Shown here piece after piece: positions 1 through 64,000 of a stretch of 64,000 bases of DNA. The DNA comes from Thermodesulfovibrionales bacterium (GTDB lineage Bacteria; Nitrospirota; Thermodesulfovibrionia; Thermodesulfovibrionales; UBA6898), in assembly GCA_044450345.1 (NCBI GenBank), contig JBIOIY010000001.1, forward strand, positions 183,009 through 247,008, given 5' to 3'. The notes beneath the pieces were generated by a model, which did not search any database, was not told the DNA's origin, and was given only the letters and a program-made list of their open reading frames with translations. Made by a program: the position numbers and the translations under genes. Within the stretch, counting starts at the first letter, position 1. The number at the start of each line of letters is the position of its first letter.

Positions 1-597
1 CTCAGAGAGCCAGTAGGAAAAAGTATATTGAAAATAATTAATCAAGACGGAATTAACGCTCCGGAAGTCTGTCTCCATGGGTGCATTCCGAAGAAAACTC
101 TCGGCAAGCCTGTTCAACTGATAATAGCTCCCGGCGATAAGAGAAAATATCTCAGGGGGGAATCGTGTTACCCGGTCAAAACCATAATCGATTGCGGGCA
201 GGAATCGTTTCAGTTCTTCCCCGGACTCCTCGATACATTTCTGGAGGAGGAGAAAGAGGGCATTAAAGGCGTCTGCTTTAACGTCTGTTTCTTTGGCCTT
301 CTCGATGGCCTCAAGCGCGATTTCAATATAGAGTTTGACTGCATCAGGACCCTTAGGTTCAGTTCTTAAATCGTAGAAATAACCGAGGGAAAAAGTCCTT
401 GCCTCATGCACGATGAATTGCCAGTTTTTGAAAGGATGGCAAATCTCTTTCAAAAAAATATCCAACGCTTTTTGCAGGCCGAAATACTTGGACATTACTT
501 CCTGTATGACGCGATATTTGGGATCAATGTCAACGTCGACACGGTAATCGGCCAAATTTACCTGAAGGGCTTTGGATAATATCGGTTTCACATCCAT
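1..597 (-). CDS. N-terminal part of a large pyruvate phosphate dikinase-like protein (runs off the window)
   Basis: Hand translation from ATG 597: MDVKPILSKALQVNLADYRVDVDIDPKYRVIQEVMSKYFGLQKALDIFLKEICHPFKNWQFIVHEAR; resembles the N-terminal extension of long deltaproteobacterial-type PPDKs. Catalytic domains lie outside the window. Confidence 0.6.
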   Translation of the reverse strand, partial: MDVKPILSKALQVNLADYRVDVDIDPKYRVIQEVMSKYFGLQKALDIFLKEICHPFKNWQFIVHEARTFSLGYFYDLRTEPKGPDAVKLYIEIALEAIEKAKETDVKADAFNALFLLLQKCIEESGEELKRFLPAIDYGFDRVTRFPPEIFSLIAGSYYQLNRLAESFLRNAPMETDFRSVNSVLINYFQYTFSYWLSE

Positions 598-870
598 GCT
601 TTATTTTATCATGATCCTGTCTCATCCTTAATCATATTTATTTGAAGTTCCTGAGTTTCAACCTAACTCGAATATGCTCTATTTTCCTCATTAAACAATA
701 ACTTGGCTTGGAGCTACTTATTCGGGCAGGCATAAATAAGAACGAGAGCTTATACTAAAAAGAGTTTTGTTGAAAGGGACGCGTGAAGAACACCGCCCCC
801 TTCGAGAAGCAACTCGCAGGTCATTCTTGCTGCCGCTTTGAGGTGATATCTCGTCGGCCGATGCTTCGGT

Positions 871-1173
871 TTATCCCGGCAGCTTGGCTGCGAGGACTTC
901 TGCCTTTTCGATAACAGGCGGCTGCGCCAGCAGTTCGGAGGCCTTTGCCATCAGCGCAGCGGCAACACGGCCGGAGAGGTGGGCCTGACGGCCGGCCTCG
1001 TCGGGGAAGGCATCGAAGATACCGAAGGTCGACGGCCCGAGGCGGAGCGCAAACCAGGCGATCGTGCCGGGCTCCTCCATGACCACCGCAAGACCCCCGC
1101 GAAGAAAGTCCTCCACTTCAGCCTCCTTTCCTGGTTTTGCATCCAGTCTGACAAACAGTGCTGTCTTAACCAT
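871..1173 (-). CDS. Antibiotic biosynthesis monooxygenase (ABM) family protein
   Basis: 100 aa, motifs AKPGKEAEV, EPGTIAWFA, FGIFDAF, GRQAHL; AGGAGG RBS upstream. Confidence 0.85.
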   Translation of the reverse strand: MVKTALFVRLDAKPGKEAEVEDFLRGGLAVVMEEPGTIAWFALRLGPSTFGIFDAFPDEAGRQAHLSGRVAAALMAKASELLAQPPVIEKAEVLAAKLPG

Positions 1174-1325
1174 GACTTCCTCCTTTGTTTATCATGAACC
1201 GTTGCGAGTGCCGGAATGAACATATGCCTTAAACGCGGCCCTGTTCATACCTGTACTCGTTAAGGAAAGATTAGCACGGAAATATGCCCTTGCCTATCCA
1301 GAGTCTTTTTCAGCCCCCGGGTAAC

Positions 1326-1354
1326 AAAAAGGGGCTGTCCATGACAGCCCCTTT
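1326..1354 (-). terminator. Intrinsic terminator
   Basis: AAAGGGGCTGTC-CAT-GACAGCCCCTTT perfect stem with U-run on the minus strand, downstream of 1382-2545. Confidence 0.8.
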
Positions 1355-1381
1355 AGTGCTTTTTTTAATTACAGAAGAATT

Positions 1382-2545
1382 CTATCCTCTGGACTTTTGT
1401 CTCCTGAAGTAATAAAGTGAGCCAAGTCCTGATAGAATAACAAATATGATCATGCCCCATTGGCCCATAGCCGGTATCGATACCGGCTTAGGTGGCTCGA
1501 CACTGAAATTGGCCACCCGCGACTTGTCAGTTACGCTCATGCAGGCCAGGGCATTGGGATTTGTCAGGTTCGCGAGTTCGGCGGACTTCGCCGCGGCAGC
1601 CGCCTTTGAGGGCTGGCCTGTCGCAAAATTCATGATGATCTTGGTCTCGCCGGGTGCAAGAGTGAAGGTGTATCCCCAGTAAGGGCGGTCACTGCCGTTG
1701 GCGAAATGAATGCCGGCAAGTCCCACAGAGGCGCCGGTGCTCTGGAGCACATGTCCAAGGCGTGGATCAGTTGATGTGGTGGCGGGACTTACAAAGTTCT
1801 GCATAGTGGTGACCCATGTGTCGGTGACTTCAGCGGTATTATTGCCGCTTGAGGTGCCGGTAATGATCGTATTGGAGTCGGACCCCAGGTTATTAGCCGT
1901 AATAAGCGTGACCGTCTGGGGCGTGACGCCGGTGTTTGTTACTATGTTCTGCCAGCGGGCAAAGGAGTCGTTGTCCGGCACAAAGACCTTCCTCGATACG
2001 GTGAGGTTCCCGATCGTCTGCGGGTTGAATATGATCTGCCGGTTATTGGCGCATGTCTGATCAACAGTCGATGCGCCATTTTTGTTGTAGAAGATAAAAT
2101 TGGCGTTGCCGGTGGCACATTGCGCTACTGTGTTGTTGAGGCTGAGACAGATTGTGTTGTAGCCGTCAAAGGCATCGTTCAGCGTTGCGGATACATGCCC
2201 TCCGTTCGCTGTGGTTGCGGACACCGGAGCTACATACGATGCCTCCATCATGGCGCCTGAAGCCGACGATGTGGTATTGAAAGTAATGTTGTCGTTAATG
2301 AACCACTTCAGGCCTGATCCGTCGATGAGCGTTTTCGATCCCGTTGCCTTAGGTGGAATGCCCACATTCCCTCCCTGGTCCTTCATCTGTTTGGCGTAGG
2401 ACTTCCTGTCGGTGAGCGAAACATCAGCAAACGCACTGGTTGCGATTACCAAGGCCAGCACCATAAAGACACCGAATCCGGGGACCATTCCGGCAAGTCT
2501 CAGTCTGATGTTACTTCCCCCTTTTACGAGATACTCTAATCTCAC
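1382..2545 (-). CDS. Secreted surface protein with IPTL-CTERM-type sorting tail
   Basis: Signal peptide (ATSAFA), T/N/S-rich body, C-terminal SIPAMGQWGMIIFVILSGLGSLYYFRRQK (IP-x-x motif, TM helix, basic cluster). Confidence 0.75.
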   Translation of the reverse strand: MRLEYLVKGGSNIRLRLAGMVPGFGVFMVLALVIATSAFADVSLTDRKSYAKQMKDQGGNVGIPPKATGSKTLIDGSGLKWFINDNITFNTTSSASGAMMEASYVAPVSATTANGGHVSATLNDAFDGYNTICLSLNNTVAQCATGNANFIFYNKNGASTVDQTCANNRQIIFNPQTIGNLTVSRKVFVPDNDSFARWQNIVTNTGVTPQTVTLITANNLGSDSNTIITGTSSGNNTAEVTDTWVTTMQNFVSPATTSTDPRLGHVLQSTGASVGLAGIHFANGSDRPYWGYTFTLAPGETKIIMNFATGQPSKAAAAAKSAELANLTNPNALACMSVTDKSRVANFSVEPPKPVSIPAMGQWGMIIFVILSGLGSLYYFRRQKSRG

Positions 2546-2687
2546 AAATAAGCCCTCCTTTTCAAGGATATTTAGGAATTTTAGCTTCTCAGTAATTTTA
2601 GAAATTCTATGCTAAACAGCTGCTCCTGTCAAGTACTCTTTTGGTCTCTTTTGCCTCTTTTCTGCTATAGTTTTGCTATAGTATAAA

Positions 2688-4904
2688 ATGGATTTAATGA
2701 ATTCCCCGCAGGCCGAACAAGTACTGTTGCGCAAAAGGTTCTTCTCCCGGGGCCTGCTCTTTTTCACCGCCTCCATGTTTTTTTTCCTGATTGCTGTTTT
2801 TTTTGTAAAACTGCCTCCAATGGCCCATCCAAACGTCCTCCTGATCACAATCGACACGCTCAGGGCAGATCGTCTGGGCTGTTACGGCTTCCCTTTTGCG
2901 AGGACTCCGAACATCGATGCCGTTGCGCGGGAAGGGGTCCGTTACAGCGATGCTATTGCCGTCGCGCCTATCACCCTGCCTTCCCATACATCGATACTCA
3001 CCGGCATGAACCCTCCTGCACACGGTGTTCGCGACAATGGGACCTACCGGGTCGGCGACGATACCGTGACCCTGGCAGACCGCCTGAAGTCGGCAGGATA
3101 CACTACGCACGCCTTTGTATCGGCGGCCGTATTGAACCGCAGGTACAACCTCTCCAAGGGGTTCGAGGACTACGACGACAACCTATGGGGTGAAGACAAT
3201 CCGAAGTTGTTCATGATCCGCGAACGGCGGGCGAACAAGACTATCGACAGTGTTCTCACCTGGTTTGGCCGCTGGCGCTCCTCCAGGGACCGCAAGCCCT
3301 TTTTCACCTGGGTGCATCTCTTCGACCCTCACCAGCCCTACCGACCGCCCTCCTGGGCGCGTGCCTTGACGCCCTCCCCCTACGATGGGGAGATTGCCTT
3401 CGCAGACCGGGAGCTTGGCAGGCTGTTCAGCGCATTGCGCCAAAGCGGGGTCATGGACAACACTATCGTCGTTATCACGGCAGACCATGGAGAGAGTCTC
3501 GGCGACCACAATGAAAAGACGCATGCGATCTTTATCTATGACGCCACGGTCCATGTCCCGCTGATCATCCGTTTTCCACGCCTCCTGCCGACAGGGTCGG
3601 TGTACCGCGGACCGGTGCGCTCGATCGACATCGTGCCGACGCTGCTGTCGATCCTTGGGGTCAAAGGGGCCGAAGAGACCCAAGGGGTCAACCTGGTGCC
3701 GGCCACACTCGGGAAGATACGGCCTCCCGACCTTCCCCAGTACTCGGAGTCGCGCCTTTCCGAGCTCGGATTCGGCATGGCCCCTCTTTACGGTCTGCGC
3801 AAGGGTGGTCATAAATGGATCAGGGCGCCGAAGCCGGAGGTATACGACCTCAAGGCTGACCCGCAGGAGCTTGTCAATATATACGACGGGAACAAGACGC
3901 TGGCCGCGGAGCTCGACGAAGAACTCGGACGCATCATGGAGAAGGGATACAAGGGGCCGGTGTCAGACGCCGACAACCCCATGAACCGTGAGACCCTCGA
4001 TATGCTCCAGAGCCTGGGGTATCTCGCCTCTTCGGAAGAACGCCGGAGCATGTCCGGGATGGACCCAAAGGATGGGATCGCCATTTACAACCAGCTTGAG
4101 GAGGCGCGTCATCTGGCCCAGCATGACCGGCTGGAGGAATCGGAGGCGCAATTAAACGATATCCTTCGGTCTCTCCCAAAGCATGTTTCGGCGAGGAACA
4201 TTTTAGGCTTTGTCCTGATGAAGCAGAACCGGCCGGCGGAGGCGCGTAGTCATTACCTTCAGTCGCTCAGGGACGATCCCAAGCAGGCCCGTGTTCATGT
4301 GATGCTCGGGTATCTCGCCCTTTCAGAAGGCAACTTCGCGGAGGCCGAGCGGCGCATGCGGGAAGCGCTTGCAATATCGCCGCAATTTGTCGAGGCGGCA
4401 AGCGGCATGGGTTTTATAGAGGACATTCAGGGGAATGCGGCATCCGCTCTCAGCTGGTATGAAAAGGCCATCGCCATGGACCCGTACTACCCCCTAGTGT
4501 ACCGGCGGATCGCTGATTTCCATTACGATCGGAAAGATTTCAGCAAGGCGCTCCGCTACTATGAGAAAAGCCTAGAGCGTCTGCCCGGCGATTTCAGGTC
4601 CCTGATCCAGGCCGGCAACAGCGCTCGCCGGCTGAGCGATATGCAGAAGGGCAGACAGTATTATGAAAGGTCCGCCAAACTCCGGCCTGACTCGTGGATC
4701 CCGCTTTACAACATGGCATGTCTGAAATCACTCAACGGAGATGTAGACGGCGCCCTTGTTGAGCTGCGCGAGGCTGTCGGCAAAGGCCTCCCTTCAAAGG
4801 ACCTGCTGAGGACGGACGGCGATCTTAAGAATGTTCGCAATAACCGCGGGTTCGGCGCAATTGTTGCGGCGGTCCGCCCAGGCGGCGGGGATGACCCCGA
4901 ATAA
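2688..4904 (+). CDS. Sulfatase-fold hydrolase/transferase with C-terminal TPR repeats
   Basis: N-terminal TM, PNVLLITIDTLRAD, TLPSH, DPHQPY, ADHGE motifs; TPR-like repeats in last ~270 aa. Confidence 0.85.
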   Translation: MDLMNSPQAEQVLLRKRFFSRGLLFFTASMFFFLIAVFFVKLPPMAHPNVLLITIDTLRADRLGCYGFPFARTPNIDAVAREGVRYSDAIAVAPITLPSHTSILTGMNPPAHGVRDNGTYRVGDDTVTLADRLKSAGYTTHAFVSAAVLNRRYNLSKGFEDYDDNLWGEDNPKLFMIRERRANKTIDSVLTWFGRWRSSRDRKPFFTWVHLFDPHQPYRPPSWARALTPSPYDGEIAFADRELGRLFSALRQSGVMDNTIVVITADHGESLGDHNEKTHAIFIYDATVHVPLIIRFPRLLPTGSVYRGPVRSIDIVPTLLSILGVKGAEETQGVNLVPATLGKIRPPDLPQYSESRLSELGFGMAPLYGLRKGGHKWIRAPKPEVYDLKADPQELVNIYDGNKTLAAELDEELGRIMEKGYKGPVSDADNPMNRETLDMLQSLGYLASSEERRSMSGMDPKDGIAIYNQLEEARHLAQHDRLEESEAQLNDILRSLPKHVSARNILGFVLMKQNRPAEARSHYLQSLRDDPKQARVHVMLGYLALSEGNFAEAERRMREALAISPQFVEAASGMGFIEDIQGNAASALSWYEKAIAMDPYYPLVYRRIADFHYDRKDFSKALRYYEKSLERLPGDFRSLIQAGNSARRLSDMQKGRQYYERSAKLRPDSWIPLYNMACLKSLNGDVDGALVELREAVGKGLPSKDLLRTDGDLKNVRNNRGFGAIVAAVRPGGGDDPE

Positions 4905-4907
4905 CCC

Positions 4908-5705
4908 TTACATATAGCCGAGCGACCGAAGCCTGTCCATGAGTTGTTCTTTCTCCTGCCCCCTGCCTGCGCGCTCAGGCGACGCTTCCAGGTCCTGCTC
5001 CCAGGCAGGCAGATCGGATGTCCTGAGCGTATTATATCGCGCTCCAAGAGACCGATACCCCAGTGCATAAAGCCCGCAGTAGGGGATTTCATTCCCTAAA
5101 ATAGCGTCCCAGACATCACGCTCGGTAAAGTGGAGAATAGGGTGTACGCGCATATGCGGCGGCTCGTTATCCGGCCTATCGCTGAAATAACTCTCCTGAC
5201 CGCGCGCCGACTGCTCGTCGCGTCTGATCGCCGTGGCAAGGGCCTTCAGCCCGTGCTCCCGGATGAACATATTCATTGCGCAGGTTTTCAGCAGATGGTT
5301 TCCGGCCAGGCTTTCGGGTTCAAAGGGAAAGGTGTCCCCGGTGTAGCCGATCCTCAGGAGTTCGGCCCTGTTTTGCTCGTTGAGACTCGATACCACAATG
5401 GTATCACCTATCCCATGCGCCCTGGAGATGACATCGGTATTTCTTGCTTCAACAAGCTCGATATCCCATGCAGCAGTAACCGTTCCCATGAAAGTCCTGA
5501 TCTCCTCAAAAACGTCGCCCTCGTCGATCATCATGCATTTTGGAAGGCGCATCCCCCTCTCGCCGCATACGAGCCTGAATAGCCAGAGCACCAGTGTGCT
5601 GTCCTTGTGGCCGGTCCACGCTATTGCCATCTTCTCGCTGCCGAACCGGTCAAACGCCTCGGTGATTATCTCCTTCGATTTTTCAATCTTCTGCGCCAGC
5701 GTCAT
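4908..5705 (-). CDS. PAPS reductase / CysD-like PP-loop family protein
   Basis: WTGHKDST PP-loop variant, IRRDE, RVHPILHFTERDVW, GYRSLG; no C-terminal ECG(L/I)H motif. Confidence 0.8.
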   Translation of the reverse strand: MTLAQKIEKSKEIITEAFDRFGSEKMAIAWTGHKDSTLVLWLFRLVCGERGMRLPKCMMIDEGDVFEEIRTFMGTVTAAWDIELVEARNTDVISRAHGIGDTIVVSSLNEQNRAELLRIGYTGDTFPFEPESLAGNHLLKTCAMNMFIREHGLKALATAIRRDEQSARGQESYFSDRPDNEPPHMRVHPILHFTERDVWDAILGNEIPYCGLYALGYRSLGARYNTLRTSDLPAWEQDLEASPERAGRGQEKEQLMDRLRSLGYM

Positions 5706-5869
5706 TTTTTACTATAGAGAATGTTTGTGAATCATGTCAATCGCGTTTGGTATGAATCACGGACGCATCCTGAAAAAAGCAAGCCGCGTAATATCTATAT
5801 CCACCTGCCCAGAGGGCCTGATTGACAACCCCATCTCTAAACAATTATTATGAAAACACATTGAAAACA

Positions 5870-6148
5870 ATGACGAAGGGAACATCAACGACTTGCCTGG
5901 TTTTAGTTGCGTCAGGATTGTTTTTGTCCGCCACTGCCTATGCGTATGTCGACCCTTATACCGGCGGAATGATTACAAGTTCTCTCTCAACCATCCTCGC
6001 GGCTGCATTGGGTTTCATGAGCGCAGGCCTCGTTCTCTTCAGAGGCTTTCTCGGCCGCCTGCTTGGCAATAAGTTCGCTCGCTATCTGATCTTCGCGGCA
6101 CTGGCATGTCTCGCCGTGTCGGGAATATATGTATTCGTACATTCCTGA
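5870..6148 (+). CDS. Small membrane protein with AY(V/I)DP motif
   Basis: Signal-like segment then AYAYVDPYTGGM and two hydrophobic helices; start uncertain (5822 or 5870). Confidence 0.6.
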   Translation: MTKGTSTTCLVLVASGLFLSATAYAYVDPYTGGMITSSLSTILAAALGFMSAGLVLFRGFLGRLLGNKFARYLIFAALACLAVSGIYVFVHS

Positions 6149-6198
6149 TGTATCGCGTTGCCGGTCGGCGCTGAGGACGGTTTCCACGGCATATTGCT

Positions 6199-8049
6199 AT
6201 GATCGATAGACGGGATTTCTTGAAGTTTGCGGCCGTCGCTCCTTTGCTCCTGTCAGCAGGCTGCGGCAGGAATAATAACACGCACGGAGTTCGCATGAAT
6301 AAACGCCTTATTATCCTGGGTATCGACGGCATGGACCCGGACCTGGTCAATCTTTTCATGAAGGACGGCTCGCTCCCGAATATCGCAGGCCTTGCCGCCA
6401 GGGGAACAATGTCGCGTTTCCCTACAATCGTCCCGCCCCAGAGCCCCTCGGTCTGGACCACGCTGTCAAGCGGAGTATATCCGGAGCGGCACGGGGTCTT
6501 TGATTTCATTCAGCGAAAGGCCGGCAGCTATCTTCCGTACCTGAGCATCAACAGCATGAATCAAAAAAGCGGCAAGTTCGAAAACCCGAACCGTGCCGTG
6601 CCATTCTGGAGAGTCACATCGAAGGCGGGCATTCCCACTTCCGTGTACCGGTGGCCTGCTTCCTTTCCCCCTGAAGAGATCAACGGCGAAATGCTCTCCG
6701 GTCTCGGCACGCCGGATGTCAAGGGGTTCCTTGGCGTCTATACTTACTATACCGACGAGGACTTGCCGGTCCCTTCCGATGCCAGAAAAAACGTCCGGCG
6801 AATCACATTCTCCGGGGATAAGGCAACGACCGTTTTGGAGGGCCCCCTTGCGGAAAGAAACAAGGCCTTTGAAAAGGAACTTATTATTCAGAAGACCGTC
6901 GACGGCGTTTCGATCGGCATCGATGGGAACACACTGCGGCTGAAAGCGGACGAGTGGTCTTCACTGCTGACCGTATCGTTCAGGAAGGGGCTCCTCGGCG
7001 GCCTCTCCGGAGTCTGCAAGTTCCACCTGATGAGCGTAAATCCTTTCCGTCTTTATGCGACGCCCGTGCAGCTCGATCCCTCGAATCCGATTGTGCCGTT
7101 TACTCATCCGAAGGGCCTGTCGTCCTCAATCGCAAAGGCAATAGGCCCGTTCCAGACGCTCGGCATGCCTGAGGACACGTCCGCTCTCAACAAAAAACAT
7201 TTGGACATGGGAGGCTTCAACTCTCTTTGCGCTTCCATCGACAAAGAACGCGAGGCGATGTTCAGGGAGGCTTTGAAGCGCTTCCGCGGCGGCGTGCTAG
7301 CCTTTGTCTTTGACACCTCCGACCGTCTGCAGCATATCCATTTCCGGAAAGGCGGCCCGAATACTGAAATCAGGCAACACTACGCGAAGATGGACCGGCT
7401 GATCGGCGAAGTCGTAAAAATGCTTTCGCCTGAAGACAGCCTCATTATCCTGTCAGACCACGGTATCACGAGCTATGATTACGACTTTCACCTCAACACC
7501 TTTTTAGTGCAGAAGGGATTTATGCATCTCACATCAGAGCCCGGAGAAACGAATAAGGGTGAACTCTTCAGCCTGGTGGATTGGACGAGGACAAAGGCCT
7601 ATGCGCTCGGATTTTCCGGCATATACATAAATATGCAGGGAAGGGAACCGCACGGGACTGTAGCGCGTTCCGAGAAGGAAAAAGTCGCGGCCGAACTCAG
7701 GGACGCCCTCCTCGGTTTTGCGCCCGCCGGATTCAGGAAGCCCGTAATCGCTGTTTACCCCACATCAGTCAAAGACGATCCCCTTGCTCCGGACCTCATT
7801 ATAGGCATGAACGAGGGGTTCAGGGTTTCATCCAACACGGCAATAGGGGGCGTATCGAAAGATGTGTTAACGCCAAACAACCTCCCGTGGTGCGCGGACC
7901 ACATCGTCGACAGATCACTCGTGGACGGCCTTCTCATTACAAACAGGAGGGTAACAAAGGCGCCTCTCATGGTCGATCTCGCCCCGACCGTAACGTCCTT
8001 CTTCGGCGTATCACCGGACCCATCCTGGGAAGGCAAAACTTTTTTCTAA
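6199..8049 (+). CDS. Alkaline phosphatase superfamily phosphodiesterase (Tat lipoprotein)
   Basis: DRRDFLK Tat motif, LSAGC lipobox, LGIDGMD, PPQSPSVW, LSDHG. Confidence 0.85.
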   Translation: MIDRRDFLKFAAVAPLLLSAGCGRNNNTHGVRMNKRLIILGIDGMDPDLVNLFMKDGSLPNIAGLAARGTMSRFPTIVPPQSPSVWTTLSSGVYPERHGVFDFIQRKAGSYLPYLSINSMNQKSGKFENPNRAVPFWRVTSKAGIPTSVYRWPASFPPEEINGEMLSGLGTPDVKGFLGVYTYYTDEDLPVPSDARKNVRRITFSGDKATTVLEGPLAERNKAFEKELIIQKTVDGVSIGIDGNTLRLKADEWSSLLTVSFRKGLLGGLSGVCKFHLMSVNPFRLYATPVQLDPSNPIVPFTHPKGLSSSIAKAIGPFQTLGMPEDTSALNKKHLDMGGFNSLCASIDKEREAMFREALKRFRGGVLAFVFDTSDRLQHIHFRKGGPNTEIRQHYAKMDRLIGEVVKMLSPEDSLIILSDHGITSYDYDFHLNTFLVQKGFMHLTSEPGETNKGELFSLVDWTRTKAYALGFSGIYINMQGREPHGTVARSEKEKVAAELRDALLGFAPAGFRKPVIAVYPTSVKDDPLAPDLIIGMNEGFRVSSNTAIGGVSKDVLTPNNLPWCADHIVDRSLVDGLLITNRRVTKAPLMVDLAPTVTSFFGVSPDPSWEGKTFF

Positions 8050-8116
8050 GCCTTCAGCTCCTCGATCGGCGACACCTTCTCTCCTCGCCAAAGTTCCCCT
8101 CATATCAATCCCTCTC

Positions 8117-9595
8117 TTACAGCGCTTTGTCTTCCCCGATACGCTGAAGCTTCAGCAAATTTGTCTTCCCGGAGCCAAGAAGCGGGGCGCTCGCGGTAAT
8201 CACAACCCTCTCCCCCTTTTTCACCAGGTCTTCTTCGATAAGCAACCTCTCGACTTCCCTTATCATTTTGTCAGTGCCGGTGGGAGGAGGCATCAATTTC
8301 GGCTGTACTCCCCAGTAGAGGCACATTCTGTTCAGGGTGCGGGCCGCCGGAGTAAAGGCGATTATTGGGACCCGCGGTCTGAATTTCGAGACCAGTCTTG
8401 CGGTAAATCCCGAGTCCGTACAGGCAACGACAAAGCGTGCACGGATGTCTTCGGCCGCCCTGCAGGCTGCATCCGCAATCGCACCTGAGAACAGTGCATT
8501 CTCGAACGTTGCCGCCGTCTCCGGTATAGCGCCGGATGAAGCAGACCGGACCTCTGGAAAGCCGAATGCGGAAGATTGGGCGGGCGACTCTCTCTCCGTG
8601 TACTTGATTATCTTGCTCATCATCACCAGGGCCTCTACAGGATATTTGCCGGAGGCAGTTTCGGCCGATAGCATCAGGGCATCAGAGCCGTCAATGACCG
8701 CATTAGCCACGTCAGTGGCCTCTGCCCTTGTCGGGCTGCTATGTTCTGTCATGGATTCAAGCATCTGTGTCGCCGTGATAACGAGCTTCCCTCTTCTATT
8801 TGAAAGCGAGATCAACTTCTTCTGTATAAGAGGGATTTCCTCTGCAGGCAGGTCAAGACCGAGGTCACCCCTTGCGATCATGATGCCGTCCACCTTATCG
8901 AGGATTTCTTCTATATTGGCGAGGGCCTCGGCCCTTTCAATCTTTGCTATAAGAGGGATCCGTTTTTTCCTTTTTCTGAACCAGTGTTCGACACGCTCGA
9001 TGTCTTCGGCGGACCTCACAAAGGAGAGGGCTACATAATCCACATTCATGGCAAGTCCAAAGTCGAGGTCGGTAGAATCCTTTTTAGTAAAGGAAGGAGC
9101 CTCTGTGCTGCACGGCAGATTAACGCCCTTCCTGTCTTTCAGGACCCCGCTTTCCACAACTGCCGTTTTCAGCGAATCCCCGCTCTTTGACCTCACCTCG
9201 AGCTGGATCAGCCCGTCGTCAAGAGAAATCATGTCGCCCTTTCGGGCGTTTTTTACAAAGTCGCCGCAGTTTATATAGATTTTTGTACGGTCTCCTATAC
9301 CCTTGCCGGGCATAAGGGTGACCTTGCTTCCCTTCTCAAGAAATACTGACCCTCCCGTTACCATGCCTGTCCTTATCTTAATCCCCTGGAGGTCCTGCAG
9401 TATCGCAACCGGTCTCTTATATTGGGCCGAGCCGTCCCTGACCAATCCGATTGCCTTCCTGTGGCCTGCGTGGTCGCCGTGAGAAAAATTCAGCCGCGCC
9501 ACATCCATGCCTTTTCTTATGAGAGAAAAGAGGACGGAGGGACCAACAGATGCGGGTCCCAGCGTGCAGATTATTTTTGCCTTTCTTTCAGCCAT
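8117..9595 (-). CDS. pyk: Pyruvate kinase
   Basis: KIICTLGP, RLNFSHG, IAKIE, ARGDLG, ATQMLESM, PTRAE, MLSAETA. Confidence 0.97.
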   Translation of the reverse strand: MAERKAKIICTLGPASVGPSVLFSLIRKGMDVARLNFSHGDHAGHRKAIGLVRDGSAQYKRPVAILQDLQGIKIRTGMVTGGSVFLEKGSKVTLMPGKGIGDRTKIYINCGDFVKNARKGDMISLDDGLIQLEVRSKSGDSLKTAVVESGVLKDRKGVNLPCSTEAPSFTKKDSTDLDFGLAMNVDYVALSFVRSAEDIERVEHWFRKRKKRIPLIAKIERAEALANIEEILDKVDGIMIARGDLGLDLPAEEIPLIQKKLISLSNRRGKLVITATQMLESMTEHSSPTRAEATDVANAVIDGSDALMLSAETASGKYPVEALVMMSKIIKYTERESPAQSSAFGFPEVRSASSGAIPETAATFENALFSGAIADAACRAAEDIRARFVVACTDSGFTARLVSKFRPRVPIIAFTPAARTLNRMCLYWGVQPKLMPPPTGTDKMIREVERLLIEEDLVKKGERVVITASAPLLGSGKTNLLKLQRIGEDKAL

Positions 9596-9691
9596 AGCAA
9601 AGTACCTTATCCATTGATTAGTTTAGCTGATTTCCTTCTGATCTATCCATCCTTCGCCGCCCGAAGGCGGGTTTCATCACAGCAGATAATT

Positions 9692-10516
9692 TTATCTCTC
9701 ATTCCGCACTTGACGTTTCTCAATGTATTCACTGCCCAGCTCTAAGACCTCGATTTTTTTGCTTCGGGTAAATTTTTTTAAATGATACTCAAGACTTCTC
9801 GCTTCTCCGGCATTTTTGCATTGTATGGTTTTAATCAGCTCAAAGGGCCTCCATGATCTTACGAATTTGCTGCCCCTTCCCCGCTCATGTTCTTTAAGGC
9901 GTCTCTCAAGATCATTTGTCACACCTATATAAAAATAATTATTGCTGCATTTAAGCACGTAGACGCACCAGCTTTCATTGTGCGCTTTATCCGCAAAGTC
10001 TTTTGCCGCGTCCGCGAACTCATCTGTCCAGAGCCTTAACGCTTTTCTCACTTCCTTGTCTACAAATGAAAAAATACGGTGAGCGCTGTCGTTGAGGCGG
10101 TTCCGGGAATGACCTTTCACCTTGATGACCTCAAAACCTAATTCGTCGTAGAACGCGTAAAATGCGCGATAGAGAGTCGAGTTCCTTAAGGGTCTTGACC
10201 TCTTAGAAAGGAAGTCGCCGGCAAGCAGGCCGCGTCTTCTTTTCAAGAGACCTGAAACGCACTGGGAATCCGAATATAGATATAGTTTCCCGGGTCCGGG
10301 AATCTTTGGTCCGTTTCGATACTCTTCCAGGGCCCATAAGACTGTTTGGACTTCGAGTTTTGTCGAAGAAGTGTCTACAAATCTTCGCACCTTTACCCGG
10401 CCGGTTAATTCGGATTTTTCAATAAGTAATGAAGCGGGAACCACAAGATATGCGCCCACACCGAGCTTACGCCCTGGATTCAGACTCACATCGCTAAAGA
10501 GAGCTATATCGTTCAT
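9692..10516 (-). CDS. Ribonuclease HI domain fused to GIY-YIG (UPF0213-like) nuclease
   Basis: N-half FSD..., KLE, YSDSQ, KVKGH, VD; C-half VYVLKC, FYIGVTNDLERRLKEH, G.GSKF, ARSLE. Confidence 0.8.
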   Translation of the reverse strand: MNDIALFSDVSLNPGRKLGVGAYLVVPASLLIEKSELTGRVKVRRFVDTSSTKLEVQTVLWALEEYRNGPKIPGPGKLYLYSDSQCVSGLLKRRRGLLAGDFLSKRSRPLRNSTLYRAFYAFYDELGFEVIKVKGHSRNRLNDSAHRIFSFVDKEVRKALRLWTDEFADAAKDFADKAHNESWCVYVLKCSNNYFYIGVTNDLERRLKEHERGRGSKFVRSWRPFELIKTIQCKNAGEARSLEYHLKKFTRSKKIEVLELGSEYIEKRQVRNER

Positions 10517-10567
10517 AAATCGGTTTACTATTTTACACCCAGTGACTTACAGAAGGGGATAGAATTC

Positions 10568-10753
10568 ATGACCGTCATATCCCCCGGCGACCCGAAGATC
10601 ACCAGGGGATATTCTAAGGGTGACAGGGCCGTCCTTTATGTTGAGGGCGTTCTTGAAGGGGAAAAGCAGTATGGAACAGTGGAGTTTGCAAGGGAGGGAA
10701 AGACTTGGTATATAGAAAAAGAAAACTGGAGCAATACACCTCCTAAAAAATAA
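10568..10753 (+). CDS. Short hypothetical protein, possibly a C-terminal remnant
   Basis: 61 aa with globular-looking composition (GDRAVLYVEG...YGTVEF...WYIEKENW); no family recognised. Confidence 0.4.
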   Translation: MTVISPGDPKITRGYSKGDRAVLYVEGVLEGEKQYGTVEFAREGKTWYIEKENWSNTPPKK

Positions 10754-10872
10754 CGTGCTGCCTGTAGCGGACCGTCCACGGCCTCTAAGGGATAAGGCCT
10801 TTTTATGGCAGCCGTTGACACGAACATTTCTATCGGGTATATTCCCTTTATCCTTTCGACTTGGAGGCATTA

Positions 10873-11343
10873 ATGAAACGTGCAACAGTTTTCGTCATAT
10901 TCATCATCTTGGCTTTCTCCGGGGCAGCTTTCGCGCTAGGCAAACCCGACTTCTCCGGCACATGGACCCTGGACATGGCCAAAAGCGATATGGGGCAGGC
11001 TCGCCCTAGTTCTATGGCAGCGAAAGTTACCATAGTGATCAAACAGACCCCTGCTGTCCTTACCACCACACGCAAGGTAGGCGAACACTCCGATACTGCC
11101 ATCGAAAAGCTTGATGGCAGCGAGAGTATCAACAAGTCCCCAAGCGGGCAAGACATCAAGAGCACCAATCGATGGGAGGGCTCGACCCTTATCACAAAGA
11201 GCGTAATGTCGACGGGACAAGGGACCGTAGAGTCGACCTTTGTCAGGACCCTCAGTACAGACGGCAAGGTGATGACGATAGACACGACCATGAAGACACC
11301 TAACGGCATCAATAAGAAGAGGCTAATCTACAATAAGCAGTAG
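10873..11343 (+). CDS. Secreted hypothetical protein (lipocalin-like N-terminal motif)
   Basis: GGAGG RBS, signal peptide ending AFA, PDFSGTWTLD. Confidence 0.7.
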   Translation: MKRATVFVIFIILAFSGAAFALGKPDFSGTWTLDMAKSDMGQARPSSMAAKVTIVIKQTPAVLTTTRKVGEHSDTAIEKLDGSESINKSPSGQDIKSTNRWEGSTLITKSVMSTGQGTVESTFVRTLSTDGKVMTIDTTMKTPNGINKKRLIYNKQ

Positions 11344-11526
11344 CGGGAGCGCCGTGCGGCGGAGCCGGACATTTGCTTCGTTGGGGGCGCTAAAGAGACT
11401 CTTGTCCTGACACAGAAGGGGAAGCCTTGTCTTTAACGGACATGCCGTAATATCATTGTTTCCTGTTGATCTTTCTTCTGCCGAATCGTATGATATTTTT
11501 GAATATGTGGAAATGGGACAGGTATT

Positions 11527-12060
11527 ATGGCGGGTAAAAGACGACACAAGAGAGTTATTAAGCGTCTTGATACTAGGTTTTCCGCGGAGGGTTCAAGCTT
11601 CCATGGCACGTCCAGCAACCTCTCCGAGAGCGGCCTCTTTCTAAGAACAATAAAACCCCTGCCTCCTGACACTCAGGTCGATGTGAGCATTCAACTGTCT
11701 GATACTATGGTCTCAAAACTGAAGGGCACGGTCCGCTGGGTCATAAAGTCTGCGCACAGTACCGGGAAGTCGGGGATGGGGATCGAGATCAGTGAGAATG
11801 ATCGCCATTATGTCAATTTCCTCAACACTTTTTTACCCCCCGAGGAACGGATACGTTATACAGAACACAAAAAGGCTGTGCCGGCGCCTCCTGCTGCAAA
11901 GATCGAACACGCTGCCCGGCGGGGGAGCGGACCTGTTCCCCGTCCGAAAAGCCCACCCGCAGCCGCCCGGAAGAGTGACCACGAAACAGAAGACAACGAG
12001 ATCGATTCATTGATCTCCTCGCTATTTTCGAAACGCGAGAAAAAACAGGGTGAGCAGTAG
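11527..12060 (+). CDS. PilZ domain protein
   Basis: RRHKR and NLSESG c-di-GMP motifs, GTVRW, GMGIE; low-complexity tail. Confidence 0.85.
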   Translation: MAGKRRHKRVIKRLDTRFSAEGSSFHGTSSNLSESGLFLRTIKPLPPDTQVDVSIQLSDTMVSKLKGTVRWVIKSAHSTGKSGMGIEISENDRHYVNFLNTFLPPEERIRYTEHKKAVPAPPAAKIEHAARRGSGPVPRPKSPPAAARKSDHETEDNEIDSLISSLFSKREKKQGEQ

Positions 12061-12084
12061 GGGCACGTTGCAACGTTCCCCTAC
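12057..12084. repeat. GTAG-type REP-like palindrome
   Basis: GTAGGGGCACGTTGCAACGTTCCCCTAC; near-identical copy at 32796-32824; overlaps PilZ stop codon. Confidence 0.8.
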
Positions 12085-12236
12085 CAGACAAAGATGCAAT
12101 ACATAAAGACATACACCGTCACAGATAATTGACACGAACGATCATCTATCTATGAGGGGCCCTTACCCTGCACTTTTAGAAACAAGGGGAAGTAAAGAGA
12201 AAATGCAAACAGGATTATTCTAAACCAGGGGAAGCT

Positions 12237-13319
12237 ATGGAAGCGGCAACAGCAGGTGTAACTCCGGGTTTTGTTCTTTCAGGACTGATCGTTGGAGTAG
12301 TCTTCGGTTTTATACTCCAGCGAGGACAGTTTTGCATGAACTCTGCCTTCAGAGACACGATTTTTATGAAGGATTTTACCATGCTCCGGGCCTATTTGAT
12401 CGCCCTTGTAATTATGGTCGTCGGTGCAAATATCCTTGAAGACATGGGAACGATTATTCTCAAAAGGCAGACATTTTACCCTCTTGCCAACGTCATCGGA
12501 GGGTATATTTTCGGCCTGGGGATGGTCCTGGCGGAGGGATGCGGAAGCGGCATAATCTACAGGACAGGAGAAGGCCTGCTTTCTGCATGGGTTGCGGTCT
12601 TCTGTTTTGCTGTAAGCATAGGAGCAACAACAGACGGTATTCTTAACCCCTTTTTGATGTTCTTGAAAAATGAAAATGTAAGTCTTTCTCTGTCAGGCAA
12701 ACCGAATGCCGCATTGTGGGAGTTAATTGGAGACGGCCCTGCAATCAAATGGTCTGTAATTACTGTGTTATCGTGTATGCTTTCATTTTTTATCCTTCGT
12801 GGCAGGCCGTTCACCGTAAGGAAACGGGAGGGCCTTTCCTGGCCGCTCACAGGCGTTCTTGTGGGTGTTATGGGAGTAGTCGCCTTCTGGGCTTCCGGGT
12901 TCTGGGGCGGAGGATTCGCAAGGGGCCTGGGTTTTACAACCCCCACGGGTGAGCTTTTCTTTACGGTGCTCACAGGCAATGCCCAATCGAGATTCTTCCC
13001 CATGTTCAACCTGGGGCCATTCCGGACGACATGGGCAGTTTTTTATATTATCGGTGTGCCGTTGGGATCATATGTCAGCGCAAAAGCGTTAAAGAAGTTT
13101 AAGTGGAGGGTCCCCGGTGCGAGGCAGCTTGTTACGATCATGGCCGGCGGCAGTATGATGGGTTTTGGAGCTGTTCTTGCGGGTGGATGTAATGTAGGAC
13201 AGGCTCTCACCGGATTCGCCACTCTTTCTGTGGGAAGTATCGTTGCCACAGTTGCGATAATCGCCGGCAACTGGACAATGGTCTATTTCGAATTCATAAA
13301 ACCTGCAAGACTGAAATAA
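12237..13319 (+). CDS. YeeE/YedE family sulfur-compound transporter
   Basis: Multi-TM, QRGQFCM, LAEGCGSG, LAGGCNVG conserved Cys motifs. Confidence 0.9.
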   Translation: MEAATAGVTPGFVLSGLIVGVVFGFILQRGQFCMNSAFRDTIFMKDFTMLRAYLIALVIMVVGANILEDMGTIILKRQTFYPLANVIGGYIFGLGMVLAEGCGSGIIYRTGEGLLSAWVAVFCFAVSIGATTDGILNPFLMFLKNENVSLSLSGKPNAALWELIGDGPAIKWSVITVLSCMLSFFILRGRPFTVRKREGLSWPLTGVLVGVMGVVAFWASGFWGGGFARGLGFTTPTGELFFTVLTGNAQSRFFPMFNLGPFRTTWAVFYIIGVPLGSYVSAKALKKFKWRVPGARQLVTIMAGGSMMGFGAVLAGGCNVGQALTGFATLSVGSIVATVAIIAGNWTMVYFEFIKPARLK

Positions 13320-13469
13320 TCATATCGGGAGATAACGAACTCAACGTATTCCTGCTTCTTCGAAATATCTGAGGAACTGGCCGAGGCAAATCCGCTCTTC
13401 TCGGCGGCCCCTCAATGAACGAGAATAGTATGTCCTGCCTTCTTTCGCAAAAAATATGAATTAGCAGTG

Positions 13470-15995
13470 CTAATAGAGCAGATACTTCGCCCGCAAACTC
13501 ATAAACTCTTCAAGCGTATTCCTCCATTGGGGCGCGATCGTCTCAGAAGTCCGGCCGTCCCTGATGGCCTGTAGAACTCCGCGTGACCCGATAAGACCCA
13601 GCGTCTTATCGATCTGAAAATCGCGGGGGTAACGCGTATAGAGCGCTCCCGCAACCTCAATTCCCATGGCCCCCGCGTCAAGCGCCGTCCTGTCCGGCAG
13701 GGTTATCCGCACCCCGTGACAGACTTTATCCATATAGATGTCACTCTTTGGTACAAAATCAGTAGGCGTGAAATGTACGCCCCTGATATTTCTGCTGTTC
13801 AGGGCCGCTGCGAGTTCTTCAGCATTGATCCACGGGGCGCCGAGAAGTTCGAAGGGCGTATCAGTCCCGCGCCCCACGCTCACGTTGGCGCCCTCGACCA
13901 TCGCCACTCCCGGGTAAAGGATGGCCTCAGTGAGGCTGCGCAGGTTTGGGGAAAGACTGATCCACAGAAGGCCGGTCTCGTCGAACCACTCGGTGCGCGT
14001 ATACCCCGACATTTTGATAACGTGCAGTTTCACTCCGATCCTGTTTTCCGCGTTGAACATCCCGGCAAGTTCCCCTACCGTCATTCCGTGCCGCACGGGC
14101 AATGGGAAATAACCGGTAAAAGACTTTAACTCTTTGTCCATGACAGGTCCCTGCACCAGGGAGGCGTTAATGGGGTCGGGCCTGTCCAAAACATAAAATG
14201 CGATCCCTTTCTTCGCGGCTGCTTCCATCGCATACCCCATAGTCGAGATATACGTATAGAAGCGGACGCCCGCGTCCTGGATGTCGAAGACCAGTGCATC
14301 CAGACCCTTAAGCATTTCCTCCGTCGGTTTTCTCACTTTGCCGTAAAGACTGAATACAGGCAGACCGCTAGCGGGCTCCACAGCAGATGCCACCCACGAG
14401 TCATCCTTGCCGGACAGGCCGTGTTCAGGACTGAAGACGGCTGTCAGTTTCACGCCGGGCGCGTTGCGGAGCAGGTCGATGGTACTTCGTCCGGAGGAAT
14501 CGCGTCCCGTATGGTTCGTGATGAGTCCCACACGCAGGCCTTTGAGGGGCAGAAAATGTTCGGCAGACAGGACATCGATCCCAGTCAGCACTTTTTCGCG
14601 CAAACCCTGCGCCCGGTGTCTCTTTATGCGCTCATAACAGCTTACCAGCGAGGGCCTCCTGTGCAGGACCTGTTCGTCCGAAACCGGCCCGAGCGCATCG
14701 GCAACGGTCTTCTTGATCTGCGCCCGCAATTCCTTTATGTCGCCCTTGCCGTCGGGATATACGCGGTTTGTAAGAACAATTATATAGGTGTCTGAAACCG
14801 GATCAATCCACAACGCGGTCCCTGTATAGCCCAGATGTCCATAAGCGCCCGCAGGGAACAATTCCTCCCGATTAGAGGCAAAAGGTGCTTCCACATCCCA
14901 ACCAAACCCCCGAAGATTCTTTTTGCCCGCAGGAGTCTGTGTCGCCGTCATGGTGTCGACAGTCTCAGGGGTGAGGATCTGCGTATTGCCGTGTTTCCCT
15001 CCGTTAAGGAGCGTTTGTGCAAAAATGGATAGGTCATCGGCTGTTGAAAAAAGCCCGGCATGTCCGGCCACACCGCCCATTTTGTAACACGAAGGGTCAT
15101 GCGCCCATCCGCAGGGAGGCCCCTCGATGCAATTCCGGGTGGGGGCAATGCGGTCATGCAGGGAGCCCGACGGTCTGAAGACGGTGTCTTTCATTCCCAA
15201 CGGTTTAAAAATTTTTTCGGCGCAATATTCATCGAGCGGCCGGCCCGAGACACGTCGGACAAGCTCGCCCAGGACTTCAAAATTTATGTCGCTGTATATA
15301 AACCCTGCTCCCGGAGAAAGTTCAGGCCTCTCCGCGATGATTTTTTTCATGGCATCTTTATACCCCGACCACCTCGGTCTGAAACTCAGGTCAGGGCGCA
15401 GCCCGGAGTAATGGGTGAGGAGTTGCCGCACCGTTATATGTGCCTTGCCGTTTTTCCTAAACGCAGGCCAGTAGCGGGCAACAGGGGCCTCGATATCCAG
15501 CTTTCTTTTTTCCGCCAGCTGCATGATCGCGGTGGTTGTGGCGACGACCTTTGTGACCGAGGCCATATCAAATATGGTGTCCTCCGTCATCGGCACCTGC
15601 TCCGGCTCAAGAGAGCGGAAACCGAAGGCCCGCCGATACACAACTTCCCCATGATTACCGATAAGGACAACTGCTCCAGGTGTCTTGCCGTCCCTCATGG
15701 CCTTTTCAACGATATCGGCTATGGGTGCCAATTGGTCGGCGCGCAACCTTTGAAACGGATAGCGAGCGCATTCCCCGTTGCTTGCTGCGGGGTTAGCGAG
15801 CGAATATGATAAAGAAGATATCCTTGCGTTAAGATACCCTGCGGTCTTGCCGCAGGGTTCTTCACTTGAGTCTGCTTGAGCCTGTGTCGGGGCTGTGAAA
15901 GTAACGACCAGCCCATAGAGAAAGCAGAGCGCTGCCAGAACGGAACACGTCATTTCCAGTGCGGCAATTCCCTTTGTCTCAGATTGTCGGGCCAT
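13470..15995 (-). CDS. Beta-lactamase-family serine hydrolase fused to DUF1343 (NamZ-like exo-beta-N-acetylmuramidase)
   Basis: FDMASVTK, LLTHYSG, YSD, GHLGYTG; then VGLITNHTG, FSPEHG, FDIQDAGVRFYTY, LDRPDP, SPNL. Confidence 0.9.
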   Translation of the reverse strand: MARQSETKGIAALEMTCSVLAALCFLYGLVVTFTAPTQAQADSSEEPCGKTAGYLNARISSLSYSLANPAASNGECARYPFQRLRADQLAPIADIVEKAMRDGKTPGAVVLIGNHGEVVYRRAFGFRSLEPEQVPMTEDTIFDMASVTKVVATTTAIMQLAEKRKLDIEAPVARYWPAFRKNGKAHITVRQLLTHYSGLRPDLSFRPRWSGYKDAMKKIIAERPELSPGAGFIYSDINFEVLGELVRRVSGRPLDEYCAEKIFKPLGMKDTVFRPSGSLHDRIAPTRNCIEGPPCGWAHDPSCYKMGGVAGHAGLFSTADDLSIFAQTLLNGGKHGNTQILTPETVDTMTATQTPAGKKNLRGFGWDVEAPFASNREELFPAGAYGHLGYTGTALWIDPVSDTYIIVLTNRVYPDGKGDIKELRAQIKKTVADALGPVSDEQVLHRRPSLVSCYERIKRHRAQGLREKVLTGIDVLSAEHFLPLKGLRVGLITNHTGRDSSGRSTIDLLRNAPGVKLTAVFSPEHGLSGKDDSWVASAVEPASGLPVFSLYGKVRKPTEEMLKGLDALVFDIQDAGVRFYTYISTMGYAMEAAAKKGIAFYVLDRPDPINASLVQGPVMDKELKSFTGYFPLPVRHGMTVGELAGMFNAENRIGVKLHVIKMSGYTRTEWFDETGLLWISLSPNLRSLTEAILYPGVAMVEGANVSVGRGTDTPFELLGAPWINAEELAAALNSRNIRGVHFTPTDFVPKSDIYMDKVCHGVRITLPDRTALDAGAMGIEVAGALYTRYPRDFQIDKTLGLIGSRGVLQAIRDGRTSETIAPQWRNTLEEFMSLRAKYLLY
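15751..15864. mobile_element. 114-bp palindromic miniature element, copy 1 (in-frame inside CDS)
   Basis: TGAA...TTCA ends, two internal hairpins, CTT direct repeat on both flanks (15748-50, 15865-67); related copy at 25608-25723. Confidence 0.75.
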
Positions 15996-17289
15996 CCTGC
16001 CTTGTAGTATTGTTCGAAACCCGCTCTTTTTTCAACCCATCGGACTTGTAGATATTTCTCGGATTCCAGAGCATCCACCCGCCGGAGCCGAACTCATCAG
16101 CAGCCTTTATCTGGCTCCTTATCTCAGGCCCTGAGAAATGCCTCCTGTCGAATGCGTAATCCTTGAACGCCTGGAGCCAGGGCCTGAAGCGGTTGGCAGG
16201 GATATTGGCGCGCTCTCGGGCCCTCTTCAGCGTGAGAGAGACGATCTCGTACGGGTGGGCAACCGGGTTCCTGTATCCCGGTATGCCGAACTGAAACCCT
16301 GAGGGGTAGAGCATAAGGGATATGTAATCTACGCAGGAAGCAAGCTGTTCGATCTTCTGTCCGATCTGGGTATCGTTTAGGTTCCACGATACATAACCGA
16401 AAATATCAGCGGCCACAAAGACATTATAGGGCGCCAGCCTCCTTTTGGCCTCGCCTAGGAATCCCGATATGTATTTCACCCTGTTTTCTTCCGTGTTGGC
16501 AACGGCAAACAGTAAGCCTTTCCTGTCTGGAAAACGTACATAGTCGAACTGTATCTCGTCGAAGCCGTTTTGTGCCGCCTCCACAGCGATATTGATATTG
16601 TAGTCCCATACTTCCTTCCTCGACGGGTCTACCCAGGCAAGGTTTTCCCTGTCGTGAAATATCCTGCCGTCCTGGGTCTTTACGGTCAGATCAGGACGCG
16701 CACTGCCCAGGACTTCGTCCTTGAAGACGACGATCCGCGCGACGGTATAAATGCCCTTTTCCCTCAGGGACTGTATCAGGCCCCTTATGTCCTTTATGAT
16801 AACAAGCCTTTGGGCTCCTATCTCGGATGCAAGGGGGATAGAGCTCTTGTAGGTTATCACTCCCCTGTCGCCCTTTACATCGATGACAAGGGAATTGATT
16901 TCGGTCTCCTTCGCCAGGGCCAGGGCCGATTCCCGGAGCGTCCTGCTGCCTATTCCATAGTACGTGAGATATAATGCCTTCGGGACGAACGGTCTAAGAT
17001 AGATAATGAGACGGTCCCTGGCAGAAGCCGCAGGGAGTGGCAGCTCCGCCCTTGCATAGCCATAGGCCCTGATGCCGATCTTTGCTGCTGCGTTCTTAAT
17101 CGCAAAAACGCCTTTATTGTCGGTATAGACAACCTCGTTGTTTCCTGTCGCTATCGCCCCTTCAATCGGCTTCCGCGTCAGATAATCCATCACCTTTCCG
17201 CCCGCATAATCAGACGCGAATACCGGCGCCGACAAGAATACGAACAATAACATCACATACGGTAAACTACGGAACCCGGCGATTTTCAC
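15979..17289 (-). CDS. Putative glycoside hydrolase (DUF4015-like), secreted
   Basis: NSLVIDVK, ARIVVFKD, WVDP, GFDEIQFDYVRFP, MLYPS, RPWLQAF, WMLWN. Confidence 0.85.
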   Translation of the reverse strand: MKIAGFRSLPYVMLLFVFLSAPVFASDYAGGKVMDYLTRKPIEGAIATGNNEVVYTDNKGVFAIKNAAAKIGIRAYGYARAELPLPAASARDRLIIYLRPFVPKALYLTYYGIGSRTLRESALALAKETEINSLVIDVKGDRGVITYKSSIPLASEIGAQRLVIIKDIRGLIQSLREKGIYTVARIVVFKDEVLGSARPDLTVKTQDGRIFHDRENLAWVDPSRKEVWDYNINIAVEAAQNGFDEIQFDYVRFPDRKGLLFAVANTEENRVKYISGFLGEAKRRLAPYNVFVAADIFGYVSWNLNDTQIGQKIEQLASCVDYISLMLYPSGFQFGIPGYRNPVAHPYEIVSLTLKRARERANIPANRFRPWLQAFKDYAFDRRHFSGPEIRSQIKAADEFGSGGWMLWNPRNIYKSDGLKKERVSNNTTRQDGPTI

Positions 17290-17320
17290 GGTGCCACCTT
17301 GCCTCTCTTGAAGAACATGA

Positions 17321-18127
17321 TTAACCCTTTCTTCCCGGGGGCTGCCCCAGGATCATCTCAAATGCCTTCCCTTTATCTGAATTCTGCATAAGGTAGCGGG
17401 GGATCTTCATAACATCGTCCCCGCTGCCCGCGGGCCTTCTCTCTATTGTGAAACCGGCCGTGTATCCCGCGCCCGAAGCATGCCTGATGAGTTCGTCGTC
17501 GTAAATTCCGAAAGGCCAGGCCAGCATGTCGATTGTAACACCGAGTTCTTTGCCCAGCCTGTCCTTCGATCTCCTCAACTGCATATCCACGAACTTCTCA
17601 TATTCGGCGCCCGGCAACCTCCTTTTCTCCTTCTTGAAGTTCGGATGCCAATATGTATGGCCCTGAAGATCGAAGAGGCCGGTCTTCTTGACCTCCCTTA
17701 ATTCCTCCCACGTCATGGCATAGGAGGCATTGGATATCGCCGAAGGATAGATAAAAAGCGTCACAGGGATGTGATATTTCTTTACCAGCGGCAGCATATC
17801 GGTATAGACCGACTTGTGGGCGTCGTCGGCGACGATCACAACAGACCCGGGAGGCGGAGGCGGCCCCTTTCGCAGATAGTAGTCGACAAGCTGTCTGAGA
17901 GGTATTACCGTAAACCCCTTTTCCCTGATGTATTCCAGTTGGGATCTGAAAACGGCTGTGGTGACGGTCATGCTGTCGGATACCACCGGCCCAAAGCGGT
18001 GATAAAGCAGGATGGGGACACGTTCCTGGCGAAGGTCCTTTTTCTTATCGCTTAATTCGCCATTGGTCAAGGAGGGACAGACGAGGAGAACAACAAGCGT
18101 AATAAGAGTCAGAAGACGAGTTGTCAT
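17321..18127 (-). CDS. Polysaccharide deacetylase family protein
   Basis: PILLYHRF, VADD, GHTYWH, AWPFG; start moved to ATG 18127 (signal peptide follows; upstream extension crosses a REP). Confidence 0.9.
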   Translation of the reverse strand: MTTRLLTLITLVVLLVCPSLTNGELSDKKKDLRQERVPILLYHRFGPVVSDSMTVTTAVFRSQLEYIREKGFTVIPLRQLVDYYLRKGPPPPPGSVVIVADDAHKSVYTDMLPLVKKYHIPVTLFIYPSAISNASYAMTWEELREVKKTGLFDLQGHTYWHPNFKKEKRRLPGAEYEKFVDMQLRRSKDRLGKELGVTIDMLAWPFGIYDDELIRHASGAGYTAGFTIERRPAGSGDDVMKIPRYLMQNSDKGKAFEMILGQPPGRKG

Positions 18128-18239
18128 CGCGAAATGTATACCTCTATTTATATATAACCTCACTTTGACATCAAGTTCCGTGATTCCACTCACATTCCTT
18201 GACACTTTCCAAGGCTGTGCGACAGTGCACGGTTGAGAT

Positions 18240-18294
18240 GTAGGGGCGAACGGCTGTTCGCCCAAGACAGGGCGATCCGCCGAATCGCCCCTAC
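18240..18294. repeat. Inverted REP doublet (REPIN-like)
   Basis: GTAGGGGCGAAC-GGCT-GTTCGCCC aagaca GGGCGATCCGCCGAATCGCCCCTAC. Confidence 0.75.
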
Positions 18295-18444
18295 GGAAGA
18301 AACAAAAATCCATGTGAGATAGTCCTTGTCTTTAACAGGCATAGCGTTTTATCATTAATAAATCTTTGCGGGATGGGAACGGATAATGCGAGAACTTCAG
18401 CCTTTTCACCTCGATCTCCTCGGCAAACTCTCCGGAGCGAGCAA

Positions 18445-18597
18445 TCAGGTCCAGGCACGCGACCTATGGACCCCGCATGGGTCCTCGACATACTAGACCA
18501 GTGCAAAAAGGCAGGAGTTCCGTTCTTCTTCAAGCAGTGGGGAGGGACGAGGAAGAAGAAGGCAGGGCGATTGCTTGAAGGAAGAACATGGGATGAA
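18445..18597 (+). pseudogene. C-terminal fragment of phage Gp37/Gp68 (DUF5131-like) protein
   Basis: [13 protein letters not shown]...[11 protein letters not shown]...[13 protein letters not shown]-terminal part absent. Confidence 0.7.
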
Positions 18598-18714
18598 ATT
18601 CTTGCTTTTGCCATGCTGTTGAGAAAGCTTCTAGTCGATTCGCTTAAGAGACGCATCGTGTTCAGAGGGGCTTTTGCAGTAGGATCCTTTTATGAGGAGT
18701 CGACTACGAACACT

Positions 18715-18898
18715 ATACAAAATCCAAGGCATCCCGGTCTGCAGACCCATGAGTTTACAACTCTGAAAGGTCCCGGGGGAGAAAAGGTTTTTGAGGCATA
18801 CGCTGAGCAATCCACTCCAGCCGCTTACAGAGTTTTCTGGTATTATGGGCCTGAGAAAAAACCAGATCACCATTGTCGCTATCACACCCCATCCGTAA
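18715..18898 (+). pseudogene. Truncated, frameshifted RelE-like toxin-family gene fragment
   Basis: [12 protein letters not shown]...EKVFEAY...[10 protein letters not shown]; removing one A from the A6 run at 18856-18861 restores [18 protein letters not shown]. Confidence 0.55.
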
Positions 18899-18940
18899 GA
18901 ACGATAACGCGCCTTGAAAATGGAGGTCTTCTAACGGGGT

Positions 18941-19462
18941 TTATTTCCCGATCTTCTCCGTCATTATAAAGTCGTTGGTCTTATTGCTGCCATGACAACT
19001 GATACAGGCCTCCACCTTTCCCGACGCAAGCACTTTCCCGTATGGCTCGTACTTCGCCCAGAACCAGTCACCGGCGGAAGGATTATAGCCGTTGATCTTG
19101 TACATGACCGTGAGGGCCGCCATTTTTTTCTGGGGCGTGTAATTCTCCTTCACGATAATTGAACTATCGGCCATCTTTCCTTTTTTGTCCCGTGCAGAAA
19201 AATATGCATGGTTGTTTACATAGGTAGTCAGGAGTGAGCCGTGAGGCTCTCTGCCCTTGTAGAGCCTGCCCTTTCCCGGCCAAAGTTCCCACTTGTCGTA
19301 GGGATTGTCTTTTGTGATATAAGCGTACAACTTTGCGGCATCCGCTGCAGGCAGGGGCACTGTCGTCTCCGCAGGCTTTTCCTCATGGATGGCATAGGCA
19401 ACAGCAGCAACGCCGATGAGCAAGACTGCGGCCAAGAAAACTGCGCATAATTTCTTTTTCAT
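18941..19462 (-). CDS. Cytochrome P460-like c-type cytochrome
   Basis: GGAGG RBS, signal peptide, [18 protein letters not shown]-terminal CISCH heme motif. Confidence 0.8.
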
Positions 19463-19517
19463 TGTCCTACCTCCCTGATTGATGGTTTGGAATTGAGTGC
19501 TGACAATCACAACTTAT

Positions 19518-19570
19518 CACGCTGGAAAATATTGTCAATCCCTGCCCGTATATCGCAATCCGCCTTCAAC
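19518..19570. repeat. 53-bp direct repeat, copy 1 (contains TTGACA -35 on minus strand)
   Basis: 51/53 identical to 24457-24509. Confidence 0.9.
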
Positions 19571-19578
19571 GAACTTGG

Positions 19579-20001
19579 CTATTTCTTGATTATTGTTGTT
19601 GCCTCGGCCCCCTTTGGCAGTAACATGCTGACAGCCACCCTCGCGCTCGAGCTGCCTGCATTCAGGGCCGCATGTACGTCTCCCGGACTCTCCGTCCAAT
19701 TCCCGCCTGTCTTTATTATCCTCTCTGTGCCTTTCTCCCGAAGGGTAATCTCACCGCTGAGTACCGTCACGAGCGCGTGTCCGCCATGGAAATGATCGGG
19801 AAAGCCCGCGCCTGGAGGAAAATCGAATATAATGCTGACCAAATCGTATCCACCGGCCTGTATCTCGACCGGGAGCGCGGCCTTATAGACGACTGAAGGG
19901 GCAGGCATCGCAGCTTGATCTGTTTTTTCCCCGGCTATTGTTGCAGAAACTAAGAGAAGCATTACAACACACACTAATGAAAACAGTTTCACGGATTTCA
20001 T
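19579..20001 (-). CDS. Secreted cupin domain protein
   Basis: Signal peptide, FPDHFHGG, VLSGE, GDVHAALN. Confidence 0.8.
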   Translation of the reverse strand: MKSVKLFSLVCVVMLLLVSATIAGEKTDQAAMPAPSVVYKAALPVEIQAGGYDLVSIIFDFPPGAGFPDHFHGGHALVTVLSGEITLREKGTERIIKTGGNWTESPGDVHAALNAGSSSARVAVSMLLPKGAEATTIIKK

Positions 20002-20341
20002 CACATTCCTCCTTGGGTCCGGCCATATCAAAGGGGCCAATATTGGGGTATCTGTCTTAAGTAAATACTAACACTTCGAACAGCGCTGTCAAGATGAGTA
20101 CAGCGGCTTCCCAAGGCAGGGCCGGGATACCGGAAGATATCGCCTCCCCGGCAGCTTATCTCATCTAGCTATTTCCCTGTTGACGGTGTGAGGGTTGGTA
20201 TCCCACGATATGTCGATCCCCATAATCGCAGATTGCTTACTATCTCTCTAAGCCGGTTATCGGGAATAATTGGCGGGTGCTATACTCTATATAAGGTGAG
20301 AAGAAAAAGCTGACACTAATGACAAGGAATTTCAGAGAACC

Positions 20342-22123
20342 ATGAAGAACAATGAAGACGTAGCATCCGGACAAGAAAAAGTGTCTCTGAAGAAGTTCTT
20401 CCCTCCCTTGCAATGGTGGCCTATGGTCAGTCGTCGCAGTGTGCGGGCCGACATTATCGCAGGAATAACCGGTGCAATTATAGTTCTTCCGCAGGGAGTG
20501 GCTTTTGCAATTATTGCGGGACTGCCTCCTGAATACGGTCTTTATTCCGCAATAGTTCCTGCAATTATTGCCGCCTTATTTGGGTCATCCCATCACCTCA
20601 TCTCCGGGCCTACTACAGCAATATCGATTGTGATCTTCACATCACTCAGCCCTCTGGCTCCCCCTTCAAGCGCTGAGTATATTCAGATGGCATTGACCCT
20701 GACCTTTCTCGCCGGGTTTTTCCAATTAGCGCTGGGAGTTGCCCGTCTCGGTTCCCTGGTGAATTTCGTTTCTCACTCTGTCGTTGTAGGGTTCACCGCG
20801 GGTGCTTCAATACTCATTGCAACAAGCCAACTAAGCAATATCCTGGGCATCTCAGTACCAAAAAAACACTCTTTCATCCATATTTGGGCAGATATGATAT
20901 CGAGCATGTCCGAGACCAACTTCTATGCCCTTTCCATAGGTCTAAGTACGTTAATTATTGCAGTAGTTTTTAAAATCCTGAAGCCCAGGTGGCCGGGAAT
21001 GCTGATAGCAATGATAGCAGGCAGCGTCATGGCCCTGCTTATGAAGGGTAGCGAGCACGGTATTAGGCTCGTGGGCTCTCTTCCTGCTCATCTTCCGCCC
21101 CTGTCACATCCTTACATTACGACTGCTTCGTTGCGCGAGCTTGCACCTCCTGCCTTGGCTGTTGCCATGCTCGGGCTGGCTGAGGCAGTCTCCATTGCCC
21201 GATCAATAGCAACAAAGACTGAACAGCGCATTGACAGCAATCAGGAATTCATCGGTCAGGGACTCTCCAATATCATTGGGAGCTTCTTTTCGAGCTATGC
21301 CTCATCCGGATCGTTCACCCGCACAGGAGTGAACTATGAAGCGGGGGCCAAGACACCATTGGCCGCTGCCTTTGCCGCGATAACGCTGACAGGCATAGTA
21401 CTGCTCATAGCCCCTCTTACCGCCTATCTCCCGATAGCCTCGATGGCCGGCATCCTGTTTTTGGTCGCGTATAATCTTGTCGACACGCACCATATCGCCT
21501 CGATTGTGAGGACGAGCAAGCCGGAGGCTGGAATACTTATTGCGACATTCCTGTCTACATTATTTGTGGAGCTTGAATTCGCTATCTATGTCGGGGTACT
21601 TCTTTCGCTGCTGCTTTATCTTAACCGCACATCGCATCCGACCTTTGTGACCCTTGCCCCTGACCCTGATACCAGAAAGAAGACTTTCATAAATGTGCTG
21701 AAGAAGCCTCTGCCCGAATGTCCACAACTCAAAATAATCAGGATTGACGGTTCAATATTTTTTGGTGCAGTAAATCATGTGGCAGAACAGTTGGACCAAA
21801 TAACAAAAAAATATCCGGAACAGGCGCATATCCTGATTGTGGGAGGCGGGATAAACTTCATCGATGTCGCGGGATGTCAGACACTTAATCAAGAGGCCCA
21901 TCGTCTGCGTGCTAACGGAAGGCAGTTATATCTCTGTTCGCTCAAAGGCGAGGTAATAGACGTCATGAAACGGGGAAGCTGTAACAAGAACATTGGAGAA
22001 GAAAACGTTTTTCACTCAAAGGTCGAGGCAATAAAAAGTATTGTGCCGAGACTGGACCCTGAAAGATGTCGGCCCTGCAAGGTGCGAATCTTTAACGAAT
22101 GTGCACAGATGCCGGGAGCATGA
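20342..22123 (+). CDS. SulP family anion transporter with STAS domain
   Basis: DIIAG, PQGVAFA, GLYSA, SGPT, NQEFIGQG, SSGSFTR, STAS (FIDVAG), C-terminal CxxC...C. Confidence 0.95.
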   Translation: MKNNEDVASGQEKVSLKKFFPPLQWWPMVSRRSVRADIIAGITGAIIVLPQGVAFAIIAGLPPEYGLYSAIVPAIIAALFGSSHHLISGPTTAISIVIFTSLSPLAPPSSAEYIQMALTLTFLAGFFQLALGVARLGSLVNFVSHSVVVGFTAGASILIATSQLSNILGISVPKKHSFIHIWADMISSMSETNFYALSIGLSTLIIAVVFKILKPRWPGMLIAMIAGSVMALLMKGSEHGIRLVGSLPAHLPPLSHPYITTASLRELAPPALAVAMLGLAEAVSIARSIATKTEQRIDSNQEFIGQGLSNIIGSFFSSYASSGSFTRTGVNYEAGAKTPLAAAFAAITLTGIVLLIAPLTAYLPIASMAGILFLVAYNLVDTHHIASIVRTSKPEAGILIATFLSTLFVELEFAIYVGVLLSLLLYLNRTSHPTFVTLAPDPDTRKKTFINVLKKPLPECPQLKIIRIDGSIFFGAVNHVAEQLDQITKKYPEQAHILIVGGGINFIDVAGCQTLNQEAHRLRANGRQLYLCSLKGEVIDVMKRGSCNKNIGEENVFHSKVEAIKSIVPRLDPERCRPCKVRIFNECAQMPGA

Positions 22124-22153
22124 AATCGACAAGAATCATTCGATTGCGATGCA

Positions 22154-22906
22154 TCACCGTTTTATCCCCTTGAGAACGGCTTTTTTCCCACCAAGCCCGG
22201 GGCACTGCTCTACGGAAAACCCGGCAGCTGCAAGTCCGCGTCTCACCTCTCCGGCAACGGTAAAGGTGGCACAGGAGCCGCCGGTCACTGTTTTTTCCCC
22301 GATTGCCAGAAGAAGTTCATGCCGCCAGATGGAAGGGTTTTTCTTGGGGCCATGCCCATCCAGAAACCATGCGTCACAGGGAATTGCGAGTGCCTGGACC
22401 ATTTCGAGGGCCTCCCCGATCCAGAGATTCAGGGTCAGGATGCCAAATGGCCGGGTGAGTTGTATCTGGTGCCACCCCGGTCTGGAAATATCGACTCGGC
22501 TGTAGGCCCCGACAAGCAGATCAATAAGCGGACCGACCTCTGTCTTAAATCCCCCGAGAATGGACGCCATTCGCTTAAAAGTGACCGGATGCAGTTCAAC
22601 GGAATTATAGATGACTGCTATATCCGTGAAGCCGCAGTTGTCCAGGAAATCGAGAAGGGCGATTAGTAAACGACCCGCGCCGAAGCCTGTTTCACCGATT
22701 CTGAATTCTTTCCCCGCAGGCCCCGTGACAGAAAAGATATCCATGATGCCCGTACCCTGAAAGTAGATGTGCCTCGCTTCTTCAATGGCATCGACTACAT
22801 CGAAATACCGGTCGTCATAATGTTCGTTCAAAAGATAGGGAGGAATCCTCATCTTCAGATCACGCCGGGACAGATCCCGAATTCCGCGGTATGTTGTCTT
22901 GGGCAT
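22154..22906 (-). CDS. MnmD-like (MnmC N-terminal) SAM-dependent methyltransferase
   Basis: YDDRYF, EARHIY, ETGFGAG, DAWFLDG, ATFT, VRRGL, GF; start may be 22852. Confidence 0.8.
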   Translation of the reverse strand: MPKTTYRGIRDLSRRDLKMRIPPYLLNEHYDDRYFDVVDAIEEARHIYFQGTGIMDIFSVTGPAGKEFRIGETGFGAGRLLIALLDFLDNCGFTDIAVIYNSVELHPVTFKRMASILGGFKTEVGPLIDLLVGAYSRVDISRPGWHQIQLTRPFGILTLNLWIGEALEMVQALAIPCDAWFLDGHGPKKNPSIWRHELLLAIGEKTVTGGSCATFTVAGEVRRGLAAAGFSVEQCPGLGGKKAVLKGIKR

Positions 22907-23360
22907 CCATGAAGGAGCTGGTTTTGCCGGCGGAGAAGACCGGTGTTACTATTTTGTAAGCCATGAGCCATTGTAACATGGGATGGGATATCAAAGAGAT
23001 ATAGCTTCGCAGCATGCAACGATGCTTCCGATAACGCATGGGATAAGAATATTCAGAACCCGGTAAATTTCATCTATTCCTGGTCCTCAAAAATCAGGAC
23101 GATCATGCAGAGTTACGGTCTGGCCGGAACGTTGCAATTAATAAAAGAAGTCCTTAAACGTAAACAGGACTGAATTATCGGAAGGCGTATGACAGAAAGT
23201 GTCCTCTTTGAAAATTCCAGGTCGGGACAGAGATAAATAAGCTCTTCGCCGACAGCTGAACGCCCTCTCGATCCCGGATGTTTGCGGCACCACAAGAGAC
23301 CGCATGTTTGAAAGTTCTTTTCAAAACAGTGTAGAGTAAACAAAGGCCGATTGAGTTAAG

Positions 23361-24383
23361 ATGAATGAACCTTACGATGCATGCAAATTAGACTCAACGA
23401 AATGTCTTGAGCCATTCCCCGTACAATATTCGACACTTTTGTCCTGCGCCCTGCAGGACAAGATATTAACAAAGTATCATTTCAATGGGTTGCCCCTCTG
23501 CGAATTTTTATACAGGGGCATGAATGATAGTTATTTGGTAAAGGATCTGTCCTCACAGTATATTTTTAAGGTCTATCGGCATGCATGGAGAAGTCTCGTC
23601 GATGTCGAAAGTGAAATCGAACTGCTCCAATACCTCAAATCAAATGGGGTCTCCGTATCATTTCCCATTGCGGACACACAAGGCAATGCAATTCAAACGA
23701 TATGCGCTCCCGAGGGGGAGCGGTATGCGGCGTTGTTTTCCTATGCGGAGGGCAGCTCTCTTATGGCTGACATGACTATGGAACAAAGCCGTATTACGGG
23801 GAAAGAGTTCGCAAAAATCCATATGCTGACGGCGAACAGACAGCTGAAAAATCAGCGGTCCCAACTTGGCCTCACCGCCTTGCTGGATAGTTCATCCTTT
23901 ATGATCGAACCATTTATTGACGACAGGAACAATGATCTGACGAATTTGAGGGAAGTTATCATGAGGTTAAAGGAGAAGTTCGCGTCGGTTGCGTTAGATG
24001 AGCTGGACTACGGGATCTGTCATGGTGACTTTCATCCTGCGAATTATCATATTTCGGAACGGAATGAAATTACGATATATGATTTCGACTCCTGCTGCGT
24101 CGGTTACTTTGCGTATGATATCGCCACGTTTTATTACTGGATTGTCCGCACTTATAGAAATGCAAAAAAGATAATGGGTTCCTTTCTAAAAGGGTATCAG
24201 GAAATACGAAAACTGAGTGAACTGGAGATCGAGTTGATGCCTTACTTCGGCGCTGCAAGTTTCATCTGGATGATTGGAATGCAATGCTCAAACTGCGAGA
24301 TCTTCAGTTATTTTGTGAGGAACAATATAAAAAATAATACCATCGGGAACCTAAAAAAGTTTGTTGATGAGCACTGTTGCTGA
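23361..24383 (+). CDS. Phosphotransferase, homoserine kinase type II / APH family
   Basis: NDSY, FKVYR, CHGDFHPAN, YDFD, YDIA. Confidence 0.85.
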   Translation: MNEPYDACKLDSTKCLEPFPVQYSTLLSCALQDKILTKYHFNGLPLCEFLYRGMNDSYLVKDLSSQYIFKVYRHAWRSLVDVESEIELLQYLKSNGVSVSFPIADTQGNAIQTICAPEGERYAALFSYAEGSSLMADMTMEQSRITGKEFAKIHMLTANRQLKNQRSQLGLTALLDSSSFMIEPFIDDRNNDLTNLREVIMRLKEKFASVALDELDYGICHGDFHPANYHISERNEITIYDFDSCCVGYFAYDIATFYYWIVRTYRNAKKIMGSFLKGYQEIRKLSELEIELMPYFGAASFIWMIGMQCSNCEIFSYFVRNNIKNNTIGNLKKFVDEHCC

Positions 24384-24456
24384 AATATGCTTATGTGTAC
24401 CCTTGTCCCATCCCCGAGGGACACAGCAGATACCACTTCACGAAACACGCGGTCCC

Positions 24457-24509
24457 CACGCGGGAAAATATTGTCAATCCCTGCCCGTATATCGCAATCT
24501 GCCTTCAAC
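24457..24509. repeat. 53-bp direct repeat, copy 2
   Basis: 51/53 identical to 19518-19570. Confidence 0.9.
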
Positions 24510-24582
24510 CTTTGGGAGAGGGCTTTTGGCGCAGACCGGGAAACTATTCAAGTCGCAGGCCGCAGAAGCATTATTGGCTTTT

Positions 24583-25374
24583 TTATCTCACCGGGCATGA
24601 AATCGCTGCCTTGCGGCCGCAGACGACGGAAGTCAATGTTTCGTTTGCCCTTTGGGAAAGCCCGAAACCCTCTATCTCCTCTTTGAGGGAATCGCACGAG
24701 CCGTATCCGCCGAGGTAACCGTTGACACGTGTGACGGCCGTAGAATTGATAAGCCTCTTCATATCAGGAAACATTGCCCCGAATTCCCTCATTATTTCGG
24801 GATATGCTCTAAGACTGTGCTTTTGATGGTAATCCTCGGCAAGATGGAATCCCGAATACGGTTCTATCTTAGTAGCAATCCTCCGCTTTGTTTCAGAATC
24901 AAGCCGGTCTCTCGTTTCGATGGCAACCTTCCTCTGCAGTTCGTTGTGATAAAATATGGCCTGCCTGTATTGGCGGGACCAGGAAGCTCTTGTCGGATCG
25001 TAGCTCTTCCAAAAAATTTCCAACAACTCCCTGTATGACATACGAGAGGGATCAAAATCAATTTGAACCGCCTCAGAATGGTCTCCAAGGTCTTGATAAG
25101 TGGGACCCTTCGTACTTCCGCCGGCGTATCCCACCCGGGTCCGGATAACCCCCGGCAAACTCCCAAACTGGGAGTCAGGCCCCCAGAATCAGCCAAGGGC
25201 GAAGGTCGCTGTCTCGAATGTATTGGAATGAGGCATGTCTGAAGGCGGCATGCCGATGCCGGCCTCAGAATCTTTATGTGACGGAAACATGCTTTTTCCT
25301 CCCTTAAGAAAGACTATGGTAACTATAGTTATTGCCAACCCCAAAAACACCACAGGGACAAAACGCGATCTCAT
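24583..25374 (-). CDS. msrA: Selenocysteine-containing peptide methionine sulfoxide reductase A, N-terminal membrane anchor/signal
   Basis: Two track ORFs join in frame through TGA 25189-25191 giving TATFALG-U-FWGPDSQFGSLPGVIRTRVGYAGG; TGA sits at the catalytic Cys of GCFWG; also HSEAV, QYR, AEDYHQK. Confidence 0.92.
25159..25175 (-). promoter_or_regulatory. Bacterial SECIS-like hairpin of msrA
   Basis: mRNA ACUCCCA-GUU-UGGGAGU, loop starts with G, 20 nt after the UGA. Confidence 0.75.
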
Positions 25375-25480
25375 GATGAATGCTATCTTATGTTAATGAA
25401 GAAATTGTGAAAATGGACGGTAGTGTCCAAGGACACTACCAAATAAACAACTTTTCGGCATGTTGTACGGGTCTTACTTT

Positions 25481-25515
25481 ACCCCGTTAGAAGATCGAAG
25501 GTCCTCTAACAGGGT
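25481..25515. repeat. ACCCCGTTAG...CTAACAGGGT short palindromic element
   Basis: 10-bp inverted arms with one mismatch; degenerate relatives near 18893-18940 and 26639-26672. Confidence 0.6.
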
Positions 25516-25607
25516 TTAAAACGCGGAACCCAAGATGTGTTACAGCCGGGTGTCTCCTCCGTGCTCCAATATACCTGAATAACGCCGATCACCCCCGATG
25601 CGACTTC

Positions 25608-25723
25608 TTAAATGGATAGCGAGCGATATTCCCCGTTGTCTTGACACGGGGTTAGCGAGCGAATTTGACAAGGAATTTACCTTGCATTGAGATTCCCTGC
25701 GGTCTTGCCGGAGGGCGTCTTCA
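25608..25723. mobile_element. Palindromic miniature element, copy 2 (supplies the C-terminus and stop of the adjacent CDS)
   Basis: Aligns end to end with 15751-15864 (roughly 80% identity by eye); no flanking duplication seen. Confidence 0.7.
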
Positions 25724-26573
25724 AATACTGATAGAGAGCGGAGAAATCCTTCTCTCCGAGTCCGCTGCGGACGGCGAGGGCAACCGACTCCTTAATAGCA
25801 TGCATGGTGGGCATCGGGACCCCGCATTCATAGGCCGTAACCGACGCAAGCTGCAGGTCCTTATGCATCCATTTGAGTGGGAACTGGGGCTCGTAGATCC
25901 CGGACTCGATCAGGGGCCTCTTAAGGGCAAGAAAAGGAGCGGTCACTGGAGATTTGAGGAGGGTATCGAAGAGAGCTTCACGGGAAATGCCGAGGGACTC
26001 CCCGAGCACCATCGCCTCGGAGAAAGCAGCCATGGCGCCGGCAAGGAGAATGTTGTTCGCCATCTTCATGGCCGTGCCCATTCCGTTTTCGCCGATGTGG
26101 AAGACCGCCTTGCCCATGGCTTCCAAAAGGGGCATCGAGAATTCGACATCTTTCTTATCTCCGCCCACGAAAAAGAGGAGCTGCGCATCCTCCGCCGGTA
26201 TCTTCGAGCCCGCAACCGGCGCGTCTAAGAAACGCACATATCTTTTCTTGCATTCATCGGCCATTTTTATGGAAAAGGATGGATTAACGGTACTGCAGTC
26301 GATCCATAGAGAGCCTTTCGGCAAGTGATCGAGAAAACCTTCCTTGCCAAGGGCGACCCCGGTCACAGCAGCCGGTTCGGAGAGCATAGTGATTACAACC
26401 GATACGCTTTCTGCAACCTTAGCAGGGGTTTCGGCAAAGACCGCACCCCGGGCGATAAGTGGCGCTGTCTTATCCTTTGTCCTGTTAGAGACGATAAGTT
26501 CGTGGCCCTTCTTAAGCAGATTGCCTGCCATGCGACTCCCCATGATGCCCAGACCGATAAATCCGACTTTCAT
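25677..26573 (-). CDS. NAD(P)-dependent oxidoreductase, 3-hydroxyisobutyrate dehydrogenase family
   Basis: GFIGLGIMG, IDCSTV, FLDAPVAG, KMANN, KDL. Confidence 0.92.
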   Translation of the reverse strand: MKVGFIGLGIMGSRMAGNLLKKGHELIVSNRTKDKTAPLIARGAVFAETPAKVAESVSVVITMLSEPAAVTGVALGKEGFLDHLPKGSLWIDCSTVNPSFSIKMADECKKRYVRFLDAPVAGSKIPAEDAQLLFFVGGDKKDVEFSMPLLEAMGKAVFHIGENGMGTAMKMANNILLAGAMAAFSEAMVLGESLGISREALFDTLLKSPVTAPFLALKRPLIESGIYEPQFPLKWMHKDLQLASVTAYECGVPMPTMHAIKESVALAVRSGLGEKDFSALYQYLKTPSGKTAGNLNAR

Positions 26574-26821
26574 ATGCCCTCCTTTTTTAATCTTGATTGC
26601 CTGTTTTCACCCTATCTCAAAATACTTATAAATGATTTTATCCGTTAGAAGGGCGAAGGTCCCCAATGGGGCGGGGATCTCGTCTGAATGCTGCGGGAGA
26701 AGGCGGTTTCGAATCAGTAATAGTCCAGCTAAACAGCCAGCTCTCGGCAAGGAACGACTTCTCGGAAACTATTCAAGTGAGATATGCCGAAAGATGGCGG
26801 GCCAGAATGGCCTCCCGCAGA

Positions 26822-27007
26822 CTACCTGGCGATCTTCTTTTTGACCGCCTTTACCACAGAGGAGGTCTTTTTCGCAACGGTCTTTTTGACGGCTGTGGCC
26901 TTCTTTACCACCTTCTTCGCCACTTTTTGCTCAATCTTCGTCGCCTTCTTTACGGCCTTCTTCACCGCTTTTTGCACTGTCTTCTTCACCGTCTTCTTCC
27001 CGAACAT
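26822..27007 (-). CDS. Small Lys/Ala/Val-rich basic protein (histone H1-like)
   Basis: GAGGAGGAG RBS; repeated KK(A/T)V units over 61 aa. Confidence 0.75.
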   Translation of the reverse strand: MFGKKTVKKTVQKAVKKAVKKATKIEQKVAKKVVKKATAVKKTVAKKTSSVVKAVKKKIAR

Positions 27008-27146
27008 GTCTCCTCCTCAAAAGATCTATTTTTTCCGGATGCCCAAGCACCTGTCCGAATGCTATCAGGTATCGTCCGGGATGTCAATTCCGGCCGCAAG
27101 GGATCAACCGAATCCGGCTACCGAAACAGGTAAATTCAGCGACCCG

Positions 27147-28361
27147 TCATATACGACCAGTATCCTCACTCGAAACCTCCAGGGCGGTTTTTAGAATATA
27201 TCGCAATTTCCTTTCATTGACTATTCCCTGCAGCATCTTCACAATGATTATGACGCTCAATCCGCATGCAGCGCCGAGCATCAGGTAGCCTGAGTAGTCG
27301 TTCCAGGCCTTTTCCATCGTAAAGGCGGATTGCACCACGTCGGACTGCTGCGCTATCCATGTTTTCACGGCCGGTTTATTTAGTGCAATCCAGTCTCTTA
27401 TCGCCGTCTTGCCGGTCAGCCCGGTTGTTGATCTGACCCACGCATTCAGCGCCGGCTCATAGGCATATCTGTAATCCGAGGAGATTTGTTTGAAGATGAC
27501 GGAAACACCCGACAGCAGCATCGTGACGGAAAAATAGAGGCGAATGATGAGCCCTTTCACATATTTTGTCGCGAGTGTTCCGCACTGGGCGCCTATTGCG
27601 GCACCCGAAAGCATGACAATTGCGGCGACGATCTCCACCCTTGCCTTTGCTGCATAAGTAAATGCGCCGTATGATCCGGTAATCATGACCTCAAAGAGAT
27701 CTGTGCCTACGGCTATCGTTGTCGGGCAGCCGATGATATACATGAGTGCCGGCATTCTTATGAAACCCCCTCCGACGCCGAGGAAGCCGGCAAAAAAGCC
27801 CGTAAATAATGCGACCGAACCTATGACCCAAAGTGATATCGTGATTCCCGATGTCCTCAGAGTGATCATGGGAGCCAGATGGATACCCTGCAGTTTCCTG
27901 GCGAGCTTCGACATGGCCGGGTCTTTCAAACTATGTCCGGAGGAATGCCTTGTGAGTGTGTAGTACTCATAGAGCATGAACAGGCCTACACCAAAAAGAA
28001 AGAATATATAGACTATTCTCACCACAGGACCGACCCTGCCGATTTGCTCGAGCCACATGATCGTCCTTGCCCCGAACTCTATTCCGAAGGCCGTGAAAAT
28101 GACCATGATGAGGCCGAGTCTCATATCGACATTGCCCAGTTTTCTGTGTTTGACGGTTGCAACAATGGACTTGCCTGCAACGTGCGCCATGTCGGTCCCT
28201 ATCGCATATGCCATGGGAAAACCGAAAACGTTCAGGGCGGGGGTGACCATGAAAGCGCCGCCTATGCCGAAGAATCCCCCGATCACTCCGACGGTGAATC
28301 CGAGGAGCACAAGCTTCCACGCCATTATCTCAACGCCGGCTATGGGGAGATATATTTCCAT
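27147..28361 (-). CDS. TauE/SafE family sulfite exporter
   Basis: MEIYLPIAG, GFFGIGG, AIGTD, GFLGVGGG, AVGTDL. Confidence 0.9.
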   Translation of the reverse strand: MEIYLPIAGVEIMAWKLVLLGFTVGVIGGFFGIGGAFMVTPALNVFGFPMAYAIGTDMAHVAGKSIVATVKHRKLGNVDMRLGLIMVIFTAFGIEFGARTIMWLEQIGRVGPVVRIVYIFFLFGVGLFMLYEYYTLTRHSSGHSLKDPAMSKLARKLQGIHLAPMITLRTSGITISLWVIGSVALFTGFFAGFLGVGGGFIRMPALMYIIGCPTTIAVGTDLFEVMITGSYGAFTYAAKARVEIVAAIVMLSGAAIGAQCGTLATKYVKGLIIRLYFSVTMLLSGVSVIFKQISSDYRYAYEPALNAWVRSTTGLTGKTAIRDWIALNKPAVKTWIAQQSDVVQSAFTMEKAWNDYSGYLMLGAACGLSVIIIVKMLQGIVNERKLRYILKTALEVSSEDTGRI

Positions 28362-28417
28362 TCTTTACTCTCCTTTTCTATCTATAGAGTTTGTCCCCGT
28401 GAAGTTGTTGCCCGCTC

Positions 28418-28588
28418 TTACGGATGAATTTCGGGCTTGTCTGCCCTGATCCCGATGAGCGCAAAAATAAGCTCGATCACGCCGGCAATGAACCCGCCCA
28501 GACCAACCATGGTCAGGACTGTGAGGACCGCAAATCCTGTGTGATGGGACCTGTTGAGTTCTACTATCCAGTTGATGAGCTGTTCCAT
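28418..28588 (-). CDS. Small membrane protein associated with TauE (not in ORF track)
   Basis: GGAGGAG RBS; MEQLINWIVELNRSHHTGFAVLTVLTMVGLGGFIAGVIELIFALIGIRADKPEIHP (56 aa). Confidence 0.7.
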   Translation of the reverse strand: MEQLINWIVELNRSHHTGFAVLTVLTMVGLGGFIAGVIELIFALIGIRADKPEIHP

Positions 28589-28654
28589 TTTTGTCAATCT
28601 CCTCCGGAGGTACTCTTTCCCTTGACGACAGACTTTCTCCCTTCTGCTTATCTC

Positions 28655-28825
28655 TTACCTTATGTCCGGCCCGGAAACCCTGTTTATTTTTCGGGACGAC
28701 TGTATTTCGCGCTTCCGTTGTCCTGTCTTCTCCCTAAGAAATTCCCTTGCGGTCTCAAATTCTCCAGCCTCGGCAAAGGCGGCTGCCATAAAGATTCTCT
28801 GCCACTTTTCAGTGAAGCCCTTCAT
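28655..28825 (-). CDS. Small protein with AAAFAEAGE motif (not in ORF track)
   Basis: AAGGAGG RBS; MKGFTEKWQRIFMAAAFAEAGEFETAREFLREK... (56 aa); motif familiar from sigma54/TauE operons of sulfate reducers. Confidence 0.75.
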   Translation of the reverse strand: MKGFTEKWQRIFMAAAFAEAGEFETAREFLREKTGQRKREIQSSRKINRVSGPDIR

Positions 28826-28875
28826 ATTGTCTTCCTCCTTCCAGGTTACAAGTATCCCAACATCTCCCTATTATT

Positions 28876-28891
28876 AACAATATCGGTGCCA
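28876..28891 (-). promoter_or_regulatory. Sigma54 -24/-12 promoter (near consensus)
   Basis: TGGCAC-CGATA-TTGTT, 50 nt upstream of the 28825 start; -12 reads GT rather than GC. Confidence 0.55.
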
Positions 28892-28946
28892 CTCAAAAAA
28901 CTTTTTTAAAATCAAGGCGATAGCCGCATCTCCTCAAAATGGATCC

Positions 28947-29091
28947 GCAAGAAAAACTTGCATAGGACATCAGCCGCGGGAGAAAGTATCGAAAGGGAGA
29001 GCAGAAAATACCCTGTTTCTACAGGGGTATGAGGAAGCGGTGACCCTTCCCAGGTTTTGTCATGATTCTTTGCATGCAATAAAAACTTGCA
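28947..29091. promoter_or_regulatory. Candidate enhancer-binding-protein sites
   Basis: GCAAG-AAAAA-CTTGC (28947-28961) and TGCAA-TAAAAAC-TTGCA (29075-29091). Confidence 0.55.
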
Positions 29092-29105
29092 TTTCGAGGA
29101 GCGGT

Positions 29106-30515
29106 TTATGCGGAGGTGGCGCTCCGGTGTTTCCTTTGACTCTTAAAGCCGGCCGCGCTTATTCCCAAAGCCTTTATTCTTTGCTGTAAGTTTTGTCTCT
29201 GAATATCCAGGAGGTGGGCGGCCCTGGAGATGTTACCCTGGCATTCTTTGAGTGCGGCCACAATAAGGTTGCGCTCGAATTCAAGCCTTGCGGACTTCAA
29301 CGGCTTAAGATGGAATCTCTGATGAGATGTCGCCCTCATCTGTTTGATTGATGAGGGGAGGTCATTTACCGTAATTTTGTCGCCATGAGCAAAAGTCACC
29401 CCATAATCAACGGCGTTTTCGAGCTCCCTCACATTGCCGGGATAATCGTAGCCCATCAGTAGTTCGAGGGCAGCGGAACTTATTTCGGTAACTTTGTGAT
29501 CTTTACGCTTTTTTGAGTATTTCTCTAGGAAATGTTGCGCAAGGAACGGGATATCTTCAGTTCTCTCCCGCAGCGGGGGGATATGTATCGATATAACGTT
29601 CAACCTGTAAAAAAGATCTTCCCTGAATAAGCCCTCGGTTATGGCTTTCCGAAGGTCGCGATTCGAAGCAGCCACGACCCTCACATCAGCACTGGTAGGA
29701 TAGGGGTCGCCGACCTTGTTGTATTCTCCTTCCTGTATGGCCCTGAGGAGCTTTGCCTGAAATCCCTGGGTCGTTTCACCGATCTCATCGAGTTAAAGAG
29801 TCCCGCCTGAGGCAATGTCAAGAAACCCTTTTTTATCCCTGATGGCCCCTGAGAAGGCGCCCTTCACGTAACCGAAAAATTCAGCTTCTATAAGGTCCCT
29901 TGAGATCGCCGCGCAATTTACCGGAACGAAGCGGTTGTTCCTGCGCAGGGAGTTGTAATGTATGGCCCTTGCGACAAGTTCCTTGCCTGTACCGGACTCC
30001 CCCGTGATGAGGACATTACTGTCACTCCCCCCCGTCTGACGGATAGTCTTGAATATCTCCATCATCTTCTGGCTTTCCCCGATAATATTGCCGATGCCAT
30101 AGCGACGGGAAACTTCAAGCCTCAGGCGCTGCACTTCAGCGGCGAGCGCAACCGTTTCGATCGCCCTTTTGGTGATGACGACCATTTTGTCCGGCAAAAG
30201 GGGTTTTCTTATATAGTCATGAGCGCCAAGTTTTATCGCCTCGACAGCGGTCTCTATAGTGGGCGTGTCCGTAATTACTATGACCTGGGCAGGATGATGC
30301 AGCTTTCTTGATTGAGCGAGGATTTCAAAGCCGCTCATGTCAGGGAGGGCCAAGTCCGTGTAGATTATATCAAAATTTTTTTCAGATATAAGGGCAAGAG
30401 CGTGCTGCCCCGTTGAAGCACTGGCTACCCAGTAGCCCTCTCTTGAAAAAAGCATTTCCAGGGCCCTGCAAATTTCTCTGTCATTGTCAACGATCAGGAT
30501 ATTTGCCATTTTCAT
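29106..30515 (-). pseudogene. NtrC/AtoC-family sigma54 response regulator interrupted by in-frame TAA
   Basis: Receiver, [21 protein letters not shown](29793-29795)-LDEIGE..QAKLLRA, FREDLFYRLNV, PGNVREL, HTH, all in one frame. Confidence 0.85.
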
Positions 30516-30676
30516 CGACTGTTTCTCGTTGCCCTAAACTCCTTTCCACGTCATAAGTAAAGTCGCTCATAAAATCTTTACTATTTTTTCAGGTTTCAGT
30601 GACATTATCGCACGCAGATATAGTTGATTATATCAAAAATTCATACTTGAAACCGATTCAACGGCGGAATCTACCT

Positions 30677-32491
30677 CTACTTCTCCTCCTTCAGACGCAC
30701 CATATACTTTCTCACCTCAGCCGCCACTTCCCGCGGCCCTGTGACGGCGGCAAAGCATTTCTTCTCCGCGCAAAGGTAGAGGGACTCCCTCGGGGGATAG
30801 CCGAGACGCGCGATAGCGGCCTCATCTTTCTTTAGCGAAAACACCTTGACCACCTTCCGGGGGACATAGATTCCGTTCACCGCGGCAAGGAACCGTTCAG
30901 GTCCCCCAACGGTTATGATCACGATTTCGAGGGGCTCCCGGAGCTGCCATTCGAACGCGGTCCCGCAAAACCCGGCAGCAGGTCCGATCCTTCCGCAGTC
31001 GTCTTTTGTCCGCGCGATCGCCCGGGCAGCCAGCTCTTTGAGTTTCACGTCTTCCCGATACCCCGAAATCCTCAGTAGAAAAACAGCGGCCCTGAGATTC
31101 GAAACAGCGGCGTTGTACTCCATGAGCCCTCCCGGCTCAGAAGGCCCGATCAGCGTCGTCTCTATACTTGTACTGAAAGAGCCCTGTTGACTATCGAAGA
31201 ACTTCCCGGCTAGGAGGCGGGCCACGTCCCTGGCCGTGTCGATGTACCTCCTGTCCCCGGTCGCGTTGTAGAGATCGACGAGCGCGCTGCCGAATAGGAC
31301 GTTGTCAGCAAGCAGTCCCGCCAGGTGTTTGTCCCCCTCACGATAATAACGATAGACCCCCTTTTTTTCAGAGTAGAGATTCCGGATCATGAACACGGCC
31401 GCCTTCTTTGCCTGTTCGAGGTACTCCTTCGATCCTGTCGCGCCGGAGGCTGCCACGAGGGCGGTGATCATCTGAGCATTCGGACCGGCATAAATGGTGG
31501 GGTCGACACGCGGCGGCGCTCCCTCTCGCCTTTTCGCTGTGTAATATTCTTCGTCGGCATCCTGGCTCCCGTAGAAAACTCCGGTTTTCCGGTCGTAGAG
31601 ATGATTCATGATATAGCCGATCGTCCCATCGAGGACCTTACGGTAGCCGTCTTTGCCGAGAGCCAGAGATGCCGATGCATAGTTCTTAGCAAGCCCCGCG
31701 TTCAGATCGAGCAGCTTTTCGTAATGGGGCGAAGACCAGTCAGGCCGCGTTGCGTACCTGAAAAACCCTCCGCCGATATCGTCATGTATACCGCCCGCCT
31801 CCATCCTGTCGAGCGTCACGGTGATCATTTCTTTTGTCTCTTCGTCACCGCTCCTCGTGTATTCGGATAGAAGGAAATCGATCGCCTCGGGGTTCGGAAA
31901 TTTCTGCGCCATCCCGAAGCCGCCGTGCTGCCTGTCAAAGGCCGACCACAGGCTACCGACCGTCCTTTTCAGGTCCGCCGCCTTCAGTGTCGCTTCTCCT
32001 GCCTGTCCAAGCCCTTTCTCTCTCTTCTCTCCGATGCCGCGCCCGTCAGCCCTGAATGCCGCGACGCCCTTTTTCAGCCAGGAGACCATGTCCTCCAGCG
32101 GGATATAGGTACCCCCACGAACAATGTTCCCCTCCGGCGTAAGCACAAGGGTGCTCGGCCACCCTCCCTGGTTATAAAGGCTGTCGATATCCGGCCGCAT
32201 GTCAGCGTCGACCCTCACGGGGATGAAATTCTCATTGATATAAGCGATGACGTCCGTGCCGGAGTATGTCGTCTCGTCCATGACATGGCACCAGTGGCAC
32301 CACACCGCGCTCAGGGCAAGGAGAACAGGCCTCTGCAGCACCTTTGCTTCAGAAAAGGGATCCCGGCCCCATTGCCGCCAGTGTATGAGGCCGGCCTTGT
32401 TAGGCCGGGGTGAAAACCTGAAATCAGAAGCCGGTGCGGCCTGGGTGATAAAGATAAAGACGGACAGAATAGCTGCTGCGAATTTCCTCAT
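30677..32491 (-). CDS. DUF255/YyaL-like thioredoxin-domain protein, exported
   Basis: Signal peptide, WCHWCHVM, RPDID, GGWP, GGFFRY, PHYEK, SQDAD. Confidence 0.88.
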   Translation of the reverse strand: MRKFAAAILSVFIFITQAAPASDFRFSPRPNKAGLIHWRQWGRDPFSEAKVLQRPVLLALSAVWCHWCHVMDETTYSGTDVIAYINENFIPVRVDADMRPDIDSLYNQGGWPSTLVLTPEGNIVRGGTYIPLEDMVSWLKKGVAAFRADGRGIGEKREKGLGQAGEATLKAADLKRTVGSLWSAFDRQHGGFGMAQKFPNPEAIDFLLSEYTRSGDEETKEMITVTLDRMEAGGIHDDIGGGFFRYATRPDWSSPHYEKLLDLNAGLAKNYASASLALGKDGYRKVLDGTIGYIMNHLYDRKTGVFYGSQDADEEYYTAKRREGAPPRVDPTIYAGPNAQMITALVAASGATGSKEYLEQAKKAAVFMIRNLYSEKKGVYRYYREGDKHLAGLLADNVLFGSALVDLYNATGDRRYIDTARDVARLLAGKFFDSQQGSFSTSIETTLIGPSEPGGLMEYNAAVSNLRAAVFLLRISGYREDVKLKELAARAIARTKDDCGRIGPAAGFCGTAFEWQLREPLEIVIITVGGPERFLAAVNGIYVPRKVVKVFSLKKDEAAIARLGYPPRESLYLCAEKKCFAAVTGPREVAAEVRKYMVRLKEEK

Positions 32492-32515
32492 GCTTCATTG
32501 AAGCGGCCGGCTGAC

Positions 32516-32770
32516 CTATTCTGCCTCCTCGAAGTTCTTGATGAACTCTCCTATCTGGACACCCAGATAGATACATTTGACATTGTTCATACACTCATCC
32601 GCGTCTATTTTCTTGAGATGAGTGGTAAACTCGTGTTTACCTTTTGTCAACTTGACAAGGCACGCATTTTCCTCCCCGCTGAAGTCGAGGCTGAGCAATA
32701 TCCCCCGCCTTCGAATTTCCGGGTACATCTCCGCTATTTTGTCTTTCAGCCCCTCATCCGTGTACGCCAT
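32516..32770 (-). CDS. Conserved-looking hypothetical protein
   Basis: AGGAGG RBS; MAYTDEGLKDKIAEMYPEI...ADEC...C.YLGVQI. Confidence 0.7.
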   Translation of the reverse strand: MAYTDEGLKDKIAEMYPEIRRRGILLSLDFSGEENACLVKLTKGKHEFTTHLKKIDADECMNNVKCIYLGVQIGEFIKNFEEAE

Positions 32771-32795
32771 CGATCCTCCTGTATTCGCTTGGTAA

Positions 32796-32824
32796 GTAGG
32801 GGGCACGTTGCAACGTGCCCCTAC
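32796..32824. repeat. GTAG-type REP-like palindrome
   Basis: GTAGGGGGCACGTTGCAACGTGCCCCTAC. Confidence 0.8.
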
Positions 32825-32827
32825 GGA

Positions 32828-33058
32828 CTATCTCTTCGTCTTCATCGGCCTTTCACAACAGATGAGGTGGGTGGCTTCGGCACAGCCGCAGGCCGTGTCC
32901 ACAGTAACGACCAGACCGCAGACCCCGCAGGAGTAACTGCTTCCTTCCTTCATCCCAGCCGCTTTCTTCACGGTCCTCCTTACCGGGGCCTTTTTTGATG
33001 CTGTCTTCACCGCAGCCTTCTTTGTGGCTGTTTTCTTTGCCGTCTTCGCTATTGCCAT
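32828..33058 (-). CDS. Lys/Ala-rich tail fused to desulforedoxin-like Cys domain
   Basis: AAGGAG RBS; KKTATKKAAVK... then YSCGVCGLVVTV...CGC...LICCERPMK. Confidence 0.75.
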   Translation of the reverse strand: MAIAKTAKKTATKKAAVKTASKKAPVRRTVKKAAGMKEGSSYSCGVCGLVVTVDTACGCAEATHLICCERPMKTKR

Positions 33059-33203
33059 AGCTTTCTCCTTTCTGTTAAAAGTTCTGCCGCCATAGCGGCC
33101 CTTTTAAAAAGTATATCGTAAAAACTCCTTCTTTGCTATCCGTATTGACTTACGTCCATTTCTTGCTAAGATGAAAACTAGATTTCGATCAAAAGGAGGC
33201 CCC

Positions 33204-33695
33204 ATGAAAAAGATATTTACGCTCTCAATCTTAATTCTTTCTTTTGTATCATTGGTCATTTTTACCGTGTCGGCAGAGGAAAAGACAGCGCCGCAGAGCA
33301 TGAAACCGTCCGAGGGGTGGACCCTCCACATTGATGCAAAAAAGCATATTCCTAATATGCCCGACATGATCGCCCACCACTACTGCAAACAGGTATCAGG
33401 GGGACTCTTTGAATGCCAACTTTATGACAGCGACAAGCCCGACGCAAGGCTGATAGGTGTTGAGGTTGTTGTGGATAAAGAGACATGGGAGAAATTCCCC
33501 AATAAAGAGAAGACGCTTTGGCACTACCATAAGACCGAACTTAAGAAAGTAGATCCGACCCTCCCGGACCTTTCTTCTGAAGAAGGCGCGAAGACGCTGA
33601 AGGGCATGGAAGAAACCTACGGCAAAGTGTATATCCTTTGGAACCCTGCAAAGAACGATCCTACCGGAAAGCCGGCGGTGTCGATATTGCATTAA
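33204..33695 (+). CDS. DUF1264 / OBAP-like exported protein
   Basis: AGGAGG RBS, signal peptide, AHHYC, CQLYDS, RLIGVE, WHYH, YGK. Confidence 0.8.
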   Translation: MKKIFTLSILILSFVSLVIFTVSAEEKTAPQSMKPSEGWTLHIDAKKHIPNMPDMIAHHYCKQVSGGLFECQLYDSDKPDARLIGVEVVVDKETWEKFPNKEKTLWHYHKTELKKVDPTLPDLSSEEGAKTLKGMEETYGKVYILWNPAKNDPTGKPAVSILH

Positions 33696-33748
33696 GATAG
33701 ACCGAAAATCCGCCCGTCGCGGGTAATGGAGAAAAAGTCAGGACAAGG

Positions 33749-35269
33749 TCACGTTTGACCTAAATTTTCCTTCGCCATCCTCCTGAAATGTCTCTCGAAT
33801 ATCTTCCTGAAATGAAAACCGTAAATGGAAAAGGTCACGGCCATCGGCAGGAGTTTGGGTTTCCTGAAGAGGGACCAGAAGACGAGCCTCCAATAGTAGA
33901 AACGCTCCTTTCCGAACACCCCCAAAATGAACACGGACTTCAATCCGGCCTTCCAATAGCTGTACCGCATCTGCACCACCTTCTTCTGCATAGGCCGGTA
34001 ATCCTTCATGAACCGTTTGACCCTTGTGTAATAATGCTTTGGGGAATAAATGGTCTCAATGATCTGCCTGTATCCGTTGATAAGCTTTTCATAACTCATC
34101 TTCGGGACGAAGTTCATGGAAAGGTCCGTGTTGTCTCCCGTAGACGTCTTTAACAGCCTGTCCTCAGTGACCAGCCGCTTATAGAGTTTTGTGCCACGCG
34201 GCGCATTCAGCAGCCCCACCATGGCCGTCACGATCCCGCTCTCCTGTATGAACGTTATCATCTTCTCGAAGATCGAAGCAGGGTCCTGGTCGAACCCCAC
34301 AATAAAACCGGCCTGGACCTCCAGCCCGAAGTCCTGTATTTTTTTAACACTGGCTATAAGGTCCCGGTTCCTGTTCTGCGTCTTTGCGCATTCGATCAGG
34401 CTTTCCTCATGCGGCGTCTCTATGCCGACAAACACCGTAAGGAACTCGGCCCGCGCCATCATCCTCATGAGTTCCTCGTCGTCAGCCAGATTGATGGAGG
34501 CCTCGGTCGAAAAGTAGAAAGGACGCTTTCGCTCCTCCATCCATTGGATAAGAGACGGGAGTATATTTTCCTTAAGTTTCTTTTTGTTGCCGATAAAGTT
34601 GTCGTCCACAAAAAAAACCCCTTCTCTCCATCCCATGGAATATATCTTCTCCAGTTCCGCGAGCACCTGCCCGCTGTCCTTTGTCCTGGGGACCCGGCCG
34701 TAGAGCGATGTGATGTTGCAGAATTCGCAGTCAAATGGGCATCCCCTGGAATACTGGATGTTCATGGAGGAATAGTGCCGCATGTCTATCAGTTCCCAGA
34801 GGGGAATAGGCGTTTTCGTCACGTCGGCCTTTTCAGTTGAGGTATAGAGACGTTCCGCCCTTCCCTCCGTTAAATCGTTGAGAAAAGGCGGCAGCGTTAT
34901 CTCCGCCTCATTGAGTACCAGATAGTCCACGCCCCCGAAGTCTTCGTAGTCATTGCTAAAAAGGGGCCCTCCGGCAACAACCCTAACACCCAGTTCCTTA
35001 CATCTTGTGAGCACGGCTTTAACGGATTCCTTCTGAACAGACATGGCGCCGAGAAAGACATAGTCGGCCCACATGAGGTCCTTGTCCCTAAGTTTCCGGA
35101 CATTCATGTCCACAAGCCTTTTGCCCCATTCAGGCGGGAGCATGGCGGCCACAGTCAGCAGGCCGAGGGGCGGGTAGGCCGCCTTCTTCGAAGTGAACTT
35201 CAGGGCGTAGGAAAAGCTCCAGAAAGTATCAGGGTATTCCGGATAAACCAGCAGGATATTCATAAACAA
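33749..35269 (-). CDS. B12-binding radical SAM protein (DUF4070-type)
   Basis: PPLGLLTVA, SRGCPFDCEFC, FVDDN, GIET, FIVGFD. Confidence 0.92.
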   Translation of the reverse strand: MFMNILLVYPEYPDTFWSFSYALKFTSKKAAYPPLGLLTVAAMLPPEWGKRLVDMNVRKLRDKDLMWADYVFLGAMSVQKESVKAVLTRCKELGVRVVAGGPLFSNDYEDFGGVDYLVLNEAEITLPPFLNDLTEGRAERLYTSTEKADVTKTPIPLWELIDMRHYSSMNIQYSRGCPFDCEFCNITSLYGRVPRTKDSGQVLAELEKIYSMGWREGVFFVDDNFIGNKKKLKENILPSLIQWMEERKRPFYFSTEASINLADDEELMRMMARAEFLTVFVGIETPHEESLIECAKTQNRNRDLIASVKKIQDFGLEVQAGFIVGFDQDPASIFEKMITFIQESGIVTAMVGLLNAPRGTKLYKRLVTEDRLLKTSTGDNTDLSMNFVPKMSYEKLINGYRQIIETIYSPKHYYTRVKRFMKDYRPMQKKVVQMRYSYWKAGLKSVFILGVFGKERFYYWRLVFWSLFRKPKLLPMAVTFSIYGFHFRKIFERHFRRMAKENLGQT

Positions 35270-35578
35270 ACCCCCTATGCGAGGTTAAGATGGTTGATAA
35301 AATAAAAACAACGATTGGACGGCATGTTGCGGTGAGAACAAGTGTACGCTTCAATCGCTTTGCTTCTGTATACCTATCATAACACTATTAACCCCCGGAA
35401 ATAAGCTTTCTCAAAAACCTCAGATATTGTCTTTAGAGTTTCTTTAGCAGATACCATGGAGGTTGTCAATTGTTTGTATAGGTTCGTGTTGTATTAATCC
35501 AACACTTTAACCGTGAAGAAAAAAGAAAAGCCCTTCGTCTTCCATTCCCCTCGTTTTCCCCATATAATCTAAAAAGAC

Positions 35579-36715
35579 ATGAAGACGGCATTCATTTACT
35601 CCGACGACTTTGCGAAGTACGACTACGGGCCGAAGCACCCGCTAAAGCCCTTCAGGCTGAAGCTCACTTATGAGCTGATAAAGGCATACGGACTCCTCTC
35701 TCTTCCGGATGTCCGTGTTGTCGGGGCGAGGCCTGCTAAGGAAGACGATCTGCTCCTTTATCACACAAGGGAATACATCGAGGTCCTGAAGGCCGCTAAC
35801 AGCGGCCTCGAGATGCCGGGTGCGGAAACTTACGGCCTCGGCTTCGGAGACAACCCCGTATTCGAAGGGGTCTTCGAATGGTCGGGGCTCGTGACCGGAG
35901 CATCTCTTCAGGCCGCCGAACTCGTCGAAAGCGGAGAGGTCCAGATCGCCTTCAACATCTCGGGCGGCCTCCACCATGCCCTCGCTTCCCGCGCTTCCGG
36001 GTTCTGCTATATCAACGACCCGGTGATCGTTATCTCCTCTCTTCTAAAAAGGGGAAGAAGGGTAGCCTATGTCGACATCGACGCCCATCACGGCGACGGC
36101 GTACAGGATGCGTTCTACGGTACCGATAAGGTGCTGACGATATCGCTCCACGAATCAGGCAACTATCTTTTCCCCGGCACAGGCTTCGAAGGAGAGATCG
36201 GGGAAGGAGAAGGGAGAGGCTATTCCGTGAACGTCCCTATGCCCCCTTCCTCTGACGACGAGCTTTTTATCTACGCCTTCAACGAGGTCGTTCCGCCGCT
36301 GATCGAGAGGTTCAGGCCGGACATCGTCGTAGGCCAGCTAGGCGTAGACTCATTCCTTACGGACCCGCTCGCCCACCTGAACTATACGACGAACGGTTTT
36401 TGCGAGGTCGTCGGGAAGATGAAAGGGCTTGCGCCAAGGTTGATAGCCCTCGGGGGAGGAGGATACGAGATAACGAACGTGGCCAGGGCATGGACCCTCG
36501 CATGGGCGATCATGAACGACGTCGATCTGCCGGATGAGCTGCCGGCTGCGTTCCTCGAACAATTTCCTCTTGAGGGGTTCAGGAGCCGGAAGCTAAGGGA
36601 CGAGAAGTACCAGGAAAAAGGTGCGAGAAAAGAGATGATGAGGGACGAGGTCGGAAGGGTCGTGGCCGGGATCAGGGAAAAAGTGTTTCCGCTTATCAAC
36701 CCGCCGACGCAATGA
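35579..36715 (+). CDS. acuC: Histone deacetylase family / acetoin utilization protein
   Basis: HPLKP.R, GGLHHA, GFCYIND, DIDAHHGDG, SLHE, FPGTG, DPL, GGGGY. Confidence 0.88.
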   Translation: MKTAFIYSDDFAKYDYGPKHPLKPFRLKLTYELIKAYGLLSLPDVRVVGARPAKEDDLLLYHTREYIEVLKAANSGLEMPGAETYGLGFGDNPVFEGVFEWSGLVTGASLQAAELVESGEVQIAFNISGGLHHALASRASGFCYINDPVIVISSLLKRGRRVAYVDIDAHHGDGVQDAFYGTDKVLTISLHESGNYLFPGTGFEGEIGEGEGRGYSVNVPMPPSSDDELFIYAFNEVVPPLIERFRPDIVVGQLGVDSFLTDPLAHLNYTTNGFCEVVGKMKGLAPRLIALGGGGYEITNVARAWTLAWAIMNDVDLPDELPAAFLEQFPLEGFRSRKLRDEKYQEKGARKEMMRDEVGRVVAGIREKVFPLINPPTQ

Positions 36716-36757
36716 CGGCATGATCACCGGAGCCGCAGCTGTCGCCTATCGCTTTGA

Positions 36758-38377
36758 TCATTCTTCCCCGGGCTTTTCGCGCACGACTTCGTGGGCGGCC
36801 TTGTCCTCGCGCATTCGTAAAAAAACCGGCTGTCGCGTGATACCGTCTTTAGTCCAGCCGGATAGAGCGACCTCGCAGACCAGCTTCGGCTTCAGCCAGG
36901 TGATCCCTCGGTCACAGCCACGCCCTGAGGCAGGGCCGCGGCGGGACTCCACTTTAAAGGGGCATTCTTTTTGGATCAGGGGCGCCACTTTTTCCCGGAT
37001 CTCCTTCAAATCCTTCGTCGTGAACCCGCCTCCCGAATGACCGATATAGACCAGCTCGTCACCCTCGAATACGCCTAAGACAAGGCTGCCGAAGTATTGT
37101 CTGGACCCTCTCGGTTCCGTGAACCCTGCTATCACTCCCTCCTGCGTGAGCCGCGTCTTCACCTTCAGCCACAGCAGGCTCCTTCCGCCCATCAGGTACG
37201 CGCTTTGAGAATGTTTGGCGATGATCCCCTCGAGTCCCTTTTCCTTGACGGCATTGAAAAACAAGAGGCCCTCTTTCGATACGTGATCGCTGAATTTTAT
37301 TTTAGGGTCGGACGGAAGAATTTTTTTGAGGAGGTCCTTTCTCCTTAGCAGGGGCAGGTCCGTCAGATCATGTCCCTGGAAGTGCAGGAGATCGAAGACG
37401 TAGTAAAGCAGATGACCTTTTCCGGATTTTTGGTAATCCTGGAGCATCTGGAAATCAGGATGCCCCTGATCGTCCACTACAACGATTTCGCCGTCCAGAA
37501 CAGCCTCAAATCCTAATTTCTGCAGCGACTTCGTAACAGGAAGAAACTTCTGGTTTAACGAGATCCGGTTTCGGGAATTAAGCGAAACGTCGCCGTCCCG
37601 GATCTCGGCAACGGCCCGGTAGCCATCCCATTTCACCTCAAAGATCCAGTCCGGATGGTCAAACGGTCCCTTGGCAAGGGTCGCGAGCATCGGTCTTATG
37701 CCGTGAGGGACCGGTTTAACAGGAGCGTCCTTCAGGTCTTCCCTTTCCATCGCCTCGCGGAGACGGATTTGGTTTATTCTTTTTTGCCGGGAAGACTTCA
37801 CTGGGTTCGCTTCGGAAACCTCTTCCAGGGTCTTATCGGAGACCACGGAACGATTTTCTGTGAGAATGTCCCCTTTGATCGCATATCTGTCTTTTTTCTT
37901 CAAGAGGAGCCACGACTTCTCGCCCATTCCCGTCTTTACCAGCGCGAATTCACCCTGAAGCTTTTCCCCTTCGAGGACAAACTTCATATCCCCTTCTCTT
38001 AAACCGTCTCTAAGAGGCCTCTCGCTTTCTTTTCTGTCTCTTGCGGAAGGGTGATGGTAAAAGCCCCTGTCCCAGATGATAACGCTTCCTGCACCGTAAT
38101 TGCCCTCCGGGATAACGCCCTCAAAATCCTTGTAATCAAACGGATGGTCTTCAACCATCACGGCCAGCCTTTTTACGGAAGGATCCATCGAGGGCCCCTT
38201 CGGTACCGCCCAGCTCTTAAGGACCCCTTCCAGCTCCAGCCTCAGATCATAATGCAGGGCCCTGGCCGCGTGCTTATGTATAACAAAGATAAGACGGTCC
38301 CCCTTAGGGAGCAGCCCCGGTTTCGGTTCGGGCGTCTTTCCGAATTTACGTTTGGATTTATAATCCTTTAATCGCAT
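36758..38377 (-). CDS. ligD: LigD phosphoesterase + ATP-dependent ligase domains
   Basis: KTPEP, LHYDLRLE, SWAVPKG; EVKWDGYR, LDGE, YVFD, EGIIAK, WLKVK, R.PVF. Confidence 0.92.
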   Translation of the reverse strand: MRLKDYKSKRKFGKTPEPKPGLLPKGDRLIFVIHKHAARALHYDLRLELEGVLKSWAVPKGPSMDPSVKRLAVMVEDHPFDYKDFEGVIPEGNYGAGSVIIWDRGFYHHPSARDRKESERPLRDGLREGDMKFVLEGEKLQGEFALVKTGMGEKSWLLLKKKDRYAIKGDILTENRSVVSDKTLEEVSEANPVKSSRQKRINQIRLREAMEREDLKDAPVKPVPHGIRPMLATLAKGPFDHPDWIFEVKWDGYRAVAEIRDGDVSLNSRNRISLNQKFLPVTKSLQKLGFEAVLDGEIVVVDDQGHPDFQMLQDYQKSGKGHLLYYVFDLLHFQGHDLTDLPLLRRKDLLKKILPSDPKIKFSDHVSKEGLLFFNAVKEKGLEGIIAKHSQSAYLMGGRSLLWLKVKTRLTQEGVIAGFTEPRGSRQYFGSLVLGVFEGDELVYIGHSGGGFTTKDLKEIREKVAPLIQKECPFKVESRRGPASGRGCDRGITWLKPKLVCEVALSGWTKDGITRQPVFLRMREDKAAHEVVREKPGEE

Positions 38378-38386
38378 GGCCAACTT

Positions 38387-38442
38387 GTAGGGGCGGCCCT
38401 ATGTGGCCGCCCGAAGAAGGGCAACCATGGGGTTGCCCCTAC
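38387..38442. repeat. Inverted REP doublet (REPIN-like)
   Basis: GTAGGGGCGGCC-CTATGT-GGCCGCCC gaagaa GGGCAACC-ATGG-GGTTGCCCCTAC. Confidence 0.75.
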
Positions 38443-38457
38443 ACGGCAAATTTTCCC

Positions 38458-39363
38458 TCATAGATAAGGAAGCTTCTGTTTTTTCGTGGCCACCTCTCGG
38501 AAAAGGTCACCTTTTTTTTCGGCCCTGCTCACGGCCTCTGAATGCATGACCTGAAGCTTTTCCGGGTCGCCCTGCCCTGCCAAATCCTCCAATTCCTTCC
38601 ATACAAGAGGAAAAGAAACGACCGGTTTTTCCCGGGCCCGCAGGGAATAGACGCAGATCATTGTTTTTGAAGAGTCGTTTTGGGACCAGTTGATAAAGAC
38701 CCTTGCCTTCCGGTGTTCCTTCGCCATTTTTGCTGTCACCAGATCCGGATAATTTTTTTGCATGATAACTGCCACGGCCTTTGAAAATTTCTTGGTCTCC
38801 TCGAAGGTCGTCCCTTTGGCGTTCAGGGGAACATATACATGGAGCCCCTTTCTCCCCGAGGTTTTTACGCGGCTTGCAAGCCCCAGCTCAGAGAGCAGGG
38901 CACGAAGTATTAATGCCACACGGGCGCAATCCAGGATGTCCGCCCCCTCTCCTGGATCCAGATCGAAGACCATGGAATCGGGCGTCTCGGGGGAGCCGGC
39001 CCTGGCCAGAGGTACATGGAGTTCGACAGATGCAAGGTTCTCCACCCAGATCAGTGTTTCCAGATCGTTGACCAGACAGACTGTCATTCTCTCTCTGTCA
39101 TCTCTGCGGAGCTCCGCCGTTTTCACCCACGCCGGATGGTGAGAAGGACAGCGCTTCTCGAAAAAGAAATCCTTATCCACCCCTTCGGGATATCGCTTCA
39201 ATGTCAATGCCCGGTCTTTCAGATGCGGCAGGATGAACTTTGAAATCCTGCGGTAGTATTCCAGGATGTGGGCCTTTGTGAAGCCATAGGAGGGATAGAG
39301 GTCCTTTTCAAGGTTCGATAGCGAGAGTCTTCTCCCTGAGATCTCGACGGCTTTGCGACTCAC
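38458..39363 (-). CDS. Stand-alone LigD polymerase (primase-like) domain
   Basis: LSNLEK.LYP, RYPEG, FFEK, VFDLDP, KTSGRKGLH, WSQN, YSLR. Confidence 0.92.
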   Translation of the reverse strand: MSRKAVEISGRRLSLSNLEKDLYPSYGFTKAHILEYYRRISKFILPHLKDRALTLKRYPEGVDKDFFFEKRCPSHHPAWVKTAELRRDDRERMTVCLVNDLETLIWVENLASVELHVPLARAGSPETPDSMVFDLDPGEGADILDCARVALILRALLSELGLASRVKTSGRKGLHVYVPLNAKGTTFEETKKFSKAVAVIMQKNYPDLVTAKMAKEHRKARVFINWSQNDSSKTMICVYSLRAREKPVVSFPLVWKELEDLAGQGDPEKLQVMHSEAVSRAEKKGDLFREVATKKQKLPYL

Positions 39364-40205
39364 CGCTTCTTTTTCACTTTGAGCATGCTCTCCTTGAGCG
39401 CTGCCACCAGATCGGCCGGACCTTCTCCCTCCTCTTCCTCGACATGAGGGGCCTCGACAGGGGCTATTTCTTTCGCCTTCTTCTTCAGGAGACCCATGAT
39501 CTTTTTCCGGCGCCGGTCTGCATATTTTTCGGGGTTAAAGTCTGACATCATTTGCTTGATGTTTTGTTTTATACGGCCTTTCTCTTCGGCTTCGATCTTT
39601 TCTTCTTTCGGTGAGATGTCCTCATCGGGAAGTATTTCTTCACTGTAATGAAGTGTGATCAGGGCCAGCGCTCCCTCGGTGCTTCTGACCGCTACAAGAT
39701 ACTCACGCTCCCCCAGTACGAATTTTGCGAGCCCGGCCTTGTTCGTCCGGCGCATCACCTCGACCAGGAGCCGATAAGCCTTTTCGCCCCCTTTCAGTGG
39801 GACGAGATAATACGGGTGATCGTAATAGACCGGGTCCACTTCCTCCATATCGATGAACCCGATGACCTCGATCGTACGGCTCCGCTCGGGCGACACGGAC
39901 TCCAATTCCTCGTCCGTTATCAGTATGTATCTGTCGGGTCCGATTTCGTATCCCCTGATAATCTCATCTGGAGGGACGATCCTTTCTTCTTCCGGGCAGA
40001 ACATCCTTCTTTGGAGGGGCGAGTAATCCTTGGTGTGCAGCATACGAAAAGAGACACGGCCGCTATCGACGGCCTTAACCAACTGTACCGGGATCGCCAC
40101 CAGGCTGAAACTGATCGTCCCACTCCATATTCCCTGCATGGCCGCTTCACTCCCCCTATTTGAGGACGGCTTCGACGAGGTCCGACCGGGAGCGCGCGTT
40201 TTCAT
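39360..40205 (-). CDS. ku: Ku protein (second in operon)
   Basis: IWSGTISFSLVAIPV, GYE, PYYL.P, AY.LL, DLVAALKES. Confidence 0.92.
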   Translation of the reverse strand: MKTRAPGRTSSKPSSNRGSEAAMQGIWSGTISFSLVAIPVQLVKAVDSGRVSFRMLHTKDYSPLQRRMFCPEEERIVPPDEIIRGYEIGPDRYILITDEELESVSPERSRTIEVIGFIDMEEVDPVYYDHPYYLVPLKGGEKAYRLLVEVMRRTNKAGLAKFVLGEREYLVAVRSTEGALALITLHYSEEILPDEDISPKEEKIEAEEKGRIKQNIKQMMSDFNPEKYADRRRKKIMGLLKKKAKEIAPVEAPHVEEEEGEGPADLVAALKESMLKVKKKR

Positions 40206-40206
40206 T

Positions 40207-40977
40207 TCAGGCGACTTTCTTCAGGCTCGCTTCAAGGGCCTGAAGCAGATTATCCGGTGGCGTGGGTTGGAGGCGCCTGGGACGCAGGACCGCAATCTTT
40301 TCCCCGCGGGCTTTTTTATCGATCAGAGTTTGCAGCTTTTTCTGATGTTCGTTTTCGAATTTCTGCGGTTGAAACGGAGCGGTCAACTGATTGATTAAAT
40401 CGCTCCCGATTTTCAGTTCCTTTTCTGACAGAGGAATGTTCTGCAGTTCAAGAGATTTTACCGAAATCACTTCGTCGGCATACCTCAGGGTAGTCAGGCG
40501 AAGGATCTTCCCGATTGCCTGCAAGGCCCCGAGATAGTACCTCTTTCTCATGGCCCAGGTGCAGATACCCGCCACATCCATTTCCTTCAGGGCCGCGGCA
40601 AGAGCGTTATATCCTTTTGCGTGAATATCCGGCTCCAGATAGTAGACGCGCTCGAGGAAAACGGGATCGATCTGTCCGGTCTTGACGAATTCGTGGACTT
40701 CGACTAACCGGCTGCTCTCGGGAGCCGTTTGTTCGAGCTCCGCCGGATCGACAATGATATATTTCCCGTCCTCCACTTCAAACCCTTTGACCTGCGCTTC
40801 CACAGGCACCGGTTCCTTTTCATACGCACAGACCATCTGTTGGCGCAATTTCATATGGTCGTGCCTGTGAAGGAGGTGAAACTGGATCCGCTCTTCCCTG
40901 ATCGCGGTATGCAGCTTCACGGGCAGATTGACATTCCCAAAATTGATATATCCTTTCCAGATCGCTTTTCCCGCCAT
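40207..40977 (-). CDS. ku: Ku protein (first in operon)
   Basis: IWKGYINFGNVNLPVKL, KGFE, YYLEP, LRYADE, LLQALEAS. Confidence 0.9.
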   Translation of the reverse strand: MAGKAIWKGYINFGNVNLPVKLHTAIREERIQFHLLHRHDHMKLRQQMVCAYEKEPVPVEAQVKGFEVEDGKYIIVDPAELEQTAPESSRLVEVHEFVKTGQIDPVFLERVYYLEPDIHAKGYNALAAALKEMDVAGICTWAMRKRYYLGALQAIGKILRLTTLRYADEVISVKSLELQNIPLSEKELKIGSDLINQLTAPFQPQKFENEHQKKLQTLIDKKARGEKIAVLRPRRLQPTPPDNLLQALEASLKKVA

Positions 40978-41130
40978 TGCAAGTCCTCGGAGTTCTTTCA
41001 AGACCAAATCATTTGTTTCGCCCCATTGCGGCGTTACCTATGAAAGAAGTATCGCATAAAATGTCTCGCTGTCAAGCGTGGCTGAAGATATTACGTTGAC
41101 AAATATGAGAACCCATCCGAAAATTAAAAT

Positions 41131-41859
41131 ATGAAAATCCATGTCGGCACAAGCGGGTATGGGTATAAGGAATGGAAAGGGACATTCTATCCCGAGAAGA
41201 TCTCGCCCAAGGAGATGCTTCGCTTCTATTCGGAACGCCTCGGCGCGGTAGAGATCAATAATACCTTTTATCACATGCCCACAGAGGGCGTCCTGGCGTC
41301 CTGGGCGGAACAGGTCCCCGACGATTTTGTCTTCGCGCTGAAAGCGCCTCAGGTCATAACTCACCTGAAGCGGTTGAGAAATGTGGACGCGGAGGCCGAT
41401 TACCTCTTCAGGACTCTCTTGGTTCTAAAGAAGAGGCTGGGTCCGGTACTTTTTCAGTTTCCGAAGAGTTTTCATGCCGACCGCCCTGCGCTGGAGAATT
41501 TTCTCGATCTGATCCCCGGCAATCTGTCCTGCGCGTTCGAGTTCCGCAGCCCATCCTGGCTCGAGATTGAAATCCTGGACCTCCTTCGTAAAAGGGGACA
41601 CAGCCTCTGCATCGCGGATACTGATGAGAATCCGGCAAATGAGATCATCACCACGGCTTCATGGGGGTATCTGCGCCTGCGCCGCTCTGATTATACGGAT
41701 GCCGATCTGTCGGAATGGATGGGAAGACTCCTTTCGCAAAAATGGGAAAGGGCCTTCGTTTTCTTTAAGCATGAGGAAGAGGCCAAGGGAGCCGAAATGG
41801 CGATGCGTTTTCGTGCGCTTACCGACACAAAGGCGAATAAAATACGACGGGAAAGATAA
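41131..41859 (+). CDS. DUF72 (YecE) family protein
   Basis: VGTSG.Y..W...FYP, VEINNTFY, LFQFP, FEFR, YLRLR. Confidence 0.92.
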   Translation: MKIHVGTSGYGYKEWKGTFYPEKISPKEMLRFYSERLGAVEINNTFYHMPTEGVLASWAEQVPDDFVFALKAPQVITHLKRLRNVDAEADYLFRTLLVLKKRLGPVLFQFPKSFHADRPALENFLDLIPGNLSCAFEFRSPSWLEIEILDLLRKRGHSLCIADTDENPANEIITTASWGYLRLRRSDYTDADLSEWMGRLLSQKWERAFVFFKHEEEAKGAEMAMRFRALTDTKANKIRRER

Positions 41860-41984
41860 AAGAACAAATAGAGACGAGACCATGAGGCGTTGATCAGTGA
41901 TATGCGCTGCGTCATTCGCCTATCGAGCAAGCTCTTCATTTTAATGCTGCCCCTTTCGATCATCGGGTCATGTCGTACCCCAGT

Positions 41985-42797
41985 TCAGCCCTTTTTGGCC
42001 TCAAAAATCGTTGCGATGCCGAATGTCATCGAATGGACATTCACATCTACAAACCCGCAGGTCCCCAAAATACGTGCGAATTCTTCTGTAGAAGGAAATG
42101 CCTTAATTGACCGGGGCAGGTAATTATAGGGCACTTCTGTCTTAAGTACCTTCATCGCAATAAAAGGCATAATCCTGAAGCAATATACCCTATAAAGGGG
42201 TTTAACCCAGCGGCTTTTTGGAGGAGTGAGTTCGAGACAGCAGAACTTTCCTCCGGGCTTTAGGACCCTGAAAGCTTCCTGCAATGCCGCCGCCGTATCG
42301 GGGATATTTCTCATGCCGAAGGAAACTGTTACCGCATCGAAGGAATTATCAGGAAAATTAAGGTCCTTTGCATCCGAAAGGGCCAAAATGATATTGGACA
42401 ACCGATAATTGAGCTTCTTTTCCGCTTCGCCGAGCATTTCTTTACTGAAATCCACGCCAAATACCGATCCCCTTTTCCCTACTTTTCTCGATAGCAGGAA
42501 CGCTAATTTTCCGGTACCTGTACATACATCCAGTACCTTCTCTCCTCCCCTTAGCTCCAGAAGGGAAACGAGCCTCCTTCGCCATCCCTGATCAAGACCG
42601 AAGCTGAAAAATGAGCTCAGAAAATCAATATCCGATGCGATAGCTGCAAATATCGCTTTTATGAAGGTGTCCCTGTCACGCTGAGTCGTATTTTTCGTCA
42701 GTCTCCTTTCACCCGCTACTTCAATACCTCCGGAGGCATAAAGATTGCAAAACTCGTCCGCATTTTGTTGGCCAGTGGGGTTCTCATTTGCCGCCAT
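41985..42797 (-). CDS. UbiE/MenG family quinone methyltransferase
   Basis: SFGLD..WRR, LDVCTGTG, FGMRN, RVLKPGG, YL..SI..FP. Confidence 0.88.
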   Translation of the reverse strand: MAANENPTGQQNADEFCNLYASGGIEVAGERRLTKNTTQRDRDTFIKAIFAAIASDIDFLSSFFSFGLDQGWRRRLVSLLELRGGEKVLDVCTGTGKLAFLLSRKVGKRGSVFGVDFSKEMLGEAEKKLNYRLSNIILALSDAKDLNFPDNSFDAVTVSFGMRNIPDTAAALQEAFRVLKPGGKFCCLELTPPKSRWVKPLYRVYCFRIMPFIAMKVLKTEVPYNYLPRSIKAFPSTEEFARILGTCGFVDVNVHSMTFGIATIFEAKKG

Positions 42798-42967
42798 TGA
42801 GCACCTCCTCCTTTAATTGAATTTATTAATCCATTAGTATTACTAATAACATTGTCTCACGAAATGAAGATTATTTCATCATATTTTTTTTTCAGTACGT
42901 AAAAGGGGGGAATATATTTACAATGTGTGTGACCTTCAAAAAATGGGTATACTGGATAATAATTACC

Positions 42968-44221
42968 ATGTTTGTTAATAGACTCTTCGGAAAGCACTCA
43001 CCGAAACTTGGCGGGCTCGATATCCTCAAATTCATCGGTCCCGGATTTCTGGTGACCGTGGGGTTCATCGACCCCGGCAACTGGGCCACGAACGTCGCCG
43101 CCGGTTCCATTTACGGCTATGATCTTTTATGGGTCATCACTCTCTCCACTCTTATGCTGATCGTGCTCCAGCACAATGCGGCGCATCTGGGGATAGTAAC
43201 CGGTCTTTGTCTCGCCGAATCCTCTGCGAAGTTCTTCGGGAGAAAGACAGGCGGGATCTTCCTTTCAAGCGCTCTGGTCGCAACTGTTTCGACCGGCCTG
43301 GCCGAGGTCCTTGGCGCGGCGATAGGCCTCAACATGCTCTTTCACATCCCCATCATGACCGGCGCCCTCATCACCGCCGTGGCCGCCGGATATCTTCTCT
43401 TTTCGAACGGTTATAGAAAACTCGAAAGATGGATCATAACCTTCGTGTCGATAATAGGGTTCTCCTTTCTCTTAGAGCTGAGCTTAGTGCATATCGGCTG
43501 GTCAGAGGCTGCAAAAGGCTGGGCCATACCCGTTGTCCCTTCCAACTCGCTTCCAATCGTGATGAGTTTACTTGGGGCTGTGGTCATGCCGCATAATCTC
43601 TTCCTTCATTCCGAGATAATTCAGAGCAGGCAGTTGAACATCAAAGGCGAGGAGGCAATTACCAGGCAACTGAAATACGAATTCACCGATACGCTCTTTG
43701 CGATGCTGATAGGATGGGCGATAAACAGCGCGATTATTATCATGGCCGCTTCCGTCTTCTATTCCCGCGGGACGGTCGTCACTGATCTGGCGCAGGCGGA
43801 TGCAACGCTGAAGCCCCTTCTCGGAAATGCAGCGGGAGTCATCTTTGGCACGGCACTTCTTCTTGCAGGCTTTTCCTCTTCAATAACCGCTGCCATGGCC
43901 GGCGGAAGCATCTTCGCAGGGATGTTCGGCGAGCCCTTTGATATCGCCGACAGCCATTCGCAGACAGGAGCCGTCATAACACTAACAGGAGCAATAGCGG
44001 CCATTTTCCTTCTCAAAGACGTCTTTCAGGGACTCATCTGGAGTCAGATCATATTGAGCATCCAACTGCCGTGGTCTATCTTTTCCCTTGTCAGCCTCAC
44101 CTCCTCTTCAAAGGTGATGGGAAAATTCTCGAATTCCTTCCGGGACAATGTCCTTTTGTGGTCGACCGCAATCGTTGTCTCGGGTTTGAACATCATGCTC
44201 TTCGTGAGTATGCTTCGATAA
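42968..44221 (+). CDS. mntH: NRAMP family divalent metal transporter
   Basis: GPG, IDPGN, GAVVMPHNLFLHS, SQIILSIQLP. Confidence 0.9.
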   Translation: MFVNRLFGKHSPKLGGLDILKFIGPGFLVTVGFIDPGNWATNVAAGSIYGYDLLWVITLSTLMLIVLQHNAAHLGIVTGLCLAESSAKFFGRKTGGIFLSSALVATVSTGLAEVLGAAIGLNMLFHIPIMTGALITAVAAGYLLFSNGYRKLERWIITFVSIIGFSFLLELSLVHIGWSEAAKGWAIPVVPSNSLPIVMSLLGAVVMPHNLFLHSEIIQSRQLNIKGEEAITRQLKYEFTDTLFAMLIGWAINSAIIIMAASVFYSRGTVVTDLAQADATLKPLLGNAAGVIFGTALLLAGFSSSITAAMAGGSIFAGMFGEPFDIADSHSQTGAVITLTGAIAAIFLLKDVFQGLIWSQIILSIQLPWSIFSLVSLTSSSKVMGKFSNSFRDNVLLWSTAIVVSGLNIMLFVSMLR

Positions 44222-44321
44222 GGTCTTTAAGATCTCTCAGCAGCGACGATCGAGGCGACTTGCAGATTCTTCAGGTACCCCGGCGGGTCAAGAGGGTATT
44301 ATGTCACATGACCGTCAACTC

Positions 44322-44513
44322 TTATCCTGATTTTTCCCTGCCTTCGTCGGTAAAAAAGTGCATAAGAAACTCCCCGTCCTTCGGGGGCAGGTCGAATTTC
44401 AGGCAGGCCTTTTCAATCAACGTAAACAGGGCTGCTCCCGGATTGTCCTGACGCTCATCCGATATCCATTTGATCGCCTTTCTCAACTGTTCACCCTCAG
44501 GGAGAATACTCAT
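44322..44513 (-). CDS. Small hypothetical protein
   Basis: GGAGG RBS; PEGEQLRKAIKWIS...A..KFDL.P.D.EFL. Confidence 0.75.
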   Translation of the reverse strand: MSILPEGEQLRKAIKWISDERQDNPGAALFTLIEKACLKFDLPPKDGEFLMHFFTDEGREKSG

Positions 44514-44544
44514 AATACTTTCCTCCGGTAATTAAATCGTTTAA

Positions 44545-45123
44545 CTACTTTTTCCTCATGCGAGGGAAATATCCGGGCACGCCCTTTTTATATTTAGCAT
44601 ATTCTTCACCGAAGCGGCCAAGAAGTTCCTTTTCTTCAAGAGGGATAATGACTGCGTTGACAATGATGAGGTCGAGCAACGTTACGGCCCCGACGGCTAT
44701 AACACCGGAAAGCAAAAAAACCCCGCCAAACATAAGAGTATGGGCAAGATAGGTAGGGTGTCTCACAAAAGAAAAGGCGCCTTCGGTAACGAGCCTGCCC
44801 GCGGCCTCCCGGGACACCTCCGGCAGTCCCATAAGTCCCAACAGAGTGAGCAGTCTTCCGGTCCAAATCTGAAGCATCGCGCCTCCCGTCAGGATGACAA
44901 GTCCGGCTATGCGGGCCAACGGGCCCGGATCGATCCTGTAATTAAGGAAAAAGGCCCGGTTGAGGTAAATGAAATACGCAAGAGGCGGCCACAGGAGAGC
45001 GGGCATGATATAGGTAAACCCACCGATCCTTTTAAAAAAACTCGCAAGGCCATGGACGGGAATCCAGAAAAGCGGTATGATCGGCCAAATAATAATGGTG
45101 AGCAAGGCGATCAGGTCAGTCAA
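44545..45123 (-). CDS. Isoprenylcysteine carboxyl methyltransferase (ICMT/PEMT) family membrane methyltransferase
   Basis: Multi-TM, LVTEGAFSFVRHPTY, EEKELLGRFGEEY..Y; TTG start overlaps rSAM TGA stop. Confidence 0.85.
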   Translation of the reverse strand: MTDLIALLTIIIWPIIPLFWIPVHGLASFFKRIGGFTYIMPALLWPPLAYFIYLNRAFFLNYRIDPGPLARIAGLVILTGGAMLQIWTGRLLTLLGLMGLPEVSREAAGRLVTEGAFSFVRHPTYLAHTLMFGGVFLLSGVIAVGAVTLLDLIIVNAVIIPLEEKELLGRFGEEYAKYKKGVPGYFPRMRKK

Positions 45124-46163
45124 GTCTCTTCACCGATAAAACATTGCGGGTCTTCGGCGAGGAAGTCATCTTCTCCATGCGCGACCGAATAGGCATATGC
45201 GATCGCCCTGCATCCCCTGCATCCCGCCCATCTCTTGCATTGGCCGCACTTCCCTTTATATCTTTCCCTGTCCCTGAGCGCCTCAAGCACAGGAGATGTT
45301 GCCCAGATTTCCCGGATCCTTTCTTCCCTTATATTCCCTATCGGGACAAACAACCTCCTGCATGGGACTATGGTCCCGTCCGAAAGAAAGGTCAGTCCTG
45401 AAACACCTGCGGCGCATCCCGCTGTGGGCACTGAACTATCTGCTGAGAGGCAATTCATCTGGGAAGCGACCGGGTCACCGGTGACGATCTCGAGACCCTC
45501 AGGCCTGAGGGAAAGAATCTTTTCGTATGTCTCCCTTACCTTTTCGCTGTCTATCATCTTATCCAGGAGCCCCAACCCCCGCCCGGATGGTACAAGTCTC
45601 GAAAAACCGAGCCTCTGAACGCCCAGAAAAACAGAGAGTTCTACCAATCTCATGAAGTCCCCGACATTAATTTCAGACAGCGTTGCGTTTATCGTAACGT
45701 TCAGGCCTGCGTCCAGAAGATTCCGGATGCCTTTCACCGATGATGCAAAACTGCCCTTCCCCCTTATCGAATCGTGGATTTCTTCAGTCCCTTCCATACT
45801 GACCTGGACCCCTTTCACACTGAGACCGGCAAGCGCCATCGCCCTTTCCCTGGTTATCAGTGTGCCGTTCGAAAGGAGATATATATCAAATCCCAGATTG
45901 CCGATCGTATCGATAATCTCGAATATGTCGCGCCTCAGAAGAGGTTCCCCTCCGGTGATATTGAAGCTGGGGGAGAACGAAATATCATAAGCCTCGGACC
46001 AGGCCTTCAGGGTCTCGTCGATCTCGTTTGCCACGGACGTTATCTCTTTAAGGCTCAGCTCATCGGTCCTGCCGCCTGTCTGATAGCAATGTGTACACCT
46101 CAGATTGCACCTCTCCGTCAGGTGCCACTGGATAAAAAATTCATGCGAGTTGGCTACAGACAT
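45120..46163 (-). CDS. Radical SAM/SPASM domain protein, candidate peptide maturase
   Basis: CNLRCTHC, TGGEP, SNG, VQVS; SPASM Cys array CAAG...PC...CGQC....C.GCR...DPQC. Confidence 0.92.
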   Translation of the reverse strand: MSVANSHEFFIQWHLTERCNLRCTHCYQTGGRTDELSLKEITSVANEIDETLKAWSEAYDISFSPSFNITGGEPLLRRDIFEIIDTIGNLGFDIYLLSNGTLITRERAMALAGLSVKGVQVSMEGTEEIHDSIRGKGSFASSVKGIRNLLDAGLNVTINATLSEINVGDFMRLVELSVFLGVQRLGFSRLVPSGRGLGLLDKMIDSEKVRETYEKILSLRPEGLEIVTGDPVASQMNCLSADSSVPTAGCAAGVSGLTFLSDGTIVPCRRLFVPIGNIREERIREIWATSPVLEALRDRERYKGKCGQCKRWAGCRGCRAIAYAYSVAHGEDDFLAEDPQCFIGEET

Positions 46164-46218
46164 AAACTATAAAGCTCCTCAGCTATAGTAAGTTACTTTT
46201 CATAATTTTCTCGCCAAT

Positions 46219-46262
46219 AAAAAAATAAAAAAGCGGATACGGTACATTTTCCCATATCCGCT
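46219..46262 (-). terminator. Intrinsic terminator between peptide ORF and rSAM gene
   Basis: AGCGGAUAUGG-loop-CCGUAUCCGCU (11 bp, one G-U) followed by long U-run. Confidence 0.8.
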
Positions 46263-46413
46263 AACGACATTTCGTTGCCGACCGGCAACTTCAGCTCTTT
46301 CAGCCCTTTCATTTGTGGCATATCTTGCCAGGATTTTCCCGGGCCGCTTTCTTTAATGCCGTCCAAAAGGCGGCCTCCTTGACAAGAGCCTCTCTGCTCA
46401 CTGTCTTCTTCAC
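46261..46413 (-). CDS. Putative multi-selenocysteine RiPP precursor peptide (not in ORF track)
   Basis: AGGAGGTG RBS 6 nt before GTG (in-frame ATG at 46419 also possible); MKKTVSREALVKEAAFWTALKKAARENPGKICHK-U-KG-U-KS-U-SCRSATKCR-TAG, TGA at 46309-11, 46300-02, 46291-93. Confidence 0.7.
46274..46289 (-). promoter_or_regulatory. SECIS-like hairpin
   Basis: mRNA GUUGCC-GGUC-GGCAAC, G-initiated loop 25, 16 and 7 nt after the three UGAs. Confidence 0.6.
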
Positions 46414-46521
46414 CTGCATCACCTCCTCCTCTCACGCAAGCGGATATGCACTGACGGGCAAAGAGCGCCCCTTTCTGTTTATAGAATATCTCACCCATAA
46501 ATAAAAGCAAGGAGAATATTA

Positions 46522-48477
46522 CTAAGGCCACTCGAGGAATTTTCTCAGGATGTCTTCATTGCATATGGGTTCGAGACATACTCCCGAGGCAAGGCACGGG
46601 GTAACACAGCCGTCTTCGCCATTGTGCACCACTGTTTTATACGGTCTGAACAGATTTACGGCTGCCGCCGCCAGTTCACTTTCGGCCGCCCTCCCCACAG
46701 TCAGTTTTGTCATATTGAAATAAGCGTCCATCGCGCAGAAATAATACCCCGCATGGATGCCCAGGTCAGAGGCGCTGCCGGAAAAGGTCTTCAACCCCTC
46801 TTCGGCGCGCCGGTAATATTCCTCTTTCCCGGTTATTAAGTGGAGTCTGAGCAACTGCATGATTCCAACCGAATTCGCTGACGGATGCGGAATGTCCTCA
46901 ACCGCCTTGAGCCTCACCCCCAAGACTTCTTCGTCCGTATCTAAAAAGCCGCCCGATACTTCATCCCAGAATTTTTTTATGCAAAACCCTGCAATCTTTT
47001 CCGCACGCTCCAGATAAACAGGTTCTGCCTCGACTTCGTACGCATCGATCATGGCCGCCATGATATATACGTAATCGTCGAGAAGACCCTTCACCCCCTC
47101 GGAATGAAGAAGTTCGTCTTCCCTGATACGGCCATTCCATATCCTCTCCAGACTCTTCAGCGCGAAGTCTTTTACATTGACGTCACCCAGAATCCTGTAT
47201 GCCGTCAAATAGGCGGCAATGAACATGCCGTTGATTCCGGTATAGAGCGTTTTATCGACGAACGGCGCTGCTCTCGCCTTTCTCCCCCTGAGCAATTTTT
47301 CCCTGCCTGAGTTGATTATTTCCAGAACCTTTTCGAATCCATAGCCGGTCGCCGATGCGATATCCTCAGGTGTCATCGCAACGAAGAGGACCCTCTTTGA
47401 TTCATCGTGGTGCATAGCCCCCTTGTCATGAAAGAGATGCATCTCCAACACCCTGCGTTCCTCTTCGCTGAGAAGACCTTTGAAGTCTCCCTCCGTCCAT
47501 GTGAAATACCCTCCTTCGTCGTCGGCGGTAACATCGGCGTCCTGGCTTGCGTAAAAGCCTCCTTCAGGATCTGCAAGCACTTCGAGGGAAAACCGTATTA
47601 TGCCCTCTGCCACGGACTTGAAGTATTCAGTCCCGAATACTGCATACGCGCCCGAATAATTTCTGAGCAGCCACGCGTTGTCGTCGGCCATCTTTTCAAA
47701 GTGAGGGACTATCCACGCCTCGTCCGTTGAATACCTGTGAAATCCGCCGCCAATCTGGTCATGGAACCCGCCCTTTGCCATGGAATCGAGGGTCTTCCTC
47801 GCCGCATGTCCGATCGTTTCCTCACGCGTAAAATAATACCTGTTCGTGAGGAACTCAACCGCACCGGGGGCAGGGAATTTAGGAGCCGTTCCAAACCCTC
47901 CGTGCTCAGGATCATAGGCGGACAACATTGACGATTCGGCACGTTCAAGAACGGCCCGGTCTATCTCTCCGGATGAGTGAGCATCTCCCTTGAGCACCGC
48001 AAGCAGCCTGTCGGCATATTCCTCAATCTCTCCGCGCCTCGTCTTGTAAAAATCCGATACCGCCTTAAGCACCTTGCCAAACCCGGGCCTCCCCTGTCTG
48101 TCTTCAGGCGGGAAATAGGTGCCGCCGAAAAAAGGTTTTTTTTGAGGAGTAAGGAAGACGGAGAGGGGCCATCCGCTGCCGTTGCCCATCGACGATACAG
48201 CCCGCTGGTAACGTCTGTCGATATCGGGTCTCTCGTCCCTGTCAAGCTTTATGCTGATAAAATCTTCATTCAGGAGGCGAGCGATCACCTCATCCTCAAA
48301 AGATTCCTGCGCCATAACGTGACACCAGTGACACCATATGGCCCCCGTGCTGAGAAAAACAGGTTTATCTTCTTTCGCAGCTCTTTCGAACGCTTCCTCG
48401 CACCACGGGTACCACTCGATCGGCTGCCCGGCCGCGTGTTTCAGATAAGGGGATTTCTCCTGAACCAGCCTGTTCAT
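46522..48477 (-). CDS. YyaL/SSP411 family thioredoxin-domain protein
   Basis: MNRL..EKSPYL.HA, WCHWCHVM, DRDERPDID, GWPL, GGGFHRYS, PHFEKM. Confidence 0.93.
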   Translation of the reverse strand: MNRLVQEKSPYLKHAAGQPIEWYPWCEEAFERAAKEDKPVFLSTGAIWCHWCHVMAQESFEDEVIARLLNEDFISIKLDRDERPDIDRRYQRAVSSMGNGSGWPLSVFLTPQKKPFFGGTYFPPEDRQGRPGFGKVLKAVSDFYKTRRGEIEEYADRLLAVLKGDAHSSGEIDRAVLERAESSMLSAYDPEHGGFGTAPKFPAPGAVEFLTNRYYFTREETIGHAARKTLDSMAKGGFHDQIGGGFHRYSTDEAWIVPHFEKMADDNAWLLRNYSGAYAVFGTEYFKSVAEGIIRFSLEVLADPEGGFYASQDADVTADDEGGYFTWTEGDFKGLLSEEERRVLEMHLFHDKGAMHHDESKRVLFVAMTPEDIASATGYGFEKVLEIINSGREKLLRGRKARAAPFVDKTLYTGINGMFIAAYLTAYRILGDVNVKDFALKSLERIWNGRIREDELLHSEGVKGLLDDYVYIMAAMIDAYEVEAEPVYLERAEKIAGFCIKKFWDEVSGGFLDTDEEVLGVRLKAVEDIPHPSANSVGIMQLLRLHLITGKEEYYRRAEEGLKTFSGSASDLGIHAGYYFCAMDAYFNMTKLTVGRAAESELAAAAVNLFRPYKTVVHNGEDGCVTPCLASGVCLEPICNEDILRKFLEWP

Positions 48478-48508
48478 CAAACAACTTGTCCGGTTGTGCA
48501 CCGCATGC

Positions 48509-49015
48509 TCATTGTCTCTTGATCATCTTCATCGTCTCACGCATGAAAGCCGCAAGGTCCGACGGCTGGCGCGAGGTAACGAGATTCCCGTCCACGACCA
48601 CCTCTCTGTCTTCATAAAGGGCCCCTGCTTCTTTCATCTCCGGAGCTACAGATTTATAACAGGTGGCATGCCTGCCCTTAAGAAGGCCCGCCGTTATCAG
48701 TAATTGAGGGCCATGGCATATAGCCGAGACCGGCTTGTTCTCCCTGAAAAAAAGACGGGCTATCCCGACCGCGGTCCTCTCCCTTCTTATCGCTTCCGGC
48801 GCCTTGCCGCCGGGGAGGATGAGGAGATGGTATTCCTCCGGGTCAACCTCTTCAACAGTCTTGCTTACCTCTATCTCGTAGCCGTGTTTGCCTTTTATCC
48901 GGCCTTTTTTCATGGAAGCGATATCCACCTCGATCCCCTCTTCCTTCAGCCGATAATAAGGCACAAGAAGTTCCAAATCCTCAAAGTTATCTGCGCTGAT
49001 CATCAAAGCCTTCAT
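48509..49015 (-). CDS. PfpI/DJ-1 family protein
   Basis: FEDLE, LPGG, AICHGP, VVVDGNLVTSR. Confidence 0.92.
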   Translation of the reverse strand: MKALMISADNFEDLELLVPYYRLKEEGIEVDIASMKKGRIKGKHGYEIEVSKTVEEVDPEEYHLLILPGGKAPEAIRRERTAVGIARLFFRENKPVSAICHGPQLLITAGLLKGRHATCYKSVAPEMKEAGALYEDREVVVDGNLVTSRQPSDLAAFMRETMKMIKRQ

Positions 49016-49246
49016 AGACTCATCCCCTTTTTTAAAGGGTATCACAGAAGAAAGAATTGTCAATCGCCCGGAACATGGCTGGAACATGGAGAGGGGGGAA
49101 ACGCTACATATCACGGGCCATGTGGACCCCGGAGGGGCTTTCTTCGGGCCGTTTCATTTTTGCCGCAGCCATAAACCTGGCTTTGTCGCATTATCGCGTC
49201 AAGGTGTTATAATTTTTGTAATAATGCTTTCAACGCAGATCCGGAT

Positions 49247-50137
49247 ATGAACGAAGACAAAATATATGATTGCCTTATCGTCGGAGCAGGCCCCGGCGGC
49301 TTGCAGGCGGCCATCTATCTGGGACGATATAACCGCACTGTAATGCTCATAGACAGAGGGGGCGGGAGGACATGGCACGCAAAACACATCGAGAATTTTC
49401 TCACCCAGAGGGCCATTTCCGGCCGGGAGATCATACGGATCGGGATGGAGCAGGCAGCGAGTTTCAATGTGAAGATCGAAAGAGGCCTGGTCACGCAAAT
49501 CCTCAAGAACGAATATTTCGAGGTATCAACCGCGGAAAAGCGGTACCTGGGGAAATTCGTAATCGTGTCTACCGGCGCCTATGACAACCTGCCGCCTGTG
49601 GAGAACATCCACAAGTTTCTGGGCACCTATTTCTTTACCTGCATCGACTGCGACGGATACCGTACTACGGGGAAGAAACTCATCATCCTCGGCAACTCTC
49701 TGAAGACAGTTCACCTGGCGTTCGGCATGAAAGAGATGTTCACGCAAGACATCACACTCGTCCTGTATTTTCATACGCCGCCCGAGGCATATATCGAAAC
49801 GCTCAGGGAGGAGAACATCCGTCTGATCATGGGCCGCCCGGATAAGATCATAGGAGACAATAAGATCGAGGCCGTCGAACTTCAAGACGGCACGCGCATC
49901 GAATGCGAGGTGATCATGTCCAACTTAGGGTATAAATTGAACGATTCATTTCTAGACGGACTGAAACTCAGGAAGGACGGTGACAATTTCAAATATATAA
50001 CCGACCGCAACTATGAATCATCATTAAGCGGGCTCTATATCCTGGGTCCCCTGACCGGCAACGACCAGGCGATCATCGCGGCAGGAGAAGGCGCCTCGGC
50101 CGCGATCGATATAAAAAAGAGGCTCCTCGATCATTAA
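49247..50137 (+). CDS. Thioredoxin reductase-like FAD-dependent oxidoreductase
   Basis: IVGAGPGG, STGA, CIDCDG, AAGEG. Confidence 0.85.
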   Translation: MNEDKIYDCLIVGAGPGGLQAAIYLGRYNRTVMLIDRGGGRTWHAKHIENFLTQRAISGREIIRIGMEQAASFNVKIERGLVTQILKNEYFEVSTAEKRYLGKFVIVSTGAYDNLPPVENIHKFLGTYFFTCIDCDGYRTTGKKLIILGNSLKTVHLAFGMKEMFTQDITLVLYFHTPPEAYIETLREENIRLIMGRPDKIIGDNKIEAVELQDGTRIECEVIMSNLGYKLNDSFLDGLKLRKDGDNFKYITDRNYESSLSGLYILGPLTGNDQAIIAAGEGASAAIDIKKRLLDH

Positions 50138-50147
50138 GTCCGGCCCT

Positions 50148-50753
50148 TCAGTGCAGGAAGGGGACCTTGAATATCAGGAGATAGCCGTTGAGCGAAAGGA
50201 TGCCGCCCACCACCGCAGAGACCAGTGAAAAAACAAATACAGCATGGGAAGAGGATAAGATCGCGATGGACGCAAGGACGATTGAAATCTGCAGGAGCAC
50301 CTCGGCAAAGTCGAAATAGGGGTCTTTCCCCCTGTTGATATCCCGTTCAGACTCCAGCTTTCTCGCCTCCTGTTCGATCGGAAGCTTCTCTTTCCTGTAA
50401 CGCCCCTCTTCCTCTCCGATCTTACTTATCAGCTCCTCATAATGTTTCCGTGCCTCCGGGGTCATTGATTTTCCCCTCTCGACGAGGATAGCCTCCATCT
50501 GCATCTTCTGCGTCCTGTAAAGGTGTTCCCTCATGACCTTGGATTGGTAGAATGCCCACTGGTCCGACGACTGCTGCTGGGCAAGGAGCATCTCCTTCAT
50601 CGCGTTGTTGCCTCCCAAAGAAGAGATGGCAAGAACAACTGCATAAATAGCGGTGGTAAGGGCCACCCGCTTTGTAAATTTTTTGCCCTTAACCTCTTCA
50701 AGCTCTTCGATATCGGGAAGTTCGACTTCAGCCATATCCTTACTATCCTCCAC
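50148..50753 (-). CDS. DUF4337-like membrane protein
   Basis: VALTTA, SDQWAFYQSK, LLQISIVLAS. Confidence 0.8.
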   Translation of the reverse strand: MEDSKDMAEVELPDIEELEEVKGKKFTKRVALTTAIYAVVLAISSLGGNNAMKEMLLAQQQSSDQWAFYQSKVMREHLYRTQKMQMEAILVERGKSMTPEARKHYEELISKIGEEEGRYRKEKLPIEQEARKLESERDINRGKDPYFDFAEVLLQISIVLASIAILSSSHAVFVFSLVSAVVGGILSLNGYLLIFKVPFLH

Positions 50754-50957
50754 TTTTTACCCGGGTTCCTCAACCCTCAGATTATATTATCATATCGAAC
50801 CTCAATTTCACAGAACCCGGACTCCGCCGGACCCATTCCTGCACAAGCGCAGCTGCCAGCTTGCGGCCCATACAATAACTGGTATACTCATAATCAAGTG
50901 GTAATTGATTAAAGATCCATACAGAAAAGTATTTAGATTTGCATTATCGGAGGCGTC

Positions 50958-51593
50958 ATGAATTCGAAAGAAAAGTTACTCGAAATTGTAAAGAGGCTCA
51001 AAAAAGAATATCCGAATCCCACGACGGCCCTGCGCTTCAGGTCACCCTTCGAACTTCTCGTGGCAACTGTGCTCTCGGCGCAGACTACCGATGTGCATGT
51101 AAACAAGGTGACCGAAGCCCTTTTCAGGAGATACAAGACAATAAATGAGTACTCGGAGGTTCCGCTTGAGGCCCTTAGAAAGGATTTGAGTTCGATAAAC
51201 TTCTATAATAACAAAGCAAAGAACATCCAGGCCTCGGCAAGGATGATCATAGAAAAATTCAATTCGAAGGTACCAAAGACGATGGAGGAACTCACGTCCC
51301 TTCCGGGCGTAGCAAGAAAGACCGCGAATATCATTCTCTCAAACGCATACGGAATCAATGAAGGAATAGCCGTCGACACCCACGTCAGGAGACTCTCCCT
51401 GCGCCTGGGCCTTACGAAAAACGAAGACCCTGTAAAAATAGAAAAAGACCTTCTGGCGATAACGCCGAAGGAGGATTGGGGGACCTTGACACATCTTCTG
51501 ATCTTTCACGGGAGAAATATATGCCAGGCGAAGAAGCCGAAACACGGCGAATGCATTCTCTACGATCTCTGCCCATCCAGGGATATTCAATAA
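50958..51593 (+). CDS. nth: Endonuclease III
   Basis: LLVATVLSAQ, LPGVARKTAN, VDTHV, C-terminal Fe-S region (second Cys appears as His: CQAKKPKHGECILYDLC). Confidence 0.95.
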   Translation: MNSKEKLLEIVKRLKKEYPNPTTALRFRSPFELLVATVLSAQTTDVHVNKVTEALFRRYKTINEYSEVPLEALRKDLSSINFYNNKAKNIQASARMIIEKFNSKVPKTMEELTSLPGVARKTANIILSNAYGINEGIAVDTHVRRLSLRLGLTKNEDPVKIEKDLLAITPKEDWGTLTHLLIFHGRNICQAKKPKHGECILYDLCPSRDIQ

Positions 51594-51642
51594 CTCTATG
51601 TAGGCCGTTACCCTCAGCCAGGGAATGCCCTCATCCCAGGCT

Positions 51643-52050
51643 TCATTCGGTCACATCGAGTACGCCTTCCATGCCTCGTTCCTTGTGGCTCTTGAAGAAC
51701 AGGAACTTCTTGTCGCAGAAGAAGGGATATTTACCGACCCTGGTTGCGGTGAATTTTATCACCTTTGGCTCGGCACTTAAAGGCTCCTTTATGCGAAGTC
51801 CGGCTTCCGGTGCGTCAATAACAAAAGCATGAGGAGTGATCTCGGCCTCTTTTTTGACCGTCACCTCGACCGGGACATTGACCCTTACCACAACATAATC
51901 GGGATCAAAAAAGAATGAGCCGGCAAAGATGGCGACCCTCTGAATGCCGTCCTTATCGATAGCAGTTTTAAAAACCTTCTTTTCCTTTTCGGCAGCAAGC
52001 GCCATCCCCGCAAGAAGGAGGATGGTCACAATACAATTGATGATTCTCAT
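51643..52050 (-). CDS. Cupredoxin domain protein
   Basis: Signal peptide, FFDP, PH, GKYPFFC...H...GM.G. Confidence 0.85.
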   Translation of the reverse strand: MRIINCIVTILLLAGMALAAEKEKKVFKTAIDKDGIQRVAIFAGSFFFDPDYVVVRVNVPVEVTVKKEAEITPHAFVIDAPEAGLRIKEPLSAEPKVIKFTATRVGKYPFFCDKKFLFFKSHKERGMEGVLDVTE

Positions 52051-52211
52051 AGCCACTCCTTTTTCCGCGTTATTCTTTCTCCCCATGCTACTACATCCTC
52101 CGACGTTGTCAACCGAAAGCGCGACAGTCGCCTTGACAATCTCTCCCTGCGTGGTACTCTTTTAGTAGAAAACTTTCTTAAAGGACTCGTAAAGAGAGGA
52201 GACCGAGAGAC

Positions 52212-52658
52212 ATGAACATGAAGGAATACTATGAGCTCTTCAGATATCTCATCGAGCAGCGACGTCTTCGTCAGGATGACATCGCCTTTGTGGAAGACAT
52301 ATCGGTCTGGTGCAGAGAACACGACATACCTGAACAGGACAAGGAGAAGCCCCTGAAACTGATTTCGGAAGACGGCCGGGGACGTAAGATGATGATCAAG
52401 GAGAATGTGCCTGAAGAGATCATCGACGAAAGGATACATGCGGTCAGGATAAGAAATCAGGTGGTAAACGCGGCTTTCAGCAAAGCCGATATGCTCGACA
52501 CCGTCCATAAAAAACTGGCATTTCTCTTCCTCGACGAATTCGCCTACGGCCTCCCTGAAGTTGACGACGACCTCCTCGCAGACAACTGGGCCTTTGAAGA
52601 GATGGAGAGACTCGGGTATTTCAAGACTCAAAACGAAAAAGGGTTGAAGCAGGCCTGA
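52212..52658 (+). CDS. Hypothetical protein
   Basis: 148-aa ORF with RBS-like GAGGAG upstream; no family recognised. Confidence 0.65.
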   Translation: MNMKEYYELFRYLIEQRRLRQDDIAFVEDISVWCREHDIPEQDKEKPLKLISEDGRGRKMMIKENVPEEIIDERIHAVRIRNQVVNAAFSKADMLDTVHKKLAFLFLDEFAYGLPEVDDDLLADNWAFEEMERLGYFKTQNEKGLKQA

Positions 52659-52661
52659 TTT

Positions 52662-53111
52662 ATGCCGCATTTCGGCTTGATGAACACCGAGGACAGCTTT
52701 AAGTCCGAAGAAGGCGCCCTGCTCCGCGCCAGACTCCATATCCGCGCGGGCAGGAGGCGGTTGCGCCAGGGCAAGATATCATCGGGTATCGTTACGTTGT
52801 ACGATGCACTCCTCTTCGCAATGGAGTCATATATAATGTCCCCCCAGCGCAGGGAGGGACTTGACATCAGGGAAGGCGAAGACCTGAAAAACGACAGGAC
52901 GCTTTACACCGTGCTCACGCGTTCAGGTGTGCTCGACGGCAAGTTCGACTATGAGACATTCGACAAGCTGATAGATAAAGAGAGCCCCGAGGAAATGCCC
53001 GGGTACGATTATAAGTGGATATTAGAAGGCGTGGAATCGGTGATGACCCAGCTCGGAGTGATGCCCTTTGACGAGGCTGCGCTCCCTCCGGAAGACCCAA
53101 AGACGTTTTAG
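52662..53111 (+). CDS. Hypothetical protein
   Basis: 149-aa ORF 3 nt after previous; MPHFGLM...RARLHIR..RRRL. Confidence 0.7.
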   Translation: MPHFGLMNTEDSFKSEEGALLRARLHIRAGRRRLRQGKISSGIVTLYDALLFAMESYIMSPQRREGLDIREGEDLKNDRTLYTVLTRSGVLDGKFDYETFDKLIDKESPEEMPGYDYKWILEGVESVMTQLGVMPFDEAALPPEDPKTF

Positions 53112-53207
53112 CCTCTTTAAAGAATATCAGACGCATTATTGTACGTCGATGTCTCGAACACTCACCCTCTCTTGGCACTATCACAAACTGCCTTGCCTTT
53201 TGCGTAA

Positions 53208-54113
53208 CTACTCAAACAAGGCCCGTACAAAGTCCTCGGGGATAAAGTCCTGAAGGTCATCTATCCCCTCGCCAACGCCGATGAGCTTTACCGGTATGTT
53301 CAGTTCTTTCTTGATTGCAAAGACAATCCCGCCTTTTGCGGTTCCGTCGAGCTTCGTCAGTGCAATACCCGTTACGCCGATCGCGTCGTTGAACATCTGC
53401 GCCTGCCTCAGGGCGTTCTGTCCGTTGGTGGCGTCAACCACAAGGAGGATCTCATGGGGCGAACCTGCCATCGCCTTTCCACAAACCCTTTTCACCTTTT
53501 TCAGCTCTTCCATAAGGGGACTCTTCGTGTGGAGTCGTCCCGCCGTATCTATTATCACAACGTCGATGCCGCGCGCCTTCGCCGCCTCTATCGCGTCGAA
53601 TACGACCGCCGACGGATCCGACCCGCTCTGGTGTTTCACCACCTGAACTCCGCTCCTCCCTGCCCATATCTCGAGCTGCTCTATAGCTGCAGCCCTGAAG
53701 GTATCTCCCGCGGCCAGCATGACGGTATGTCCCTGATCACGGAACCTGCTTGCAAGCTTGCCGATGGTCGTGGTCTTTCCAACCCCGTTTACCCCGATGG
53801 CGAGTATCACGAAAGGTTTTTCTCCAAAGACCACGAGGGGCTGGGGCCGGCCGAGCATCGAGGTCATCTCTTTCTTCAAAAAGTCCTTGACCGACGCGGC
53901 ATCTTTCATCTCGCCCTTTTCGGCTTTCTCCCTCATATGCCGGACTATCTCATCAGCATTGTTCCCCCCGACATCGGACAGGATAAGAGTCTCCTCCAGT
54001 TCTTCGAGGGTCCCCTCATCGACCGTGCGTCCTGTAAATATAGACTCTACCTTTTCTACAAAACCTTTCTTGGTCTTGTGTAAGCCCTCTTTAAGCCTGT
54101 CGAAAAAACCCAT
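53208..54113 (-). CDS. ftsY: Signal recognition particle receptor FtsY
   Basis: GVNGVGKTTT, DTFRAAA, DTAGR, TKLDGTAKGG. Confidence 0.98.
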   Translation of the reverse strand: MGFFDRLKEGLHKTKKGFVEKVESIFTGRTVDEGTLEELEETLILSDVGGNNADEIVRHMREKAEKGEMKDAASVKDFLKKEMTSMLGRPQPLVVFGEKPFVILAIGVNGVGKTTTIGKLASRFRDQGHTVMLAAGDTFRAAAIEQLEIWAGRSGVQVVKHQSGSDPSAVVFDAIEAAKARGIDVVIIDTAGRLHTKSPLMEELKKVKRVCGKAMAGSPHEILLVVDATNGQNALRQAQMFNDAIGVTGIALTKLDGTAKGGIVFAIKKELNIPVKLIGVGEGIDDLQDFIPEDFVRALFE

Positions 54114-54146
54114 TATGCCGCTCCTGCGCTAAAAAGATGACAAAAA

Positions 54147-54575
54147 CTAAAAAAACTTTCCGCCGGCAAGGATTGCCTTTTTGTCTATTACATAGACATT
54201 TCCTTCCACCCTGCCTTCGAGTTTGATAGGATAACAGCTACCGATGCCTTCTTTCAAATCATTAACCGAATAATTCACGTCGCAGGTCCTGCATATCACA
54301 CGGCTGCCGTCGAGCCTGTATCCGTTTTTTCTCCGGTAACACTTTGCACAGGCATCGAAATATGCCTGGTAAGAGCCGTCCGTTTTCACCACGAAATAGT
54401 TTATCTTGTTTATTCCATCATGGAAGGTGAAAAAAACAGGCTTTTTTTCACCTAAATCATTTAAGGGTATCTCCACACCGGCTCCGTTTAAGGAGGCCTC
54501 CGGATACACAGGTATTTTCGAACATCCACAAAAACAAAGCGCCGTTATAATCAGCATGAACGCAATTCTGCTCAT
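54147..54575 (-). CDS. DUF2318-like Cys-rich lipoprotein
   Basis: Lipobox, DACAKC, ICRTC, GSCYP. Confidence 0.75.
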   Translation of the reverse strand: MSRIAFMLIITALCFCGCSKIPVYPEASLNGAGVEIPLNDLGEKKPVFFTFHDGINKINYFVVKTDGSYQAYFDACAKCYRRKNGYRLDGSRVICRTCDVNYSVNDLKEGIGSCYPIKLEGRVEGNVYVIDKKAILAGGKFF

Positions 54576-54644
54576 GATAAATTGTAAATTCTGCTACTGA
54601 CATTTAGCAACTTTCTCAATTCATCTCTTTAGGTATAATATCCC

Positions 54645-56078
54645 GTGCAGAACTATTACCAGTTTCTCATGCCGCGTCTTAACGGTGAATCCATAAGGAA
54701 GGATTTCGCCCGTCACCTTTCCCTCGTTAAAAAGGGCATCGCGGGCTTCATAGTATTCGGCGGCAGGCTTGAAGAATTGAGGAAGTATCTGAGAAGACTT
54801 CAGGAAGAATCCTCACTCCCCCTCATCATCGCATCGGATCTGGAGCGCGGACTCGGCCAGCAGGTGAGGGGTGGAACACTGTTTCCTCCGGCTATGGCCC
54901 TTGCAAAGGCCGCGATAAAAGGCAGGGCGGGGACCGGGTATGACCTGCCCCTGCTCAGGAAAACATTTGCCGCCCTGGCCCGGGAGGCTGCGTATGCAGG
55001 TATTAATACCATATTTGCGCCGGTACTCGATATCAATACTAACCCAAAAAATCCGATCATCGCGACGAGGGCCTTTGGAGAAGACGAAAAGACCGTTTCC
55101 CTCCTCGGTTTGGAGATGATCAGAACACTCCAGAAAAATGGTATCGCCGCCTGCGGAAAACATTTCCCCGGACATGGAGACACCGAAGTCGACTCTCACA
55201 TAAGGCTTCCCGTCGTAAGCCGTGAATTTAAAGACCTGAAAAGCAATGAACTGAAACCTTTCAAAAAAGCGATCTCAAGCGGCGTCGGGATGATCATGCT
55301 CGGTCATCTCTCCGTTCCGGCATTGGACAGATCGGGACTCCCCGTATCGATCTCTAAGACAGCGGTGCAGTTTCTCAGAAAAGAGTTGCACTATGGCGGG
55401 ACAGTGATAACCGATGCAATGAATATGGGAGGCATCGGGAAGTATACCGAAGAAAAGGCATCTTTCATGGCGCTCGCTGCGGGGGTGGACATCATACTTC
55501 ACCCTTCTTCAGCTGAAAAAGTTGTCTCATATTTGAGAGTTAAGAAAAAGGAGTTTAACGTCGATCGCATTGAAAATCTTCGGGGAAGCCTTCTGCGTTT
55601 TCCGGACGAGGACATTCCTCCTTTCGATACCAATAAAAAGCTCTCGGAGACCCTGGCCGGCAAGGCGATTACGTCAATCGGCCGGTTCAGCCTTCGGAGA
55701 CCGCTTCTTCTCGTCATCCTTAACGATGAAGAAGATGAGAAAGGCGCTGCCCTGGCGGGATGCCTGAAGAAAGGCATGAGAGACTTGCGACTTCGGACGA
55801 TAAACCGCGCCTCGAAGCGGAAGATACTATCGCTCCCTGAAAATGTCTCGGTGGTCGTCGCGATATTTTCCGAGACAAAGGGCTGGAAGGGGGGCGCCGG
55901 CGACTGGCTTTACAAGGCAGTTTCCAGGCTTGAGAAAAAGGCAGCGTTGTTTATATCGTTTGGAAGCCCGTATCTCCTTAATGGGATCAGAGGCGCCGCC
56001 AAGATCTCGGCATATTGGGACTCCGAATACGCGCAGGAAGCAGTCGCCCGCATAATGCTGAAAAAATATAAAGGCTGA
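54645..56078 (+). CDS. Glycoside hydrolase family 3 beta-N-acetylglucosaminidase (NagZ-like)
   Basis: SDLERG, APVLD, RAFG, KHFPGHGDTEVDSH, ITDAMNM. Confidence 0.88.
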   Translation: MQNYYQFLMPRLNGESIRKDFARHLSLVKKGIAGFIVFGGRLEELRKYLRRLQEESSLPLIIASDLERGLGQQVRGGTLFPPAMALAKAAIKGRAGTGYDLPLLRKTFAALAREAAYAGINTIFAPVLDINTNPKNPIIATRAFGEDEKTVSLLGLEMIRTLQKNGIAACGKHFPGHGDTEVDSHIRLPVVSREFKDLKSNELKPFKKAISSGVGMIMLGHLSVPALDRSGLPVSISKTAVQFLRKELHYGGTVITDAMNMGGIGKYTEEKASFMALAAGVDIILHPSSAEKVVSYLRVKKKEFNVDRIENLRGSLLRFPDEDIPPFDTNKKLSETLAGKAITSIGRFSLRRPLLLVILNDEEDEKGAALAGCLKKGMRDLRLRTINRASKRKILSLPENVSVVVAIFSETKGWKGGAGDWLYKAVSRLEKKAALFISFGSPYLLNGIRGAAKISAYWDSEYAQEAVARIMLKKYKG

Positions 56079-56135
56079 CGCGGCACCGACAAATTTCCCT
56101 CGACTGATGCATTTGCTCAAAAAAAGTCCTATAAT

Positions 56136-56663
56136 TTGACTATGTCCCTGGGAAGAATAAAAATAATCATCCTAATGGGAATAGTCTGCATAGGCTCCTG
56201 CACCGGACCCCGGTATCTCAAGAGTGTCATTACGGGTCCTGAGGAGATAACAGGAACGTGTGATCTGTTTCTTTACGGCCACAGGTATGCTGACGACTTT
56301 AAAAATGTCGCCTTCCTCATACCCGGTGGAGGGAAATACGCCTTCGAGCTATACGCACCCGAATTCGATTACCATGTCAGGAAAGGTCTCTTTGCGGGTA
56401 CCGCCGCGGAAGAGGCCGAGCAGTTCGTCAGATTTCATTATTCCTTCCAGCGCTCCCAATGGAACAAGATACTTGATCAAGAGGGGAATGTGATCGTCTA
56501 TGAGTTGAGGCCGATATATTCGACCCTCGACTTTTCATACGGCGATGTTCTTGATGTGCATTACCTCATCAAAGGCGATAAAGTAATTGCGACAGTCGGC
56601 CTGAAGCCCGAGATTGAGGAACGGCCGCCCGAACCATTTCTTCTCAGACCCAGGGTGAAATAA
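56136..56663 (+). CDS. Hypothetical lipoprotein
   Basis: Lipobox-like IGSC after hydrophobic stretch; stop overlaps next start. Confidence 0.65.
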   Translation: MTMSLGRIKIIILMGIVCIGSCTGPRYLKSVITGPEEITGTCDLFLYGHRYADDFKNVAFLIPGGGKYAFELYAPEFDYHVRKGLFAGTAAEEAEQFVRFHYSFQRSQWNKILDQEGNVIVYELRPIYSTLDFSYGDVLDVHYLIKGDKVIATVGLKPEIEERPPEPFLLRPRVK

Positions 56664-57625
56664 TGAAGACGCTCGTCACCGGAGGGACAGGATTTATAGG
56701 GAGCGGGGTGGTAGATCTTCTTTTGCGTGACGGACATTCGGTTCGACTCCTTTCGAGAAGACACGAACTTCCCGAAGGGCTGAAGGGGATGGACGTGGAG
56801 ATTTTTTACGGTGACCTCAAGGACTATGCCTCGGTGATGCAGGCTATGGACGGAATGGATCTCTTTTTCCACATCGGGGAGATTAAGAATATCACTGAAG
56901 CGGCTTCTCTCAATAACGTAAAGCTTATCGAGCGGATACTTACTGCCATGGCAGAGAGGGAGATGAGACGTCTCATATTCGTAAGCTCCCTCACCGTTGC
57001 AGGCATACCGTCTGTGATACCTGCAAACGAGGATACTCAGCCTGAAACGATCCTGGAAGACCATTACACGTCGTATAAAAGAGAAAGTGAGAAGCTCATC
57101 ATTAATGCAATACCCGGCAGATACGTTATTCTCAGGCCCTCTGCGGTCTATGGTCCGGGCTCCAGATACCTCGGCAATTTCATACGTGCAGTCGATAAAT
57201 TCGGCCCCATCGGCTTTCCTTTTATCGGAAACGCGAAGAACCTGGCACCGCTCATTTACGTAAAAGACCTCGCAAAGGCGATTTATCTTTCCGGCCTTCT
57301 CCCCTCCGCCGCGGGGCAGGTATTCAACCTGACCGACGGCTTTCGCCACAGCTGGCTGGATTTTCTGAACACGGTGGCCGAACTCCTCGGCAGAAAGTTG
57401 AGGGTCATGCCGATCCCTCCGCTTCTTCTGAAGATTCCTGCCATTCCGATTGACATCCTGTCAGGGATGATCGGCATCAAGATGGATCCGGTCCATTATG
57501 TGAATTATTTTTCAAAGGACCTCTTCTTCGACAACTCAAAGGCGATGCACCTCCTGAACTGGCGGCCTGAGTTTTCCCTCACTGACGGGGTAAAAGAGAT
57601 GGTAAGGTTTTACCGGGGTGCATAA
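56663..57625 (+). CDS. NAD-dependent epimerase/dehydratase family protein
   Basis: TGGTGFIG, YTSYK, LRP..VYGPG. Confidence 0.9.
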   Translation: MKTLVTGGTGFIGSGVVDLLLRDGHSVRLLSRRHELPEGLKGMDVEIFYGDLKDYASVMQAMDGMDLFFHIGEIKNITEAASLNNVKLIERILTAMAEREMRRLIFVSSLTVAGIPSVIPANEDTQPETILEDHYTSYKRESEKLIINAIPGRYVILRPSAVYGPGSRYLGNFIRAVDKFGPIGFPFIGNAKNLAPLIYVKDLAKAIYLSGLLPSAAGQVFNLTDGFRHSWLDFLNTVAELLGRKLRVMPIPPLLLKIPAIPIDILSGMIGIKMDPVHYVNYFSKDLFFDNSKAMHLLNWRPEFSLTDGVKEMVRFYRGA

Positions 57626-60569
57626 GGTCAGGTCGACCAAGACGGCGCGAGAGCAAAAAAGGATCAGAGAGATCGGTCTGCGACTCTACGAATCGATGAG
57701 CGATCTGCCCTCGATCTTCGATAAGAGGAGATGGATGGGGAGGCTCATGGACCGGACGATGAGAGACGAAGAGTTCAGACTCAACCTCTTCAGATACGTC
57801 GACGCACTTCCCTCACTGAAAAGCGATGCCCTCGTAGCAGGCCTGATGCAGGAATATTTTTCGGACATCAAAGCCGCCCCGTTGCTGATACGGAAAGGCA
57901 TTGAGCGCATCTCAAGGGGTTTTATAACCATTGTCGCTGCACGGCTGATAAAGTCAGGCGTCAAATCTCTGGCAAGACAGTTCATCGCCGGAGAGGGACA
58001 TTGGGACGCCCTGAAGACGCTCGATGCCCTCTGGGAAAACGGCTTTGCCAGCAGTGTAGATCTTCTCGGAGAAGAAGTGCTGAGCGACAGAGAAGCGGGG
58101 GAATATATACAAAATTACCTGCGGCTGCTCGGCTTTCTCGCCTCCCGGGCCGCGGAATGGAAGCAGGATGCTGTTCTTGAAAAAAATGATAGAGGACCGA
58201 TACCGAGGTTCGACATCTCTTTTAAAGTGACATCCCTCTATTCTCAGCTCGACCCCGCGGATTGGGAAGGCTCTATTGAAAAGGCGAAGGAAAGCCTGAG
58301 ACCGATCATCGCCTTGGCGCGGGACGTTGGGGCCTCCCTCTGTTTCGACATGGAGCAGTACTATTACAAAGATCTGATCATCGAGATCTTCAAGCAGATA
58401 CTGGATGAATTCGAAGACTATCCGTTTGCGGGCATAGCCATTCAGGCTTACTTGAAAGAATCGAGAAGGGACCTTCTTGACCTGATTGACTGGGCGAAGA
58501 CGAGGAAAAGACAGGTCTCCGTGCGGCTCGTGAAAGGGGCTTACTGGGATTATGAGGTGGTCATAAATCGCCAGAGAGGATGGCCTGTGCCGGTATTCCA
58601 GAACAAGGAAGAGACAGACGCCAACTTCGAGGAACTCACGAAGATGCTTCTCGAAAACCCGGAATTCGTACGTTCTGCTCTCGCGACCCACAATATAAGG
58701 AGTATCAGTCACGCAATCGCCATTGCGGAGGCACTGGACCTTCCGAAGAATGCCTACGAGTTCCAGATGCTTTTCGGGATGGGAGAACCCTTGTGGAGAG
58801 AACTCCGGAAGATGGGATACCGGGTAAGGGTCTACACCCCCGTAGGAGAACTCATTCCAGGGATGGCATACCTCGTAAGAAGGCTTCTCGAAAATACCTC
58901 AAACACCTCTTTCCTGAGGGGGGTTTTCGCGGATAACAGGCCTTTCGAGGAAATAATCAAACCTCCCGCGCTGAAGTGTCCGCAGATTCTGGAACAACGT
59001 TCTTCCGCATTCAGGAACGAGCCATCCATAGATTTCTCGAAGGCTGAAAACAGGGGGAAAATGGGGCAGGCATTGCGATTGGCAGCAACTCATTTTGCCG
59101 CCAGATACCCCCTTCACATCAATGGAGAAGATGTTTTCAGTGACAAAGAGATCCTCTCTCTCAACCCTGCCGATCCCGCAGTGGTAGTGGGGAGGGTATC
59201 CTCCGCAGACAGTGACGATGCCGGGCGGGCAGTGGCGGCGGCCCGGGATTCATGGGACGCATGGAGAAATACCGCACCTGCGAAGAGGGCGGACTTTCTT
59301 TTTAAAGCAGCTGCCGCATTGAGGAAAAAGAGGTTCGAGATTGCGGCCCTCGAAGTATATGAAGTGGGAAAGACCTGGAAAGACGCCGACGCAGATGTCG
59401 CCGAGGCAATTGATTTTATCGAATATTACGCCGGCGATATGGTCCGTCTGGGCAGGCCGTCACATCCCGGAGATTATCCCGGCGAGGCAAACGATTATTT
59501 TTATGAACCCAAAGGCGTCTGTGTTGTCATATCACCCTGGAATTTTCCTCTTGCCATTTCGGCCGGCATGGTCTCCGCCGCACTTGTCACTGGGAATTGC
59601 GTCATTTTCAAGCCCTCCAGTCTTGCCCCTGTTGTGGGACGGCAGCTTGTAGAGGCGTTCAGAGGCGCGGGACTGCCGCCGGGCGTGCTTCAGTTTCTGC
59701 CCGGGCCGGGCACTGAAGTCGGAGAATATCTCGTCGCCCACCAGGAAGTAGATTTAATCGCGTTCACTGGTTCCAAGGATGTGGGGCTGAGAATTATCAG
59801 GAATGGGTCCGATGTGAAGCCGGGACAACGGAGCGTTAAAAAGGTGATAGCCGAGATGGGCGGCAAGAACGCGATCATTGTAGATGAAACCGCTGAACTC
59901 GGTGAAACAGTAAAGGGTGTCCTGGAATCCGCCCTTGGATATCAGGGGCAGAAATGCTCCGCGTGCTCCCGGGTGATAGTGATTGAAGGGATTTATGATG
60001 AATTCCTGACGAGGCTGAAGGACGCGATGGAGAGCATCCGCATAGGTCTCCCCGAAGACCCAGGCACATTTATGGGACCCGTGATAGATGAAGGGGCCCT
60101 GCGTAAGATACAAAAATACGTCGATATCGGAAAGAAAGAGGCGAGACTATTTTTCTTCCGGGAAAAATCCGGAAAGGGGGTTTTTATCGGACCGGCGATA
60201 TTCACTGACGTCGATCCCTTGTCTACCCTGGCACAGGATGAAATATTCGGGCCTGTGCTCTCCGTCATAAAGGCAAGAAACATCGAAGAGGCAACAGATA
60301 TTGCAAACAACACCCCATATGCCCTGACCGGCGGAATCTTTTCGAGGAGCCCGCTCCATATCAGAAAGGTGCGTGAAGGATTCAGGGTGGGCAATCTTTA
60401 TATCAACAGGAAAATCACCGGCGCGCTCGTTGGAAGGCAGCCGTTCGGAGGCTTCGGCATGTCCGGAGTCGGCTCGAAAGCAGGCGGGCCGGATTATCTC
60501 CTTCAATTCATGGACCCCAGAAGCATAAGTGAAAATACGATACGAAGAGGGTTTGCGCCCCTCGGCTGA
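57618..60569 (+). CDS. putA: Bifunctional proline dehydrogenase / P5C dehydrogenase
   Basis: DLLGE, DME, RLVKGAYW, ATHN, YLVRRLLEN; PWNFP, FTGS, EMGGKN, GQKCSA, EIFGP, QPFGG. Confidence 0.95.
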   Translation: MHKVRSTKTAREQKRIREIGLRLYESMSDLPSIFDKRRWMGRLMDRTMRDEEFRLNLFRYVDALPSLKSDALVAGLMQEYFSDIKAAPLLIRKGIERISRGFITIVAARLIKSGVKSLARQFIAGEGHWDALKTLDALWENGFASSVDLLGEEVLSDREAGEYIQNYLRLLGFLASRAAEWKQDAVLEKNDRGPIPRFDISFKVTSLYSQLDPADWEGSIEKAKESLRPIIALARDVGASLCFDMEQYYYKDLIIEIFKQILDEFEDYPFAGIAIQAYLKESRRDLLDLIDWAKTRKRQVSVRLVKGAYWDYEVVINRQRGWPVPVFQNKEETDANFEELTKMLLENPEFVRSALATHNIRSISHAIAIAEALDLPKNAYEFQMLFGMGEPLWRELRKMGYRVRVYTPVGELIPGMAYLVRRLLENTSNTSFLRGVFADNRPFEEIIKPPALKCPQILEQRSSAFRNEPSIDFSKAENRGKMGQALRLAATHFAARYPLHINGEDVFSDKEILSLNPADPAVVVGRVSSADSDDAGRAVAAARDSWDAWRNTAPAKRADFLFKAAAALRKKRFEIAALEVYEVGKTWKDADADVAEAIDFIEYYAGDMVRLGRPSHPGDYPGEANDYFYEPKGVCVVISPWNFPLAISAGMVSAALVTGNCVIFKPSSLAPVVGRQLVEAFRGAGLPPGVLQFLPGPGTEVGEYLVAHQEVDLIAFTGSKDVGLRIIRNGSDVKPGQRSVKKVIAEMGGKNAIIVDETAELGETVKGVLESALGYQGQKCSACSRVIVIEGIYDEFLTRLKDAMESIRIGLPEDPGTFMGPVIDEGALRKIQKYVDIGKKEARLFFFREKSGKGVFIGPAIFTDVDPLSTLAQDEIFGPVLSVIKARNIEEATDIANNTPYALTGGIFSRSPLHIRKVREGFRVGNLYINRKITGALVGRQPFGGFGMSGVGSKAGGPDYLLQFMDPRSISENTIRRGFAPLG

Positions 60570-60678
60570 CCACAGAGAGATGCCTCCGACTTTTCATCAT
60601 GCTAAAAAAAATTTGCCGGGTGAACGCAGAGTACAGGTTTTAGTATTTCTGCGGGACAGCAATACTCCGGCGATATTT

Positions 60679-61116
60679 CTAACCTACAGAAACGGTCTTG
60701 CCCTTCATTTTTGTTCTGCCGGACACGCTGGATTTCAGAGAAATGTGAGAATTGCCCGATACCTCTGCAAACTCAAAAACTTCGGCATAGCCTGTCACCG
60801 TCGCGTTTCCAAAAACTGAGGCAAAACCATAGACTTTTCCATCACCGCATATCCGCGCGTCTCCAAAAACTTTCGCGTTGCCGAAAACCTGGGCATCATC
60901 ACATACTTCAGCCCTATCAAAAACCCAGGCATTGCCGAAAACCATTGCCTCGTTTGTGATTCTCGCCCTGCCACAGATTTTTACGAAGGGGCCTATGTAG
61001 GCTGTTTCAGCAACGTAAGCGGTCTCGGCGACCATCCCGCCTCCGTTAGGATGATGATGGTACTTAACGCCGTCAATGTCGACAACATCACCTGTAAACA
61101 GAACATTAACATCCAT
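60679..61116 (-). CDS. Hexapeptide-repeat (left-handed beta-helix) protein
   Basis: HPNGGG.VA.TA then (A-x-V-F-G-N) repeats; AGGAGG RBS. Confidence 0.8.
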   Translation of the reverse strand: MDVNVLFTGDVVDIDGVKYHHHPNGGGMVAETAYVAETAYIGPFVKICGRARITNEAMVFGNAWVFDRAEVCDDAQVFGNAKVFGDARICGDGKVYGFASVFGNATVTGYAEVFEFAEVSGNSHISLKSSVSGRTKMKGKTVSVG

Positions 61117-61443
61117 AACGTCCTCCTATACAGCAACTGATTGAATCTAATTACATCTTAGTACTGCGAGGATGCCGAGTCAATAATCTCTGCTCGAAAA
61201 ATTTCGCTGCCATCTTATCTTCCTCCAACTGCTTGGCAGTAAGATGATGATAACTAATGATGTTCATCACTTGTAAGGTTTAAATAATAGGGAAATTCAT
61301 AATTGCAATTTCACGTTGACAATCAGGGGATGATCTTTTTAACTTATCTTAAGTCATCCAGGGAGAAAAACCAGGCGGCCGTCTCTCAGGAAATAAAATG
61401 CGGCGTTCAAAAATTTTTTGACCTATTTACATATGGCGGGAAA

Positions 61444-61887
61444 ATGACACAGTCCAGGTTCTTTCAAATATCTTTGCTGCTTCCTTTTGTCCTGTGGTGC
61501 TTATGCCTGCTAGTTTTCTCGTTGGCGTACAAAGAAGGTGCGGCATTTATCTTGAATAATTTATATAATGCATGCCGTGTCTTTGTTCCTTACCTCATTT
61601 TTGCAGCGGTCATATGGAAGCTTGCGAGTGGAAAGTCTTACAGGCTGTTAATTCCCCTGGCTTCAGTCGTGCCGATTGTCTGGGGTGCCTTTTTTACACT
61701 TTTTTATATACTGATTTCCTATATCATGAAGCGCGCCATAGATACTTGGTATGTCCTTTGTATTATGGCTTTTTGGGCTACCGTGGTTGCGTATCTTGCT
61801 GAGATTATTCCATTCCTCATTCTCACCATATTCAAAGATGATTTTAAGCCGTGCCAGGGGAGAACGCCTTTGGACCATCGTCTCTGA
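61444..61887 (+). CDS. Hypothetical membrane protein
   Basis: Four hydrophobic segments; start uncertain. Confidence 0.6.
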   Translation: MTQSRFFQISLLLPFVLWCLCLLVFSLAYKEGAAFILNNLYNACRVFVPYLIFAAVIWKLASGKSYRLLIPLASVVPIVWGAFFTLFYILISYIMKRAIDTWYVLCIMAFWATVVAYLAEIIPFLILTIFKDDFKPCQGRTPLDHRL

Positions 61888-62042
61888 AGGGCCGGGCTTT
61901 TAGCGGCCATCTCTTTCCTGTTTTTCCTTCCCCCGGTAAGTAATATCCCCTGAACCCGGAAAAGCTGCCGTGCATGCAGAGTTGGCGATTCCATTTTTTT
62001 CCACTGTCCTATATTAGCCAATCTTTGAACCGTAGCTAGCAC

Positions 62043-62057
62043 TGGCATCTTTTTTGC
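62043..62057 (+). promoter_or_regulatory. Sigma54 -24/-12 promoter
   Basis: TGGCAT-CTTTT-TTGC with exact GG-N10-GC spacing, upstream of RBS AAGGAG and ORF 62080. Confidence 0.7.
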
Positions 62058-62079
62058 GAGTTAAACGTGGAAAGGAGAA

Positions 62080-62289
62080 TTGCTACTTAAAATGAGTATG
62101 TTTAAGGCAAGAGAATTGATTTCAATTTTGATGGATTCCTCATTATATCTGACTCTTCCTCTGAAAGAAAGACGTTCGCTTCTCGTGAAAATGGCCGAGG
62201 ATTACCCTTTTTTAGTCGAAGGAGAAGGCGAGCAGACAGAGGTCGTAGGATATGAAGCAAGCTGGGCCGGAATCTTCAGGACGTTTTAA
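62080..62289 (+). CDS. Small hypothetical protein
   Basis: RBS and sigma54 site upstream; LISILMDSSLYLTLPLKERRSL. Confidence 0.65.
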   Translation: MLLKMSMFKARELISILMDSSLYLTLPLKERRSLLVKMAEDYPFLVEGEGEQTEVVGYEASWAGIFRTF

Positions 62290-62466
62290 CCGGCTTAATT
62301 GCGTATTGAGAATTTCACCGGTAGTTGGTTATTTCGCCAGTTTACTACGAGCCATTTAGGCGCCGCACTTTTCCCTATGCATATCTCTCGGGAAAAAGGG
62401 GGCCTTCATTACCACCTCCGGGCAATTGAAATGGCCGGTAGTGTCCTAAAGGACACTCCCAAATGG

Positions 62467-63102
62467 CTATCCCACTTCAACCCCGAAGACTTCGGAAAAT
62501 CTTCCTTGCGACGCTAGATCCAGTTCTATGGAAGCCGGCCTGAAGGGTAACAGCAGCTTTTCAGCGCCTTCAAGTCTCGGTTCTATGATATACCTTCCCT
62601 GCACGATATCCCTGAAACAGCCTTCACTCCTGTTTTTTCTGACCCAGTACTTAAACCCCATCGAGAATGCGCCGTCATTCGAAGAAATAATGTTATTCAT
62701 GATACTTAAGTATTTTTCAATATCAAAGCTCTTTAATATGGCCAGTATGTTGATTGTTCTGTATTTTTTCTTGCCGTGGAGATAAAGATTTTTGACCACA
62801 TCCCCGGCCAGAAATGCCACGTGCCCTGAATTATTGATGAAATAATTGACAATCGGACCTATGTTTATTAAATCTTTCTTTTTCAGGAGATGAGAGTATT
62901 TCTCGGGACATCTTTCCAGCCTGAAGAGGGGCGTAGGACAAGAGCAAATCAATGAGGACTGATCGGCGTTCGTGGGATCCTTCGGGAAAAAAGCGGATAC
63001 ACTCTGGTTGCCCTGGCCAGCAGATGCCGGCTTCTGATCCGCGGGCGGGGTACCAATTCCGTATTGTATCACAATCCCTTCCCTTTCCTCTGATACCAAC
63101 AT
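62467..63102 (-). CDS. Hypothetical protein, possible degenerate nucleotidyltransferase fold
   Basis: FLAGDVVKNL...YRTINI resembles GGxVRD...DxD but lacks the aspartates. Confidence 0.5.
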   Translation of the reverse strand: MLVSEEREGIVIQYGIGTPPADQKPASAGQGNQSVSAFFPKDPTNADQSSLICSCPTPLFRLERCPEKYSHLLKKKDLINIGPIVNYFINNSGHVAFLAGDVVKNLYLHGKKKYRTINILAILKSFDIEKYLSIMNNIISSNDGAFSMGFKYWVRKNRSEGCFRDIVQGRYIIEPRLEGAEKLLLPFRPASIELDLASQGRFSEVFGVEVG

Positions 63103-63273
63103 TGTAATAGAAACTGAGAAAAAAAAGAAACAGCTTATTCCTCAGACGGAGATAATGAAAAACTATTAAAAAGGTGAGGATTGTCTGTGGGTACTTCACA
63201 TCACCCAGGGAAAGCAGTCGCAGTTACAATACGTATCTCGAAAAAGACTTTCTGCGTTGAATCTGCGGATCTC

Positions 63274-63633
63274 TTAGGTGTACTGAATGGAAACTTCGTA
63301 AATAATGGCCGAGTGGTCGGCGGACGGACTATTACTCGCACAGCTGAGTTCTCCCTTTGCCGCCTCTTTATGTTTTCCTACCATTGTGGTAACAACCTGG
63401 GTCAGATCGAATCCGCCGTCTCCGCATCCCTTGTTAAGGCAGTCCACCTTGAAGAAGGCATAGCTGCCGGGCGAGTAATTCACGGTCCTCTGTAATGCTT
63501 TTTTTATCCCCTTTTGGTTATAAATCATACTGATGACAATGCCGGCTACTTCCGGAAACTGGGCAGACACCGTTCCTGAATCAAGTCTCTGTTGTGCCCT
63601 TTCCATTCTTATCGGACTTCTTCTATAATTCAT
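63274..63633 (-). CDS. Hypothetical protein with Cys motif
   Basis: AGGAGG RBS; CLNKGCGDGGFDL...C. Confidence 0.7.
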   Translation of the reverse strand: MNYRRSPIRMERAQQRLDSGTVSAQFPEVAGIVISMIYNQKGIKKALQRTVNYSPGSYAFFKVDCLNKGCGDGGFDLTQVVTTMVGKHKEAAKGELSCASNSPSADHSAIIYEVSIQYT

Positions 63634-63647
63634 GTCCCTCCTAAATG

Positions 63648-63679
63648 AAAAAAGCCCACTCCCGGAGGAGTGGGCTTTT
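63648..63679 (-). terminator. Intrinsic terminator
   Basis: AAAGCCCACTCC-CGGA-GGAGTGGGCTTT with U-run, downstream of cold-shock gene. Confidence 0.85.
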
Positions 63680-63688
63680 CCCGGTTAA

Positions 63689-63889
63689 TTACAGTTTAAC
63701 CACATTGATCGCCTTGGGACCTTTAGGGCCCTTTTCAGTATCAAAGCTGACCTTGTCACCCTCGGCAAGACTCTTAAAGCCATTGCCCTGGATGGATGTG
63801 TGGTGAACAAAAGCTTCACTGCCGTCTTCATTGGTAATAAAGCCAAAACCTTTGCTGTCGTTAAACCATTTCACTGTTCCTTGTGCCAT
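63689..63889 (-). CDS. Cold-shock protein (CspA family)
   Basis: GTVKWFN..KGFGFI, FVH, GFKSL, GPKA.NV. Confidence 0.97.
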
Positions 63890-64000
63890 TTCTTTTACCT
63901 CCTTTTTATAAACTCAAATCTCAGAAGGCCCCAAGAAAAAGCGGCCACAAAGTCAAAAGTCTTTGTAGCCGCTGTAAACGCAAAAACTTCTAAAATTCTG

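Follow-up and report, generated by a model that had tools for sequence, protein, structure and literature searches.

The closest known system to the locus described here is SbtA/SbtM (TIGR04081/TIGR04082), found in Geobacter and Desulfobacteria, in which a small selenocysteine (Sec) peptide is encoded beside a radical SAM (rSAM)/SPASM enzyme. The accessible part of the report on this system presents the SbtM product as the first RiPP containing SeCys to be installed by a radical SAM enzyme (PMC9204691), and gives the SbtA-type motif, as does the accessible part of a review table, as GGUG or SGUG. No other system joining a Sec peptide to a radical SAM enzyme was found in the accessible literature, where SbtA/SbtM is the sole natural one described. 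The locus analysed below seems to represent a second such family of modified peptides with selenium, hitherto undescribed and unrelated to the first.

The two systems are alike in that the peptide contains at least two Sec residues and is shortened by gene callers. They differ in most other respects. TIGR04081 matched none of 35 peptides of the new family (0/35), which agrees with a preliminary description of this DNA in setting the leader apart from that of the selenobiotic family. The enzyme scored 128.8 bits against the TIGR04082 cut-off of 350, and the match covered only the C-terminal 320 of 516 model positions; the enzyme has 347 aa and lacks an N-terminal extension. The core is C-x-x-U-x-x-U-K-S-stop, whereas the Sec of SbtA is flanked by Gly, and a single SECIS element placed behind the stop would serve both UGA codons. 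Finally, the present module is found mainly in Nitrospirota.

The window, meaning the whole stretch of 64,000 nt that was analysed, comes from a Thermodesulfovibrionales bacterium. The Shine-Dalgarno sequence, the GTG start, three in-frame TGA codons (46311-09, 46302-00 and 46293-91), the hairpin, the terminator, the rSAM/SPASM gene and the methyltransferase gene all lie where the preliminary description had placed them (Table 1).

Table 1. Positions of the features of the selenopeptide locus within the window.
Feature	Position	Strand	Remarks
63-aa ORF, no family	44322..44513	(-)	conserved only in closest relatives
ICMT/PEMT-family membrane methyltransferase	44545..45123	(-)	PEMT 38.4 bits (cut-off 25), ICMT 26.8 bits (cut-off 24); accessory
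Radical SAM/SPASM enzyme, 347 aa	45120..46163	(-)	Pfam PF04055 79.8 bits, PF13186 39.2 bits, both above gathering scores; proposed maturase
Intrinsic terminator	46216..46262	(-)	11-bp hairpin 46262-46232 and U-run; fold z = -4.24; between peptide and enzyme genes
SECIS hairpin GUUGCC-GGUC-GGCAAC	46274..46289	(-)	begins 1 nt past stop, 10 nt past UGA2, 19 nt past UGA1
Selenopeptide gene	46291..46413	(-)	40 codons and stop TGA 46293-46291; start GTG 46413
UGA2 (Sec38)	46300..46302	(-)	TGA in 104/104 and 28/28 loci; TGC in paralogue L174; TAA in L177
UGA1 (Sec35)	46309..46311	(-)	TGA in 103/104 loci, TGC in L113; TGA in 28/28 loci of HMM-derived set
Shine-Dalgarno AGGAGGAGGT	46421..46430	(-)	7 nt ahead of GTG start
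Upstream same-strand neighbours	46522..49114	(-)	DUF255 thioredoxin-domain protein 48501-46522; DJ-1/PfpI 49114-48509

About 180 related loci were used in the comparison, on which the assignment of the gene, its frame, its two Sec codons, its stop, the hairpin and the linkage to the enzyme is founded. Because the ORF is conserved across these loci, the features of the locus stand far above chance. The peptide reads MKKTVSREALVKEAAFWTALKKAARENPGKICHKUKGUKS (40 residues), with a conserved helical leader followed by C32-H-K-U35-K-G-U38-K-S. In orthologues, AGGAGGTGA precedes an ATG with unchanged spacing, and in the alignment this ATG falls opposite the GTG of the window. Entropy in the peptide-gene loci was 0.87 at third codon positions, versus 0.42 and 0.49 at the first and second. 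The 31-residue leader is under amino-acid selection, with E13, W17 and P28 invariant, and Ser40 is encoded by AGC, AGT, TCA, TCT or TCC among the loci, a switch between the AGY and TCN codon families. A 112-aa ORF at 46193-46531, in a TGA-free frame that contains MPQMKGLKELKLPVGNE, was considered and rejected. Its start and Shine-Dalgarno sequence are not conserved, it shows non-synonymous changes where the selenopeptide frame has synonymous ones, and a loop indel, described below, breaks its frame too.

As judged from codon 41 in the related loci, the third UGA is the real stop of the peptide gene, which ends at 46291. This codon was TGA in 61, TAA in 23, TAG in 14 and sense-then-TAG in 6 of 104 loci; in the HMM-derived set (n = 28), it was TGA in 13, TAA in 13, TAG in one and TCA in one. 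The preliminary description had proposed a core with two or three Sec, and had mentioned that the third UGA might be the stop. The latter alternative proved correct, as TAA or TAG stands at this codon in 37/104 and 14/28 loci, roughly one-third to one-half of them, and the number of Sec is two, not three. The two additional Cys proposed in the tail S-C-RSATK-C-R are lost with it: a 1-nt indel in the hairpin loop (GGUC versus GGUCN) destroys the reading frame 3' of the hairpin, and in the rSAM-orthologue loci no protein-level conservation was found there, the tails varying in length and sequence. From the stop variants at codon 41 and the loop indel, the SCRSATKCR tail is therefore RNA, namely the SECIS hairpin, and not peptide. 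The apparent conservation of "SCRSAT" follows base-pairing, for instance GUCGCC/GGCGAC and GCUGCC/GGCAGC. Since codon 41 is a stop and nothing is conserved as protein past the hairpin, the TAG at 46263-61 is irrelevant.

Both UGA codons ahead of the stop were kept and conservation continued behind them, L177 being the single counterexample. All 74 near-full-length HMM matches, obtained from 401 genomes, had exactly two TGA and no other stop. Genome G426 has three paralogues, reading U/U, C/U and U/C at the two positions; codon 35 is TGC in L113 and codon 38 is TGC in L174. The TGA/TGY interchange looked for at codons 35, 38 and 41 was thus observed at the first two, codon 41 being the stop. 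An all-Cys form of the peptide was found neither among protein-database homologues nor by the HMM search of 401 genomes. The Sec machinery on which the earlier reading depended is present in the source genome, which has selA, selB, selD (itself with a TGA) and tRNA-Sec. The selB gene was detected in 42/42 peptide-bearing genomes tested, and also in 19/20 peptide-less relatives, so that its presence does not discriminate between them.

The hairpin at 46289-46274, which had been proposed as a SECIS-type element, is on the strength of covariance a SECIS hairpin behind the stop. In an alignment of 76 sequences, 96.9% of cells were paired and 47 cells with double changes were found at 4/6 pairs, a level reached in 0/500 shuffles. 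The apex CC-GGUC(U)-GG is common to this hairpin and to two formate-dehydrogenase-type SECIS elements of the same genome. SECIS loops usually lie 16-37 nt from the UGA that they serve. Here the GGUC loop is 18 nt past UGA2 and 27 nt past UGA1. The distance from hairpin to UGA2 is usual, with UGA1 9 nt further away, and the distance from UGA1 to the loop exceeds by 7 nt that seen in the formate dehydrogenase genes of this genome. When 46150-46500 was searched against Rfam, the only two matches were at chance level (E 3.6 and 6.3).

Comparable long hairpins follow the SECIS element in most related loci. Crude counts of this second hairpin were not discriminating, since an MFE of -20 or lower occurred at about the shuffle level, and pairing between A-tract and U-tract masks the U-run in such counts. 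A consensus promoter/terminator scan, with a maximum allowed loop of 8 nt, found nothing, and missed the terminator because its loop is 9 nt. One clade has no terminator, and the enzyme gene begins there 57-78 nt past the pattern match.

The cysteines C19/C23/C26 (CxxxCxxC) of the enzyme and C250/C268/C306/C309/C315/C318/C341 of its SPASM region are invariant among 20 orthologues. Pfam detected no RRE/PqqD domain in it. Its nearest solved relatives by sequence are SkfB (1.2e-17) and PqqE (6.3e-15), both peptide-modifying, and its best NCBIfam scores were for AhbD (185.6 bits) and NirJ2 (183.2 bits), versus cut-offs of 500 bits. The tight link between peptide and enzyme that had been suggested was observed from both sides, in locus counts that include related genomes and are thus not independent samples. 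A peptide ORF was found in 24/26 rSAM-orthologue loci with upstream DNA, being absent next door in L018 and L035, and the rSAM gene lay downstream of the peptide in 73/80 loci found by the peptide alone (80 of the 95 genome-contig stretches that match the peptide pattern). Six peptide loci had no rSAM gene next door; for such "orphan" peptide genes, one rSAM orthologue was present elsewhere in 5/5 genomes. The peptide and its dedicated rSAM/SPASM enzyme probably form a two-gene module.

A complex of peptide and enzyme was predicted, folded with the 34-residue part of the peptide that is read under code 11, without the two Sec. Its ipSAE was 0.89, versus 0.01 for the best control. The ipSAE mark is reached by 116/157 solved complexes and 2/215 mismatched pairs, a calibration that holds here only roughly because the prediction used custom alignments and included ligands. 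Contact agreement among the three runs was 84% or more, and the partner had a pLDDT of at least 82. In the predicted pose the whole peptide lies along the enzyme, residues 22-34 being close to the region of the invariant C250 and to SPASM residues 313-318. The leader is thus predicted to bind the enzyme directly, without an RRE.

The remaining neighbours vary among loci. The start of the methyltransferase gene overlaps the rSAM stop, and no NCBIfam equivalog was reached for its product. The preliminary description had counted the methyltransferase among the constant components, a view that did not survive the comparison: it is present in only 13/80 pattern loci and in 14/28 loci of relatives with an rSAM match of at least 57% (L014-L041). 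From this distribution, the ICMT-like enzyme is a lineage-specific extra. The 63-aa ORF, without Pfam or NCBIfam match, is present in L015, L016 and 1/80 pattern loci, and its membership of the system is doubtful. DUF255 is found in 9/80 pattern loci, and DJ-1 and DUF255 clusters in 8 loci each; these neighbours are lineage-specific context. No protease or exporter was found to accompany the module among the pattern-locus neighbours.

Of 401 sampled genomes of the phylum, 75 (about a fifth) have the peptide, and some genomes labelled Desulfobacterota also carry the module. It had been anticipated that gene callers would miss the ORF, and indeed all 17 relatives in the protein databases (17/17) are 34-aa entries named "hypothetical protein" that end in ...CHK; no full-length entry was found beside them. 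NCBIfam (June 2026 models) and Pfam gave no match to the peptide, the ESM Atlas gave no usable match to the 34-mer, and no published description of the peptide was found in the accessible literature. In a metatranscriptome library, a 198-nt contig spans 46258-46449. The peptide gene and a portion of the rSAM gene are represented among the RNA contigs, which are short and come from one study; these contigs give a weak hint of expression, DNA carry-over being possible.

A working model of the module would be as follows. The ribosome would begin at GTG 46413 and would read UGA35 and UGA38 as Sec by means of SelB and tRNA-Sec, both recruited for the two codons by one hairpin just behind the third UGA. 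The terminator after the peptide gene would ensure a high ratio of peptide to enzyme. The amphipathic leader, with E13, W17 and P28, is predicted to dock on enzyme residues 55-61 and 284-297 without need of an RRE, which would deliver the C-x-x-U-x-x-U-K-S end to the site of the auxiliary cluster and SAM. There the enzyme would form a 5'-deoxyadenosyl radical and modify the core. The likeliest outcomes would be C-Se or C-S cross-links, as in sacti-/ranthipeptides, or oxidation of the Sec/Cys beta-carbon, as with SbtM and anSME. A tailoring step by the ICMT-like methyltransferase may follow in some lineages. The product is probably retained inside the cell, since the module is not accompanied by a protease or exporter, and may be a redox-active or metal-binding selenopeptide. 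We consider it quite probable that the enzyme modifies the peptide; a cross-link as the chemistry involved is a possibility that we put forward tentatively. More speculative still is a wider proposal, that the module is obligately selenium-dependent and class-wide, that its rSAM enzyme makes natural C-Se bonds or another Sec-specific change, and that the product is used by anaerobic bacteria of the sulfur cycle as a new selenium cofactor or redox peptide inside the cell, with one post-stop SECIS serving two Sec.

The peptide might instead be a true two-Sec mini-selenoprotein that is not a substrate but a redox partner, a metal or selenium carrier or a selenium donor, with the enzyme acting elsewhere, for example on a tetrapyrrole-like cofactor. 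The AhbD and NirJ2 similarities point that way, yet neither score reaches 40% of its family cut-off. An enzyme without RRE domain, the lack of a protease or exporter nearby, redox neighbours (DUF255 thioredoxin, DJ-1 and a TrxR-like gene) and the resemblance of C-x-x-U-x-x-U to a metal- or cluster-binding motif also fit such a role, and the predicted interface cannot separate a partner from a substrate. However, the predicted pose is as expected of a substrate made of leader and core, and a pairing of two genes is what peptides and their maturases show, so that we regard a non-substrate role as unlikely. It is very improbable that the small ORF encodes a leader peptide that senses selenium, with Sec insertion at the two UGAs determining the position of the ribosome and hence whether the terminator forms, so as to control the rSAM gene. 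The order of the elements (ORF, two rare recoded codons, strong terminator, gene) would suit such an attenuator, but amino-acid selection on the 31 leader residues with their three invariant positions would not, nor would the confident predicted binding of the peptide to the enzyme. Moreover, peptide genes distant from any rSAM gene retain the SECIS element and the hairpin, the terminator-less clade has its enzyme gene at the short distance given above, and in paralogues Sec is swapped for Cys and never for another residue.

The remaining alternatives concern the end of the peptide. Were UGA1 an ordinary stop, the product would be a 34-residue peptide, as the database annotation has it, and the conserved sequence behind would be an RNA element only; the spacing between UGA1 and the hairpin, longer than in the formate dehydrogenases of this genome, would agree with this. 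Against it, codon 35 is never TAA or TAG (74 HMM matches; 28/28 loci), whereas codon 41 is in 14/28, codon 35 is TGC in L113, and codons 36-40 vary synonymously, including the switch of Ser codon family. The chance that the peptide ends at residue 34 is in our view slight indeed. Conversely, read-through of all three TGAs would keep the frame open in the window as far as TAG 46263-61 and yield a precursor of 50 residues, three of them Sec and three Cys. This is scarcely credible in view of the TAA and TAG codons found at position 41, the frame shift caused by the loop indel, the explanation of the "SCRSAT" conservation by base-pairing, and tails that differ in length and sequence. The preferred reading is a 40-residue peptide with two Sec, probably modified by its neighbouring enzyme.

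The peptide is invisible to annotation, where it appears shortened, and its recognition would lead to corrected selenoproteome counts for these organisms. The locus offers a compact natural test case of two UGAs decoded from one post-stop SECIS, and opens to study radical-SAM chemistry on native Sec, which so far has involved synthetic Sec substitutions only.

Beyond SbtA/SbtM, several known systems resemble parts of the module. AhbD and NirJ2 (TIGR04545 and TIGR04055) are of similar length and also have no RRE; the enzyme misses their equivalog cut-offs, and its context is a peptide gene, not a heme/siroheme operon. In UXX-star selenoproteins, as in this peptide, a Sec codon three positions ahead of the stop requires the SECIS to be located behind the stop. 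This U-x-x-stop layout is all that is common, since the UXX-star models (NF041114, NF041211) gave no match at E <= 10 for any of the 35 peptides. The UxxU arrangement, two Sec two residues apart, is listed in the accessible part of one source for NF041115, the FmdB family and a Prx-like family (Table 1 of PMC13188914). The UXX-star and UxxU proteins are stand-alone proteins or domains, in contrast to the leader-bearing peptide paired with an rSAM enzyme found here.

The maturases SkfB, PapB and Tte1186/SCIFF are also rSAM/SPASM enzymes with two auxiliary clusters, acting on short substrates with Cys-rich C-terminal cores, and the housekeeping-like module of one peptide and one enzyme resembles SCIFF. 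NCBIfam scores for sacti-/ranthipeptide maturases were all far under the cut-offs (StsB 102.9/625 bits, PapB 76.4/340 bits). PapB and Tte1186 take Sec instead of Cys, with a Se-C interaction visible in the product state, according to the accessible part of the report (PMC10177961). The present enzyme differs from these maturases in the absence of an RRE, and its peptide in that the donor residues are natively Sec.

The peptide gene is real; it carries two selenocysteine codons, not three, and has a dedicated radical-SAM partner. Read in the minus-strand frame from the GTG at 46413, with TGA as U, its translation is MKKTVSREALVKEAAFWTALKKAARENPGKICHK-U-KG-U-KS-U-SCRSATKCR-TAG. The preliminary description had given the Shine-Dalgarno (SD) sequence, start codon, three TGAs, hairpins and next genes correctly to the base. 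The gene order in the window is DJ-1, DUF255, peptide, rSAM and methyltransferase, with a TrxR-like gene on the opposite strand.

Features of the peptide locus and its surroundings (window coordinates)
Feature	Position	Strand	Remark
Ku-like protein	40207-41007	-	Pfam
DUF72	41131-41859	+	Pfam
UbiE-type methyltransferase	41985-42797	-	Pfam
Nramp transporter	42923-44221	+	Pfam
ICMT/PEMT-family membrane methyltransferase	45123-44545	-	start overlaps stop of rSAM enzyme gene
Radical SAM/SPASM enzyme, 347 aa	46163-45120	-	after 11-bp hairpin
11-bp hairpin + U-run	46262-46216	-	z = -4.24; equally good folds in 0/200 shuffles
6-bp hairpin GUUGCC-GGUC-GGCAAC	46289-46274	-	3' of TGAs
Three in-frame TGAs	46311-09, 46302-00, 46293-91	-	
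SD AGGAGGAGGT	46430-46421	-	strong, 7 nt 5' of GTG 46413
Thioredoxin-reductase-like oxidoreductase	49247-50137	+	Pfam
DUF4337	50148-50753	-	Pfam

A search of 60 relatives gave enzyme orthologues with 57-78% identity. Among the 26 loci having upstream DNA, 24 had the same ORF, SD and start position, and two (L018, L035) were without the ORF. The peptide-anchored set was obtained with a degenerate pattern, allowing any TGN at the first two UGA sites, which matched 95 stretches in 185,579 species genomes; 80 of these were analysed as loci. The carriers were mostly labelled Nitrospirota or Thermodesulfovibrionia, and about a dozen "delta proteobacterium", Desulfobulbales or Thermodesulfobacteriota. 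A profile built from 35 peptides matched in 75 of 401 genomes sampled phylum-wide (58/329 in the high-quality subset). Variation falls on third codon positions (entropy 0.87, versus 0.42 at position 1 and 0.49 at position 2). The hidden ORF and frame proposed earlier are thus borne out, and the leader search near enzyme homologues, suggested with them, did find the peptide.

A competing 112-aa ORF in another frame (46193-46531, minus strand), overlying the peptide gene and terminator, was rejected, its start being not conserved and its changes non-synonymous. In 21 related loci an antisense reading frame of about 99 aa covers the peptide gene. Like the 112-aa ORF, it seems to be a by-product of a purine-rich coding strand, and either could mislead gene callers. 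A weak sign of expression comes from a single study, in which two metatranscriptome libraries yielded short contigs over the peptide gene (46258-46449, with 5 differences across 192 letters) and over part of the enzyme gene.

The pattern search is blind at codons 35 and 38 to TAA and TAG, so a fair test has to use the enzyme-anchored loci and the matches of the profile search, in which stops of every kind are read through. TGA was present at both codons in 24/24 enzyme-anchored peptides and in all 28 loci parsed from the 30 best profile loci; all 74 near-full-length profile matches had exactly two TGAs and no other stop. Codon 41 in the 28 profile loci was TGA (13), TAA (13), TAG (1) or TCA (1). 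Over 104 loci (83 distinct, some common to both locus sets) it was TGA in 61, TAA in 23, TAG in 14, and a sense codon directly followed by TAG in 6. Lys39 is encoded by AAA or AAG, and Ser40, outside the search pattern, by AGC, AGT, TCA, TCT or TCC; codons between and after the two UGAs thus behave as coding sequence. Three paralogues in a 6.3-Mb genome (G426) read TGA/TGA (L084), TGC/TGA (L113) and TGA/TGC (L174), the classical Sec/Cys interchange, once per site; the preliminary description had proposed to seek it at positions 35, 38 and 41. These comparisons show two Sec codons, 35 and 38, with the third UGA as the stop. The earlier claim of three Sec fails on the many loci with TAA or TAG at codon 41, and its alternative, that UGA3 is the stop, agrees with the TGA/TAA/TAG interchange there.

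Two of the three G426 paralogues lie a long way from the enzyme gene; L084 precedes a pyridine-nucleotide-disulfide-oxidoreductase-like ORF and L113 adjoins a YceI-like ORF. L177, upstream of the rSAM orthologue in genome G427, has TAA at codon 38 and keeps TGA at codon 35; it may be a decaying copy or pseudogene, or a genuine exception with one Sec. That genome also has an intact copy, L049, elsewhere.

Loci differ in the loop 3' of codon 41, either GGUC or GGUCN, so that any frame through the hairpin shifts, and the tails after codon 41 vary in length and content. The stem occurs as GUUGCC/GGCAAC, GUCGCC/GGCGAC, GCUGCC/GGCAGC, GUUGCU/AGCAAC and CCCGC/GCGGG. Over 76 distinct sequences, 96.9% of cells are paired, and 47 cells, spread over 4 of the 6 pairs, have changes on both sides; none of 500 shuffles reached this covariation, and only 15-61% of cells pair in slid controls. 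The stem therefore covaries, as a check suggested earlier had asked, and the indel, the differing tails and this covariation speak against SCRSATKCR as peptide: the "tail" is a SECIS. Its apex, CC-GGUC(U)-GG, is identical in two formate-dehydrogenase-type genes of the window's genome, whose GU follows the UGA by 19-20 nt, and selD has a comparable loop about 33 nt away. The GU of the peptide hairpin follows UGA2 by 18 nt and UGA1 by 27 nt; we conclude that both are inside the apparent reach of the organism's SelB, and infer that a single hairpin serves both. Precedents for the Sec spacing and for a SECIS 3' of the stop are the UxxU double-Sec and "UXX-star" proteins in Table 1 of a 2026 review (PMC13188914). 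In a clade with the leader ...NPVKICRK-U-SS-U-KS (L065, L071, L080, L096, L102, L112, L047, L085) the SECIS is about 9-12 nt farther downstream in most loci, so its spacing is flexible within the family.

The window's genome has selA, selB, selD (itself with a TGA) and tRNA-Sec, as the preliminary description anticipated. On its contigs C28, C2, C38 and C26, selD and three formate-dehydrogenase-type genes each have a TGA in frame where Sec is expected; the selenoproteome is thus multi-member. selB was found in 42/42 peptide-bearing genomes tested and also in 19/20 peptide-less relatives, so that this check, which could have refuted the reading, does not discriminate.

In most loci the peptide and enzyme genes are separated by a long hairpin, frequently accompanied by a U-run; the ...NPVKICRK clade is without this terminator, its enzyme gene beginning 57-78 nt after the pattern match. 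In the window (46216-46262, minus strand) and in L044-L123 the hairpin lies about 10-20 nt 3' of the SECIS. Its arms are alike across distant lineages, about GGCAGAUAUG ... CAUAUCUGCC, around a variable inner part, and a strict pattern for both arms matches 22/80 loci. Such a sequence-conserved terminator stem is unusual.

The enzyme orthologue lies at most 600 nt downstream of the peptide in 70 of the 80 peptide-anchored loci and at about +680 to +716 in 3 more; six had none in the flanking DNA examined, and one has too little DNA. The five genomes behind the six orphan loci each have exactly one orthologue elsewhere (60-62% identity). Of the two partners named earlier, the enzyme stands (73/80 loci) and the methyltransferase does not as a constant part (13/80 pattern loci; 14/28 relatives' loci, L014-L041). 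Further neighbours are a YceI-like gene (15 loci), a DUF255 thioredoxin (8-9 loci) and DJ-1/PfpI (8 loci), and no protease or exporter recurs among the neighbours compared. The core of the module is two genes, the other neighbours being lineage-specific. L042 and L043 are paralogous rSAM/SPASM enzymes (37-38% identity); the gene upstream of them encodes a hydrophobic N-terminal part and a Gly/Cys/Ser-rich tail (...CSGCSSGDSGG...CSGCGGGGD), a candidate substrate for another SPASM enzyme.

CxxxCxxC and the full set of seven SPASM cysteines are conserved in the enzyme, and no RRE domain was found in it with Pfam. Its complex with the peptide's 34-residue code-11 part was predicted with three 4Fe-4S clusters, SAM and our own alignments. 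The score was 0.89 (0.01 in the best-scoring of three controls), a mark attained by 116/157 solved complexes and 2/215 mismatched pairs, a calibration only rough here owing to those alignments and the riding ligands. Runs share at least 84% of contacts, with partner pLDDT of at least 82. In the predicted pose, enzyme residues 55-61 and 284-297 carry the leader helix (residues 8-21, including the invariant E13 and W17), and peptide residues 22-34 pass 228-231, 245-251 (C250) and 313-318.

The model supports binding as a prediction and cannot tell substrate from partner. That the peptide is an unmodified mini-selenoprotein partner of the enzyme seems unlikely to us. A selenium-sensing attenuator is very improbable, a 34-mer ending at UGA1 slightly more so, and the 50-mer with three Sec, whose tail is shifted in frame by the loop indel and varies in length and content, is barely credible. 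The best reading is leader-guided modification: the leader would guide the radical-SAM enzyme, which would modify the two-Sec core. By analogy, C-Se or C-S cross-links are plausible, since PapB and Tte1186 are reported to take Sec and attain an Se-C product state (PMC10177961); SbtM-type oxidation, as described in PMC9204691, is the other chemical precedent.

Neither NCBIfam (June 2026) nor Pfam has a model that matches the peptide. Its 17 database relatives are all truncated entries, the six named ones reading "hypothetical protein"; a full-text literature search found no description of it, and Table 1 of the 2026 review (119 families, PMC13188914) lists no C-x-x-U-x-x-U peptide. The enzyme reaches no NCBIfam cut-off (best scores AhbD 185.6 and NirJ2 183.2, versus 500), and the solved structures nearest in sequence are SkfB and PqqE. 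The one kind of selenopeptide with an rSAM maturase described in the literature consulted is SbtA/SbtM; the enzyme scores 128.8 with the SbtM model (cut-off 350), and the present pair is a variant of that kind.
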